In this document: in pieces, positions 1-32,000 of the stretch
Numbering within the stretch: the stretch's first letter is position 1
How the letters are laid out: each line of letters starts with the position of its first letter
Origin: Candidatus Nanosynbacter sp. BB002
GTDB lineage: Bacteria > Patescibacteriota > Saccharimonadia > Saccharimonadales > Saccharimonadaceae
Direction of reading: 5' to 3'
NCBI RefSeq assembly: GCF_037013405.1
Contig: NZ_CP146064.1
Location: forward strand, 270,001 to 302,000
DNA: 32,000 bases
The notes under the pieces: model-generated
Told to the model about the DNA's origin: nothing
Databases searched by the model: none
Seen by the model: the letters and a program-made list of their open reading frames with translations, nothing else
Made by a program: the position numbers and the translations under genes

Positions 1-812
<812 letters not shown>

Positions 813-829
813 CTCTGTTATTTTACCAT

Positions 830-872
830 ACAAAGGAGAAAACCCCTCACTCTCGCCATTGAGAATGAGGGG
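830..872 (-). terminator. Rho-independent terminator ending the minus-strand non-coding locus
   Basis: On the minus strand, the hairpin CCCCTCA-TTCTC-AATGGC-GAGAG-TGAGGGG (843-872) is followed directly by TTTTCTCCTTTG. Confidence 0.7.
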
Positions 873-988
873 CGTTGGTGGGCTCAAGCGGTTCTGCTCG
901 GAGTTGATCTCGACGGTGAGAAAAACTGCCACGAGTGAATCTCGCGAACCCGGGGAGGGAGAGATGACACTCCATTGTGCCATCTCAG

Positions 989-1058
989 TGGATGTGACGG
1001 GAGTCGAACCCGCGAGACGGTGGACTTCGATTGTCCTGTCTCCCTACTTGGCACACCC
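989..1058 (-). ncRNA. tRNA-shaped RNA #1 (70 nt). It has an alanine/tmRNA-like acceptor with G3-U70 and discriminator A, no D stem and no usable anticodon loop.
   Basis: Minus-strand sequence: GGGTGTG CCAAGTAGG GAGAC A GGAC AATCGAA GTCC ACC GTCTC GCGGG TTCGACT CCCGT CACATCC A. It has a 7-bp acceptor helix with a G-U at the third pair and a canonical T arm (GGGTTCGACTCCC). The central helix GAGAC/GTCTC encloses a 4-bp hairpin. The loop AATCGAA lacks U33, and CCA is not encoded. Confidence 0.55.
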
Positions 1059-1260
1059 TGACCATTCTGTGTTGAAAACATTGGTCTTCTCGATGTAGCG
1101 GTATACACCTGCTTTGTTTTGTTGTACGTCATTGGACCACAAAACAAAGGTGAGAAGTCAATGAAACTCAGGCGGAGTGGTGAAACACCCAAGTTTTTTC
1201 GCTTACACACGGCTTTACACGGGTGATGAGTCCGTGTGGCTGCGCATGCAACCGCGACGG

Positions 1261-1349
1261 CGGACACAGCGGGACTCGAACCCGCAGCCTCCCGTTGCGT
1301 CGACACCGTTGTCGACGCGGGCGCTCTGCCATTTAAGAGCTATATGTCC
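1261..1349 (-). ncRNA. tRNA-derived gene #2 (89 nt) whose 7-nt anticodon loop is replaced by a palindromic hairpin; either a non-decoding tRNA-like RNA or a tRNA pseudogene
   Basis: Minus-strand sequence: GGACATA TA GCTC TTAAATGGCA GAGC G CCCG-C-[GTCGAC AACGGT GTCGAC]-GCAA-CGGG AGGCT GCGGG TTCGAGT CCCGC TGTGTCC G. The acceptor, D arm, 5-nt variable loop and T arm are all canonical. The anticodon stem CCCG/CGGG encloses about 21 nt that form a perfect 8-bp hairpin (GCGTCGAC/GTCGACGC) with a 6-nt loop. Confidence 0.6.
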
Positions 1350-1674
1350 TGTGATTCTTTTCTGGGCTACCAGCTGGGCGAATCACCCCAGGGGCGGACA
1401 GACGCCCTTTACTGACCGTGGGGGTCAGTGGTTTCGGGGTCGCACAAACCCCGACTGTCAAACCTCTACCAGTGGAGCTTCCTGGGACGGTCGCTCCGAC
1501 CTGTGGCCGCGTTTTCTATGGCCTGCTTCTCGAGCAGGATCGCGTAGAGGCAGTTGAGAGTTTCTCGCGGCGCTTTATGTTTGCAGGCATACTCATAGTC
1601 TTCCTGCGCACGGCGTCGCTCATCGGTCTGGTTTCCAGCCAAGGGTCTCACCCCCTTTCCGCCGCAGTTGCGGC
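1350..1674 (-). ncRNA. Unassigned structured RNA region of about 325 nt (family not recognised)
   Basis: No credible ORF is present. The region is G+C-rich and packed with short perfect hairpins on the minus strand:
- GCCGC-AACT-GCGGC
- GCAGG...CCTGC
- GCCGCG...CGCGGC, which encloses CCTGC-TCGAGAA-GCAGG
- TCGGGGT-TTGTGCG-ACCCCGA
- ACTGACC-CCCAC-GGTCAGT
- GGGCG-TCTGTC-CGCCC
- CTGGG-GTGATTCG-CCCAG
- CTGG-TAGC-CCAG
Boundaries are approximate. Confidence 0.35.
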
Positions 1675-1786
1675 AAAAGAAAAAGAGCTAACCCTCTCTC
1701 GAACCACGCTTTTGTGCGAAGCATGGTCAGGATTTGACGCCATTTGCGGCGTCAAATCGAGAAGTTAGCTCCACGAACAAAAGCTA
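1675..1786 (-). ncRNA. Small Y-shaped RNA of about 100 nt with a U-tract end (family not recognised)
   Basis: On the minus strand, an 8-bp closing helix GAGCTAAC/GTTAGCTC (1764-1771 with 1685-1692) stacks on TTCTCG/CGAGAG. These enclose two hairpins: ATTTGACGCC-GCAAAT-GGCGTCAAAT (10 bp) and CCATGCT-TCGCACAAA-AGCGTGG (7 bp). The structure is followed by TTTTTCTTTT (plus-strand 1675-1684). A promoter lies just upstream. Confidence 0.4.
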
Positions 1787-1792
1787 GTGAAT

Positions 1793-1821
1793 ATCATAAC
1801 ACGAACTGTAAAAAATAGCAA
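1793..1821 (-). promoter_or_regulatory. Sigma70-type promoter for the non-coding locus
   Basis: On the minus strand: TTGCTA (1821..1816), a 17-nt spacer, then TATGAT (1798..1793) preceded by TGT (extended -10-like). It sits directly after the helicase stop codon. Confidence 0.45.
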
Positions 1822-1838
1822 CAATATATGGAAAATAA

Positions 1839-4800
1839 TTATATTTCTTCTGTCAATAAGTCATTTTCGAACTGCAGCATACCTTTGTAGTCTGCGGAAT
1901 ACCCAGAGATGTCTGGCAGATCCAGGGTGGTGATTTTACGCCAGACGACGCCGACAAGCCGAGCAAATTCAGCTAATTCCTCCTCGGAGAACGTATCCTC
2001 TAGGCTGAGAATGTCGCCGGTTTTCATGTCTGGCTCGACGAATTGCAGGCGGGCGCCGGTGAAGGTGAAATTGCCATAATCACGCGATGACTTGACCAAG
2101 AGCTGGTAGAACATCAACTGTTGGCGGTATTTGTGGAGCTTGATTTTTTCATAATCAGACGTGCCCTTCCAGGAGTGCGACGGCTTGCCGGTCTTGTAGT
2201 CGGTGACGTAGATGGTCTTTGCTGTTTTATCTATATCAACCAGGTCCAGCTTTCCTGTCAGCTGCGCTTGGCCGACGAAGGAATTTTGATTGGCAAAATT
2301 AAGTTCAGCCAGCTGCTGCTGGGTGAAGCTGCTCTGTTTGGCGTCCAGAAAAGCGGTCAAGACTGACTGGCCTTTTTCGGTGAACAGTTTGGTGTCATCT
2401 GGTGACAGATGTTGCGCTGCTAAGGTTTGAGCATACAAACGCATAATCTCTGAGCGTGGTGGCAAGTTTCCGTCTGCGACGAACATATCGTGTAGTTGTT
2501 GTAGGCAGGTGTGGACAGCGGTTCCGTAGGCAGCGGATGAGCTTTTGGCTTGCGGAAAATGAAGCAAATTATTTAACAAAAATCCTTGAGGTCCGCCATG
2601 TGAGACGTCGAGGAAATTGTTCAGATGGGTGGCGGACAGTTTGTAGTGCTGTAAGATTGGCGCCAAGACTTCCTGTAGGGTTGTGCCGTGTGGTTCAGTC
2701 AGTCTGGCGTGCCAGTCGGTGAGCAGCGTCTCGGTCGCGTCAGCAGTCTCAGAGGTATCAATGGTCGATGTATCTAGCTGTAGAGAGCTTAGGAAGCTGG
2801 CGATCAAATTGTCTTTACCGCCAGTGTCTGTGAGGCTATGACTGATGTGCAGGGTTTGCTTGGCGCGAGTCATGGCGACGAAAAATAGGCGCAAACGCTC
2901 GTCGTAGTTGTTGCCTGCTGGTTGCAGCTGCAGGTTGGCTGGATAGCGGATGAGCCGGCTGCGTACACGGACTTTCTCACCCCACATGTTGTCAGTCGCG
3001 CCGATGATGAATACGTGCGGAAATTCCAAGCCCTTTGATTTGTGGGCGGTCATGAGATTAATTGAGCCTGATTTGTGCTCGGCGGCTGGTCTGATGCTGG
3101 TGAGGCGAGTCTTGGTTAAATGGTGGAGATCGATGAACTGGAGAAGCTGCGTCAAGGTTGGCGTTGCCTCAGTGTAATGGTCACGTAATTTCTGGCGCAA
3201 GGTGCGCAGCGCTTCTAGGGTGGTGAGGTAGGCTTCTGGGTCTGACTGTAATTTGTCTGGTGAAAAGTAGTAGGTATAGAGGGCGCGGTTGGTGGCGGTT
3301 TCGGTGAGACCTAGTAATTCATCAATGTGTTCTTCGAGTGTGAGGTTGGGGGTGTTTTTGGCTTGCTCTAGTAACCACTGAGCCAATGGTTCGAACGTTG
3401 TTTGGGTGAGCATGGCTTCCAGCCAGAACTGTCGTTTGTGCCAGGCAGCTAGGCTTAATTTCCAGATGTCAGTGGCGGCGAAGTCAAATGCTGGATGCGC
3501 CAGTAGCTCTGGCAGTAAGCTGTTGGCGTTGGTTAGGTCGTTGTTGTGAAGTGAGACAACGATGCGAGCTACGAGCTCCAGCGCTTTGATACTGTCTAGT
3601 TCCAGGATGTCGTCGTGATGTTCGTAGTTGACGCTGATGTTGTTTTGGTAGAGATGAGGCAAGAGTTCAATCAGTTCATGATGCCGGCGGGATATGACGG
3701 CGATGTCTTCGGGCGGCGTACCTGAAGCGATGAGATGTGCAATTTGCCTAGCAACGCCTGCCCTTTCGTCCAGCGGCGTCATGAAACGACTAAGGTTCAC
3801 GGTGGCGCCTGATGATGAAGCGTGGGCGGTGAGTTGTTTGGATAGGTCGGGAATAGTGTTTTCCAAGCGGTCGCTACCTTGGGTGATGACGCTGCGGGCG
3901 GTGGTGAGGATTTGCTCTGCCGAGCGGTAGTTGTCGGTCAGGACGATGACGGCTGGGTCATGATAGTGCTGACGGAAGCGCTGGATATTGCCGACATTGG
4001 CGCCTTGGAAACTGAAGATGGCCTGGTCGTCGTCGCCCACTGCCATGATGTTTGGCTCAGGCTCGTCGCCAGTCAGATTGAATAGTAACTGCAACTGCGC
4101 CAAGTTAGTGTCTTGGAACTCGTCAACCATGATGAACTGGTATTGCTCTTGGAGGTTGGCGCGCAGATCTGGCTGGTGTTTGCAGGCATCTAGCACATTT
4201 AAAATCATGTCGTCATAGTCAAACAATCCGCGCTGTGCCAGCGCACTGCGGTACTGGTCGTATACGTGAGTGACGGCACGCAGTTTAGTGATTGATTCAC
4301 TGTCCTTTAAGACAAACTCCCCTGCTGCATTCTTCTTACACCACGCATTCTTCCAGGCGGTGATGGGTTTGGTGCTGTCATTCTCCAAGGCCTCTTGTGC
4401 GGCGTTGGCCATGCTGAGCGCCAGAACGTTGGCGTACGGTGTGATGGCTGCTAGCAGAGGCTGCGGTGTGATGGCTGCTGCTATTTCTGCAACGTTGGCA
4501 AAGGTCGGGATGGTTGATTTTTTGATGGTGGCTTGGAAAAGTTGTTTGATGGCCTCAGAAATTTCTGTGATTGTTTGCTCCACATCGTCCAAAATATGTT
4601 GTATTTCTTCAGAGGCCAGGCCGTTGCTTTTGAACTCGGAAATGGTTTTGAGCGTTTCTTTGAGGTAGATAAATTCATCATTATTTTTGGCGTTGAGTGG
4701 ATTATCCCAATCCATACCTTCGAAAATTTCTTGTAGAATTTGTTGCTGCGTCAACTCGTCAGTCGGCTGCCGATCTGCGCCGCGGAAAAAATATTGTCGG

Positions 4801-5102
4801 TTGGTGTTAATAATTTCTGAGCCGAAGCTGTGGAAGGTGTGAATGGCGACTTTGTAGGCATCTTCGCCGATGATTTGCTGCAATCGCTGGCGCATATTGA
4901 CCGCACCCGAATCAGTAAAGGTTAGGCATAAGATATTGTTTGGCAAGGTGTCAGTTTGGCGCAATATGTGGGCAGCTCGCATGCTCAAGAGCTCAGTTTT
5001 GCCAGTGCCAGGACCCGCGATGACCAACAGTGGCCCGTGAATTGTATCGACAGCAGAACGTTGATTGGCGTTGAGGTTGGCGTAGCGTGTAGAAAAATCC
5101 AT
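1839..5102 (-). CDS. UvrD/PcrA-family SF1 helicase fused to a C-terminal RecB/AddB-type PD-(D/E)xK nuclease
   Basis: I place the start at MDFSTRYANLNANQRSAVD. That ATG (5102) sits 6 nt downstream of TATACT, and the upstream 62 codons of the ORF have no helicase similarity. Motifs seen are Walker A AGPGTGKT, motif II VDEFQDTN, and the C-terminal nuclease motif GKLDLVDID...IYVTDYKTGKP. Confidence 0.9.
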   Translation of the reverse strand: MDFSTRYANLNANQRSAVDTIHGPLLVIAGPGTGKTELLSMRAAHILRQTDTLPNNILCLTFTDSGAVNMRQRLQQIIGEDAYKVAIHTFHSFGSEIINTNRQYFFRGADRQPTDELTQQQILQEIFEGMDWDNPLNAKNNDEFIYLKETLKTISEFKSNGLASEEIQHILDDVEQTITEISEAIKQLFQATIKKSTIPTFANVAEIAAAITPQPLLAAITPYANVLALSMANAAQEALENDSTKPITAWKNAWCKKNAAGEFVLKDSESITKLRAVTHVYDQYRSALAQRGLFDYDDMILNVLDACKHQPDLRANLQEQYQFIMVDEFQDTNLAQLQLLFNLTGDEPEPNIMAVGDDDQAIFSFQGANVGNIQRFRQHYHDPAVIVLTDNYRSAEQILTTARSVITQGSDRLENTIPDLSKQLTAHASSSGATVNLSRFMTPLDERAGVARQIAHLIASGTPPEDIAVISRRHHELIELLPHLYQNNISVNYEHHDDILELDSIKALELVARIVVSLHNNDLTNANSLLPELLAHPAFDFAATDIWKLSLAAWHKRQFWLEAMLTQTTFEPLAQWLLEQAKNTPNLTLEEHIDELLGLTETATNRALYTYYFSPDKLQSDPEAYLTTLEALRTLRQKLRDHYTEATPTLTQLLQFIDLHHLTKTRLTSIRPAAEHKSGSINLMTAHKSKGLEFPHVFIIGATDNMWGEKVRVRSRLIRYPANLQLQPAGNNYDERLRLFFVAMTRAKQTLHISHSLTDTGGKDNLIASFLSSLQLDTSTIDTSETADATETLLTDWHARLTEPHGTTLQEVLAPILQHYKLSATHLNNFLDVSHGGPQGFLLNNLLHFPQAKSSSAAYGTAVHTCLQQLHDMFVADGNLPPRSEIMRLYAQTLAAQHLSPDDTKLFTEKGQSVLTAFLDAKQSSFTQQQLAELNFANQNSFVGQAQLTGKLDLVDIDKTAKTIYVTDYKTGKPSHSWKGTSDYEKIKLHKYRQQLMFYQLLVKSSRDYGNFTFTGARLQFVEPDMKTGDILSLEDTFSEEELAEFARLVGVVWRKITTLDLPDISGYSADYKGMLQFENDLLTEEI

Positions 5103-5108
5103 ACTTAC

Positions 5109-5139
5109 AGTATACGCGTGCACTTGAAAATGGTAAAAT
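5109..5139. promoter_or_regulatory. Overlapping back-to-back promoters within a 43-bp intergenic region
   Basis: The minus-strand -10 TATACT (5114..5109) lies 6 nt from the helicase ATG. The plus-strand extended -10 TGGTAAAAT (5131-5139) lies 6 nt from the ATG at 5146. Each promoter's -35 position falls on the other's -10 region. Confidence 0.5.
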
Positions 5140-5145
5140 AAAGCC

Positions 5146-5631
5146 ATGAAGCCTATAGTGACCGCGTCGGAGTTGGAAGCATTAATCAGTGAAGCCTTTG
5201 ATGTTGATGTCTCAGTAAAGCGATTTATCTTGCCGTTGTCTGATGTTGGCCGCACGGCGCAGGCGACGGTCTTTATGGCGTCGAACAATCAATTATTGCT
5301 CTATTTGCGCGCGTCTTCTAACATGACGCTAGCGGATGTCAAAAAAATAGCAGTGCGCATGGGACTTAGGCTGGACGAGTTCTATCCGCCGAAGTACCAG
5401 CCGGATTATTTTGACATTCTTGGTCGCCAAAAATTTCAAGAAGTGTTCCCTGGCATGACGGTACAGTCTGAGGAGGATTTGATTTTTTACCGAACATTGG
5501 CGCCATATAACCCTGCCCTGGCAGTGGTTTCAGAAATCAAAAATGGCGAAATCCATCAATTTGACCCTGACGTTCACGGCGAATGGCGAGTGGGCGCACG
5601 GTTTGCCTACAGGAAGGTCCGCGCCAAATAA
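5146..5631 (+). CDS. Hypothetical protein (161 aa), translationally coupled to the downstream P-type ATPase
   Basis: This is an intact ORF with a leaderless-type start context. Its stop TAA (5629-5631) overlaps the ATPase ATG (5631-5633) as TAATG. I recognise no motif. Confidence 0.65.
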   Translation: MKPIVTASELEALISEAFDVDVSVKRFILPLSDVGRTAQATVFMASNNQLLLYLRASSNMTLADVKKIAVRMGLRLDEFYPPKYQPDYFDILGRQKFQEVFPGMTVQSEEDLIFYRTLAPYNPALAVVSEIKNGEIHQFDPDVHGEWRVGARFAYRKVRAK

Positions 5632-7952
5632 TGAACGGTTACTGGGAAATTATTCGTCGCAATTTGTTTTCGCCGATTGTTATCGCAATTTTTCTGCTGG
5701 CGGGCGCGTTGATTTATGCTCGGGAGTACCGCGATGCGTGGTTTATCTCAGTGGTGATTGTCGTGAACTCGTTGATTGGTATTGTTCAGGAAATTCGTGC
5801 CAAACGAGCGCTCAAGAAGCTGGAGTTGATGAGTCAGCCACGAGCGCGGTTGTTGTCGGCTGATGGTTCCGTGACGGAAGTGGCGTATGATGCGTTGCGC
5901 GTTGGCGACAAGATTCAGCTGATTGCTGGTGATGAAGTGCCAGCAGATGTAGAGGTACTTGAGGTTAAAGGTCTGGAGTTAAACGAAAGTATGTTGACTG
6001 GCGAATCGGCGGCGGTAGAAAAAAGCGTTGGTGATACAGCTTGGGCGGCGACCACTGTGTTGGCTGGCTCTGGCGAGGCTCGCGTCACAGCGGTTGGTGC
6101 GGATACAAAAGCCGGTGCCATCAGTCAAGTGTTGAAACAGTACAAGCCAGAGCTGACCCCTTTGCAACGAGCAATTCAACGAGCCATTAGCTTTTTGACG
6201 TTTGGTGCGTTTGGGCTGGCAGCGTTGATTTTCATCGCTTACATGACATCTGGTCAGGACTCGGTGCAGATATTGAAAACCATCACTTCGGCGGCCGTGA
6301 CGGTTGTGCCAGAGGGGCTGCTGCTAGCAAGTTCACTGCTCTTGGCATTTGGTTCGATCAAATTAGCGCAAGCCAGAGTCTTACCGCAGAAACTGTCAGC
6401 CATTGAAGCCATGGCGCTACTCAACTTGTTGTGTGTCGACAAAACTGGCACGCTTACCAGCGACGAAGTGACGTTGGAAAAAATCGTTGCTTTGGGTAGT
6501 GGCGATCAATCAGACGAAACGCTTTCGAAAATTGTCGCCTTGATCGCGGAGCAAACCAGTGGTGGCAATATCACTGGTCAAGCTATCTTGGAAGCAGCCA
6601 CGCCGCTCAAGGACGCCAAAATCATTGACGTTATGGCGTTCTCGTCTGCGCGTAAAATGGCGGGTCTGCGGTTTGAGTCTGAGGGCAAAATCCACACAGT
6701 CGTCATGGGCGCACCAGAGTTTGTTACAGAGTTGGCGCCAGTTGATGCAATGGGTCAGCGTCAAATTAACGAATGGGCTGACGCGGGTCTGCGTGTGCTG
6801 CTGTTGGCTGAGTTTGATGATTCTCGGAGCGCTCTGAAGGATTTGCCTGTTGGGTCTGGCCGTGCCATCGGTGCGGTGATTTTGCGCAATGCGCTGCGCG
6901 ATGGTGTTCAGAAAACTGTTCAATTTTTGCAAGACCAAGGCGTCAGTATCCGGGTGATATCTGGCGACAACCCGCGGACGGTGCAGTTCATCGCTTCGGC
7001 GGCTGGCATTAATAATTCTGACAAAGCCATCACTGGTGCGGCGCTGGCTGCATTGAGTGACAAAGATTTTGTCAAGGCGGCTGACGAACACGTTATATTT
7101 GCTCGGGTACATCCAGAGCAGAAAGAGCGGCTGATTGCGCATTATAAAGATCAGGCCCTGTTCACCGGCATGGTTGGTGACGGCGTCAATGACGCGCTGG
7201 CGCTCAAAAAGGCTGATCTTGGCGTGGCTATGCACGCGGGCGCACCAGCGTCGCGTCGCGTCTCAGATATTATCCTGTTGAATAACTCATTCACCTCTTT
7301 GCCACTTGGTATGCGGCTAGGTAACCGAATTATGCAAGCGATTGAAGTGATCGCTACCCTGTTCTTCCACAAAATTATCTATGGCGTGGTTCTGTTAATG
7401 TGTACGCTGTCGTTGGGCATGCTTTATCCATATCAGCCGCGTCACATCACCTTTATGAATATTTTCCTGGTGACACTGCCGACTTTGATGTGGACACTTT
7501 TTCCGCCTGTGCCAAACCATCGCATCAATCCTCGTCTGTTTTGGCGTCATACGCTGATGAACGTGATGCCCATCGCGCTGATCACGGGTCTGACAGTGGC
7601 GTTCACCTATTGGATCGGCTCTGCCATCTTCCCTGATCGTCCGGAGGAAGTTGCCACCATGACGGTACTGACGGCGACATTCTATGGCGTCTATCTGGTA
7701 TTTTTGGTCGGACCAATGCTGGGCGTCACCTTAACGCGCAACGCCAGAAAAGCGCGCCTGTTGTATATGCTGGCGGTGAGTATTGTAGCAGCTGGTAGCT
7801 TTGGTATCGGTCCACTCCGCCGATTCTTTGACTTTACCAAGCCAGACATCATCGTCCTATTGCCAGCGCTCGGTGTCATCGTCCTGGCAGCAATATTACA
7901 GTGGTGGCTCGCACTGCGCGCTGGTGTGAAGGTCAGATCTTCGCAGTCTTAA
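5631..7952 (+). CDS. P-type cation-transporting ATPase (E1-E2 type)
   Basis: Motifs seen are TGES (MLTGESAAVEK), the phosphorylation site CVDKTGTLT, the hinge GDGVNDALALKKADLGVAM, and multiple hydrophobic segments. I chose the start MNGYWEII because it overlaps the upstream stop codon. Confidence 0.9.
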   Translation: MNGYWEIIRRNLFSPIVIAIFLLAGALIYAREYRDAWFISVVIVVNSLIGIVQEIRAKRALKKLELMSQPRARLLSADGSVTEVAYDALRVGDKIQLIAGDEVPADVEVLEVKGLELNESMLTGESAAVEKSVGDTAWAATTVLAGSGEARVTAVGADTKAGAISQVLKQYKPELTPLQRAIQRAISFLTFGAFGLAALIFIAYMTSGQDSVQILKTITSAAVTVVPEGLLLASSLLLAFGSIKLAQARVLPQKLSAIEAMALLNLLCVDKTGTLTSDEVTLEKIVALGSGDQSDETLSKIVALIAEQTSGGNITGQAILEAATPLKDAKIIDVMAFSSARKMAGLRFESEGKIHTVVMGAPEFVTELAPVDAMGQRQINEWADAGLRVLLLAEFDDSRSALKDLPVGSGRAIGAVILRNALRDGVQKTVQFLQDQGVSIRVISGDNPRTVQFIASAAGINNSDKAITGAALAALSDKDFVKAADEHVIFARVHPEQKERLIAHYKDQALFTGMVGDGVNDALALKKADLGVAMHAGAPASRRVSDIILLNNSFTSLPLGMRLGNRIMQAIEVIATLFFHKIIYGVVLLMCTLSLGMLYPYQPRHITFMNIFLVTLPTLMWTLFPPVPNHRINPRLFWRHTLMNVMPIALITGLTVAFTYWIGSAIFPDRPEEVATMTVLTATFYGVYLVFLVGPMLGVTLTRNARKARLLYMLAVSIVAAGSFGIGPLRRFFDFTKPDIIVLLPALGVIVLAAILQWWLALRAGVKVRSSQS

Positions 7953-9283
7953 TGCGGCATTTTATCCAAAACCACCAGATTCTCAATGTGTGGCGTGCGC
8001 GGGAAGAGATTGTAGCCCTGATGATGTACGATGTGATATTTCTCACTGAGCAAAGCAACATCCCGAGCTTGAGTGACAGGGTTGCAGCTCAGATAGACAA
8101 TGCGTGGTGGCAATTGTTCTAACAAGCGGTCGACGACGTCCGCATGCAAGCCAGCTCGTGGCGGATCGACGATGATGAGATTGTTGGGGTGGATGTAATC
8201 AAGGGCTTGTTCACTGGCTGCCAAGATGGCTTTGGCATTGTGTTCACGTCCCAAAGCGTGAATATTGCGCTGCATTTCCTGGACAGCATGTTCGTTAATT
8301 TCTACCAAAGTGACATGTTCTCTGCCGATAGTGAGGCCGATAGTACCAACACCCGAATACATATCAACAGTTGATAGAGCGTTATTTGACTCTACTGACG
8401 CGGTACGAATCCACGCTGCCATGTCGGTGAGTGCCTGCTCATACACCGGCAAATTGACCTGAAAAAATCCTTCAGCGACATAGCGAAACGGAACGCCTAG
8501 TATCTCGTCAGTGAGAACGGTGTCACCAAACGCCGCTAGCCGTTCGGTGATGACACTGGCAGGACTTTTGGGGTTGGAATAGATGATTTCTCCACCTTGG
8601 GCTGACAGGTTGGCTGCTTCCTCCGCGGTGATGACATCTTCCAGGTGGTCTTTGAGGTATAATTGCCAGATACACTTGCCTGACCGGCTACATCTGATGA
8701 GTAGTGTTTTCAGATTGCGTGCGGTGACTGGCTTGGTGCGCAGCAAGTCGCGAATTTCTAAGGCTAGCGTGTTGATCTCGGGACGAGCAAGCGAGGTGCC
8801 GTCGACGGTGATTTTACCCTTTGAGCCACGTCGGAAAAATGCCAAATCAAGCGTATCAGTTTCTGAGTCCGGGTCTGTGTCGCTGTACCAGCTGTATTCA
8901 ACTTTATTACGATACGCCAGTTGCTGCTCGTCTGTATAGACTGTCGGTGTAGTCGGCAAGGTAACGTGATGTAGTTCAAACGCTTCGGCGATCAACTGGG
9001 CTTTGTACTGCTGCTCTGCTGAAAAGTTCATGATTTGCCAGGGGCTGGTGCTGAGGTAACTGTCTGGATCGACCGGAGTGATGCGCTCAGAACTGGCGTG
9101 ATGAACCTCAGTTATAACGCCTTCGACGAACTTTGATTTTTTCTTGGTCACCCTGATAGTCACTTGTTCGCCTGGCAATCCACCCCATACAAATGCTTTA
9201 CGGCCATCTGTCAGCGTGCCGATGGTCTGCCCACCGCCCACGATGTTTTCCAGGGTTAGGGTTGCAGTCTGCGCTTTCTTCAT
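7949..9283 (-). CDS. SAM-dependent RNA (uracil-5)-methyltransferase, TrmA/RlmD (RumA) family
   Basis: The N-terminus is TRAM-like (GGGQTIGTL...GEQVTIRVTKKK). SAM motif I is VDMYSGVGTIG, motif IV is DPPRAGL, and the catalytic Cys is in YLSCNP. I chose the ATG at 9283, which is preceded by TACAAT plus 6 nt. The ORF-track start at 9301 is a TTG. Confidence 0.85.
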   Translation of the reverse strand: MKKAQTATLTLENIVGGGQTIGTLTDGRKAFVWGGLPGEQVTIRVTKKKSKFVEGVITEVHHASSERITPVDPDSYLSTSPWQIMNFSAEQQYKAQLIAEAFELHHVTLPTTPTVYTDEQQLAYRNKVEYSWYSDTDPDSETDTLDLAFFRRGSKGKITVDGTSLARPEINTLALEIRDLLRTKPVTARNLKTLLIRCSRSGKCIWQLYLKDHLEDVITAEEAANLSAQGGEIIYSNPKSPASVITERLAAFGDTVLTDEILGVPFRYVAEGFFQVNLPVYEQALTDMAAWIRTASVESNNALSTVDMYSGVGTIGLTIGREHVTLVEINEHAVQEMQRNIHALGREHNAKAILAASEQALDYIHPNNLIIVDPPRAGLHADVVDRLLEQLPPRIVYLSCNPVTQARDVALLSEKYHIVHHQGYNLFPRTPHIENLVVLDKMPH

Positions 9284-9335
9284 TGCCCTATTGTACCCCA
9301 AATAGACCGCATTTGGGAAATAGTCAAGTAGCGGC

Positions 9336-9797
9336 TTAGAAGTCGCAATTTTCAGCCGCTGGTGCTGGTGTGTTCCACCACATCGCCAGGATGCCTTTTC
9401 CGACGCGACATTTGGTGCCGTTAGCTCGGTACATCAGCAGCCCGTAGCGATTGTCGGGGCTTTTATTGACGGTGTATTCGTAGTGTTTGCCACGCCAGTC
9501 TGTCGGTAATTCTTTGAGATATTTTGGCACCAGTAATGGGTTGAGCTCGCCAGCGTCGCACGTCCGGTTGGTCGCCGAGCTGTATTTACTGCAGGACGCA
9601 GGCCACGGATATTCTCCATTTTGGCTGTAATATTCTTCGACGGCGTTTTGGATGGTTAATAATTCAGTCTTGCTTTCGTTATTGATGGCGTCTTCGCGGG
9701 CAGCGCGCCACGCTAGGCCACCGAGGGTCATCAAGATGCCGAGGACTAAGACGACTACCAATACTTCGACGATTGTAAAACCATAGTGCTTATGCAT
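9336..9797 (-). CDS. Type IV pilin / pseudopilin-like protein
   Basis: The sequence MHKHYG|FTIVEVLVVVLVLGILMTLG is a prepilin-type N-terminal cleavage/methylation motif followed by a hydrophobic helix. Four Cys residues lie in the C-terminal globular part. The promoter is TTGCCA-17-TATAAT, 6 nt upstream of the ATG. Confidence 0.8.
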   Translation of the reverse strand: MHKHYGFTIVEVLVVVLVLGILMTLGGLAWRAAREDAINNESKTELLTIQNAVEEYYSQNGEYPWPASCSKYSSATNRTCDAGELNPLLVPKYLKELPTDWRGKHYEYTVNKSPDNRYGLLMYRANGTKCRVGKGILAMWWNTPAPAAENCDF

Positions 9798-9899
9798 AGT
9801 TTGATTATACGGCGGCGTTGGCGGATTGGCAAGCTTGGTATCTCTGCCCTGATGTGGTACAATGTTACACGTAGCTGCGCTCACACGCGTTGCTCGTAT

Positions 9900-9974
9900 T
9901 GGGCCGTCGCCAAGTGGTAAGGCACCAGGTTTTGGTCCTGGCATTCGGGGGTTCGAATCCCTCCGGCCCAGCCA
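9900..9974 (+). tRNA. tRNA-Gln (anticodon UUG)
   Basis: The cloverleaf reads TGGGCCG TC GCCAAGTGGTAAGGC A CCAGG TTTTGGT CCTGG CATTC GGGGG TTCGAAT CCCTC CGGCCCA G CCA. It has the U1-A72 pair and the D-arm GCCAAG-GGTAAGGC typical of bacterial tRNA-Gln. CCA is encoded. Confidence 0.95.
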
Positions 9975-10112
9975 CATTGTATATCAACCGTCTAGCCAGA
10001 AGTGGTTGGGCGGTTTGTTTGTATGATTTGGTCTATTGTATAGATACCCCCTATCTTTGTGCCTATATCTTGCGTAGGTCTAGCGCCAAATGTATTGAGT
10101 GTGAGGAATATA

Positions 10113-13100
10113 TTAATCTCTAAACCGCTCTTGCTTAATTATGCGGTTTCTTTCTCTCTCATAAGTCTCTGCAAGCTCACGTAGTGATGTTGCAAGATTT
10201 ATAAAACCCAAAGACTCAATCTCATTTGCACGATTCCGCCATTTATCTCTCAAGGAGGCCTCAGCCTCGCCCGTTTCGTCTACTACGTGCATACCACGTG
10301 CATTATGAATACCCATGTTGTACCCAGATCTCATAGATACTGAATCATTTCGGTCTAAAATTCTTGCTACCGTTTTGTTGATCCATAAGCCGCTTTTATC
10401 TTCAGGAGAGTTTATTAGGTATCCACCTATAACAGATTGGGCGATACCCAAGTGCCCACTCATCTTACATATCTCTTCGACCTTGTATATCCAGGTAATA
10501 AAATCATCTTCTCGGAATGTGCCATATTGGTCTATGCCTGGCATAACCATAAAGTCATTAAACGATAATATTTTTAATAATCTGTATTGGATAGCATCGT
10601 CAATCTCTTGCTGCTTGACATCGGGAAGTTCTGATTTGTAGGCAGTCTTAATTAGATCGCAGAAAAAATCTGCATCATTTGCAATTCGATATATTAATGC
10701 TCGTGGTTGTCCTATGCCATGTTTTCCAAAAAGACTAATACAGCCCCACTCCGCCTCCCATAGGTTCGTTCTTGTATAGTCAATGTTGTCGTATAAATAC
10801 TTGAATACTCGACCTATTTCGTACTGTAAGTTATTTGTGCCTGAAATGTTTTCAGTGGTATTTAATGATGCCATTAGTGCTTTTAGACATAGTTCTGGAT
10901 CAATTTGCTGTTTGATGGAGCTATCACCCATAATGATCACTGAGGCAATATATTCAATTGCGGCCAGAGGGCGCTTGGCCTTCAGAAGGTTTCTAACTGC
11001 AGCTTCGGAATATTTATCATCAATCGTATGTCTAAAATTATCGACCCTATCCCAATATCCTTTAGTAAGGTCTTTATTTTGTTGTGCGTCCAATAGGTCC
11101 CAGGTGCTTTGGCTAAATGGCAAAGCTAGAAGAAGTAGAATCTTCTGTTCGTTATTCCAGCTGGCAAAATCTAACTTATTAACCCAGTTGATATCACCTT
11201 TATAATAGAAATATCTCGTATAAATGAAGTTACTAATAAATTCTTTTTCAGCTTTATTCTCGTTGAGGAATTTAGGTAATAGCATGTTTTCGATGGATGG
11301 ATAATTTATAGAGCCCAGGCTAGATCCTATGGTGTACGGCATCTTGGCTTGGTTAATAAGCTCATTCAGCTGGCGAATGGCATTATCTGAGTTTAAAATC
11401 TTGAGAAGTGATTCTCGCTGTTTCTCTTCCAGTTCTTTCTTGCCTTTTTCCCAGTCGTTATAGCCTATAAGATCATGGTCATAATTACTAAATAGATATA
11501 TAGACTTACACAAATCATCTTCAGGCTCTATATCACTGGCAATTTTTTTGAGTATCTTTACCCTTTCGTCTTCATCTTTACTGCGCCGATCTAGATTATT
11601 TATTTTTTTAAGTAATACCTCCCATACTACTTGCCTATCTTTATCAGTCATGTTTTGCAGGCGCTTATTTAGTTGGTTGGTAAAACTCGGCAAAGTATCA
11701 TCGGTAAGATGGTTAACGCTATTGATTGCATCAACGATTTCTTGAAGAGACTCGGTTGTATCTATGTAGAGATTTGAGTAGTATGAACTCTCCTTCCATA
11801 GCTCTTGTTGCGTAACAGGCTGAAGAGTATTGGTAATATCTAGCCATTCTGGAAGTTTCCTCTCCATGGTTGTTTGAGTCATATTCGGCAGTAAACCCTT
11901 GAGTAGCTCTCGCCCGACAGCTTTATGCTCATTGACTATTTTTTCGACCACACCGTGTTGAACCTCTAAGGGGGCAAGCGTTTTCGGCTGCCACGGCAGG
12001 ATCGTATGTAGGATGGTATCTAGGGAACGCTTTTTATTCTCTGTCTGATCAATTTCGAGGGTTGCAATCTTAGCTAACACTAGACTAGCTCGTGAAAAAT
12101 ATTTTTTATCCCAAGATAAATCAGCCAGCGCCCAGTATAAACCAGTCATGTAATCTGGCTGAAAGAATGAGTCACCTGAACTTTCCTTTATACCTGTCGC
12201 AATTGGATTATCATTTTTTATTTTAAGGGTGCTCTCTAGTCTTGACAAAAACTGAACTGGAGATGCTTGAGCGATTAAAGAGGCGTTGTCTGTGATGCTC
12301 ATCCATAGTTTTGGATTTTGACTATCAGAAAGTAGCCCGGACACTATATTATTTGCCGTATTGGCTATTTTGTTGGCAGAGCACTTGCTAAACATACCTT
12401 GATTATTCGCAAGCATGGCCATACCATTTGCTACGCCAGTCCTAATTGTCGCTGAGTATGCTCGGCTCTTTTTGTAAATATTAGCCATATATCTTTCGTC
12501 TATTGGCAAATCTAGCGCTGGATTAATTTCACTCAGGATCCTTAAGTAAATATCCGCAAAAACATCAATATGGTTGTCATAAATGCATTTACTTAGCTGC
12601 TCAACCGTAGATTTAATGTCAAGAACCTTCCACGTAGTATCTCTTAGTTCTAGTACTTGATCATCGGTAGAATTTATTTCTTGGACTACGTCCAACAAGG
12701 AGTCTTCATCACATCTTAGCAATTCAGACACTATTTTTTTATCATTTGAATTTGCAGAGTCAAATTCACCAATTAAACATAGTAATGCTAGCTCTTTTTT
12801 GTGTGCTGTTTTAATTGTGATCTTGTTTTTTGACGGTTCTGCTTTTTTGACTAATTGATTTTCATCCTGTAAGCTCACTACATCATCTTGTCGGATTACT
12901 TTCTCTTCTTTGAATATCTCCAGTAGTTTTTTAGGCAGATCATCTTTTAATAGCTCTATCTGGTCTTTATTACGAGTAGCTACATAATGACAGAGCCGTT
13001 CCCATACAACTTTAGGGCTTACGTTATCTTTCCATTTTTTCTGTGCCAAGATGCTATGAATCAAGGCGACATTAATATCACCGTCTTCAAACAGATTCTC

Positions 13101-13724
13101 ATGCATGTCAGATTTTATTATGAAGAAAGATTTCAAGAACTCAAATTCCACTTCTCTATCTAAGGCAATGTTATTGTTTGCTAGTGTTAGTTTTTCGCGC
13201 AGATACCTAAGACCATTAAGCTCATCTTTATTTCTGCCTAAAACATTATTATCGTAGTTTTCCCAGAACTGATCAGCCGACTGATAAGAGCTTTGAATAT
13301 GAGTCAGTATATTCTTCAGCCCAATTCCACTCTTCTCAAGCTCGCCAGTGACGAGCATTATTCTATCAGAGTTCCTATTAAAGCTCTGGCTGTTAAAATC
13401 GTTCCAAGCATCTTTTATGGTTTTTGTAAATTCACCGTTTGAAAGACGAACTTTTCGCTTTACCTGAACCAGTAGCGTCTTTTCTCTTCTCGGGTTGTTC
13501 AGGTCTTTAAGGGTTACTTCGCAATCATCAGTCTTCCTTCCATATCGCTCTGCCTGGAATACTATCCTCGTTACTTCGCAGTTGTCCATCCTAGGCACTA
13601 GTCCACCTGTGATCATTTGGATCACAAAAAATGCCTGCACGGAATGCTCAAAAACATACCCATCGCCAGATGCGGATATGGGGTTTGTGCATCCCTTGGG
13701 TATTGCCGAGTCGCCACTGCTCAT
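10113..13724 (-). CDS. Giant orphan protein (1203 aa) with a PD-(D/E)xK-like nuclease head and about 1100 aa of uncharacterised, probably helical, sequence
   Basis: This is an uninterrupted 3.6-kb ORF in visibly AT-rich DNA. The N-terminus carries ordered motifs GYVFEHSVQAFFV (Glu helix), KTDDCEVTL (Asp strand) and LLVQVKRK (QxK). I found no GxxxxGK[ST] Walker A anywhere. A TATAAT box lies 8 nt upstream of the ATG. Confidence 0.8.
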   Translation of the reverse strand: MSSGDSAIPKGCTNPISASGDGYVFEHSVQAFFVIQMITGGLVPRMDNCEVTRIVFQAERYGRKTDDCEVTLKDLNNPRREKTLLVQVKRKVRLSNGEFTKTIKDAWNDFNSQSFNRNSDRIMLVTGELEKSGIGLKNILTHIQSSYQSADQFWENYDNNVLGRNKDELNGLRYLREKLTLANNNIALDREVEFEFLKSFFIIKSDMHENLFEDGDINVALIHSILAQKKWKDNVSPKVVWERLCHYVATRNKDQIELLKDDLPKKLLEIFKEEKVIRQDDVVSLQDENQLVKKAEPSKNKITIKTAHKKELALLCLIGEFDSANSNDKKIVSELLRCDEDSLLDVVQEINSTDDQVLELRDTTWKVLDIKSTVEQLSKCIYDNHIDVFADIYLRILSEINPALDLPIDERYMANIYKKSRAYSATIRTGVANGMAMLANNQGMFSKCSANKIANTANNIVSGLLSDSQNPKLWMSITDNASLIAQASPVQFLSRLESTLKIKNDNPIATGIKESSGDSFFQPDYMTGLYWALADLSWDKKYFSRASLVLAKIATLEIDQTENKKRSLDTILHTILPWQPKTLAPLEVQHGVVEKIVNEHKAVGRELLKGLLPNMTQTTMERKLPEWLDITNTLQPVTQQELWKESSYYSNLYIDTTESLQEIVDAINSVNHLTDDTLPSFTNQLNKRLQNMTDKDRQVVWEVLLKKINNLDRRSKDEDERVKILKKIASDIEPEDDLCKSIYLFSNYDHDLIGYNDWEKGKKELEEKQRESLLKILNSDNAIRQLNELINQAKMPYTIGSSLGSINYPSIENMLLPKFLNENKAEKEFISNFIYTRYFYYKGDINWVNKLDFASWNNEQKILLLLALPFSQSTWDLLDAQQNKDLTKGYWDRVDNFRHTIDDKYSEAAVRNLLKAKRPLAAIEYIASVIIMGDSSIKQQIDPELCLKALMASLNTTENISGTNNLQYEIGRVFKYLYDNIDYTRTNLWEAEWGCISLFGKHGIGQPRALIYRIANDADFFCDLIKTAYKSELPDVKQQEIDDAIQYRLLKILSFNDFMVMPGIDQYGTFREDDFITWIYKVEEICKMSGHLGIAQSVIGGYLINSPEDKSGLWINKTVARILDRNDSVSMRSGYNMGIHNARGMHVVDETGEAEASLRDKWRNRANEIESLGFINLATSLRELAETYERERNRIIKQERFRD

Positions 13725-14004
13725 AATATAGAATTATAGCACTTATATTAATACATAGCTTGATAGCTCGCCGACGGTTACACGCCTTACAGCGGTCTAT
13801 ATTTATCACGTTCGTCTGATGTGCTAGGTTTATGTGTGTATAGCTAATATATCAGCGCGGTTATTTTCATTCATGACAACGCACCGACTAATATCTTTTG
13901 AAAGGTCCAGAGAATAACGATCAAAATAACCATTTAATGATATGATTACAGGGTCTATAATAAAGTCATTGTATGTCTTGAAGTTATTAACAGAAAGGAA
14001 AAAG

Positions 14005-14652
14005 ATGGAAATCAACAAAGTCGCGCTAAAAGCATTTTATGATCTTCATAAAGAGGACTATTTTCGGCGACGGTATTCTGGCGATGCTAAGCTGTGGGAT
14101 GAATTATATAAATGGGATATTCTGCCTCGCCTCAACAAGGAGTTGGCGCAGTACCAATCAGTTACTAAAGAGTCAGTTGCAGAGGTTGCGCGCATCCTGA
14201 CACACCACACAAGTACTAGTAATTTTGCTAATTGGCGGGACATTGATGATTTGAAAGATTTTTTGCAGCGCCCGAATGCTCACGCTGTCATTAATGAGCT
14301 ATGGCGTGCAACGCCTGAGTCTGTCGATCAGAATATTGATAGCGCTGGGGCGATGACACAATTCTTGATGTCAGACAAAAAATTTGCTCCATCCACTTGG
14401 GCTTACCTGCTCGCAGCGCGTGACTGTCATTCATTTGCGCTCTACCGTGATGTAGTCATGAAACAGGTCGCCGAAATATGTGGTATAGATAAGCCCGCTG
14501 CCGTATCTCAGGGTAAAAAATATGCCCTAGTGAATGATGCAGCACTATATTTAGGTGAGCTGATGCGACGCGATATCACTGAAGCGCCGTATATGCAGGC
14601 GCTGGATGGTCAGGATTTCTTGTGGGTTGTGCTGATGTATAGCGAAGACTAG
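14005..14652 (+). CDS. Hypothetical protein (215 aa), divergent partner of the giant ORF
   Basis: I chose the start MEINKVAL because it is preceded by GAAAGGAAAAAG (SD-like). The ORF-track start at 13942 lies in AT-rich promoter DNA. I recognise no catalytic motif. Confidence 0.65.
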   Translation: MEINKVALKAFYDLHKEDYFRRRYSGDAKLWDELYKWDILPRLNKELAQYQSVTKESVAEVARILTHHTSTSNFANWRDIDDLKDFLQRPNAHAVINELWRATPESVDQNIDSAGAMTQFLMSDKKFAPSTWAYLLAARDCHSFALYRDVVMKQVAEICGIDKPAAVSQGKKYALVNDAALYLGELMRRDITEAPYMQALDGQDFLWVVLMYSED

Positions 14653-14663
14653 ATGATATTATC

Positions 14664-17165
14664 TTAGCCCTTACTCTGCCTCGTAACATACTTATGCCAT
14701 TCAGAGACGGCAATCGGGATGATGAATGATACCAGGCTGATGATGATCATGTCACTGAGGGCGACGTGTGCGATGTGGAGGATTCCACCAAGAGGCCCAA
14801 AGAAGACTAAAATTTGCAGGACGATAGATAAGCTTATGCCGGCATAGAAACTCTTGTTCATGACTTTTAGGTGCTTCAGGAGCGACTCGTCGTCGGAGCG
14901 AGCGTTGAACGCATTTGCCCACTGGCTGACTACCAGGGCGATGAAGGCCATGGTTTGGGCATATGCGTGTCCCTGCCGTTGTTCAAAGAAGATGTAAACC
15001 GCCAAGGCGATAGCTGACATGGTGCCGGCGACGATAACCATTCGCCAGACCATCATGTGGTTCAAAATTGGAGCATCTGGCTTTTCGGGCGGGCGGTTCA
15101 TCACCCCCTTCTCTGTTGGCTCCAAGCCAAGTGGGATAACCATTGAGGTGTCAGTGACCAGGTTGACCCACAGAATTTGCACCGGTTCCAGCGGGGTTTT
15201 GATGCCAATCAGCAGCGCGCCAATCATGGTGATCAGCTCGCCGGTGTTAGTCGACAGCAGATAAAACAACATACGGCGGACATTGGCGATGATAGTTCGC
15301 CCTTCGCGCATAGCGTCGATGATAGTCTTGAAATTATCGTCCAGCAAAATGATAGCTCCAGCGTCACGCGCAATGTGCGACCCCGAACCCATAGCCACGC
15401 CAATGTGAGCATTGCTGAGCGCTGGCACATCATTGACGCCGTCTCCTGTCATGGCGGTGATGTGATGCTTTTTGAGAATGGTCAGCAAGCGGTATTTTTG
15501 CTCGGGGATGACGCGAGAGAAGACTTTGGTTCGCTCGACGATTGGGTTGAGCTGCTCGTCTGTTAGCTTATTCATTTGGCGACAGTCAAATACCTCGTCG
15601 CGGTCCTTGACCATGCCTAGTTGATGTCCGATTTGGTAGGCTGTTTCAAAATGATCGCCGGTGATCATGCGTACGGACACGCCGGCTTTTAGAGCGGCAC
15701 GAATTGCTCGAGGTGCTTCTGGGCGCAGTACATCGTTGACTGCCACAAAGCCTTCAAAGGTTAATTTCTTACCTTTCAATTCGTAAAATTCATGAACTGG
15801 ATGTGCTGACGTGTAGGACGCCAGGCCGATGACTCGCTGTCCCTTGGCGGCAAATGCTTCCAGGGCTGCCAGAGCTTGTTTTTTGACAGCGGCGGTTACT
15901 TTGCAGGCTGCCAAAATCTGCTCAGGCGCGCCCTTGAGGTACAGCTGAAAATCCTTGCCATGATGCCACACCGCAGCAGACATACTGAAATCTTGGTTAA
16001 ATGGTAGTTCACGAAATGGCGAATTTTTGACTTGGACGCCGTGTGTGCGCACAAATTCTTCCAGCGCAATATCAAGCGGGTCGTGGCTTTTGGCGTCGCC
16101 ACGGTTGATGGTGCGGGCGATGATGTCGATGATGGCCGTGTCGTTAGGCGACCAGGTTTCTTGGACGGTCAATTTGTTTTTGGTCAGCGTGCCAGTTTTG
16201 TCTGTGGCGATGGTGGTGATGACGCCGATGGTTTCGATGGCTCGCATCTGATGTACCAAAGCTTTTTTGGCAGCCATGCGTCGCATACCCAGAACCAACA
16301 CAACAGATATGGCAATTGGTAGACTCTCGGGAACGGCGCTGACAGCCAGAGCCATGACAAAGCGCAGGCTCTCCAGAACGTCCATGCTGCGCAGCAGGCT
16401 GAGACCAAAAGCTACAACACTGACGGCAGCAACAACAGCGATGATTCTGGTGATCAAGATGTCGATCTTTTGCTGGACGGGACTTTGGGTATTTTGCCGT
16501 TTTGACAGCGTGGCAAGGTTGCCGAACTCGGTGTTATTACCAGTCGTAACCACGACGCCAGTGCCAGTGCCGCTGATGATGAACGAGCCTTGAAACAACA
16601 TGTTGGTTTGTTCATACAATTCTTTATGGCCCTCGAGTACGTCAGGTTTTTTGCTGATGGGCAATGATTCACCGGTCAATTGTGACTCATCAACTCGCAG
16701 ATTAGCCGTTCGGAGGAGTCTGATGTCTGCTGGGATTTTTTCGCCTTCAGCCAGGGTGATGATGTCGCCAGGTACCAGCTGCGAGGCGTCAACGCGAGCT
16801 GTGTGATTGCCGCGCAGTACGTCAACTTTTTGTACGCTGCGTTTGGATAGGCTGCGGAGAACCCGGTCAGTCGAAAATCGCTGGACGTAGAAAATGATTG
16901 CTGAGATGGCGATGATTACCAAAATGATGACCGCGTCAATGTTATCGCCGTGCCACAAACTGATGGCGGCTGCCACCCCTAGCACCAGCATGAAAATATC
17001 CAAAAACGGTTCTATAATCTTTTTCCAGAGCGGCTCGGATTCAATCTTGATAACGTTGATGCCGTACTGTTTTTGGCGGCGTTTAACTTCTCTGGCTGTT
17101 AGCCCATATTCATTTGTGCGTAATTTTTTCAGGGTTTCGTGAGCGGGCGTGGCGTAAAATGTCAT
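14664..17165 (-). CDS. P-type ATPase, P2 (Ca2+/cation pump)-like
   Basis: The N-terminus has a cation-ATPase segment (LTAREVKRRQKQYGINVI). Motifs seen are TGES (LTGESLPISK), DKTGTLTKNKLTV and TGDGVNDVPALSNAHIGVAMG, with about 10 hydrophobic segments. A TATAAT box lies 7 nt upstream of the ATG. Confidence 0.9.
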   Translation of the reverse strand: MTFYATPAHETLKKLRTNEYGLTAREVKRRQKQYGINVIKIESEPLWKKIIEPFLDIFMLVLGVAAAISLWHGDNIDAVIILVIIAISAIIFYVQRFSTDRVLRSLSKRSVQKVDVLRGNHTARVDASQLVPGDIITLAEGEKIPADIRLLRTANLRVDESQLTGESLPISKKPDVLEGHKELYEQTNMLFQGSFIISGTGTGVVVTTGNNTEFGNLATLSKRQNTQSPVQQKIDILITRIIAVVAAVSVVAFGLSLLRSMDVLESLRFVMALAVSAVPESLPIAISVVLVLGMRRMAAKKALVHQMRAIETIGVITTIATDKTGTLTKNKLTVQETWSPNDTAIIDIIARTINRGDAKSHDPLDIALEEFVRTHGVQVKNSPFRELPFNQDFSMSAAVWHHGKDFQLYLKGAPEQILAACKVTAAVKKQALAALEAFAAKGQRVIGLASYTSAHPVHEFYELKGKKLTFEGFVAVNDVLRPEAPRAIRAALKAGVSVRMITGDHFETAYQIGHQLGMVKDRDEVFDCRQMNKLTDEQLNPIVERTKVFSRVIPEQKYRLLTILKKHHITAMTGDGVNDVPALSNAHIGVAMGSGSHIARDAGAIILLDDNFKTIIDAMREGRTIIANVRRMLFYLLSTNTGELITMIGALLIGIKTPLEPVQILWVNLVTDTSMVIPLGLEPTEKGVMNRPPEKPDAPILNHMMVWRMVIVAGTMSAIALAVYIFFEQRQGHAYAQTMAFIALVVSQWANAFNARSDDESLLKHLKVMNKSFYAGISLSIVLQILVFFGPLGGILHIAHVALSDMIIISLVSFIIPIAVSEWHKYVTRQSKG

Positions 17166-17215
17166 GCTTCGTATTATAAAGCAAAAAGCATAAGCGGTCT
17201 ATTCGCACTCTTTGG

Positions 17216-18259
17216 CTACTGCACGTATTTTTTGGCGCGAGCTTTGTCGACTTGGACTGTTTCAAAGACGGTTTTGGCCATTTGGTCAAAGGCATTCTTG
17301 CCTTCAGCGTTGTAGCGGCCAGTCCCTTGTAGTATCACGCCGTCCTTTTCAAAATAGTAAAAGAAGGTGACGTAGCTTGTCGGGTCACTTTGTGGCGCTG
17401 TGTGTTGTACTTCTTTGGAATTATACTTGGTAATTTGGTCGTATTTGTGGGTGCCAGCCTTTACATAATAATCATCTGCAGTCGCCTGCTCTAGTGTTTT
17501 AGAGGTGGAAACAGGACGAACTGTGAGGCTGATTTGGACATTATTTCTGGTGCCAACAAAAGTGATTTTGTCATCAGCACTGGACCGTTGCGTGATGCTA
17601 AAGCCGTCGATTTCATTAGCGAACTTGTTTACCTTCACGATTTCTCGGTCATCTGAAGTGTATTCTTGGTCGGGCGCTTGGTAATTACTGTCGTACCTGA
17701 CAGACTTGACCAATGACTGGATACTGGATGACTCGAACAAGGTTTTACTGCCTGAAGCATTGCTGATATTTTCAATGTCTAGGTGGAGTTCGTACCATTC
17801 TTGGTCACGCTGAACCAGTGGTATTTTGACGATGTAGTGATATGAATTGTCATCATAGGCATAGCCTCCCAGTGCGCCAGTGGCTTTGTCAGCTTTGAGC
17901 TCGGTGAAGTTGCCTCGTTTTTTGGCAGCCTCGAGGTCGTTGGCACGGCTGGCTTTCCCGACCTGCGCGATTTTGGCGGTGATGGTGTATGTTTCGCCCT
18001 TGTCTTTGATGGTCATGGTTGGAAAGCGCGGACGCTCTTCGCTTTTGATCTCGTACGAATACTGGTCTTTCGGCAGCAACATAGTAGCAGCGATATTGTA
18101 GCCATCAGAGGCGAAATGAACTGTGTTGGCAGCCAGACGCTGATTGATCTGCTCTTTTTGATGGTGATTATAAAATATGATCCCTAGGATACTGACTGCA
18201 ATGACAAATAAGCCAATGAAAACGCCAATAAAGATCTGTTGTTTTTGTCTTCTACGCAT
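17216..18259 (-). CDS. N-terminally membrane-anchored hypothetical protein (347 aa)
   Basis: The N-terminus MRRRQKQQIFIGVFIGLFVIAVSILGIIFY is a signal-anchor. The remainder is hydrophilic with no motif I recognise. Confidence 0.7.
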   Translation of the reverse strand: MRRRQKQQIFIGVFIGLFVIAVSILGIIFYNHHQKEQINQRLAANTVHFASDGYNIAATMLLPKDQYSYEIKSEERPRFPTMTIKDKGETYTITAKIAQVGKASRANDLEAAKKRGNFTELKADKATGALGGYAYDDNSYHYIVKIPLVQRDQEWYELHLDIENISNASGSKTLFESSSIQSLVKSVRYDSNYQAPDQEYTSDDREIVKVNKFANEIDGFSITQRSSADDKITFVGTRNNVQISLTVRPVSTSKTLEQATADDYYVKAGTHKYDQITKYNSKEVQHTAPQSDPTSYVTFFYYFEKDGVILQGTGRYNAEGKNAFDQMAKTVFETVQVDKARAKKYVQ

Positions 18260-18266
18260 AAGCGGT

Positions 18267-18295
18267 ATTATATTTTGTTTATGCTAAATTGTCAA
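18267..18295 (-). promoter_or_regulatory. Perfect consensus promoter of the 347-aa gene
   Basis: On the minus strand: TTGACA (18295..18290), a 17-nt spacer, then TATAAT (18272..18267), followed by 7 nt and the ATG at 18259. Confidence 0.65.
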
Positions 18296-18355
18296 TCGCA
18301 CCAAAAGAGCTTCCGCCATGATGACGGAAGCTGAAGGGGGTGTGGTGGTTCGTAG

Positions 18356-18823
18356 TTATCGGATGGCGACCAGCTGGGCGTGCTGCAATTTGACGCCAGC
18401 GCACCAGGAAACGGTGTCTTTGGGGCGCTTGTCTAGTAGACTGCGACCCAACGGGCTGTCGATGGAGATGCGTCCGTCTGTCGGATTGGCTTCCAGACTG
18501 TCAACCAGTATGTAGTGAAGCATGCGACCTTGCTGATCGACTAAGTCAACGATTGAGCCCAGAGCGACGCGTAAGCGGTCGCGTTTGCGTGGTAGCGGTT
18601 TGGCATTCTTTAGCATGTGGCGTAAATTGGCCAATTTACCACTGACCAGTTCCAGGTTCATGATGACCTCATTGCGCTGCAATTTATCGTCGCGGGATTT
18701 AGCACGACCGATTTCACGCAAGGTGAACTGGAGCGTTTTTTCTTGTGCTTCTAACTGAGAAATTTCTTTGTGTAATTCTTTAAAGCCTTTTTGACTGAGA
18801 TGCGTCGTTCGTACATTACTCAT
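18356..18823 (-). CDS. greA: GreA/GreB-family transcript cleavage factor-like protein
   Basis: The N-terminus looks like a coiled coil (LSQKGFKELHKEISQLEAQEK). The C-terminal domain matches the Gre pattern VALGSIVDLVD...YILVDSLEANPTDGRISIDSPLGRSLLDKRPKDTV. An SD-like GGGAAAGGGG lies upstream. Confidence 0.75.
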   Translation of the reverse strand: MSNVRTTHLSQKGFKELHKEISQLEAQEKTLQFTLREIGRAKSRDDKLQRNEVIMNLELVSGKLANLRHMLKNAKPLPRKRDRLRVALGSIVDLVDQQGRMLHYILVDSLEANPTDGRISIDSPLGRSLLDKRPKDTVSWCAGVKLQHAQLVAIR

Positions 18824-18897
18824 AGTACCCCTTTCCCGGTTGCTTACCCAACCGACACTATCTAGTACACCATGTCTACCTGAAAAATACCTGAAAT

Positions 18898-19863
18898 TTA
18901 GCGTTTTGGCAGCGAAAGTGTAAATGTTGTGACTTTTCCAGGGGTGGATCGTGCAGAAATATGCCCGCCCAAAGCACGCGTTAGTTGATGCGCTAGGCTG
19001 AGCCCCAGCCCGTAACTATTGGCGTGTTGCTGGCCGCTGTAAAATCGTTCAAATATGTGCGGCAGATCTTTGGCGTTGATACCTGGGCCATGGTTGGTGA
19101 CAGTGATGACGACAGTCGTTTTGAAGGGTTTGATGGTGAGGCTAATGGGTGAAGTGTCGGGGCTGTGCTTGACGGCATTATCCAAAAGCACTGCAATCAC
19201 TTCTCGCACTGCTGGTCGGTTCATGGTGACCGCCAAGTCATCGGGGGCGTGCAGCGTCACCCGCTCCTTGCCTGGCCTGGAACTGATCAGATTGTTGGTT
19301 AACTCTACCAGGTCAAATTTTTCGATGTTGGACGAGAGCTGTCGTTCGCTGTGGGATAATTCTAAAAGCATGGTGGCAAGCTCGTTCAAGCGATTGATCT
19401 CCTCAAGATTGCTTGTCAGTGTTTGCCGCAGCTCTGATTTGGGCGTTTTGGGATTGTGCAATGCCAGCTCGGCCTCGGCTTTCATGATGGCCAGTGGTGT
19501 GCGTAGCTGATGACTGGCGTTAGCGACAAAGCGTGATTGGGCTTGGTGTGCGGCTTCAATTGGCTCTAAGGTGCGCTGCGCCAGAAGATAAGCGATAACC
19601 CCACCGCCGAGTAGTACCACCAGGTTGAGATACGCCAAGCTGATGATGAGATTGGTGTCGGTGGCCTCCATCTGCTCGCTCAGTGGTTTGTCCAGTGAGT
19701 TGCCGCTGACTAGTCCACGCTTGACGGCGAAACCTTGCAGTCGAGCGTCAATTTCCGAGCGCGCAATGTTAAAGATGATGCCGCTAAACAGTAGACTGAC
19801 CATCATCAATATCAACAGATACCAGCTTGCTAGTTTGATGGTGGCGGAGGTGAATAGTTTCAC
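18898..19863 (-). CDS. Sensor histidine kinase with two transmembrane segments and a short external loop
   Basis: The H-box is FVANASHQLRTPL. The HATPase N and G boxes are LLDNAVKH and NHGPGI...GLGLSLA. The GTG start overlaps the response-regulator stop codon as GTGA. Confidence 0.85.
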   Translation of the reverse strand: MKLFTSATIKLASWYLLILMMVSLLFSGIIFNIARSEIDARLQGFAVKRGLVSGNSLDKPLSEQMEATDTNLIISLAYLNLVVLLGGGVIAYLLAQRTLEPIEAAHQAQSRFVANASHQLRTPLAIMKAEAELALHNPKTPKSELRQTLTSNLEEINRLNELATMLLELSHSERQLSSNIEKFDLVELTNNLISSRPGKERVTLHAPDDLAVTMNRPAVREVIAVLLDNAVKHSPDTSPISLTIKPFKTTVVITVTNHGPGINAKDLPHIFERFYSGQQHANSYGLGLSLAHQLTRALGGHISARSTPGKVTTFTLSLPKR

Positions 19864-20534
19864 GCGCCTGCCTCCACTTTATAGCCAAAGCCACGCACGG
19901 TGTGGATCAGTGGACGGCGAAACGGCTTGTCGATTTTCTTGCGCAGTTGCTTGATGTAAGCTTCGACGTTGTTCGGCAAAATATCAGCATCAAAATCCCA
20001 CACATGGGCGATCAGCGTTTCTTTACTCAAGGTTTGACCAGGATGGCGCATCAGGTATTCCAACAGCGCGAACTCTTTGGCAGTCAGCTCAATGGTTTTA
20101 CCACTGCGTTTGACAGTGCGCTGGGTCTGGTTGAGTGTCAGATCGGCAACGGTCAATTCGTCATCATGTGCCAAAGGCGGCCGCCTCAGGAGTGCCCTGA
20201 CGCGGGCAGTCAGCTCATCGATGGCGAATGGCTTGACCAGATAGTCATCAGCGCCGACGTCCAGACCAAAAGCTTTGTCTTCGGTTGTGCCAAGTGCCGT
20301 CAGTAGCAAAATAGGCATTGTTTTGTTGGCTTGGCGCAGTGAGGTGATGATATCGGTGCCGCTTTTGCCTGGTAGCATGCGGTCCAGTACTAATAGGTCA
20401 TATGGCTCAGTTTCTGCCATAGCCAATCCCTCTTCTCCGTCATGAACCATGTCGACGGCGTGACCTTCTGACCGCAGCGCGGCGGCGATAACTCGGGCGA
20501 TTTTTCTTTCGTCTTCGACGACCAATAGTCTCAT
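19860..20534 (-). CDS. OmpR-family response regulator
   Basis: I chose the start MRLLVVEDERKIA, which has TATAAT 6 nt upstream. The receiver Asp is in LLVLDRMLPG. The C-terminus is a winged helix (LTAKEFALLEYLMRHPGQ...HTVRGFGY). Confidence 0.9.
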   Translation of the reverse strand: MRLLVVEDERKIARVIAAALRSEGHAVDMVHDGEEGLAMAETEPYDLLVLDRMLPGKSGTDIITSLRQANKTMPILLLTALGTTEDKAFGLDVGADDYLVKPFAIDELTARVRALLRRPPLAHDDELTVADLTLNQTQRTVKRSGKTIELTAKEFALLEYLMRHPGQTLSKETLIAHVWDFDADILPNNVEAYIKQLRKKIDKPFRRPLIHTVRGFGYKVEAGA

Positions 20535-20608
20535 ATGCCCATTATACCCTGGTTTTCTGAAAAAACCCTGAATGCTATAATTGATGGTGACAATAACCAA
20601 GGAGGTGT

Positions 20609-21361
20609 ATGGGTAAAGAGGTAAATCCCATTATTCAAATTAAAAATTTTAGTATGAAGTTTGGCACCAAAACGGTCATCAAAGATTTGAGCTTTGAGGT
20701 GATGCGCGGCGAAGTGTTCGGATTTTTGGGTAGCAATGGTTCAGGAAAAACCACCACACTCAGGGCGCTGTTGGGGCTATACGAGCCAACGGCTGGTGAG
20801 CTGCTAGTTGATGGCAAACCGTATGCAGTTGAAGATGGCGTCAAGCTAGGCTATCTCCCGGAAGAGCGCGGTTTGTACAAAAAAGAAAAAGTCATTGACA
20901 CGATGATTTACTTTGGTCGCTTGAAAGGTCTGAGCCAGGAAGAGGCTCGCGATTTTTCAATCAAGTATTTGGAGCGAGTTGGCTTGAGTGATAAGGCAAA
21001 AACTCGACTGGACAAATTATCAGGTGGTCAGCAACAAAAAATTCAGCTGGGCGTTACTATCATGGGTGACCCAGAGCTACTCATTTTAGACGAGCCAACC
21101 AAGGGTTTTGACCCAGTCAATCGCCGACTACTGATGAACATCATTGAAGAGCGACAAAAGGCTGGCGCCACCGTGGTGTTCGTGACGCACCAGATGGAAG
21201 AAGTCGAGCGTTTGTGCGACCGAGTAGTTCTCCTAAAAGACGGCAAAGCAGTAGAATACGGCACCGTGGCGGATATCAGAAAGAAATATGGCGGTAAGAG
21301 CCTGGATGATATTTTTGTGAAGATTTACGGCGGCGAGGAAAAGGAGGCGGTCAATGCGTAA
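20609..21361 (+). CDS. ABC transporter ATP-binding protein
   Basis: Motifs seen are Walker A GSNGSGKTT, the signature LSGGQQQK and Walker B LLILDEP. A canonical SD (AAGGAGGTG) lies upstream of the ATG. Confidence 0.9.
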   Translation: MGKEVNPIIQIKNFSMKFGTKTVIKDLSFEVMRGEVFGFLGSNGSGKTTTLRALLGLYEPTAGELLVDGKPYAVEDGVKLGYLPEERGLYKKEKVIDTMIYFGRLKGLSQEEARDFSIKYLERVGLSDKAKTRLDKLSGGQQQKIQLGVTIMGDPELLILDEPTKGFDPVNRRLLMNIIEERQKAGATVVFVTHQMEEVERLCDRVVLLKDGKAVEYGTVADIRKKYGGKSLDDIFVKIYGGEEKEAVNA

Positions 21362-22589
21362 CATGTACAATTTGGGAACGGTGGTTAAATTTGAGATCAT
21401 GCGCATGCTGAAGAAATTCAGCTTTTGGGCGATGGCGCTCGGCTTCCCGCTGATGTTTGCTGCTATTTTCGGCATCGTCTTTTGGTCAAATCAAGCCACT
21501 ATGGAAGCTACCAAAAAGCTTCAAGAACAAGATTTCAAAGTAGCTATCGTTGACAACTCAGGCGTTGTTAACTCACAATTGGCTGAGCAGATGAAGCTGG
21601 AAAAATTAAGTAGCAAAGACCAGGGTATTCAGCGCGTCAAAGACGGTAGTCTGGATGGATTTATCTACTTCCCTGCTAACTTGGAACAGAATACCGTACA
21701 GACCTATGGTAAAGATGTTGGTATGTTCCAAAATAGTCGTTATTCTGCGGTGGCTGAGACGTTGTTGACGGCTTCGATTGAGGGGAAAATAGATCCACAG
21801 TCCAAAGCGATCTTGCAAAAGAAAGTGAAAACGGAAACGACTACCTACCGTAACGGTGTTGAATTTGACGGCGTGAAGGAAATGATCGTACCGGGCTTTT
21901 TCTTGGTGCTGTTCTATATGCTAATTGCCTTCTTTGGTGGGCAGATGCTCAACAGCACGGTTGAGGAAAAAGAAAACCGTACAGTGGAAATGCTACTGAC
22001 GACAGTCAAGGCTAAGACGTTGATCACCGGAAAGATTTTGGCGATGATTTCACTGGCGCTGATTCAGGGGCTGGTCATCATTGTACCGGTATTGGTGCTG
22101 TACTTCACCTTAGGTCAAAAGCTGCATATACCATCGTTAGATTTGAGCAATTTGGTATTCGACCCAGTGAGAATTGGCATCGCTCTGGGGGTATTTGCCA
22201 CAGGATTTATGATGTTTACCGGTCTGTTAGTTGCGGTTGGTGCCATGATGCCAACCGCCAAAGAAGCATCCTCCTGGTTTACTATTGTCATCCTTGCTCT
22301 ATTTGCTCCACTGTATGGTGCTAGTGCATTTGTATCATATCCAGATTCACCATTTGTGCAGTTTTTCAGCTATTTCCCATTGACTGCACCAATTCCACTA
22401 CTGCTCCGCAATGCCGTCGGTAACTTGCCAGTTCACGAGGCGGTTATCGCCGTGGCTATTTTGGCAGCCAGTGCCTTTGTGGCGGTTGTGGTGGCGGTCA
22501 AACTGTTTCGCTACGGTGCCATGCAGTATGACAGCAAATTGTCGTTGTCAGTCTTGCGGGCTCGACGTGACGAAGCGGCGAAAAATTAA
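21354..22589 (+). CDS. ABC-2 type transporter permease (NatB-like topology)
   Basis: The protein has an N-terminal transmembrane segment, a large hydrophilic loop and then five or more hydrophobic segments. It overlaps the ATPase stop codon. An alternative start is the ATG at 21363. Confidence 0.8.
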   Translation: MRNMYNLGTVVKFEIMRMLKKFSFWAMALGFPLMFAAIFGIVFWSNQATMEATKKLQEQDFKVAIVDNSGVVNSQLAEQMKLEKLSSKDQGIQRVKDGSLDGFIYFPANLEQNTVQTYGKDVGMFQNSRYSAVAETLLTASIEGKIDPQSKAILQKKVKTETTTYRNGVEFDGVKEMIVPGFFLVLFYMLIAFFGGQMLNSTVEEKENRTVEMLLTTVKAKTLITGKILAMISLALIQGLVIIVPVLVLYFTLGQKLHIPSLDLSNLVFDPVRIGIALGVFATGFMMFTGLLVAVGAMMPTAKEASSWFTIVILALFAPLYGASAFVSYPDSPFVQFFSYFPLTAPIPLLLRNAVGNLPVHEAVIAVAILAASAFVAVVVAVKLFRYGAMQYDSKLSLSVLRARRDEAAKN

Positions 22590-22612
22590 CCGTCAAATAT
22601 TCAGTTACAATG

Positions 22613-22643
22613 CGAGGCGTTCAGTGGTTGGGCGCCTCGTTTT
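22613..22643 (+). terminator. Rho-independent terminator of the ABC operon
   Basis: A 7-bp stem CGAGGCG ... CGCCTCG (22613-22639) is followed by TTTT. Confidence 0.7.
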
Positions 22644-22681
22644 GCTTGCGCTACTCGGTATAAGATTGTACAATGTTACCT

Positions 22682-23815
22682 ATGAAAGTACGTATTGAAA
22701 TAGACACAAAAACATTTGTGCGGTTCTGGCTGGTGGTGATTGGTTTTGGACTGGCAGGAGTAGCAATTTATTCGGCAAAGAGTGCGCTGATTCTCCTTGG
22801 TATTTCCCTGTTCTTGGCTCTGGCTTTGAACCGACCCGTTTCGGCTCTGGCGAAGCTGCTGCCTGGTAAAAGCCGTCTGGGCGGTACGGCGTTAGCCTAT
22901 GTCATGTTGGTGACGCTACTGGGCTGTGTGGCGTGGTTTGCAGTGCCGCCAATTGTCCAGCAGTCCGCCAAGTTTGTTGAGAGCGTGCCGGGCTTGGTTG
23001 ATCAAGCCGGTTCGCAGTGGCACGGCATCAACGAGCTAATCGATAAAAATGGCTGGCGTCCGCAAGTTGACGCGACATTGAACAACTTGAAGCAACAAGC
23101 TTCCTCATGGGCAGCCAGCGCGGGTACGAACTTGATCTCAAGCGTAGGTTCGCTGGCGTCATTCCTTGGTTCCCTGTTCTTGGTATTGGTTTTGTCGTTT
23201 TTGATGCTGCTGGAAGGCCCAACCTGGATGAAGCGCTTGTGGGGACTCTACAACGACCAAAGCAAGATGGAAAATCACAAAAAGCTAGCTGGACAGATGT
23301 ACAATGTGGTCACAGGCTATGTGTCTGGACAATTGACGGTGTCGGGTATTGACGCTGTATTGTCTGGTGTGGTGGTGTTCTGTTTGAGTCTGGCGTTCCC
23401 AGCTATTGACTCAAACCTGGCAATGTTGACTGTCATGGTCACCTTCATTTTGACGCTTATCCCAATGTTTGGCGCCACTCTGGCTGGTCTACTGATTGCG
23501 CTATTATTATTCTTCAATAACGTCACTGCTGGCATCATCTATGCTGCTTACTTCATCATCTACCAGCAGATTGAAAATAATTTCATTGCACCATCAATTC
23601 AGTCAAAGAAGCTAGAGCTGTCAGCACTGATGGTGCTATCATCAGTGACTATTGGTCTCTATGTCGGTGGGCTATTGGGAAGTTTGATCGCCATCCCAGC
23701 GGCCGGTGTGGTCAAGGTCTTGTTGGAAAACTACTTGGAACAAGCCAAGAAAAATCGTCTTGAAAGCGCGAAGCCGCTCAACAAGTTAGTAAAGAAGATG
23801 AAAAACGAAGACTAA
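22682..23815 (+). CDS. AI-2E family transporter (PerM/UPF0118-like permease)
   Basis: The protein is a multi-span membrane protein with the family-typical C-terminal segment IENNFIAPSIQSKKLELSALMVL. I chose the ATG at 22682, which is 7 nt after TACAAT. Confidence 0.8.
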   Translation: MKVRIEIDTKTFVRFWLVVIGFGLAGVAIYSAKSALILLGISLFLALALNRPVSALAKLLPGKSRLGGTALAYVMLVTLLGCVAWFAVPPIVQQSAKFVESVPGLVDQAGSQWHGINELIDKNGWRPQVDATLNNLKQQASSWAASAGTNLISSVGSLASFLGSLFLVLVLSFLMLLEGPTWMKRLWGLYNDQSKMENHKKLAGQMYNVVTGYVSGQLTVSGIDAVLSGVVVFCLSLAFPAIDSNLAMLTVMVTFILTLIPMFGATLAGLLIALLLFFNNVTAGIIYAAYFIIYQQIENNFIAPSIQSKKLELSALMVLSSVTIGLYVGGLLGSLIAIPAAGVVKVLLENYLEQAKKNRLESAKPLNKLVKKMKNED

Positions 23816-23833
23816 TCAAGCTGCGCCATGAGC

Positions 23834-23861
23834 TAGCCCGCTCGGTTGCTCCGGCGGGCTA
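23834..23861. terminator. Hairpin between convergent genes; a weak terminator candidate
   Basis: An 8-bp stem TAGCCCGC ... GCGGGCTA has inner CGG/CCG pairs and is followed by TTTCC on the plus strand. It overlaps the cysS stop codon. Confidence 0.4.
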
Positions 23862-25292
23862 TTTCCATGCCCAAATGCTGCCACTTGGCGTGTCGCGAAT
23901 GGCGATGCCAGCCGCCAACAGCTCATCGCGAATGCGGTCGGATTCTTGCCAGTCTTTCTCGGCGCGGGCGCTGCGTCGCTGGATGATCAATCTTTTCAAA
24001 TCGTCAGTGATGTCAGGGGTCGATGCCGCCAAATCCAAGCCTAAAACCTCATCGATAATTTCAATCAATTGCAACAAGCCGCCGCGATGGATTTTCTCTA
24101 ACGGCGCATGATCTAGCCGTGAAAACGCTTCGTCGATTAGAGCCAAGGCTCCTGGCGTATCCAAGTCATCATTCAGTTTTTCAACGAGCGCCTGCCGCGC
24201 CGCCAGTAGCGACACCGTGCCTTCCTGCTCGTCCTTCTCATCGTCATCATCCAGCGTGTCGTGCGTCTGGTGCCGCAGCGCCGCATAGCCACGCCAATGA
24301 TCCAGCCGGGCTTGGGCTGCTTCCAAAATCTCCCAGGTGAAATTGCCTTCGGTTTGGTAATGCTTGCTGAGAATCGCTAGCTTGAAGGCCATCGGGCTAA
24401 AGCCACGGGCGGTGATATCGCTAAGGGTGATGATGTTGCCCAGCGACTTACTCATCTTGCGGCTGTCGACTTTGATGTGGTTATTGTGCAGCCAAATTTG
24501 AGAGAATTGCTGCCCAGTCAGGCTCTCGCTCTGAGCAATTTCGTTGGTATGATGCACCGGAATGTGGTCGATGCCGCCAGTGTGAATGTCGATTGCATCA
24601 CCCAGCGTCTCCCGAGCGATGGTCGAGCATTCTAGGTGCCAACCTGGAAAACCGACGCCCCACGGGCTGTCCCATTCCATGTCGCGCTTGGCGTTGGTTG
24701 GTGAAAACTTCCAGACGGCGAAATCGGTGATGTTGCGCTTGCCTGCCACGCTGACCCGCGCGCCGGCCTCTAGGCCCGCCACGTCCAGTCGCGCCAATTT
24801 GCCATAATCCGGTAGTCGCGACGTATCAAAATACATACCATCGCCGTCAATCTTGTACAAAAATCCCTTTTCGTCCAGCCCCTTGGCAAAGTCGATCTGC
24901 TGCTGGATATAGTCTGTTGCCCGCACTAAATGGTCGGGCCGCACTAATTTCAATACCTCATATGCTTCGTGGTCGGCGATGGCGATGTACTGCTCGGCAA
25001 TATCCCAAGCGGTTTTCCCTTCGCGGCGCGCCCCCTTCTCCATCTTATCCTCGCCATTATCATCATCGCTGGTCAAATGCCCAACGTCAGTGATATTTTG
25101 CGTACGAATCACTGGAATGTCCTGCCAGCGCAACAAGCGCACCAATACATCCCAATAGATATAGCCAACCCAGTTGCCGATGTGCGGCTGCGAATACACC
25201 GTCAGCCCGCAGGTATACATGCGAACCGTCTGCCCGTCAAGCGGTTTTAGTTCATCTTTACGGCGAGTGAGGGTGTTGTAGAGCTGTATCAT
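23859..25292 (-). CDS. cysS: Cysteine--tRNA ligase
   Basis: The HIGH motif is QPHIGNWVGY and the KMSKS motif is RKMSKSLGN. The start MIQLYNTLTRRKDEL is the typical CysRS N-terminus. The promoter TTGAAA-17-TACAAT lies 7 nt upstream of the ATG. Confidence 0.95.
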   Translation of the reverse strand: MIQLYNTLTRRKDELKPLDGQTVRMYTCGLTVYSQPHIGNWVGYIYWDVLVRLLRWQDIPVIRTQNITDVGHLTSDDDNGEDKMEKGARREGKTAWDIAEQYIAIADHEAYEVLKLVRPDHLVRATDYIQQQIDFAKGLDEKGFLYKIDGDGMYFDTSRLPDYGKLARLDVAGLEAGARVSVAGKRNITDFAVWKFSPTNAKRDMEWDSPWGVGFPGWHLECSTIARETLGDAIDIHTGGIDHIPVHHTNEIAQSESLTGQQFSQIWLHNNHIKVDSRKMSKSLGNIITLSDITARGFSPMAFKLAILSKHYQTEGNFTWEILEAAQARLDHWRGYAALRHQTHDTLDDDDEKDEQEGTVSLLAARQALVEKLNDDLDTPGALALIDEAFSRLDHAPLEKIHRGGLLQLIEIIDEVLGLDLAASTPDITDDLKRLIIQRRSARAEKDWQESDRIRDELLAAGIAIRDTPSGSIWAWK

Positions 25293-25457
25293 CAACTCTA
25301 TTGTACGGCAGACAGGCCGCTTTTTCAAAGTTCGCTTTCGTCGTTTCCGACTCATCAGCACAGACACACATCTATGGAGCGAACTGACAAGCAGGAGAAT
25401 AATACCGCGGCGGAGAGAGCCGCCAGATAGAGTTCTCAGCGGCTTGCCAGTTCGGGT

Positions 25458-25718
25458 TCAGGAGAGAAATTGTTTAAGTTCTCTCTCGTCTATGGCGTAT
25501 AGAGTATAAGGGGTTTCCTTATACTCTAATTGTTGATACCGCTCAGCGGTATCAACAATTAGCAGAACCCTATGTGTCGGGTACTGGGCAATAGCGAAGA
25601 GAACTTCGCCATGCTTTAGATAGAAGGTAGCCTCCCCATAGGAGGAGGCCTCGATTCGGCGTCCGACTTTACCGGACGAAAGAGCTCTCATAATACGGTG
25701 GACGGTTTTTGTATCCAT
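25458..25718 (-). CDS. Small hypothetical protein (86 aa)
   Basis: This is an intact ORF with an SD-like GAGGAGAGAG upstream. It is transcribed divergently from the HExxH pair. I recognise no motif. Confidence 0.55.
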   Translation of the reverse strand: MDTKTVHRIMRALSSGKVGRRIEASSYGEATFYLKHGEVLFAIAQYPTHRVLLIVDTAERYQQLEYKETPYTLYAIDERELKQFLS

Positions 25719-25936
25719 CTTTCCACTCTCTCCTCATCCGAGCGGAGTGCTCGTGTTTTCCCTCAGGAAAAACACTGCTCAGCACCCGGATGGCGCGTGA
25801 GCAAGATGAGGTTTCATGGCGCCATTTTCACTTCAAAATACCACCACAAAATCTCACCTTGCTCTATTCTCAACTGCTTGTCAACATACAACTTTTGGAC
25901 AAAGCCATAAAACTTCGTCAACAAAAGTCTACTATC

Positions 25937-25965
25937 TTTATACCACTAATTAAATAAAATGTCAA
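25937..25965 (-). promoter_or_regulatory. Strong promoter facing the 86-aa gene; it implies a leader of about 210 nt
   Basis: On the minus strand: TTGACA (25965..25960), a 17-nt spacer, then TGG-TATAAA (-10 at 25942..25937). Confidence 0.55.
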
Positions 25966-26017
25966 CGTCTATCATCAAAGACACAGCCCTGATCCCCTGT
26001 TAGCCAAGGCATAATCA

Positions 26018-26046
26018 TTGACAGTATTAACAATATAGTGTATAAT
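26018..26046 (+). promoter_or_regulatory. Perfect consensus sigma70 promoter of HExxH paralog 1
   Basis: TTGACA (26018-26023), a 17-nt spacer, then TATAAT (26041-26046). Confidence 0.7.
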
Positions 26047-26055
26047 TTGATGACT

Positions 26056-26940
26056 ATGAGTGAGCGACGTCCTGGCAGCACATCACCCACGCGGCAGAGG
26101 TGGCACCCGATTAACAACCCGGCGGAGCTTGGGCGCATTCAGGACCAGTTGGTAGAAACGCTGGATCGTCCTGAAATCACTGACAAACTGGGAGGTTTGG
26201 CGCTGGAACTTGCCGAGGTTGCTCAGCAGCTACATCCTGTTACGTACAATAGGGATGGTATTGTCAGAGCGGATGAGTTGCTGGCGTCTGACCCGAACAG
26301 TATCCCGCTAGTTGGAAATACAAAATTCACCTCGCATTTTAAGCTTGCGCCAACGCCTATGCAACTTGAAGCCATCAACAAAAAGCTAACCAGCGATGAA
26401 TGTGGTCAAATATTAATTCCTCAGCTAGAGAGAGTGTTAGGTAGTAAATATAATAGCGAGATGATGAAGGTTGATCGTCCGAGTCTAGCTACATGTTGCG
26501 CAGTGACAAAATATTTTAATCTTACTAAAGACGATATTTCTCATGTTGCAGGTCGGCCTTTTATAGGCATGAACTCTACTGACATTGAACCAATCGACAT
26601 TGCGGTTATGGTCCATGAAGCGACGCACGCGTTGGATCATGTGAATACTCCATTCCTCTATGTTTGTGACAAAAAAGATCTATCAGCCGCCATGTTAACA
26701 GGTTTCAAATCTCGTCTTAAACTTGCTCGTGAGTTAAAGGCGTACGCGGTTGGCGACTGTGTCGAGCGGTATCTTGCCGAGACTCACGGGTTAATGGAGC
26801 GCGCTGCGTTAGCATCTCGCAGAGTTGAAGCTATCCGTCAGGAGGTCAATGGTCCCGTGACTGCAAAAGATGCCTTTGCGGTACATGATGATTTGGTGAA
26901 ACGTTTGATTGCAGCAGGCTTGGGTCATATTTATCAGTAG
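26056..26940 (+). CDS. HExxH (zincin-like) protein, paralog 1
   Basis: The motif VHEATHALDH is followed by a downstream Glu in RELKAYAVG. I saw no signal peptide. The start is ambiguous between the ATGs at 26050 and 26056. The ORF-track GTG at 26038 overlaps the -10 box. Confidence 0.75.
   Translation: MSERRPGSTSPTRQRWHPINNPAELGRIQDQLVETLDRPEITDKLGGLALELAEVAQQLHPVTYNRDGIVRADELLASDPNSIPLVGNTKFTSHFKLAPTPMQLEAINKKLTSDECGQILIPQLERVLGSKYNSEMMKVDRPSLATCCAVTKYFNLTKDDISHVAGRPFIGMNSTDIEPIDIAVMVHEATHALDHVNTPFLYVCDKKDLSAAMLTGFKSRLKLARELKAYAVGDCVERYLAETHGLMERAALASRRVEAIRQEVNGPVTAKDAFAVHDDLVKRLIAAGLGHIYQ
26842..26888 (+). repeat. Copy 1 of a 47-nt block (41 nt identical, 1 mismatch, then 5 identical) shared by the two HExxH genes
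   Basis: The sequence is GAGGTCAATGGTCCCGTGACTGCAAAAGATGCCTTTGCGGT-A-CATGA. It encodes EVNGPVTAKDAFAVH. Confidence 0.9.
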
Positions 26941-26963
26941 AGCTTATGTCTTGAGCCTTACAA

Positions 26964-26992
26964 TTGACAAAATACTAATTATAATGTATAAT
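26964..26992 (+). promoter_or_regulatory. Perfect consensus sigma70 promoter of HExxH paralog 2
   Basis: TTGACA (26964-26969), a 17-nt spacer, then TATAAT (26987-26992). The ATG lies 12 nt downstream. Confidence 0.7.
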
Positions 26993-27004
26993 AAAAAGAT
27001 AGTT

Positions 27005-27847
27005 ATGAGAGACGAACTGTACATCATTAACCCGTCAACCCCTAGCTATGATAACCCTATCCCGCTAGATTCTTTAAAGTACATGAAAGATAAACTATTA
27101 GGTGCTTTAGAGAATCCTGAGATACTTGATAAGCTGGGAGCGGTAGCCCTAGGGTTATATGACACGGCTCAAATGCTGGAGCCTATGGAATGGGTTGAGG
27201 GTGAAGAACTAGGAGATAGTCATCCTGACTCTGATTGGACGGATAAAAATATTATACCGCTTATTGGTTGTGATAAGTTTGTTATCTCTGGAAAACAGAT
27301 GTCTCATATGCCAGTCCAAAAAGCTAAAATAGACGAGGCTCTCGCCAGCGACAAGTATGCCGGAGTGTATGGCGATGAAATATATGATCAGATAAAGGCC
27401 TCGCCTGTTATGACAAAAGAGACAGGAAAGCTCACCGGATCTTGTCATACCAGTTTCTCCATGGTAACTGACATGGACCTTTATATATATTCTCGTCCTG
27501 TTGTCAGCGTAGCTAATAGTGGACTTATGGCTATCAATGTCGCCACTTTGTCTCACGAGACAGATCATGCGCGTGATTATGTTATGGACCCAGTTGTGGA
27601 GATATATCCCAAAGATGACCGAGCAAGACTCTGCTCTGAGCTGCGAGCCTATGCCGTAGGTAAGGTGTTTCAGGATCATCTAATGTACGAGGATAGAATG
27701 ATGTTGAGATACCCTAGTTTGTCCGATCGAGTAGAAAAGGTACGAAGAGAGGTCAATGGTCCCGTGACTGCAAAAGATGCCTTTGCGGTGCATGAGGGCA
27801 TAATTCAGCGCTTGGAGCAAGCGGGCCTGAGTTATATTTACAAATAG
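27005..27847 (+). CDS. HExxH (zincin-like) protein, paralog 2
   Basis: The motif SHETDHARDY is followed by SELRAYAVG. It shares PEI(T/L)DKLG, IPL(V/I)G and REVNGPVTAKDAFAVH with paralog 1. I chose the start MRDELY, which is downstream of the promoter. Confidence 0.75.
   Translation: MRDELYIINPSTPSYDNPIPLDSLKYMKDKLLGALENPEILDKLGAVALGLYDTAQMLEPMEWVEGEELGDSHPDSDWTDKNIIPLIGCDKFVISGKQMSHMPVQKAKIDEALASDKYAGVYGDEIYDQIKASPVMTKETGKLTGSCHTSFSMVTDMDLYIYSRPVVSVANSGLMAINVATLSHETDHARDYVMDPVVEIYPKDDRARLCSELRAYAVGKVFQDHLMYEDRMMLRYPSLSDRVEKVRREVNGPVTAKDAFAVHEGIIQRLEQAGLSYIYK
27749..27795 (+). repeat. Copy 2 of the 47-nt shared block
   Basis: The sequence is GAGGTCAATGGTCCCGTGACTGCAAAAGATGCCTTTGCGGT-G-CATGA. 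Confidence 0.9.
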
Positions 27848-27864
27848 TAAACCTGTCAAATGAT

Positions 27865-28854
27865 CTAGTCTATATCCTTTGCTTCTTCCAAAGCTCGGCT
27901 AGTTGCCTGGACCAGTTCCCGCACAATTTCCTCATAATCTTCGTACACCCGAAATCCAGCTGCATACGGATGGCCGCCGCCGCCGAAGTAGCCAGCCACA
28001 GTGTCGGCGATGGGCAGGTTGCCGCGCAGGCGGGCGGTCAGTTTACCGTCAGGATAGGTTTTGATGACGCAGCTGAGCGCCACGCCCTCGACCAACCGTA
28101 GTTCGTCGCCGATCAGCGCGCCGGGGTTGTAGGCGTCGCTGTAGGCTTGAATTTCCTCAAACGGCACGTGCACGAGCGCTAATTGCCCGTCCAGCAGATA
28201 TTCGATTCGCTCAATTAGCTTGCCTTTGTACGCCAAAATTTCTGGCGATTTTTTCATAAATTCACGTCGTCGTTCTTCAATTTCGGCGTTAGATGCACCG
28301 AGTGCGGTCAATTCACCAGCGACGTGAAAGGTCGACGCAGTGGTGTTTGGCGTGGTGAGGCCCAGGCTGTCAGACATGATGGCGATTAACAAATTTTCCG
28401 CTGCTTGCTGGTTGATGATCCAGCCGGCATGTGTGAACAATTGGTATAGTAATTCCCCAGTAGCCACTACGGTATCAGAGAGCATGGTGTGCTCAAAACT
28501 CAGCGTGGACTCGGCAGTGTGGTGGTCGATGACCAAAACTGGGTGCGTTTCCAAAAAATGCCGTACGCCCGGCGTTTCTAAGACCTTGCTGAGTAGCACG
28601 TCGGCGCTGGTATCCACGATGATAGCCAAGTCGGCATGGGCTGGAAAATCGCCAACTACCCGGTCCCAGCCGCGGATGTAGCGCAGATATTTGGGGATAT
28701 CAACTGGGCAATACAGTGTCACGGTCTTACCCAAATCACTCAGCACTTCCTCCAGCGCCAAGCTAGAACCCAGGCTGTCACCGTCAGGATTTTCAGCTTG
28801 GATGATGACGATGTTGTTGGCGGATTGGATGAGTTGTTGGGCGGTATCAAACAT
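27865..28854 (-). CDS. nrnA: DHH/DHHA1 phosphoesterase (NrnA-type oligoribonuclease / pAp phosphatase)
   Basis: Motifs seen are ENPDGDSLGS, VIDHHT and the DHHA1 motif GGGGHPYAAG. A TATAAT box lies 6 nt upstream of the ATG. Confidence 0.9.
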   Translation of the reverse strand: MFDTAQQLIQSANNIVIIQAENPDGDSLGSSLALEEVLSDLGKTVTLYCPVDIPKYLRYIRGWDRVVGDFPAHADLAIIVDTSADVLLSKVLETPGVRHFLETHPVLVIDHHTAESTLSFEHTMLSDTVVATGELLYQLFTHAGWIINQQAAENLLIAIMSDSLGLTTPNTTASTFHVAGELTALGASNAEIEERRREFMKKSPEILAYKGKLIERIEYLLDGQLALVHVPFEEIQAYSDAYNPGALIGDELRLVEGVALSCVIKTYPDGKLTARLRGNLPIADTVAGYFGGGGHPYAAGFRVYEDYEEIVRELVQATSRALEEAKDID

Positions 28855-28920
28855 GTCCTTATTATAGCAGACGAGGTTTTTACTGAGAGAGTGATAATAT
28901 GCGATAAATGGCCACTATTA

Positions 28921-28949
28921 TTGACAAAAAATAAAGTTTATGATAATAT
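28921..28949 (+). promoter_or_regulatory. Promoter of the surface-protein gene
   Basis: TTGACA, a 17-nt spacer, then TAATAT. A leader of about 40 nt follows, with the SD GAGGAG at 28984-28989. Confidence 0.65.
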
Positions 28950-28994
28950 GGACACATAAGGTCCGAGGTGAGGATCAAAAGAAGAGGAGTTTTT

Positions 28995-30149
28995 ATGAAT
29001 AAATTTAAGAAAATCGGTATAGCTATCTCTTTGGGGATTGCTCTCATCGGTGGTATTTGGATGGCGACTCCATCTAAGGCTGCCAACTGTAGTAACTTTA
29101 ACGTTGTCCACTGTGGTACCAATTCTCTGTCAGAATTGAAATCCGCATATGCTCGTCCAGAGATCAAATCATTGTACAACCAATGGTACATCAATGATGA
29201 GATGGTACAAGGCGGTTCAAACATGCGTGAAGGTGTGGTTGACGCTAACGGAAATATTACTGTTGATGGTCGTGTTGTTGCCACTAATGCAGTAACTGTC
29301 CAGGCAAAAGCTGGTACTCGCCAGGTGACGCCTTCTCGTCAGTATAGTGCTGCTGGTCACACCTACTACCAGTACACGACTGGCCAGAGCTTTATCGACG
29401 GTATTACCCGGTACAAAATTTATGCTTGGTTTGACAATGACGGTAAGTTCATCACTGGTGTGATCAAGGATTGTGGTAACCCGGTTTGGGGTCCGCCAAC
29501 AACCCCTCCAGCAAAGCCTGTGTTGACTTGTGATGCGATGCAAAAAACTGCAGTATCTCGCGATACTTTCAAGTTTAGCACTAAAGCGACTGCTAAGGGC
29601 GGCGCAAGTGTTACCAGCTACACCTACAACTTTGGTGACGGCACCACTAAAACGACTACCTCATCTGAAATTCAACACACATACGCAAAAGCTGGTAACT
29701 ATAAAGTTACCGTTACGGTGAATGGTAAAGAAGGCTCCAATGTTCAAAAAACTAGCCAAAACTGTCAGACCACTGTTACGGTTAATCCTGAGCCTACCAT
29801 GGAAGTCTGCCGATTATCCGACAAGAAGTACCCAGTAACTATCAAGGCTTCAGAATTTGACGCTAAGAAGCACTCAAAGAACCCGAACGACTGCAAGGAA
29901 GCTCCAGCTAAGATCAAGGTTTGTGTCATCGAAACGAAAGAGATTCGTGAGATTAAAAAGGAAGAGTTTACTGAGTCAAAGCACACGACTGACATGAGTA
30001 AGTGTCAACCAGCGCCAACGACTCCTACTCCTCCAACAACTCCTGAATTGCCACGGACTGGTACTGAGAACATGGTTGTTTCAGTACTGGGACTCGGTGG
30101 ATTGACTACGGCAGCTGTCGCCTACGTCATCAGTCGCCGCCGCTTGTAG
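28995..30149 (+). CDS. Sortase-anchored (LPXTG) surface protein with a PKD-like domain
   Basis: The signal peptide is MNKFKKIGIAISLGIALIGGIWMATPSKA. The PKD-like signature is YTYNFGDGTT...HTYAKAGNYKVTVTV. The C-terminus has LPRTG, a hydrophobic segment and then RRRL. Confidence 0.85.
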   Translation: MNKFKKIGIAISLGIALIGGIWMATPSKAANCSNFNVVHCGTNSLSELKSAYARPEIKSLYNQWYINDEMVQGGSNMREGVVDANGNITVDGRVVATNAVTVQAKAGTRQVTPSRQYSAAGHTYYQYTTGQSFIDGITRYKIYAWFDNDGKFITGVIKDCGNPVWGPPTTPPAKPVLTCDAMQKTAVSRDTFKFSTKATAKGGASVTSYTYNFGDGTTKTTTSSEIQHTYAKAGNYKVTVTVNGKEGSNVQKTSQNCQTTVTVNPEPTMEVCRLSDKKYPVTIKASEFDAKKHSKNPNDCKEAPAKIKVCVIETKEIREIKKEEFTESKHTTDMSKCQPAPTTPTPPTTPELPRTGTENMVVSVLGLGGLTTAAVAYVISRRRL

Positions 30150-30163
30150 ATAGTTGACGATGA

Positions 30164-30195
30164 AAAATACCCGCTTGATATCGAGCGGGTATTTT
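30164..30195. terminator. Bidirectional rho-independent terminator
   Basis: A perfect 12-bp stem AAAATACCCGCT / AGCGGGTATTTT with an 8-nt loop sits between two convergent genes. A- and T-runs lie on both sides. Confidence 0.85.
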
Positions 30196-30201
30196 GATTA
30201 G

Positions 30202-32000
30202 TTAGCTTTTCTTGCGAGCTGTGGGCTTTTTGGTGGAAGTTTTTGACTTGGTTGCGGTGCGGCCGCGGCGAGATGTTTTTGCGGGAGCGGCTTTGAGAAG
30301 TTCTAGTGCCTGCTCGTGAGTGATGGTTTTTGGGTCGGTGTCTTTGGGAATTTTAGCGTTTTTAATGCCGTCGGTGATGTACGGGCCAAAGCGGCCGTTT
30401 AGGACTTTGACGCCGTCACCAAAGTCAGCGATATTCTTCTCGGCTTCGGCCTGGAGTTTGGCGGCATAGAGCTCGCGGGCTGTTTCTAGGGTGATGGTGT
30501 GTGGGTCTTCAGGTTTGATGGAGACGAAGAGTTTGCCAACTTGGATGTATGGGCCAAAGCGGCCAATGTTGGCCTTGATGTCTTGCCCGTCTTCGGTTTG
30601 GCCAACGACGCGCGGCAACTTGAACATTTCTAGTGCTTGTTCTAAAGTGACGGTTTCAATTTTTGCACCTTTTGGCAGTGGCGCAAAGCGCGGTTTGTCC
30701 TCGTCGTCAGTGGCGCCCAGCTGTAACATTGGGCCAAAGCGGCCAAAGCGCGCCAGGATTGGTTTGCCGGATTTCGGATCAATGCCGACTTCGCGGTTAG
30801 CGCCGACTTTACTGCGGTCGATGCCGCCTGATTGTTCAATCAGTTTGTGAAACGGCGTGTAAAATCCCTGCAGCATGGCGCTTTTAGCCAGGTTAGCGGC
30901 GGCGATTTTATCAAATTCAGTTTCGACATTGGCGGTGAAATTATAGTCAACGATTTGCGTGAAATGGTCGGTCAAAAAGTCGGCAATTAGTTCCCCGCTT
31001 GGTGTTGGGATGAGCTTGCCGCGAGTGGAACCGGTTTTTTCCTGGACGACGTCGCGGCTGACTTCTTCGCCGTTGTAACTGAGGACGATGACGTCGCGCG
31101 GTTGGCCTTCGCTGTCGCCTTTTTCGACGTAGCCGCGGGTTTGCACGGTGTCGATGATGGTGGCATAGGTGCTTGGTCGGCCAATGCCGAGGTCCTCGAG
31201 CTTCTTGACCAGTGAACCTTCGGTGTAGCGGGCTGGTGGTCGGGCGAAGGTTTGGCGGGCGGTGATGTCGTGGGTTTTAAGTGTGTCGCCGGTGTGGAGC
31301 TTTGGCAAGATTTCGTCTTTGCCGCCACCATAGACACGCAAGAAGCCGTCAAAGGTGATGACTTCGCCTTTGGCTTCAAAATGTAACTTGTCGTTTCCTT
31401 GGATATCTATGGAAATTGTCGTCTTCTCTAATTTGGCTGCCGACATTTGGGATGCCAGGGTGCGGCGGCGAATGAGGTCGTAGAGTTTTTGGTCGTACTC
31501 GTTGGAGGTGACGGTTTCGCGGGTGATATCGGTCGGGCGGATGGCTTCGTGGGCTTCTTGGGCGGAGGCGGATTTGGTCTTGAATTTGCGCACAGTGGAG
31601 TAATCCGGGCCGTACAGCCGCTTGATAAAGTCAGTCGCACTGGCGATGGCCTGCCCGCTCAAATTGACCGAGTCAGTACGCATGTAGGTTATCTTACCGT
31701 CTTGGTAGAGCCGCTGGGCTGAGGCCATGGTAGCTTTGGAACTGAAGCCGAGCTTGGCGTTAGCTTCCTGCTGCAAGGTTGACGTCGTAAACGGCGCGGC
31801 TGGGTTGCGCGTGCCAGGCGTTTTCGAGATATCGCTGACGGTGAATGTGGCTGGCTTGAGGCTGTTCAAGAATTCGTGAGCGGCTGCTTCAGAGTCAAAT
31901 TTTTGGTTGAGCTCGGCTTTGAATTCTTGATTGTCGTGGATGAATATGGCGGTCACCTTGAACTGTGAGCTGCCTGCAAATTTCATAATTTCTCGTTCGC
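30202..32000 (-). CDS. topA: DNA topoisomerase I, partial; the N-terminus lies beyond the window
   Basis: The reading frame stays open upstream of the ORF-track Met to the window edge. The topoisomerase IA core is visible (ITYMRTDS with the catalytic Tyr; EAHEAIRPT). The C-terminus has three GRFGPY/M repeats, no Cys residues, and a Lys/Arg-rich tail. Confidence 0.95.
   Translation of the reverse strand, partial: EREIMKFAGSSQFKVTAIFIHDNQEFKAELNQKFDSEAAAHEFLNSLKPATFTVSDISKTPGTRNPAAPFTTSTLQQEANAKLGFSSKATMASAQRLYQDGKITYMRTDSVNLSGQAIASATDFIKRLYGPDYSTVRKFKTKSASAQEAHEAIRPTDITRETVTSNEYDQKLYDLIRRRTLASQMSAAKLEKTTISIDIQGNDKLHFEAKGEVITFDGFLRVYGGGKDEILPKLHTGDTLKTHDITARQTFARPPARYTEGSLVKKLEDLGIGRPSTYATIIDTVQTRGYVEKGDSEGQPRDVIVLSYNGEEVSRDVVQEKTGSTRGKLIPTPSGELIADFLTDHFTQIVDYNFTANVETEFDKIAAANLAKSAMLQGFYTPFHKLIEQSGGIDRSKVGANREVGIDPKSGKPILARFGRFGPMLQLGATDDEDKPRFAPLPKGAKIETVTLEQALEMFKLPRVVGQTEDGQDIKANIGRFGPYIQVGKLFVSIKPEDPHTITLETARELYAAKLQAEAEKNIADFGDGVKVLNGRFGPYITDGIKNAKIPKDTDPKTITHEQALELLKAAPAKTSRRGRTATKSKTSTKKPTARKKS

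Follow-up and report, generated by a model that had tools for sequence, protein, structure and literature searches.

The window analysed here is a 32,000-nt stretch of the Candidatus Nanosynbacter sp. BB002 genome (NZ_CP146064.1, positions 270,001 to 302,000), and all positions are numbered from its first nucleotide. Between the gene for a UvrD/PD-(D/E)XK helicase-nuclease and dus lies a unit of approximately 1 kb on the minus strand that runs from one promoter to one terminator, an organisation proposed in an earlier sequence-only reading and upheld by a sequence scan and by conservation in relatives. Judging from the genomes compared, the order helicase-nuclease gene, unit, dus is retained in Nanosynbacter-type Saccharibacteria. 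In the window, the unit consists of a three-way-junction leader, a small ORF (sORF) of 58 aa with a ribosome-binding site (RBS), a 3'-UTR hairpin block, two tRNA-like modules (modules 1 and 2) and a terminal four-way junction with a strong terminator behind it. Folding energies are low relative to shuffled sequences (z = -3.9 for 1350-1680 and z = -4.6 for 830-1260). Four RNA modules, namely the 5' leader, the 3'-UTR block, the tRNA-like modules and the terminal junction, covary across approximately 35 species, and compensatory changes were found in each. On this comparative evidence the RNA modules are under structural selection. Hence, the description of the locus as rich in genuine structured RNA modules that lack an Rfam 15 assignment stands, based on cmscan and covariation. 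Its description as protein-free does not, as approximately 180 nt of a supposed 325-nt hairpin region is the 58-aa ORF, which is under purifying selection.

The sigma-70-type promoter (TTGCTA-17 nt-TG-n-TATGAT, 1821..1793, minus strand, as are all features below) was recovered at its proposed position by a consensus scan. It is invariant in seven close relatives, and other clades have a promoter-like TTGACA/TATAAT pair in the equivalent position. The leader (1772..1685), previously described as a Y-shaped RNA ending in a U tract (1684..1675), folds far better than shuffled sequences (z = -6.45) into a three-way junction with a P1 helix (GGAGCUAAC with GUUAGCUC), a P2 hairpin and a P3 hairpin with the conserved loop GCUUCGCACAAAAGC. 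RNAalifold analysis of 16 loci found compensatory changes in 14 of the 29 pairs, and a covariance model of the leader (R1) detected the leader once in the window and once in each related locus, in every case at this position. The U tract, read from the sequence, forms a terminator-like element with P1. It is present in the window-type clade and missing from the L022-L032 clade, and is thus better seen as a clade-specific expression platform than as a core feature. A hairpin in the interval between leader and RBS (GCCGC-AACU-GCGGC, 1674..1661) has two covarying pairs out of five (C-G/A-U and G-C/U-G). The Shine-Dalgarno (SD) region GGAAAGGGGGUGA (1660..1648) is conserved in all 27 of the 27 sORF-bearing loci and lies partly within a 3-5 bp hairpin that is weakly supported, with one-sided changes only. 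The leader, through P1 and the U tract in the window clade and through the short SD hairpin, would gate downstream expression. It resembles riboswitch-type or protein-binding three-way-junction leaders and RNA thermometers in its location directly 3' of the promoter, in the covariation of its helices, in the conservation of nucleotides of its loop and junction and, in the window clade, in the U tract and the hairpin overlapping the SD. However, it belongs to no Rfam class, the gene downstream varies, and it survives loss of the sORF in L020. The Rfam covariance models of known riboswitch classes gave no aptamer match for the leader or the terminal junction. Hammerhead and twister ribozymes were also considered for the leader and rejected, as the core sequences are missing.

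The sORF (1642..1466; TTG start; LAGNQTDERRRAQEDYEYACKHKAPRETLNCLYAILLEKQAIENAATGRSDRPRKLHW) could alternatively start at a GTG at 1651, which would give 61 aa. Its homologues form 12 protein clusters that share 60-90 % identity and 23 invariant columns. The ratio pN/pS is 0.30 between the window and L001, and both other frames contain stops. In relatives that carry a zinc-ribbon allele instead, pN/pS is 0.12-0.26 in five comparisons, and the sixth, between a near-identical pair, has zero nonsynonymous differences. The earlier statement that no credible ORF is present must, therefore, be withdrawn: a conserved frame, purifying selection, an RBS and homologues mark 1642..1466, on comparative grounds, as a coding gene for a conserved small protein. 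An AlphaFold model predicts a two-helix hairpin (pLDDT 83), for which the best Foldseek match, a WHEP-TRS helical hairpin, was not significant (E = 1.5). Pfam searches with ten cassette proteins found only sub-threshold similarities to zinc-ribbon, DnaJ-CXXCXGXG and Anti-TRAP domains.

In related genomes, this slot is occupied by one or another of at least six unrelated small-protein families, which recur across clades; two of the families have 12 and 172 homologous protein clusters. Comparison of the window with L038 is the clearest case: identity is 99 % at 1860..1639 and 93 % at 1459..800, and the ORF body between these near-identical flanks cannot be aligned. Such comparisons establish the sORF as an exchangeable cassette within conserved RNA flanks. 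An integron/attC-like arrangement was rejected, as an integrase is absent nearby. The cassette and the RNA modules can be found apart. Synteny of the sORF with dus reaches distant Saccharibacteria that lack these RNA modules, and L012 and L013 have the sORF and lack the tRNA-like module, which is thus not obligatory for the sORF. Conversely, L016 and L020 lack the sORF and retain a tRNA-like module and the downstream hairpins, with the leader kept in L020 and partial in L016. These two loci, the four covarying modules and the lack of an Rfam assignment would fit the original view of the unit as a pure operon of non-coding structured RNAs in which the small ORF is incidental or secondary. We consider this unlikely given the pN/pS values of 0.12-0.30, the conserved SD, the 12 and 172 homologous clusters of the two cassette families and the occurrence of the sORF beside dus where the RNA modules are missing.

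The 3'-UTR block (1459..1350) starts with GACAGUC, continues with five hairpins and ends in an A-rich linker, GAAAAGAAUCACA. In an alignment of 17 loci, HA (1453..1435) and HB (1428..1412) show compensatory changes and HC (AGGGCGUCUGUCCGCCC, 1407..1392) is invariant in sequence; the T-arm-like HD (1391..1374) and HE (1373..1362) follow. A 19-mer from HC has no match in viral contigs. The idea that the A-rich linker GAAAAGAAUC pairs with the leader U tract in the manner of MALAT1 was rejected: the complementarity is just 7-8 nt of low complexity, and covariation is absent, with a varying U tract opposite an unchanging A tract.

Module 1 (1349..1261) had been recognised as tRNA-derived, and is called as tRNA-Ser(cga) by ARAGORN (span 1259-1349) and scores 42.3 bits with the Rfam tRNA model, against a gathering score of 29. 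Were the call taken at face value, module 1 would be the functional tRNA-Ser(CGA) of this genome, but this is extremely unlikely. In place of a 5-bp stem and 7-nt loop, cmscan puts 23 nt in the 'anticodon loop'. In the minimum free energy structure (-42.8 kcal/mol) a 4-nt loop caps a 12-bp arm; a cloverleaf with the 7-nt loop, which allows only three pairs, reaches -23.1 kcal/mol and is less stable by about 20 kcal/mol. The Rfam alignment leaves 5 nt for the variable region, so the class II arm of bacterial tRNA-Ser is missing, and position 14 is U instead of A. Orthologues are called either Val(gac) or Ser(cga), Val(gac) despite an identical loop sequence, and most related genomes lack module 1. 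The tRNA-Ser(CGA) call is unreliable, and calls of this type in these genomes can represent pseudo-tRNAs.

The spacer between the two modules (1260..1059) is found only in the seven genomes that have both. The A/U hairpin and the alternative ACACGG/CCGTGT pairings described previously are present; the first approximately 107 nt are near invariant and the remainder occurs as two alleles, a level of variation too low for a helix test. Module 2 (1058..989), also proposed earlier as tRNA-shaped, has an acceptor stem GGGUGUG/CACAUCC with G3:U70 and A73, a 9-bp interrupted arm and a canonical T arm. It departs from canonical tRNA in lacking a D stem and a conserved anticodon and in having C at positions 8 and 9. 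In the window, ARAGORN makes no call for it and there is no Rfam tRNA match at the gathering score; its orthologues are called by ARAGORN as Arg, Phe, Trp, Leu, Glu or '???', with six different 'anticodons'. The fold and an alignment with the ends of the Rfam tmRNA model (28.6 bits, against a gathering score of 47) agree with its tRNA shape. Of 63 metagenome matches, 51 sit between the helicase-nuclease gene and dus. Beyond it, hairpin H3 (986..961) is present at the position first claimed for it and has a loop, CAAUGGR, that is conserved in relatives and kept on differing stems in L008, L009, L010, L014, L052 and L063.

The terminal four-way junction (951..880), found in 28 loci, consists of P1 (GGGUUC/GAGCCC), P2 (GCGAG-AUUCA-CUCGU), a variable P3 and P4 (CGAGC-AGAACC-GCUUG). 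When variants were folded independently, approximately 10 of 15 gave the same four-helix architecture; P1 and P3 show compensatory changes and P4 one. What had been suggested as an internal terminator at approximately 915-945 is P2 with part of P3 of this conserved junction, and relatives do not preserve its U run. An interaction between GAACC in the junction loop and GGUUC of the T arm was rejected, as it involves 5 nt only and the junction occurs in L013 without any tRNA-like module. The unit ends in the strong intrinsic terminator that had been predicted (873..832), with a 13-bp stem (873..842) including seven G-C pairs, then the U tract UUUUCUCCUUU; it is conserved in relatives. An extended -10 for dus, TGgTAAAAT, read from the sequence, lies 7 nt 5' of the ATG at 812 (828..812), suggesting that dus has a separate, probably leaderless, transcript. 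It is very unlikely indeed that the tRNA-like and four-way-junction elements act as a leader that mimics tRNA and lets Dus regulate its own gene, dus. They lie directly upstream of dus and are co-directional with it in most loci, and a terminator after the junction is attenuator-like. However, this terminator is very strong, the extended -10 leaves just those 7 nt before the ATG, and a distance of 0.5-1.4 kb, which includes another gene or promoter, separates dus from the junction and terminator in L004, L011 and the L022 clade.

Known RNA families do not account for the unit. At Rfam gathering thresholds the whole 32-kb window yielded two families, tRNA and, at a site outside the unit, RAGATH-10, and eight related loci yielded no family. 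At E<=10, neither strand of 700-1950 matched ROOL, GOLLD, OLE, HEARO, raiA, RNase P, SRP or 6S. Sub-threshold matches (ctRNA_p42d, IMES-5, plastid UTRs and pieces of lncRNAs) were noise. The usual housekeeping RNAs are thus absent, as had been read by eye, with tRNA the one family assigned at threshold and the tmRNA model below its gathering score; by-eye readings as RNase P, SRP, 6S or permuted tmRNA were likewise rejected as the conserved cores are missing. The previously suggested connection with large ornate RNAs such as ROOL and GOLLD found no support. Such RNAs are also long, hairpin-rich, non-coding stretches adjoining tRNA-type genes, but the region here is made up of separable modules arranged around an ORF and is without phage association; a phage or mobile origin was rejected after blastn against 50,697 phage records gave no match. 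A 15-mer scan produced 120 chance matches (L081-L160 among those listed), and these loci were disregarded. Literature searches on tRNA-like RNAs, tmRNA and structured RNAs in Saccharibacteria found nothing relevant, and a preprint on the TM7x transcriptome states that validated small RNAs are lacking (10.1101/2022.03.25.485537).

Across the relatives, the tRNA-like modules form a family. Of 49 T-loop motifs, 45 can be matched with a perfect 7-bp acceptor partner, where chance alone would give 4.2. Pairing is kept in 99 % of cells for the acceptor and T stems, with compensatory changes at 9 of the 12 pairs (approximately 35 species), while the internal arms range from 59 to 127 nt and the 'anticodon' is variable. 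Alignment of the family indicates, in our view firmly, that conservation is limited to the acceptor stem and T arm, with the anticodon arm free to vary. RNase P, RNase Z and the CCA-adding enzyme need no more than these two elements as a substrate. The acceptors are of several types, including Ala-like and Gln-like, which argues for a shape-dependent rather than an amino-acid-specific role. In L035, the equivalent slot contains an sORF followed by five tRNAs that score with Rfam, and the modules would descend from a tRNA cluster that was co-transcribed with the sORF. Such ancestry, the visible decay of one copy in L001 and L002, and gain and loss of modules between lineages would also be expected of a decaying tRNA cluster that has left neutral intergenic remnants and functionless hairpins. 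This is very unlikely, as compensatory changes hold the acceptor and T stems paired over all these species and the strands of HC and of the four-way junction are near invariant. In addition, approximately 94 % of the TM7x genome is coding (10.1101/2022.03.25.485537), making it improbable that 1 kb of junk would persist.

The tRNA-derived modules plausibly act as RNase P/RNase Z punctuation, now serving as cleavage handles on the primary transcript. Three products would result: an mRNA that combines leader and sORF and is protected by hairpins at its 3' end, the released tRNA-like RNAs, and a structured RNA from the 3' part. Processing of the tmRNA 5' end is carried out by RNase P (PMC3985003), which also makes the 3' end of MALAT1 at the tRNA-like mascRNA (PMC8457004), and RNase P and/or RNase Z cut the tRNA-like fold in mascRNA/MALAT1, MEN-beta and the gammaherpesvirus 68 tRNA-miRNA (TMER) transcripts (PMC8457004, PMC4337559). 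In those transcripts, as here, a non-decoding tRNA-like fold lies inside a longer RNA, at the boundary of a structured upstream part and downstream hairpins. As in mascRNA, the modules here form a coaxial minihelix of acceptor stem and T arm with a single-stranded 5' leader, which has the conserved sequence GAAAAGAAUCR. The Rfam mascRNA model gives a weak match overlapping module 1 (17 bits), so far under the gathering score that this is analogy and not membership. However, the known examples are eukaryotic or viral, whereas here the setting is bacterial, a small-protein mRNA lies upstream and cleavage is only proposed. A hairpin beginning 3-6 nt 3' of the discriminator base may hinder RNase Z, and some modules (L016 and the L022-type module B) have their own promoter and so may be independent RNA genes and not processing signals. 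Co-transcripts of tRNA and mRNA, such as thrU-tufB of E. coli, and mitochondrial tRNA punctuation also have tRNA shapes that are co-oriented with and abut a message, and L035 has real tRNAs in the equivalent slot. The modules here, in contrast, have lost anticodon arms and decoding features, and hence only a processing or shape function could remain. Taken overall, there is about an even chance that the unit is a regulated small-protein mRNA fused to tRNA-derived RNase P/Z processing handles.

Module 2 invites a more specific reading. Its G3:U70 and A73 identify it as a predicted derivative of tRNA-Ala, and in some relatives it keeps the loop UUUGCAA, which is that of tRNA-Ala(UGC). It and its orthologues could, instead of being mere cleavage signals, be alanine-accepting, non-decoding tRNA-like RNAs, either a message-less tmRNA-like domain or an alanine donor for non-ribosomal transfer, for example to cell-wall bridges. 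AlaRS charges minihelices with G3:U70, and the full major AlaRS identity set (G1-C72, G2-C71, G3:U70 and A73) is kept in nine species-level genomes despite changes at positions 4-7 and in the inner arm, and is also present in the distant L035 element. Retention of G3:U70 and A73 across divergent lineages is not predicted by selection for shape alone, and the remnant UUUGCAA loops and the alignment of both ends of the tmRNA model point the same way. The likeness to tmRNA (RF00023) extends to G3:U70, A73, the absent D stem, the canonical T arm and the aligned ends, but between these ends module 2 has 35-38 nt in place of 328 model positions, it lacks the tag reading frame, resume codon, pseudoknots and an encoded CCA, and its loss from L012 and L013 indicates that it is dispensable in sister lineages. 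ARAGORN found no tmRNA in the window or related loci. Furthermore, L009, L010 and L014 have lost G3:U70, L001 and L002 have a broken acceptor stem, and other modules of the slot have non-Ala acceptors. An alanine-accepting role is, on balance, improbable. Message-less tmRNA has reportedly been described in jakobid mitochondria (Jacob et al., 2004). It is equally doubtful that, in epibiotic Saccharibacteria, an RNA chassis co-expresses interchangeable small proteins and a tRNA-Ala-derived, non-decoding RNA bearing the AlaRS set.

If the alanine reading were nonetheless true, module 2 would be a bacterial message-less alanine-accepting tRNA mimic, which could be used in tagless ribosome rescue, in non-ribosomal alanine transfer or as a marking or trafficking handle on attached RNA. 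The locus provides four covariation-supported RNA motifs missing from Rfam 15, a bacterial family of modules that derive from tRNA and do not decode, and a hypervariable small-protein cassette within conserved RNA flanks. TM7x-like relatives are naturally transformable and can be cultivated, which opens the locus to experiment. A hypervariable cassette between conserved flanks is typical of diversifying selection, for example in defence, host interaction or stress.

The window is part of the genome of a Nanosynbacter-like Saccharibacterium (TM7). The locus lies between the end (1839) of a gene encoding a fusion of a UvrD-type helicase and a PD-(D/E)XK nuclease and a partial gene for tRNA-dihydrouridine synthase (dus; 812..3, minus strand), whose nearest relatives, among them Ca. 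Nanosynbacter lyticus, are 81-94 % identical. All landmarks that a sequence-only reading had placed between these genes could be recovered, namely, on the minus strand, a promoter (1821..1793), a Y-shaped RNA with a U tract (1772..1685; z = -6.45), a tRNA-type module (module 1, 1349..1261) found by both ARAGORN and the Rfam tRNA model, a second tRNA-shaped module (module 2, 1058..989), a hairpin (986..961) and a terminator with a 13-bp stem (873..842). Two large sub-regions folded 3.9 and 4.6 SD better than shuffled sequence. Judged by sequence comparison, the locus is a conserved arrangement resembling a transcription unit. The extended -10 element of dus (TGgTAAAAT; 812-828, minus strand) is only 7 nt ahead of the ATG, an arrangement kept in relatives, and the dus start has no SD; dus seems to form a separate transcript that is probably leaderless. 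A TRAM-domain tRNA/rRNA U5-methyltransferase gene (7949-9301, minus strand) is 6 kb from the locus; that two tRNA-modification enzymes flank the region is probably coincidence.

In Rfam 15, tRNA was the sole family above threshold at the locus, and the earlier suggestion of a ROOL/GOLLD-type RNA was not borne out: RNase P, SRP, 6S, ROOL, GOLLD, OLE, HEARO and raiA gave no match there even at E<=10. No description of the locus was found in Rfam 15 or the searchable literature, although the motif set of a large human-microbiome RNA screen (PMC8040213) could include pieces of it under anonymous identifiers.

The locus was compared with 80 dus loci from species-representative genomes, about 35 of which have this intergenic region. 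When the seven closest relatives were aligned, blocks 1860..1639 and 1459..800 were 85-99 % identical, and the approximately 180 nt between them, unalignable in most relatives, proved to be an ORF in every case. Hence, contrary to the earlier claim, the region is not protein-free. In the window, this small ORF (sORF; 1642..1466, minus strand) encodes 58 aa from a TTG start (a GTG at 1651 would give 61 aa), is preceded by GGAAAGGGGGUGA, and has stops in both other frames. Its homologues form 12 protein clusters sharing 60-90 % identity and 23 invariant columns, and pN/pS is 0.30 against locus L001. In four loci (L002, L005, L006 and L038) it is replaced by a zinc-ribbon allele with a pN/pS of 0.12-0.26 in five of six pairwise comparisons, the sixth, between the near-identical L005 and L002, having zero nonsynonymous differences. 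Proteins of 44-61 aa from at least six unrelated families, including helical, DnaJ-like (CxxCxGxG) and several zinc-ribbon ones, occupy the slot over 27 loci, and a given family reappears in clades with different leaders. Judged by these comparisons, the sORF is both coding and exchangeable. All 172 clusters of the helical 'D' family lack a functional name (any names are 'hypothetical protein'), and in the loci inspected the family sits between this helicase and dus, even in distant Saccharibacteria without the RNA modules. The 58-aa protein of the window is predicted to form a two-helix hairpin (pLDDT 83), and this model had no significant structural neighbours.

Alignment with related genomes showed that structural selection acts on four RNA modules, namely the leader, the 3'-UTR block, the tRNA-like modules and the terminal junction. 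In the leader, a three-way junction (P1, P2, P3) precedes two hairpins, GCCG..CGGC and a short one at the SD, and RNAalifold on 16 loci found compensatory changes at 14 of 29 pairs. A covariance model built from this alignment detected a single copy in the 32 kb of the window and one in each related locus, 14 of which had not been used for training, and had zero matches in more distant Saccharibacteria. The U tract after P1 is restricted to the window-type clade. In the 3'-UTR block (1459..1350, minus strand), hairpins HA and HB covary, and hairpin HC (AGGGCGUCYGUCCGCCC) is invariant; further 3' comes a conserved single-stranded linker, GAAAAGAAUCR. What had been read as a possible internal terminator is part of a conserved four-way junction (951..880, minus strand) present in 28 loci; most of 15 variants (~10) yield the identical junction when folded individually, with compensatory changes in P1 and P3 and a single one in P4. 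The spacer between the tRNA-like modules (1260..1059, minus strand) occurs only in the seven genomes with both modules, among which variation is too low for covariation of its helices.

Elsewhere in the window, a full-length RAGATH-10 RNA (25725-25815, minus strand; 91.9 bits) is immediately followed 3' by an SD and an ORF of 86 aa (25458-25718, minus strand). Together they make a second unit of structured leader and small ORF, located upstream of an ORF of 502 aa that by eye resembles cysteinyl-tRNA synthetase. The stretch ~10000-14000 has a G+C content of 0.37-0.40 versus ~0.50 elsewhere, begins right after tRNA-Gln (9900-9974) and looks like an island integrated at that gene; its 1203-aa ORF (13724..10113, minus strand) had no Pfam match.

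Module 1 reaches the tRNA threshold of Rfam only if 23 nt are placed in the 'anticodon loop', lacks a class II variable arm, and folds most stably with a 12-bp arm and 4-nt loop (-42.8 kcal/mol, versus -23.1 for a cloverleaf with a 7-nt loop). Among orthologues, the ARAGORN calls were Val(gac) or Ser(cga) for module 1 and Arg, Phe, Trp, Leu, Glu or '???' for module 2; module 2 in the window received no tRNA call. Upstream of dus there are 49 T-loop motifs, and for 45 of them a 7-nt 5' strand of perfect complementarity lies at a distance of 25-130 nt (4.2 expected from shuffles). In 20 distinct sequences, selected by the acceptor helix and not by the T stem, these two stems are 99 % paired, and 9 of 12 pairs show compensatory changes. 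The segment between the stems is variable in both length (modules total 59-127 nt) and sequence. At their 3' end the modules have C-Y-R, whereas the true tRNA-Gln of the window encodes CCA. The tRNA-derived modules evidently keep only an acceptor and T-arm minihelix. Several module 2 orthologues retain a UUUGCAA loop, from which we infer that module 2 descends from tRNA-Ala(UGC).

A metagenome scan with the module 2 acceptor and T arm found 63 loci, 51 with the helicase gene, dus or both nearby, and the module lay between the two wherever the DNA was long enough for both; the other 12 were unrelated tRNAs or tmRNAs of other organisms. In a distant Saccharibacterium (L035), the helicase-dus slot (3014-3927) contains a D-type sORF of 54 aa with five Rfam-scoring tRNAs downstream of it, which points to descent of the modules from a co-transcribed tRNA cluster. 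The first of these (3271-3412; 49.5 bits), missed by ARAGORN, has G3:U70, A73 and a ~75-nt anticodon-loop insert. Metagenome contigs of other organisms carry very short tmRNA- or tRNA-like elements (59-78 nt) with the Ala-type acceptor of module 2, some encoding CCA (L230 873-950 and L246 217-294, minus strand; L232 1132-1208, plus strand) and some, of 59-60 nt, lacking it (L239, L262, L223); ARAGORN made zero tmRNA calls on these six, which are possibly message-less tmRNA-like RNAs.

Two loci (L016, L020) keep the promoter, tRNA-like module and 3' hairpins without the sORF, the leader being whole in L020 and partial in L016. Two others (L012, L013) keep the leader, sORF and 3'-UTR block, and a different structured module replaces the tRNA-like one in its usual position. 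This conserved element, module X (..CAGCGGAAUGGUAG..CCAUCGGAACGGAAUCUGCGUGCCUGGAUCGCUGCCGUUC..), is found at ~3690-3830 in both and at ~2700-2830 in L011. In the L022-L032 clade, there is an additional tRNA-like module, which has a promoter of its own. Because lineages keep, lose or swap single parts, the parts are evidently separable and none is obligatory.

These differences bear on the main rival explanation. Module 2 carries G1-C72, G2-C71, G3:U70 and A73, and the persistence of the G3:U70/A73 set would, on that view, mean that AlaRS still charges the module, which would then serve some purpose in its own right. That sister lineages have lost it, let it decay or changed its identity speaks against its being essential. 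In L001 (~990-1060) and L002 (~3755-3825), a 1-nt deletion in the 5' acceptor strand of module 2 (GGGUUGCC versus GGGUGUGCC) disrupts its acceptor stem and module 1 is intact, so that one member of the tandem pair appears to be decaying, and other modules of the slot have different acceptors, e.g. Gln-like U1-A72/G73. Such varied identities would argue for a role that depends on shape.

RNase P, RNase Z and the CCA-adding enzyme need no more of a substrate than an acceptor/T-arm minihelix. Because of this, of the varied identities and of the position of the modules at boundaries between transcript parts, their likeliest role would be as RNase P/Z cleavage handles, a processing step that, taken alone, we propose only tentatively. 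This proposal matches the tmRNA 5' end (PMC3985003) and the MALAT1-mascRNA junction (PMC8457004). Cleavage would separate a structured 3' RNA from an sORF mRNA whose 3' end is protected by hairpin structure, and the leader would probably gate expression, via P1 and the U tract in the window-type clade; the whole reading, handles together with a gating leader, has in our estimate an even chance of being correct.

Follow-up and report, generated by a model that had tools for sequence, protein, structure and literature searches.

A candidate single-protein sensor-effector with a Cap4-type nuclease head and an alpha-solenoid body in Candidatus Nanosynbacter sp. BB002

Results

Main finding and features of the window
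The 1203-aa protein encoded in the analysed stretch of 32,000 nucleotides (hereafter the window) is most likely an uncharacterised single-protein anti-phage sensor that is laid out like DSR2 without detectable homology to it. Its family, very large and nameless in the libraries searched, exchanges heads among classic immune toxins on one body type; because of this exchange, a single-protein anti-phage sensor is the most likely reading. We infer a defence activity for the protein, probably that of a stand-alone immune sensor-effector of the abortive-infection type directed against phages or mobile elements. Features are listed in Table 1.

Table 1. Positions in the window of the 1203-aa gene, its encoded parts and surrounding features
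Feature	Position	Strand	Basis or remark
1203-aa ORF with stop codon	10113..13724	-	ORF listing; candidate single-protein sensor-effector
Predicted Cap4-type PD-(D/E)xK endonuclease head, residues 1-275	12900..13724	-	AlphaFold model and Foldseek
Span with predicted catalytic residues	13458..13649	-	Conservation in homologs and Cap4 signature
E26	13647-13649	-	Predicted catalytic residue
D66/D67	13524-13529	-	Predicted catalytic residues
Q87	13464-13466	-	Predicted catalytic residue
K89	13458-13460	-	Predicted catalytic residue
NTPase-free alpha-solenoid body (HEAT/ARM-like), residues 286-1203	10116..12869	-	Model and Foldseek
Small alpha/beta element at body start, residues ~309-367	12624..12800	-	DSSP, body model
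Most conserved internal body patch, residues 466-585	11970..12329	-	Lowest column entropy, 60-sequence alignment
Conserved C-terminal patch, residues 1096-1155	10260..10439	-	Invariant columns and entropy minimum
tRNA-Gln(ttg)	9900..9974	+	ARAGORN; its 3' end is one border of the insert
Low-GC cargo slot, tRNA-Gln to P-type ATPase gene	9975..14663	.	GC profile and relatives' slots
TATAAT hexamer	13733..13738	-	Read from sequence; exactly 8 nt 5' of the ATG
Divergent 236-aa ORF	13942..14652	+	Within the same insert

Nuclease head
A sequence-only reading of the window had proposed a PD-(D/E)xK-like head from three motifs, and all three were found in the claimed order: GDGYVFEHSVQAFFVIQM (Glu-containing helix motif, residues 20-37), RKTDDCEVTL (residues 63-72) and LLVQVKRK (residues 84-91). 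The AlphaFold model of the head was confident (pLDDT 81.8, pTM 0.81) and had the PD-(D/E)xK topology H25-39/E49-56/E68-74/E81-92/H97-110/E121-129. Foldseek placed LmuA (9hr5, E 2.5e-5), Cap4 (6wan/6vm6) and Avs3 (8dgc; 8dgc_B, E 5e-4) at the top, with E values from 2.5e-5 to 6e-4 and a probability of ~1.00; the nearest solved folds were thus exclusively defence nucleases, in agreement with the proposed head. TM-scores against Cap4-type nucleases were moderate (0.44-0.46), and searches of the head against Pfam Cap4/DUF4297 and by HMM against the PDB returned zero matches. The model suggests a head of Cap4/LmuA/Avs3 type whose likeness to Cap4-type nucleases is at the fold level only. The repair nucleases EndoMS/NucS appeared among the weaker Foldseek matches.

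The motif residues were conserved down to 28% identity. E26, D66/D67, Q87 and K89 were invariant in 17 full-length homologs with identities down to 29%; across 62 genomic homologs E26, D66, D67 and K89 were invariant and Q87 was at least 90% conserved. QxK was present in 108 of 118 nuclease-headed representatives and ExK in 3. The active site of Cap4 is likewise D...QxK, with D45/Q58/K60 in HamA-Cap4 (PMC11914072).

Solenoid body
The remainder of the protein had been described as a large NTPase-free helical body rich in Leu, Lys, Asn, Asp and Glu, and the analysis bore this out. The body model (pLDDT 90.8, pTM 0.74) was a confident all-alpha solenoid with 64% helix and 1.4% strand, and the five residues made up 42% of positions 151-1203. 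No Walker A motif, by strict or loose pattern, was present in the 1203-aa protein, and no alpha/beta P-loop domain in the body model. Foldseek returned only generic solenoids (SF3B1, FANCI, CAND1, karyopherins) at TM 0.2-0.3. Searches of the body in Pfam, NCBIfam, PADLOC and PDB gave zero sequence matches, in keeping with the failure of the sequence-only reading to recognise a named family; the family was nameless in all libraries searched, and no published name was found.

The body is presumed to be the sensor and assembly module. Family members aligned collinearly over it, and column occupancy in this alignment was near 1.0. Column entropy revealed no hypervariable region of the body in the 60-sequence alignment; such a region might be expected in a direct, fast-evolving sensor of phage proteins, so its absence counts against the anti-phage sensor reading.

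Three parts of the body stood out. The alpha/beta element at its start (DSSP, body numbering: H24-33, E35-37, H41-51, H55-68, E73-76, E79-82) consists of helices and a beta-hairpin and is possibly winged-helix-like in the model. The internal patch of lowest entropy coincides with a weak PADLOC match to PD-Lambda-4_A (Avs8) in 3 of 39 family members (best E 1.7e-5), its position being known from P0228 only (residues 544-658) and mapped to the patch by offset arithmetic. In the C-terminal patch, G1100, D1109, G1112-L-W1114-I, R1132, N1141, R1143-G1144, D1149 and E1155 were invariant or nearly so; this patch may bind a ligand or mediate oligomerisation.

Family size and exchanged heads
The protein had been called an orphan, a description that did not survive the profile search, which returned 8,208 representative clusters (50% identity) from Bacteria and Archaea. 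Full-length homologs spanned 99% to ~28% identity. The taxonomic spread was patchy, covering many bacterial phyla and methanogenic archaea, and a full-length copy was present in just 7 of 5,426 complete E. coli genomes. The GC content of family genes was below that of the flanks in most hosts.

At profile positions ~250-290 the nuclease head was replaced in relatives by SIR2, TIR_2, bSEFIR, PNP, metallophosphatase, Schlafen, FRG, Abi_C, GT4-conflict, DUF4062 or HTH heads on the same body. The SIR2 heads were of the short-pAgo type (PADLOC E 1e-102), the PNP head was a CBASS 'PN-superfamily' effector, and the metallophosphatase head matched the PADLOC CBASS 'Effector' model, which is described as an endonuclease. 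HTH heads were found on plasmid copies, and headless versions also exist; the fused-toxin mode therefore cannot hold for every family member.

These heads bear on a second explanation, a restriction-like nuclease whose solenoid and alpha/beta element would bind foreign or abnormal DNA (ends, modified bases or replication intermediates), with specific cutting by the head and survival of the cell. The restriction-endonuclease fold of the head, its weaker matches to EndoMS/NucS and the appearance of FANCI, a DNA-binding solenoid, high among the body's fold matches are consistent with it, and the HTH-headed relatives suggest DNA association of the family. However, the same body bears SIR2, TIR, PNP, metallophosphatase and Schlafen heads. 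The targets of such heads are NAD+, nucleotides or RNA rather than specific foreign DNA, which argues that the body serves as a generic sensor of triggers and not as a DNA-targeting module; the low TM-scores of its solenoid matches point the same way. We consider this explanation unlikely.

Genomic neighbourhoods of homologs
Some homologs lay within Type I R-M operons, directly 3' of hsdS and 5' of hsdR, where CBASS and Schlafen-like genes were also present; three such examples were fully annotated, all from one metagenome. Other homologs were embedded in BREX-like loci. The survey of defence context covered nearest neighbours, 108 ORFs at 61 loci. HsdS accounted for 6-7 of these ORFs and Eco57I/MmeI-type (BREX PglX-like) methylases for 3, and HsdR, BrxL, RhuM and PIN proteins also occurred. 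No conserved partner gene was found among them. The E. coli copy was located at the tail-fibre end of a prophage, adjoining a P4-like satellite with DRT3. On a conjugative plasmid of Shewanella the family gene had an Abi gene and a gene for superinfection exclusion beside it, and on a Rhizobium plasmid an HTH-headed version adjoined AbiE.

R-M linkage raises the possibility of a restriction guard or back-up, in which the body would watch over a BREX or Type I R-M complex, or sense phage anti-restriction proteins, and the nuclease would fire when the primary system is inhibited. PrrC with EcoprrI and PARIS with Ocr are precedents for this logic, and prrC is likewise placed between hsdS and hsdR, the position of several homologs. 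HsdS was the commonest single neighbour family. Several homologs were translationally coupled to the gene upstream, beginning 2 nt after hsdS in L001 and L004 and overlapping a same-strand ORF by 4 nt in L024, L027, L057 and L065. Homologs also overlapped an upstream ORF of ~1150 aa in L050, L070 and L074, probably an Eco57I/MmeI-type (PglX-like) methylase as assigned by inference at each locus. However, R-M or BREX genes were nearest neighbours at just ~10-12 of ~60 loci. Copies were mostly solitary, including the E. coli prophage copies and that of the window, which has no R-M gene within its 32 kb; most family members are thus not R-M-linked, and neither sequence nor domains relate the family to PrrC. 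R-M operons are known to take up unrelated defence genes, so physical linkage to them does not have to reflect a functional tie. A guard role is therefore quite improbable.

The distribution of homologs is patchy, and their settings are islands or mobile DNA rather than a fixed core synteny. None of the three contrary outcomes named by the sequence-only reading (an N-terminus of another fold, motif residues that vary among homologs, a conserved core gene in fixed synteny) was found. The best explanation is that the family gene spreads horizontally and acts alone, without a conserved partner.

Comparison with known systems
DSR2, like the window protein, is a single polypeptide of ~1000-1200 aa without an NTPase, in which an N-terminal toxic enzymatic head is followed by a large C-terminal alpha-solenoid. 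The DSR2 solenoid senses a phage protein, whereas sensing by the body of the window protein is presumptive. Some family members bear a SIR2 head on the same body; however, the head of the window protein is Cap4-type, and the SIR2 heads of the family are short-pAgo type. PADLOC DSR models matched neither the window protein nor its SIR2-headed relative P0210, the family profile matched zero PDB chains, and the 50 best fold matches of the body did not include DSR2.

Avs3/AVAST proteins likewise begin with a Cap4-like nuclease effector, end in a long helical sensor and have heads that can be exchanged, and relatives of the window protein show the weak body-level match to PD-Lambda-4_A, now named Avs8. 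However, the central STAND NTPase (NOD) module that defines Avs is missing from the window protein, which matched no PADLOC Avs model. The absence of a P-loop domain upholds the proposed DSR2-like rather than STAND/Avs layout.

The head has its best structural matches in the Lamassu effector LmuA and the CBASS effector Cap4, and the D...QxK signature is common to all three. LmuA, with its short CTD, depends on SMC-like LmuB (and LmuC); Cap4 bears a SAVED domain and depends on a CD-NTase signal. In contrast, the C-terminal part of the window protein is a 900-residue solenoid; no SAVED domain was detected in it, and no LmuB, LmuC or CD-NTase-type partner is encoded in the window.

Proposed mechanism
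At rest the protein would be inactive, the ~900-residue body keeping the N-terminal nuclease apart from partner heads. An infection cue would be bound by the body, whose strong conservation and collinearity make a conserved protein of a phage or mobile element, or a nucleic-acid structure, the most likely cue. By analogy with LmuA, Cap4, Avs3 and DSR2, cue binding may drive or rearrange an oligomer and bring the heads together. LmuA and Cap4 nucleases are inactive until assembly: LmuA passes from an inactive monomer to an active tetramer, and Cap4 nuclease domains become active on dimerising (10.1101/2025.06.23.660979). DSR2 forms a tetramer, and phage tail tube protein switches on its NADase (PMC11850899). 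Assembled Cap4-type heads would then degrade DNA non-specifically through E26, D66/D67 and Q87-x-K89, which would stop phage replication and sacrifice the cell.

Gene and cargo slot in the window
The ORF starts with ATG, and its product matches V4210_01455, a hypothetical protein of Candidatus Nanosynbacter sp. BB002, at 100%, alongside 128 close relatives. The gene had been placed in foreign-looking, AT-rich DNA beside a tRNA, and its GC content was indeed 0.389 against 0.503 for the remaining window, falling to 0.37-0.40 across 10-14 kb between flanks of ~0.50-0.52. The tRNA-Gln(ttg) gene is convergent with it, 138 bp from its stop codon. Among 12 full-length Saccharibacteria loci (51-91% identical) scanned for tRNAs, 11 had a tRNA-Gln (ttg or ctg) ~90-230 bp past the 3' end of the gene, the exception being L008. 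In Ca. Nanosynbacter lyticus the corresponding slot carries a KAP NTPase and a 430-aa ORF, and in a further related genome it carries a Mac-1-like gene. The gene thus fills a variable cargo slot beside tRNA-Gln in this tiny Nanosynbacter genome of the oral Saccharibacteria. No further defence gene, integrase or att repeat was found in the 32 kb.

In one Nanosynbacter lineage the gene was kept at the tRNA-Gln locus and had diverged about as much as its flanks (66% versus 60-69%), so stable inheritance is possible. Retention at one locus in several Nanosynbacter species, the more than 100 sequence variants known from oral Saccharibacteria and the lack of a neighbouring defence gene in the window would suit a non-defence gene, either a scaffold, housekeeping or lineage-specific, that bears a repair nuclease, or a selfish toxin of the addiction type carried by mobile elements. 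However, the gene is rare, as in E. coli, and scattered among taxa; its GC content lies under that of the flanks in most hosts, relatives hold alternative cargo in the same slot, the heads come from the immune-effector repertoire, and no conserved adjacent antitoxin-like partner was found. This explanation is very improbable.

The slot holds, besides the 1203-aa gene, the 236-aa ORF, which had no family matches. It adjoined the gene in L015 only; in L007 the distance was 1.7 kb, and a search of the remaining Saccharibacteria loci (L005-L021, L060) did not detect it. It is outside the system. Of the claim that the gene has its own promoter, the TATAAT hexamer stood, whereas promoter-like sites around the gene were at chance level (13 versus 12.4 ± 3.0 in shuffles). 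If functional, the hexamer would give a leaderless or near-leaderless mRNA.

The gene and its protein

The 1203-aa protein, whose gene lies among the window features collected in the table below, matched at 100% identity a hypothetical protein encoded on an 804-kb contig of Candidatus Nanosynbacter sp. BB002 (Saccharibacteria, TM7). GC content of the gene was 0.389 vs 0.503 in the remaining window, and the flanks were housekeeping genes: an AddA-like helicase-nuclease, two P-type ATPases, a TrmA-like methyltransferase, pilin, GreA, a two-component system, ABC transporters, CysRS and a topoisomerase. The whole protein gave no significant match in Pfam, NCBIfam, PADLOC or PDB sequence searches. 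A TATAAT hexamer upstream of the ATG had been taken as a promoter of its own; a dedicated promoter was not supported, because promoter-like matches occurred at chance level.

Coordinates of the features in the window and at homologous loci or equivalent slots of other genomes
Feature	Sequence	Coordinates	Strand	Remarks
1203-aa gene	window	10113..13724	-	ATG start
tRNA-Gln(ttg)	window	9900-9974	+	3' end 138 bp from stop codon of 1203-aa gene; convergent
TATAAT hexamer	window	13733-13738	-	8 nt before ATG of 1203-aa gene
236-aa ORF	window	13942-14652	+	GC 0.44; within low-GC insert
Pilin, mechanical ORF	window	9336-9977	-	213 aa; crosses opposite-strand tRNA-Gln gene
ORF	window	17216-18259	-	
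ORF	window	26038-26940	+	
ORF	window	26909-27847	+	
Slot of Ca. Nanosynbacter lyticus	L092 (CP124549)	11756-15315		KAP-family NTPase (746 aa) and 430-aa ORF
Slot of another relative	L093	8910-9920		Mac-1 (IdeS-like) gene
Homolog with adjoining ORFs	L050	6463-15881		
Homolog with adjoining ORFs	L070	6555-15907		
Homolog with adjoining ORFs	L074	6543-15904		
Dynamin-like GTPase near distant homolog P0120	L098	4802-8374		
HTH-headed version	L087	4690-8754		Rhizobium gallicum plasmid
Headless version	L096	8564-11658		Buttiauxella plasmid pBTX_57; 922-aa body-only protein and the 106-aa ORF before it
551-aa protein and surroundings	L005	6327-7982 and 5119-6267		Mbeg1-like protein upstream of 551-aa protein

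The head has a Cap4-type nuclease fold

The sequence-only reading had placed the elements of a PD-(D/E)xK nuclease in the N-terminal head; the motifs it quoted lie at residues 20-37, 63-72 and 84-91. An AlphaFold model of residues 1-285, computed with 13 homologs in the input, was confident (pLDDT 81.8, pTM 0.81). Its topology (H25-39, E49-56, E68-74, E81-92, H97-110, E121-129) follows the alpha-beta-beta-beta-alpha-beta order of the restriction-endonuclease-like core. When the model was compared with the PDB by Foldseek, ranks 1-22 were all LmuA, Cap4 or Avs3. The best match was Lamassu LmuA (9hr5; E 2.5e-5, probability 1.00), and CBASS Cap4 (6wan, 6wam, 6vm6) and Avs3 (8dgc) were also among the top matches, at a probability of about 1.00; TMq of the top matches was 0.44-0.46 over about 250-260 aligned columns. 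EndoMS/NucS matched more weakly, below the Cap4-type group.

In the model, E26 is located in helix 1, D66/D67 directly before strand 2, and Q87-x-K89 within strand 3. These residues were invariant in 17 full-length homologs with identity down to 29%. Among 62 genomic homologs from many phyla, E26, D66, D67 and K89 were again invariant and Q87 was conserved in at least 90%. QxK was present in 108 of 118 nuclease-headed representatives and ExK in 3. The glutamine is evidently no defect of the triad, since the published Cap4-type active site of HamA-Cap4 and CBASS Cap4 enzymes is D45/Q58/K60 (PMC11914072). In Pfam, neither the 1203-aa protein nor 13 head sequences gave a match at E up to 10, and HMM searches of the PDB with head profiles of 13 and 62 sequences revealed no nuclease, the sole matches being spurious ones to tropomyosin and RipA coiled coils (E > 0.2). 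Because these searches were empty, the relation to Cap4 is visible at the fold level only. These computational findings show a head of Cap4-type nuclease fold, as modelled, with a conserved D...QxK site, and metal-dependent DNA cleavage is predicted.

The body is a conserved alpha-solenoid lacking an NTPase

The model of residues 286-1203, based on a 60-sequence alignment, was very confident (pLDDT 90.8). Helix accounted for 64% of it and strand for 1.4%; after a brief alpha/beta element the chain runs on as one continuous alpha-solenoid. Foldseek returned only generic HEAT/ARM solenoids (SF3B1, FANCI, CAND1, karyopherins; TM 0.2-0.3), with no DSR2 or Avs chain within the best 50 matches, and the full family profile matched no chain in the PDB. 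No Walker A motif was found in the protein with strict or loose patterns, the body model contains no alpha/beta NTPase domain, and no P-loop family of Pfam or NCBIfam matched.

Family members align in strict collinearity over the body, where column occupancy is close to 1.0. The two most conserved patches of the body are residues 466-585 and 1096-1155, and the family alignment contains no hypervariable segment in the body. A fold search of BFVD revealed no viral counterpart of the body, and tblastn against phages revealed no phage-encoded homologs or decoys. A body so unusually conserved suggests recognition of a conserved ligand or a host-derived signal, not a rapidly co-evolving one.

The same body carries exchangeable heads

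The protein had been described as an orphan. This was not borne out: a profile search with a trimmed alignment against 1.84 billion representatives of clusters at 50% identity detected 8,208 proteins at E ≤ 1e-3, of which 3,959 had E ≤ 1e-30. Many family members align only from profile position about 250-290 on and have N-termini of varied length. Assignment of these N-termini by Pfam and PADLOC revealed a series of alternative heads on the same body. A SIR2 head of the short-pAgo type (PADLOC E 1e-102) was found, in other family members only, and a PNP_UDP_1 head corresponded to the CBASS "PN-superfamily" effector. A calcineurin-like metallophosphatase head matched PDC-S60 and the PADLOC CBASS "Effector" model, which is described as an endonuclease. 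Further heads were TIR_2, bSEFIR, Schlafen/AlbA_2, FRG, Abi_C, a GT4-conflict glycosyltransferase and DUF4062; several more had no match in Pfam or PADLOC. Head swapping across the family is thus shown computationally. A constant sensor-like module with rotating toxic enzymatic heads is a signature of prokaryotic immune receptors, as in Avs, Lamassu LmuA, CBASS effectors and short pAgo partners.

Plasmid copies carry HTH heads, and PGAP names them "helix-turn-helix transcriptional regulator" or "HigA family antitoxin". HTH heads on the same body suggest that some family members give a transcriptional instead of a toxic output. The HTH-headed versions, on the Rhizobium gallicum plasmid and in plasmid hits H17-H24, are about 1350 aa long, and their PGAP names, including "HigA family addiction module antitoxin", come from the HTH alone.

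Headless versions were also observed. On plasmid pBTX_57 a 106-aa ORF lies 5 nt upstream of the gene for a body-only protein, and the profile search contained body-only representatives of about 860 aa (P0201, P0220, P0224, P0231 and others). In such versions the effector may be supplied in trans.

Homologs are located in defence islands and on mobile elements

Search patterns derived from the nuclease head detected 172 relatives among 185,579 species representatives, scattered over Enterobacterales, Aeromonas, Paenibacillus, Chlorobium, Desulfovibrio, cyanobacteria, Chloroflexota, Planctomycetota, Methanosarcinaceae, Methanocalculus and others. In three related contigs, all from one metagenome, the homolog lies inside a Type I R-M operon in the order hsdS (or hsdS and DUF4917), homolog, Schlafen-like gene, hsdR, YgjP-like gene; the cargo in between varies: one contig has a CBASS Cap15/CD-NTase pair, and the others have HAD, either alone or together with DUF3800. 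Of 108 nearest-neighbour ORFs surveyed at 61 loci, HsdS was the commonest family (6-7 ORFs), followed by Eco57I/MmeI-type (BREX PglX-like) methylases (3 ORFs); HsdR, BrxL, RhuM and PIN proteins were also present. At three loci (L050, L070, L074) the homolog overlaps an upstream 1145-1177-aa ORF by 4-14 nt, and a 777-782-aa ORF begins 28-33 nt after it. The three Eco57I/N6_Mtase/MmeI-type (PglX-like) methylases of the neighbour survey probably correspond to these upstream ORFs, on a per-locus assignment that we infer. The arrangement resembles an insertion within a BREX-like operon.

Such neighbours would suit a protein that guards R-M or BREX systems. The 108 neighbour ORFs at the 61 loci included no conserved partner, and we consider guarding less likely than an infection sensor that operates by itself.

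Mobile settings were also observed. E. coli has a full-length copy in 7 of 5,426 complete genomes, always annotated by PGAP as "hypothetical protein". In two strains with different upstream flanks the copy lies at the tail-fibre end of a lambdoid prophage, and one of these copies adjoins IS1 and a P4-like satellite carrying DRT3. On a conjugative Shewanella plasmid, genes for an Abi family protein and for superinfection exclusion protein B adjoin the homolog, and on a Rhizobium plasmid the neighbour is AbiEi/AbiEii. The settings therefore comprise Type I R-M and BREX-like loci, CBASS, Schlafen-like, PIN and Abi genes, prophage ends and plasmids. Recurrent location beside defence genes or on mobile elements was combined with a patchy distribution, the operational mark of defence-island genes. 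These computational findings show that the family is located in islands and on mobile elements with no conserved partner gene. A role outside defence is less likely than immunity for a family found in these settings.

Two other associations were observed. Distant homolog P0120 is separated only by a flavin reductase gene from the gene of a dynamin-like GTPase (Dynamin_N) of 1190 aa, and the pairing of a homolog with a Dynamin_N GTPase occurs in two independent metagenomes (L098, L099). In the Saccharibacteria clade at 51% identity, gene calls covered locus L005 alone; there, a 551-aa protein without a Pfam match is encoded upstream of the homolog across a 19-nt gap. It could be a lineage-specific partner or merely more island cargo.

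Relation to known systems

DSR2 is the closest known system in design, being an NTPase-free single chain with a head and an alpha-solenoid; the resemblance is of design only. DSR2 comprises a SIR2 head, a middle domain and an alpha-solenoid and is tetrameric; phage tail tube protein activates its NADase (PMC11850899). In contrast, the head of the 1203-aa protein is a nuclease fold, not a SIR2 NADase; the protein matched no PADLOC DSR model, the family profile matched no PDB chain, and DSR2 was absent from the top 50 body folds.

Unlike STAND/Avs (AVAST) proteins, the 1203-aa protein has no central P-loop STAND NTPase (NOD) module, and it matched none of the Avs profiles of PADLOC. A weak match to PADLOC PD-Lambda-4_A was present in 3 of 39 relatives (best E 1.7e-5). 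PD-Lambda-4_A is now named Avs8 and is a STAND protein that senses the major capsid protein (10.64898/2026.01.04.697583). In P0228, the only relative with known positions, residues 544-658 align collinearly with PD-Lambda-4_A positions 557-661, which by offset arithmetic falls on the most conserved body patch. The match may reflect a helical module shared with some Avs sensors, or repeat-like similarity. Avs3 has been solved bound to phage terminase (8dgc).

The SMC-like LmuB (with or without LmuC) of Lamassu was absent from the window and from the commonest neighbour families of the homologs. The SAVED/CARF domain of CBASS Cap4 and its CD-NTase partner were undetected in the 1203-aa protein and its window neighbours. 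The head belongs to the Cap4/LmuA/Avs3 nuclease class; on the above grounds we nevertheless do not count the 1203-aa protein as a member of DSR2, Avs, Lamassu or CBASS.

Proposed function

We rate the 1203-aa protein as most likely a single-chain effector and solenoid immune sensor, based on a family not previously recognised. In the proposed mechanism, the body would sense an infection cue, sensing would drive an assembly that activates the heads, and the activated heads would degrade DNA and so abort infection. Activation by assembly is proposed by strong analogy with LmuA, Cap4, Avs3 and DSR2; the LmuA monomer is inactive and becomes active as a tetramer, and Cap4 nuclease domains need to dimerise (10.1101/2025.06.23.660979). 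A nuclease that acts directly on DNA, in the manner of a restriction enzyme, would also fit the fold of the head. We consider it less likely than cue-driven activation through the body, which in other family members is joined to quite different effectors.

It is plausible, if still somewhat doubtful, that the 900-residue solenoid defines a large class of NTPase-free intracellular immune receptors, unnamed in the resources searched and comprising at least 8,000 clusters at 50% identity in Bacteria and Archaea, with a dozen or more exchangeable heads, no homology to DSR2 or STAND/Avs, and a conserved cue read through patches 466-585 and 1096-1155. A model for the body is absent from Pfam (2025), NCBIfam (June 2026) and PADLOC-DB (2023), and full-text literature searches revealed no named system of this architecture; a description outside these resources is possible.

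If confirmed, this would be a major new family in prokaryotic innate immunity. Its single-chain receptors would have a conserved solenoid as scaffold in place of a STAND NTPase, with effectors of the nuclease, SIR2, TIR, SEFIR, PNP, Schlafen and glycosyltransferase types. Most effector types on the solenoid also occur in eukaryotic immunity. The collinear, conserved body suggests a conserved and so far unrecognised infection signal, which would be of value mechanistically and as a tool. Native E. coli homologs make the hypothesis directly testable. The interest of the family rests on these homologs, on its size and effector breadth, and on its presence in ultra-reduced CPR genomes.

A variable cargo slot beside tRNA-Gln

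Even with genomes of roughly 0.8 Mb, episymbiotic Saccharibacteria retain the gene, which would give a rare view of immunity in these CPR bacteria. Because this 3.6-kb gene (3,612 bp) uses about 0.45% of the 804-kb contig, phage pressure on episymbionts would be strong. In 11 of 12 full-length Saccharibacteria loci scanned (51-91% identical; the exception is L008), tRNA-Gln lies about 90-230 bp from the 3' end of the gene. Some lineages have the anticodon ttg and others ctg, and the link persists where all other flanks differ.

The slot, a low-GC stretch between tRNA-Gln and a P-type ATPase gene, was compared across relatives with the flanking ATPase as anchor. Two relatives carried other cargo: an NTPase gene with a second ORF in N. 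lyticus, where GC of the slot was 0.40 vs 0.50, and a Mac-1-like gene in another. On the far side, tRNA-Gln(ttg), the pilin gene and trmA were conserved in both. Because other cargo occupies the same slot in related Nanosynbacter, the slot is a variable cargo hotspot, and fixed core synteny was therefore rejected. The slot abuts a tRNA 3' end, deviates in GC and differs in cargo among relatives, as a tRNA-linked island does. An integrase-type island with att repeats was not supported: the tRNA 3' end has no further copy at up to 3 mismatches, direct repeats flanking the insert were absent, and the window contains no integrase. The slot resembles a cargo or defence hotspot of Saccharibacteria with no integrase, and as a defined hotspot it could be mined for more TM7 defence genes.

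Divergence of the gene relative to its flanks was mixed. The gene was 90% identical where the flanks were 95-100% identical, 91% where they were 40-76%, and 66% where they were 60-69%, which suggests both vertical retention and allelic exchange.

The 236-aa ORF within the insert had no match in Pfam, NCBIfam or PADLOC. It recurs in L015 (96% identity) and L007 (68%; 1.7 kb from the large gene there) and was undetected in the other Saccharibacteria loci searched (L005-L021, L060). Because it does not co-occur with the 1203-aa gene elsewhere, it was dropped as a partner. Three more window ORFs of 300-347 aa belong to no Pfam family and lie in normal-GC housekeeping surroundings. On the far side of the tRNA gene, the true start of the pilin is most likely the Met at 9800, which gives a 154-aa protein with the N_methyl motif at residues 2-26. 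Identity of the pilin is 100% in L015 but only 40% in L006, which makes it a fast-evolving protein.

Follow-up and report, generated by a model that had tools for sequence, protein, structure and literature searches.

A fast-recombining pair of predicted gluzincin-type metallopeptidases in a hypervariable slot of Saccharibacteria

The gluzincins (MEROPS clan MA(E)), which include thermolysin (M4), the botulinum neurotoxin light chain (M27) and the minigluzincins, carry an HExxH motif on one helix and a glutamate on the helix that follows. The textbook order of elements for the zincin/gluzincin fold is a backing helix, a sheet, the active-site helix and the glutamate helix; an account of this order is reportedly to be found in Cerda-Costa and Gomis-Ruth (2014). 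In botulinum neurotoxin A (BoNT/A) the second histidine and the glutamate (H227 and E262) are 35 residues apart. The ImmA/IrrE proteins (Peptidase_M78, COG2856) are small cytoplasmic HExxH proteases whose glutamate ligand lies about 26 residues downstream, and they frequently occur next to small genes in parts of the genome that are variable or mobile. Enzymes of the SprT type have histidine, not glutamate, as the third ligand and show conservation where hypervariability is seen here. The Saccharibacteria live as obligate epibionts and their genomes are tiny; to our knowledge, hardly any of the molecules with which they act on or interact with their bacterial hosts have been identified. Here we describe two adjacent genes in a 32,000-nucleotide stretch of Saccharibacteria DNA (the window) whose products are best read as gluzincin-type zinc metallopeptidases, most likely active ones; we infer both zinc binding and peptidase activity.

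Gene 1 (allele type A) occupies positions 26056–26940 of the window and encodes 294 residues; gene 2 (allele type B) occupies 27005–27847 and encodes 280. All features located here in the two genes and their promoters are on the + strand. The start of gene 1 was placed at the methionine of MSE... (26056), which most homologs use; an alternative in-frame ATG at 26050 would give 296 residues. The two proteins are 33% identical over their full length (BLASTP, E 6e-46), in agreement with an earlier note on this DNA that had read them as a tandem pair of diverged paralogs. The same note had described the second gene as the more AT-rich and had seen no signal peptide or transmembrane segment, and both statements hold. 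The GC content is 44.2% in gene 2 and 47.7% in gene 1 against about 54% in the housekeeping flanks, with GC3 values of 0.42, 0.44 and 0.62–0.65 respectively. Neither window protein has an N-terminal hydrophobic run, and across 68 family members the maximum Kyte-Doolittle(19) value has a median of 1.06, with no signal peptide or transmembrane segment found.

The predicted zinc-binding and catalytic motif of gene 1, HEATH (H187-E188-x-x-H191), is encoded at 26614–26628 and sits on helix 178–197 of the predicted structure. The predicted third zinc ligand, E226, lies within ELKAY (26731–26733) on the long helix 211–244. In gene 2 the motif is HETDH (27554–27568) and the distal glutamate is E212 (27638–27640); both paralogs retain every catalytic residue. 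In an alignment of 40 close homologs the HExxH residues are conserved in 39–40. In the wider family, at a mean identity of about 20%, H187, E188, H191 and E226 are the sole invariant internal residues, present in 68 of 68 members, with R167 and P168 more than 90% conserved. The gluzincin signature of HExxH and a downstream glutamate, which the earlier note had claimed and for which it had proposed examining exactly these four positions in homologs, is strengthened by this invariance. Each of the five motifs on its list was found, and the alignment of close homologs shows them conserved, but the aspartate of HExxHAxD is not family-wide. The second histidine and the glutamate of gene 1 are separated by 35 residues, as in BoNT/A; within the family the distance varies from 24 to 35 residues, a difference from the gluzincins. 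For two further conserved features of the family, a helical region near the N terminus (L..P.V...LG..A..L) and a C-terminal motif (VE.(I/V)R..(V)NG...AF), we can name no counterpart.

AlphaFold gave a pLDDT of 41 with a shallow alignment and of 89 (pTM 0.90) with a deep one. The AF2 model places helices at 101–130, strands at 135–174, the HExxH helix at 178–197 and the glutamate helix at 211–244. Its elements follow one another as in the textbook fold, and we counted this in favour of the gluzincin reading. The two histidines and the catalytic glutamate would be presented by the HExxH helix and the glutamate of the next long helix would complete the zinc site, with the β-sheet that precedes the active-site helix, ending in a conserved G-R-P strand, predicted to line the substrate cleft. 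Foldseek searches of the PDB and of BFVD (viral) gave no match with E below 0.3, so the zincin fold stands as a prediction with no structural match in either collection. For the family there is now a confidently predicted structure that Foldseek does not match in the PDB.

Searching the PDB with a single sequence or a shallow-alignment profile returned nothing relevant. With a deep-alignment profile the best matches were at E~1 only; 22 of the 24 were zinc proteases, among them the BoNT/A light chain and snapalysin, aligned over a strand and the HExxH helix. Neither by sequence nor by Foldseek does any solved gluzincin match the family significantly, which sets it apart from that group. Scans of Pfam, NCBIfam, PHROGs and PADLOC gave neither window protein a match at curated thresholds; the earlier note had likewise been unable to place them in a named peptidase family. 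When the 68 members were compared with Pfam one by one, the weak matches were mainly to zincin families (DUF6782, SprT-like, M91, eCIS_core, PhageMetallopep and M78). The best was to DUF6782, a putative metallopeptidase, in 3 of 68 members (best E 2.6e-6); the two matches inspected, which do not include the one at 2.6e-6, cover about 20 residues on the HExxH helix and score 13.6–18.2 bits against a cut-off of 27 bits, and the window proteins themselves do not match DUF6782. Family members are about 260–300 residues long. There are 84 close homologs, all unnamed, and an exhaustive profile search of 1.84 billion proteins yielded about 88 cluster representatives. Every one of the 18 genome loci that carry the family comes from a Candidatus Saccharibacteria MAG, and each of the related genomes examined has one to three copies; phage, plasmid and IMG/VR collections contained no relatives. 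The family was previously unannotated and is defined here as a new family of predicted metallopeptidases, apparently restricted to the Saccharibacteria lineage.

The pair sits in a slot between cysS and the gene for a DHH-family phosphoesterase. Across this slot the flanks are 88–99% identical and the proteases 33–96%. At related loci the flanks are 94–99% identical in amino acid sequence, gene 1 72–96% and gene 2 83–96%. In a further lineage the flanks are still 88–90% identical, with 36% identity in the first slot position and 56% in the second. A single-copy clade has an allele that is 37–41% identical to gene 1 or gene 2. The cysS–DHH slot holds four allele types, A to D, in one to two copies, and in a distant lineage another locus carries three copies in tandem that are about 31% identical. 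The earlier note had proposed a survey of gene neighbourhoods for copy-number variation; single-, double- and triple-copy arrangements were found, as well as a chimera.

Some alleles are mosaics, in which blocks at 100% nucleotide identity adjoin blocks at 55–67%. A 41-nt tract in gene 1 (26842–26882), encoding EVNGPVTAKDAFAV, is identical to a second copy in gene 2 (27749–27789) and has the character of a gene-conversion or recombination tract. It is retained in both genes at most related loci, and it forms the junction of a natural gene1::gene2 chimera at locus L005. We considered the tract as a functional DNA or RNA element and rejected this, since no such tract is shared by the paralogs of another lineage and it marks the crossover junction. 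In our reading whole alleles are swapped at this recombination-prone slot, segments are traded between them, and copies are gained and lost by unequal crossover at the shared tract. Several copies are frameshifted in MAGs, which could reflect assembly errors or be a sign of dispensability. The locus is a clear case in nature of alleles being shuffled and copy number altered by way of a short gene-conversion tract.

The most variable segment of gene 1 (26371–26550, codons ~106–165) comprises helix 117–130 and the first strands of the sheet before the active-site helix, and may shape the substrate cleft. Windowed dN/dS is 0.29–0.42 in this segment of gene 1 against 0.07–0.17 in the conserved parts. 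The peak values of the two genes, 0.35–0.59, fall in codons ~106–165, and values around HExxH are 0.15–0.17. For the whole protease genes the values are 0.19 and 0.31, compared with 0.02–0.05 in the flanks. Windowed values nowhere exceed 1 in either gene, and relaxed constraint combined with recombination would account for the data equally well. The protease family evolves and recombines far faster than the surrounding housekeeping genes, and its slot is among the fastest-changing loci between otherwise near-identical genomes.

Sequence change clusters in the helix and the sheet strands ahead of the active-site helix, with the catalytic core under purifying selection, and because of this the enzymes may be kept active while their specificity diversifies. 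Taken as a whole, the explanation that we find best, at about even chances, is that these are active, diversifying gluzincin-type metallopeptidases acting on foreign proteins. The pattern suggests that the enzymes take part in conflicts with the host bacteria or with phages; the targets may be fast-changing foreign proteins of the actinobacterial host or of phages, with the enzymes serving as attack effectors or in counter-defence. Since the catalytic residues are kept, the genes are probably strongly expressed (see below) and the sequences change quickly, the locus is a testable candidate determinant of host interaction or phage resistance. Conflict at the protein level between host and epibiont does exist: effectors secreted by the host through Esx limit TM7 growth (PMC13622651). 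A bolder version, which we regard as improbable in its full form, is that these are Saccharibacteria-specific conflict proteases, exported non-classically, that cleave proteins of the actinobacterial host, with the cysS–DHH slot acting as a host-range locus. If so, candidate targets would be surface proteins of the host or the effectors that it secretes against epibionts, for example the Esx substrates AesA/AesB, and the range of host strains open to exploitation would depend on the mosaic, swappable segment that precedes the active-site helix. Related in kind are the bacterial zincin effectors NleD (Peptidase_M91) and NleC (M85), which are likewise compact HExxH proteins without Sec signals, and the fast evolution seen here is what is expected of effectors. 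The window family differs in that no secretion system or signal was identified at the locus and in that the host is a bacterium and not a eukaryote; M91 matches occur in three family members, far below threshold (best E 0.0097). Neither a signal peptide nor a transmembrane segment nor a secretion gene linked to the protease genes was found, so that export is pure conjecture.

The absence of such signals would suit proteases directed at the epibiont's own proteins, either in regulation or quality control, as in the repressor cleavage of ImmA/IrrE, or in peptide scavenging by an amino-acid auxotroph. This we consider unlikely. The window proteins share with ImmA/IrrE a small HExxH protein with a downstream glutamate, and the spacing of 24–35 residues resembles that of M78/IrrE; an M78 match was found in only one of the 68 members (E 0.025), short of the curated threshold. 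Distant homologs are single-copy and lie in housekeeping neighbourhoods (der, rluB-like and two-component genes), on two occasions close to response regulators. Such surroundings, and selection that is purifying overall, would fit a cellular role too. However, identities of 36–56% are not expected of a self-directed enzyme where the flanks are 88–99% identical, nor are mosaic alleles and variable copy number. There is also no conserved HTH or repressor partner gene; the window pair has no Xre/HTH neighbour, and the small gene beside it belongs to an unrelated RAGATH-10 cassette.

Variability of this kind would suit an anti-phage defence module within a small defence-like island, in which a metalloprotease activated by infection destroys phage proteins or essential cell proteins (abortive infection). 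In sister genomes the hypervariable slot also holds changing cargo genes of unknown function, for which a Pfam scan gave no match; GC3 is low relative to the flanks, copies are gained, lost and frameshifted, and next to the slot lie a RAGATH-10 RNA and a candidate hammerhead ribozyme, kinds of RNA element typically met in mobile or selfish settings. We nevertheless judge this reading distinctly unlikely: PADLOC found no match, there is no sensor, NTPase or partner domain, and a lone protease toxic to its own cell would be dangerous under a perfect consensus promoter unless it were kept inactive. Moreover, every related genome examined has the family, at one to three copies, whereas most defence genes occur patchily. 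The want of a Foldseek match to any peptidase structure, together with weak SprT-like matches in three members, could instead point to a metal-dependent hydrolase other than a peptidase, with the cell wall or another non-protein material as a possible substrate, or to a SprT/Wss1-like protease of DNA–protein crosslinks. This is very improbable, since the third ligand here is glutamate and not histidine, the family is hypervariable rather than conserved, the weak matches that recur in at least two members are to peptidase-clan families, and no nucleic-acid- or cell-wall-binding domain was found.

The tight tandem and the small divergent gene of 86 residues (orf86) beside it in the window's clade had led the earlier note to suggest that they could form an effector/immunity, protease/inhibitor or anti-defence module. 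The first two readings are unlikely. The orf86 gene is headed by a RAGATH-10 RNA and adjoined by the hammerhead candidate, which lies at 25385–25329 on the minus strand. It is present beside the proteases in one clade only; neither the single-copy clade nor any distant homolog locus examined has it. Its homologs in the large database search were found only at 75% identity or above; no HTH and no Pfam match was detected, and scans of NCBIfam, PHROGs and PADLOC gave nothing meaningful. Among 49 metagenomic occurrences of RAGATH-10, 36 precede small genes with no zincin detected in the DNA available for the locus (some contigs being short), and in 30 the small gene is unrelated to orf86. We therefore rejected orf86 as the cognate partner of the proteases: its presence is patchy and it belongs to a separate RAGATH-10 cassette. 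That one paralog or orf86 neutralises the other member of a two-component unit is hardly credible, because both paralogs are catalytically intact and single-copy, double-copy, triple-copy and fused forms all occur, so that the two components are not obligatory companions. A literature search found no mention of RAGATH-10, DUF6782 or hammerhead ribozymes in Saccharibacteria.

Each gene is preceded by a perfect TTGACA-17 nt-TATAAT promoter, at 26018–26046 for gene 1 and 26964–26992 for gene 2, as the earlier note had stated. Six such sites with at most one mismatch occur in the window, where shuffles predict 0.15, and three of the six are perfect. The gene 1 promoter is kept, with at most one mismatch, at 13 related loci and the gene 2 promoter at 12; in about 12 related MAGs both hold their positions, also upstream of diverged alleles, and the gene 2 promoter is found upstream of a B-like copy at locus L152 as well. 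Each gene would be transcribed from its own near-consensus σ70-type promoter and, because of these promoters, expression is probably constitutive and strong, as judged from promoter sequence. The ATG of gene 1 lies 9 nt past the −10 hexamer, so its mRNA would be effectively leaderless; that of gene 2 lies 12 nt past, giving a transcript that may be almost so. The very short or absent leader described in the earlier note is thus present, but it is not peculiar to the pair. We rejected special leaderless regulation, as the short-leader arrangement is common in this genome: a TATAAT followed by an ATG 6–12 nt on is also seen at at least five other genes in the window.

Gene 1 (26056-26940, + strand, 294 aa) and gene 2 (27005-27847, + strand, 280 aa) are 33% identical end to end (BLASTP, E 6e-46), confirming the earlier note's description of tandem, diverged paralogs. 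An alternative in-frame ATG at 26050 would lengthen the gene 1 product to 296 aa; most homologs use the MSE... methionine at 26056. The shared motifs previously listed for the two proteins were all found and are all conserved among 40 aligned close homologs. Neither protein has a match in Pfam, NCBIfam, PHROGs, PADLOC or PDB sequences, and the pair still belongs to no named peptidase family. The 84 homologs returned by a word-indexed search are all unnamed. Only 88 of 1.84 billion cluster representatives, mainly full-length proteins of 260-300 aa, reached E ≤ 1e-3 in an exhaustive HMMER profile search. As judged by these searches, the family to which the pair belongs is small and unannotated.

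Just four internal residues, H187, E188, H191 and E226 (gene 1 numbering), are invariant in an alignment of 68 family members (mean identity around 20%). G46, Q103, R167, P168, L227, A229 and R261 reach at least 90% conservation; the Asp of the proposed HExxHAxD motif is not conserved across these members. The family signature approximates to h-x-H-E-h-x-H-[AV]-x(6-7)-P-[IV], then 8-25 residues, then E-L-x-A-[YH]. The conserved H-E-H and distal Glu correspond to the gluzincin pattern, and the gluzincin arrangement suggested earlier withstood the check on conservation of these four residues. Scans of each of the 68 sequences against Pfam gave weak matches only. The families matched by at least two members (DUF6782, SprT-like, M91 and eCIS_core) are all zincins; PhageMetallopep, M78 and 11 unrelated families were matched by one member each. 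Two DUF6782 matches that were inspected cover around 20 residues on the HExxH helix. Against the PDB the family profile finds matches only at E about 1, of which 22 out of 24 are zinc proteases, namely the light chain of botulinum neurotoxin A and snapalysin; these weak alignments span the HExxH helix and the preceding strand. The Pfam and PDB matches are weak hints in the same direction as the gluzincin pattern. Both proteins are probably active zinc metallopeptidases of the gluzincin type, a non-peptidase hydrolase being a much less likely alternative. They form a new lineage-restricted family inside a known kind of enzyme.

The AlphaFold model calculated with the 68-sequence alignment has a pLDDT of 89.1 and a pTM of 0.90; a shallow alignment gave a pLDDT of 41. 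The model begins with N-terminal helices (residues 22-57) and short strands, followed by helices (101-130) and a sheet of long strands (135-174), the last of which is opened by the conserved G-R-P. The HExxH helix (178-197) and a short strand come next, then a long helix carrying E226 (211-244) and three further helices. In gluzincin catalytic domains the textbook order is backing helices, sheet, active-site helix and glutamate helix, and the predicted order of elements is the same. No structural relatives of the predicted architecture were detectable with the tools used here.

A perfect TTGACA-17-TATAAT promoter precedes gene 1 (26018-26046, +) and gene 2 (26964-26992, +), as the earlier note had stated. 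In position and sequence both are conserved across about 12 related genomes, and the diverged alleles of other lineages are also preceded by equivalent consensus promoters. The window holds six such sites with at most one mismatch, three of them perfect, against 0.15 expected from shuffles. The third perfect site (18267-18295, −) is followed after 7 nt by a 347-aa ORF (17216-18259, −) with no Pfam match. Just beyond the gene 2 stop, a promoter-like TTGACA-17-TATAAC (27831-27859, −; one mismatch) is directed back into gene 2 and would yield an antisense transcript; an antisense ORF of 156 aa (27209-27679) is probably spurious. Since the ATG lies only 9 nt (gene 1) and 12 nt (gene 2) past the −10 hexamer, the mRNAs would be leaderless or almost leaderless. 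The very short or absent leader is not peculiar to the pair; at least five other genes of the window are arranged in the same way, so this is a habit of the genome. Gene 2 is the more AT-rich of the pair, as noted before (44.2% GC vs 47.7%), and GC3 of both genes and of orf86, an 86-aa ORF upstream on the opposite strand, is 0.42-0.46 vs 0.62-0.65 in the housekeeping flanks. Hydropathy agrees that the two proteins, and the family generally, have no signal peptide or membrane segment.

All 18 family loci in a species-level genome collection are from Candidatus Saccharibacteria (TM7) MAGs. In the window the genes are flanked upstream by an ABC transporter pair, an AI-2E transporter and cysS, and downstream by a DHH/DHHA1 phosphoesterase, a PKD-domain protein with an LPxTG-like C-terminal motif and topoisomerase I. 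Sister genomes match the window at 94-99% protein identity in cysS, the AI-2E transporter and DHH, at 72-96% in gene 1 and at 83-96% in gene 2. One clade (loci L013-L015 and L017) has flanks 93-96% identical, yet its slot contains just one gene, which shares only 37-41% identity with each of the window genes. In L150-L152, another lineage, the flanks are 88-90% identical and the slot again has two tandem genes, each with its own TTGACA-17-TATAAT promoter: one of a fourth allele type in first place (36% identity to gene 1), followed by a gene 2-like copy (56% identity). Deep allele types in the slot thus number at least four: A, C and D occur in the first position and B in the second. In distant lineages the family occupies a der-adjacent locus, with one copy in L019 (der/rluB-like) and three tandem paralogs, about 30-33% identical to one another, in the related L024 (1136-3692). 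Several family copies are frameshifted in the MAGs, which may be real or reflect assembly errors. The slot is a hypervariable locus with unusual dynamics. Extra cargo lies between the second zincin gene and DHH in L006/L009/L018 and L011/L018; the cargo of sister genomes comprises a low-GC 122-aa ORF and proteins of 281-300 aa, those of 299-300 aa starting ...AHIYEHLAM (an HxxEH-like motif), and none of these genes matched Pfam.

The alleles are mosaic, blocks of 100% nucleotide identity adjoining blocks of 55-67%. Between gene 1 and gene 2 third codon positions are saturated, except in one exactly identical 41-nt tract (26842-26882 and 27749-27789, +), which most sister genomes retain in both genes. 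In L005 (8226-8885) a single chimeric gene joins a gene 1 body to a gene 2 C-terminus at this tract, as unequal crossover would be expected to produce. In the L152 lineage no tract common to the two paralogs exceeds 10 nt, which rules out a conserved functional element; the 41-mer is a lineage-specific gene-conversion tract. Within the clade dN/dS is 0.19 for gene 1 and 0.31 for gene 2, and 0.04, 0.05 and 0.02 for cysS, DHH and the AI-2E transporter. The dS of gene 2 (0.15) is lower than that of the flanks (0.44-0.57), suggesting recent exchange of gene 2 alleles among genomes. In sliding windows dN/dS reaches a maximum of 0.35-0.59 at codons about 106-165, which comprise helix 117-130 and the first sheet strands before the active-site helix. 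Around HExxH the ratio drops to 0.15-0.17, and it is nowhere above 1; this marks both genes as functional, with constraint at the catalytic core. The variation may sit where a zincin would contact its substrate.

The 86-aa orf86 (25718-25458, −) had been suggested as a partner of the proteases. Its ATG lies 7 nt past the end of a full-length RAGATH-10 RNA (RF03147; 25815-25725, −; Rfam 91.9 bits vs a gathering score of 41.2, E 7e-17). All loci of the two-copy clade carry RAGATH-10, irrespective of the orf86 allele; the single-copy clade has neither RAGATH-10 nor orf86, and orf86 homologs are all at least 75% identical. A covariance model built from the clade's copies was run on 124 pattern-matched metagenomic and viral stretches and found 49 genuine copies. 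A small ORF (81-160 aa) follows within a few nt in 48 of the 49; these ORFs fall into five or more unrelated families (orf86-like, lipoprotein-like and several membrane proteins). A zincin gene is nearby in only 13 of the 49, all in the window's clade. RAGATH-10 therefore looks like a 5′ leader cassette, apparently portable, for assorted small genes, and orf86, as part of it, is rejected as a dedicated protease partner. In L150-L152 a divergent RAGATH-10-like element (~5551-5631, −; 27.9 bits with our covariance model) precedes an unrelated 176-aa gene at the position of orf86.

Downstream of orf86, between its stop and cysS, lies a candidate type III hammerhead (25385-25329, −), conserved in 16 loci. 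It is complete in every core nucleotide, with stem III of 8 bp, C17, stem I of 7 bp, CUGAUGA, stem II of 4 bp with a GAAA loop, and GAA. Its Rfam score of 19.8 bits is below threshold, yet minimum-free-energy folding gives exactly the three-way junction (z = −3.07). The name RAGATH, for RNAs Associated with Genes Associated with Twister and Hammerhead ribozymes, is in keeping with the arrangement. A second copy of the candidate occurs elsewhere in L013 (332-278). The long cysS ORF from GTG 25367 is almost certainly over-extended; the typical CysS N-terminus, MIQLYNTLT, begins at ~25289 and the upstream "codons" (25290-25367) overlap the hammerhead candidate.

We tentatively propose, at somewhat less than even confidence, that both proteases act on foreign proteins in evolutionary conflict. 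This role is made plausible by the contrast with the flanks, the swapping of alleles and changes in copy number, the clustering of sequence change in the presumed substrate-binding segment, and the retention of strong promoters. Conflict at the protein level does exist in this system, since actinobacterial hosts restrain Saccharibacteria by Esx-secreted protein effectors (recent preprint, PMC13622651). Less likely alternatives are that the proteases are self-directed, with a regulatory or scavenging role, or that they form an anti-phage module. The effector/immunity or protease/inhibitor module proposed in the earlier note is the least likely reading, given the single-copy, triple-copy and chimeric forms and the lack of a dedicated partner in orf86.

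Two further features of the region were noted. The PKD-domain protein (28968-30149) carries an LPRTG motif and then a C-terminal hydrophobic segment, as in sortase-type surface proteins; it is 98-99% conserved across the window's clade and in the single-copy clade (L013-L017) is replaced by two tandem copies (50-64% identity). A low-GC block at ~10000-14000 (34-41% vs ~50% elsewhere), with ORFs of 1203 aa (10113-13724, −) and 236 aa (13942-14652) that lack Pfam matches, is possibly foreign DNA.
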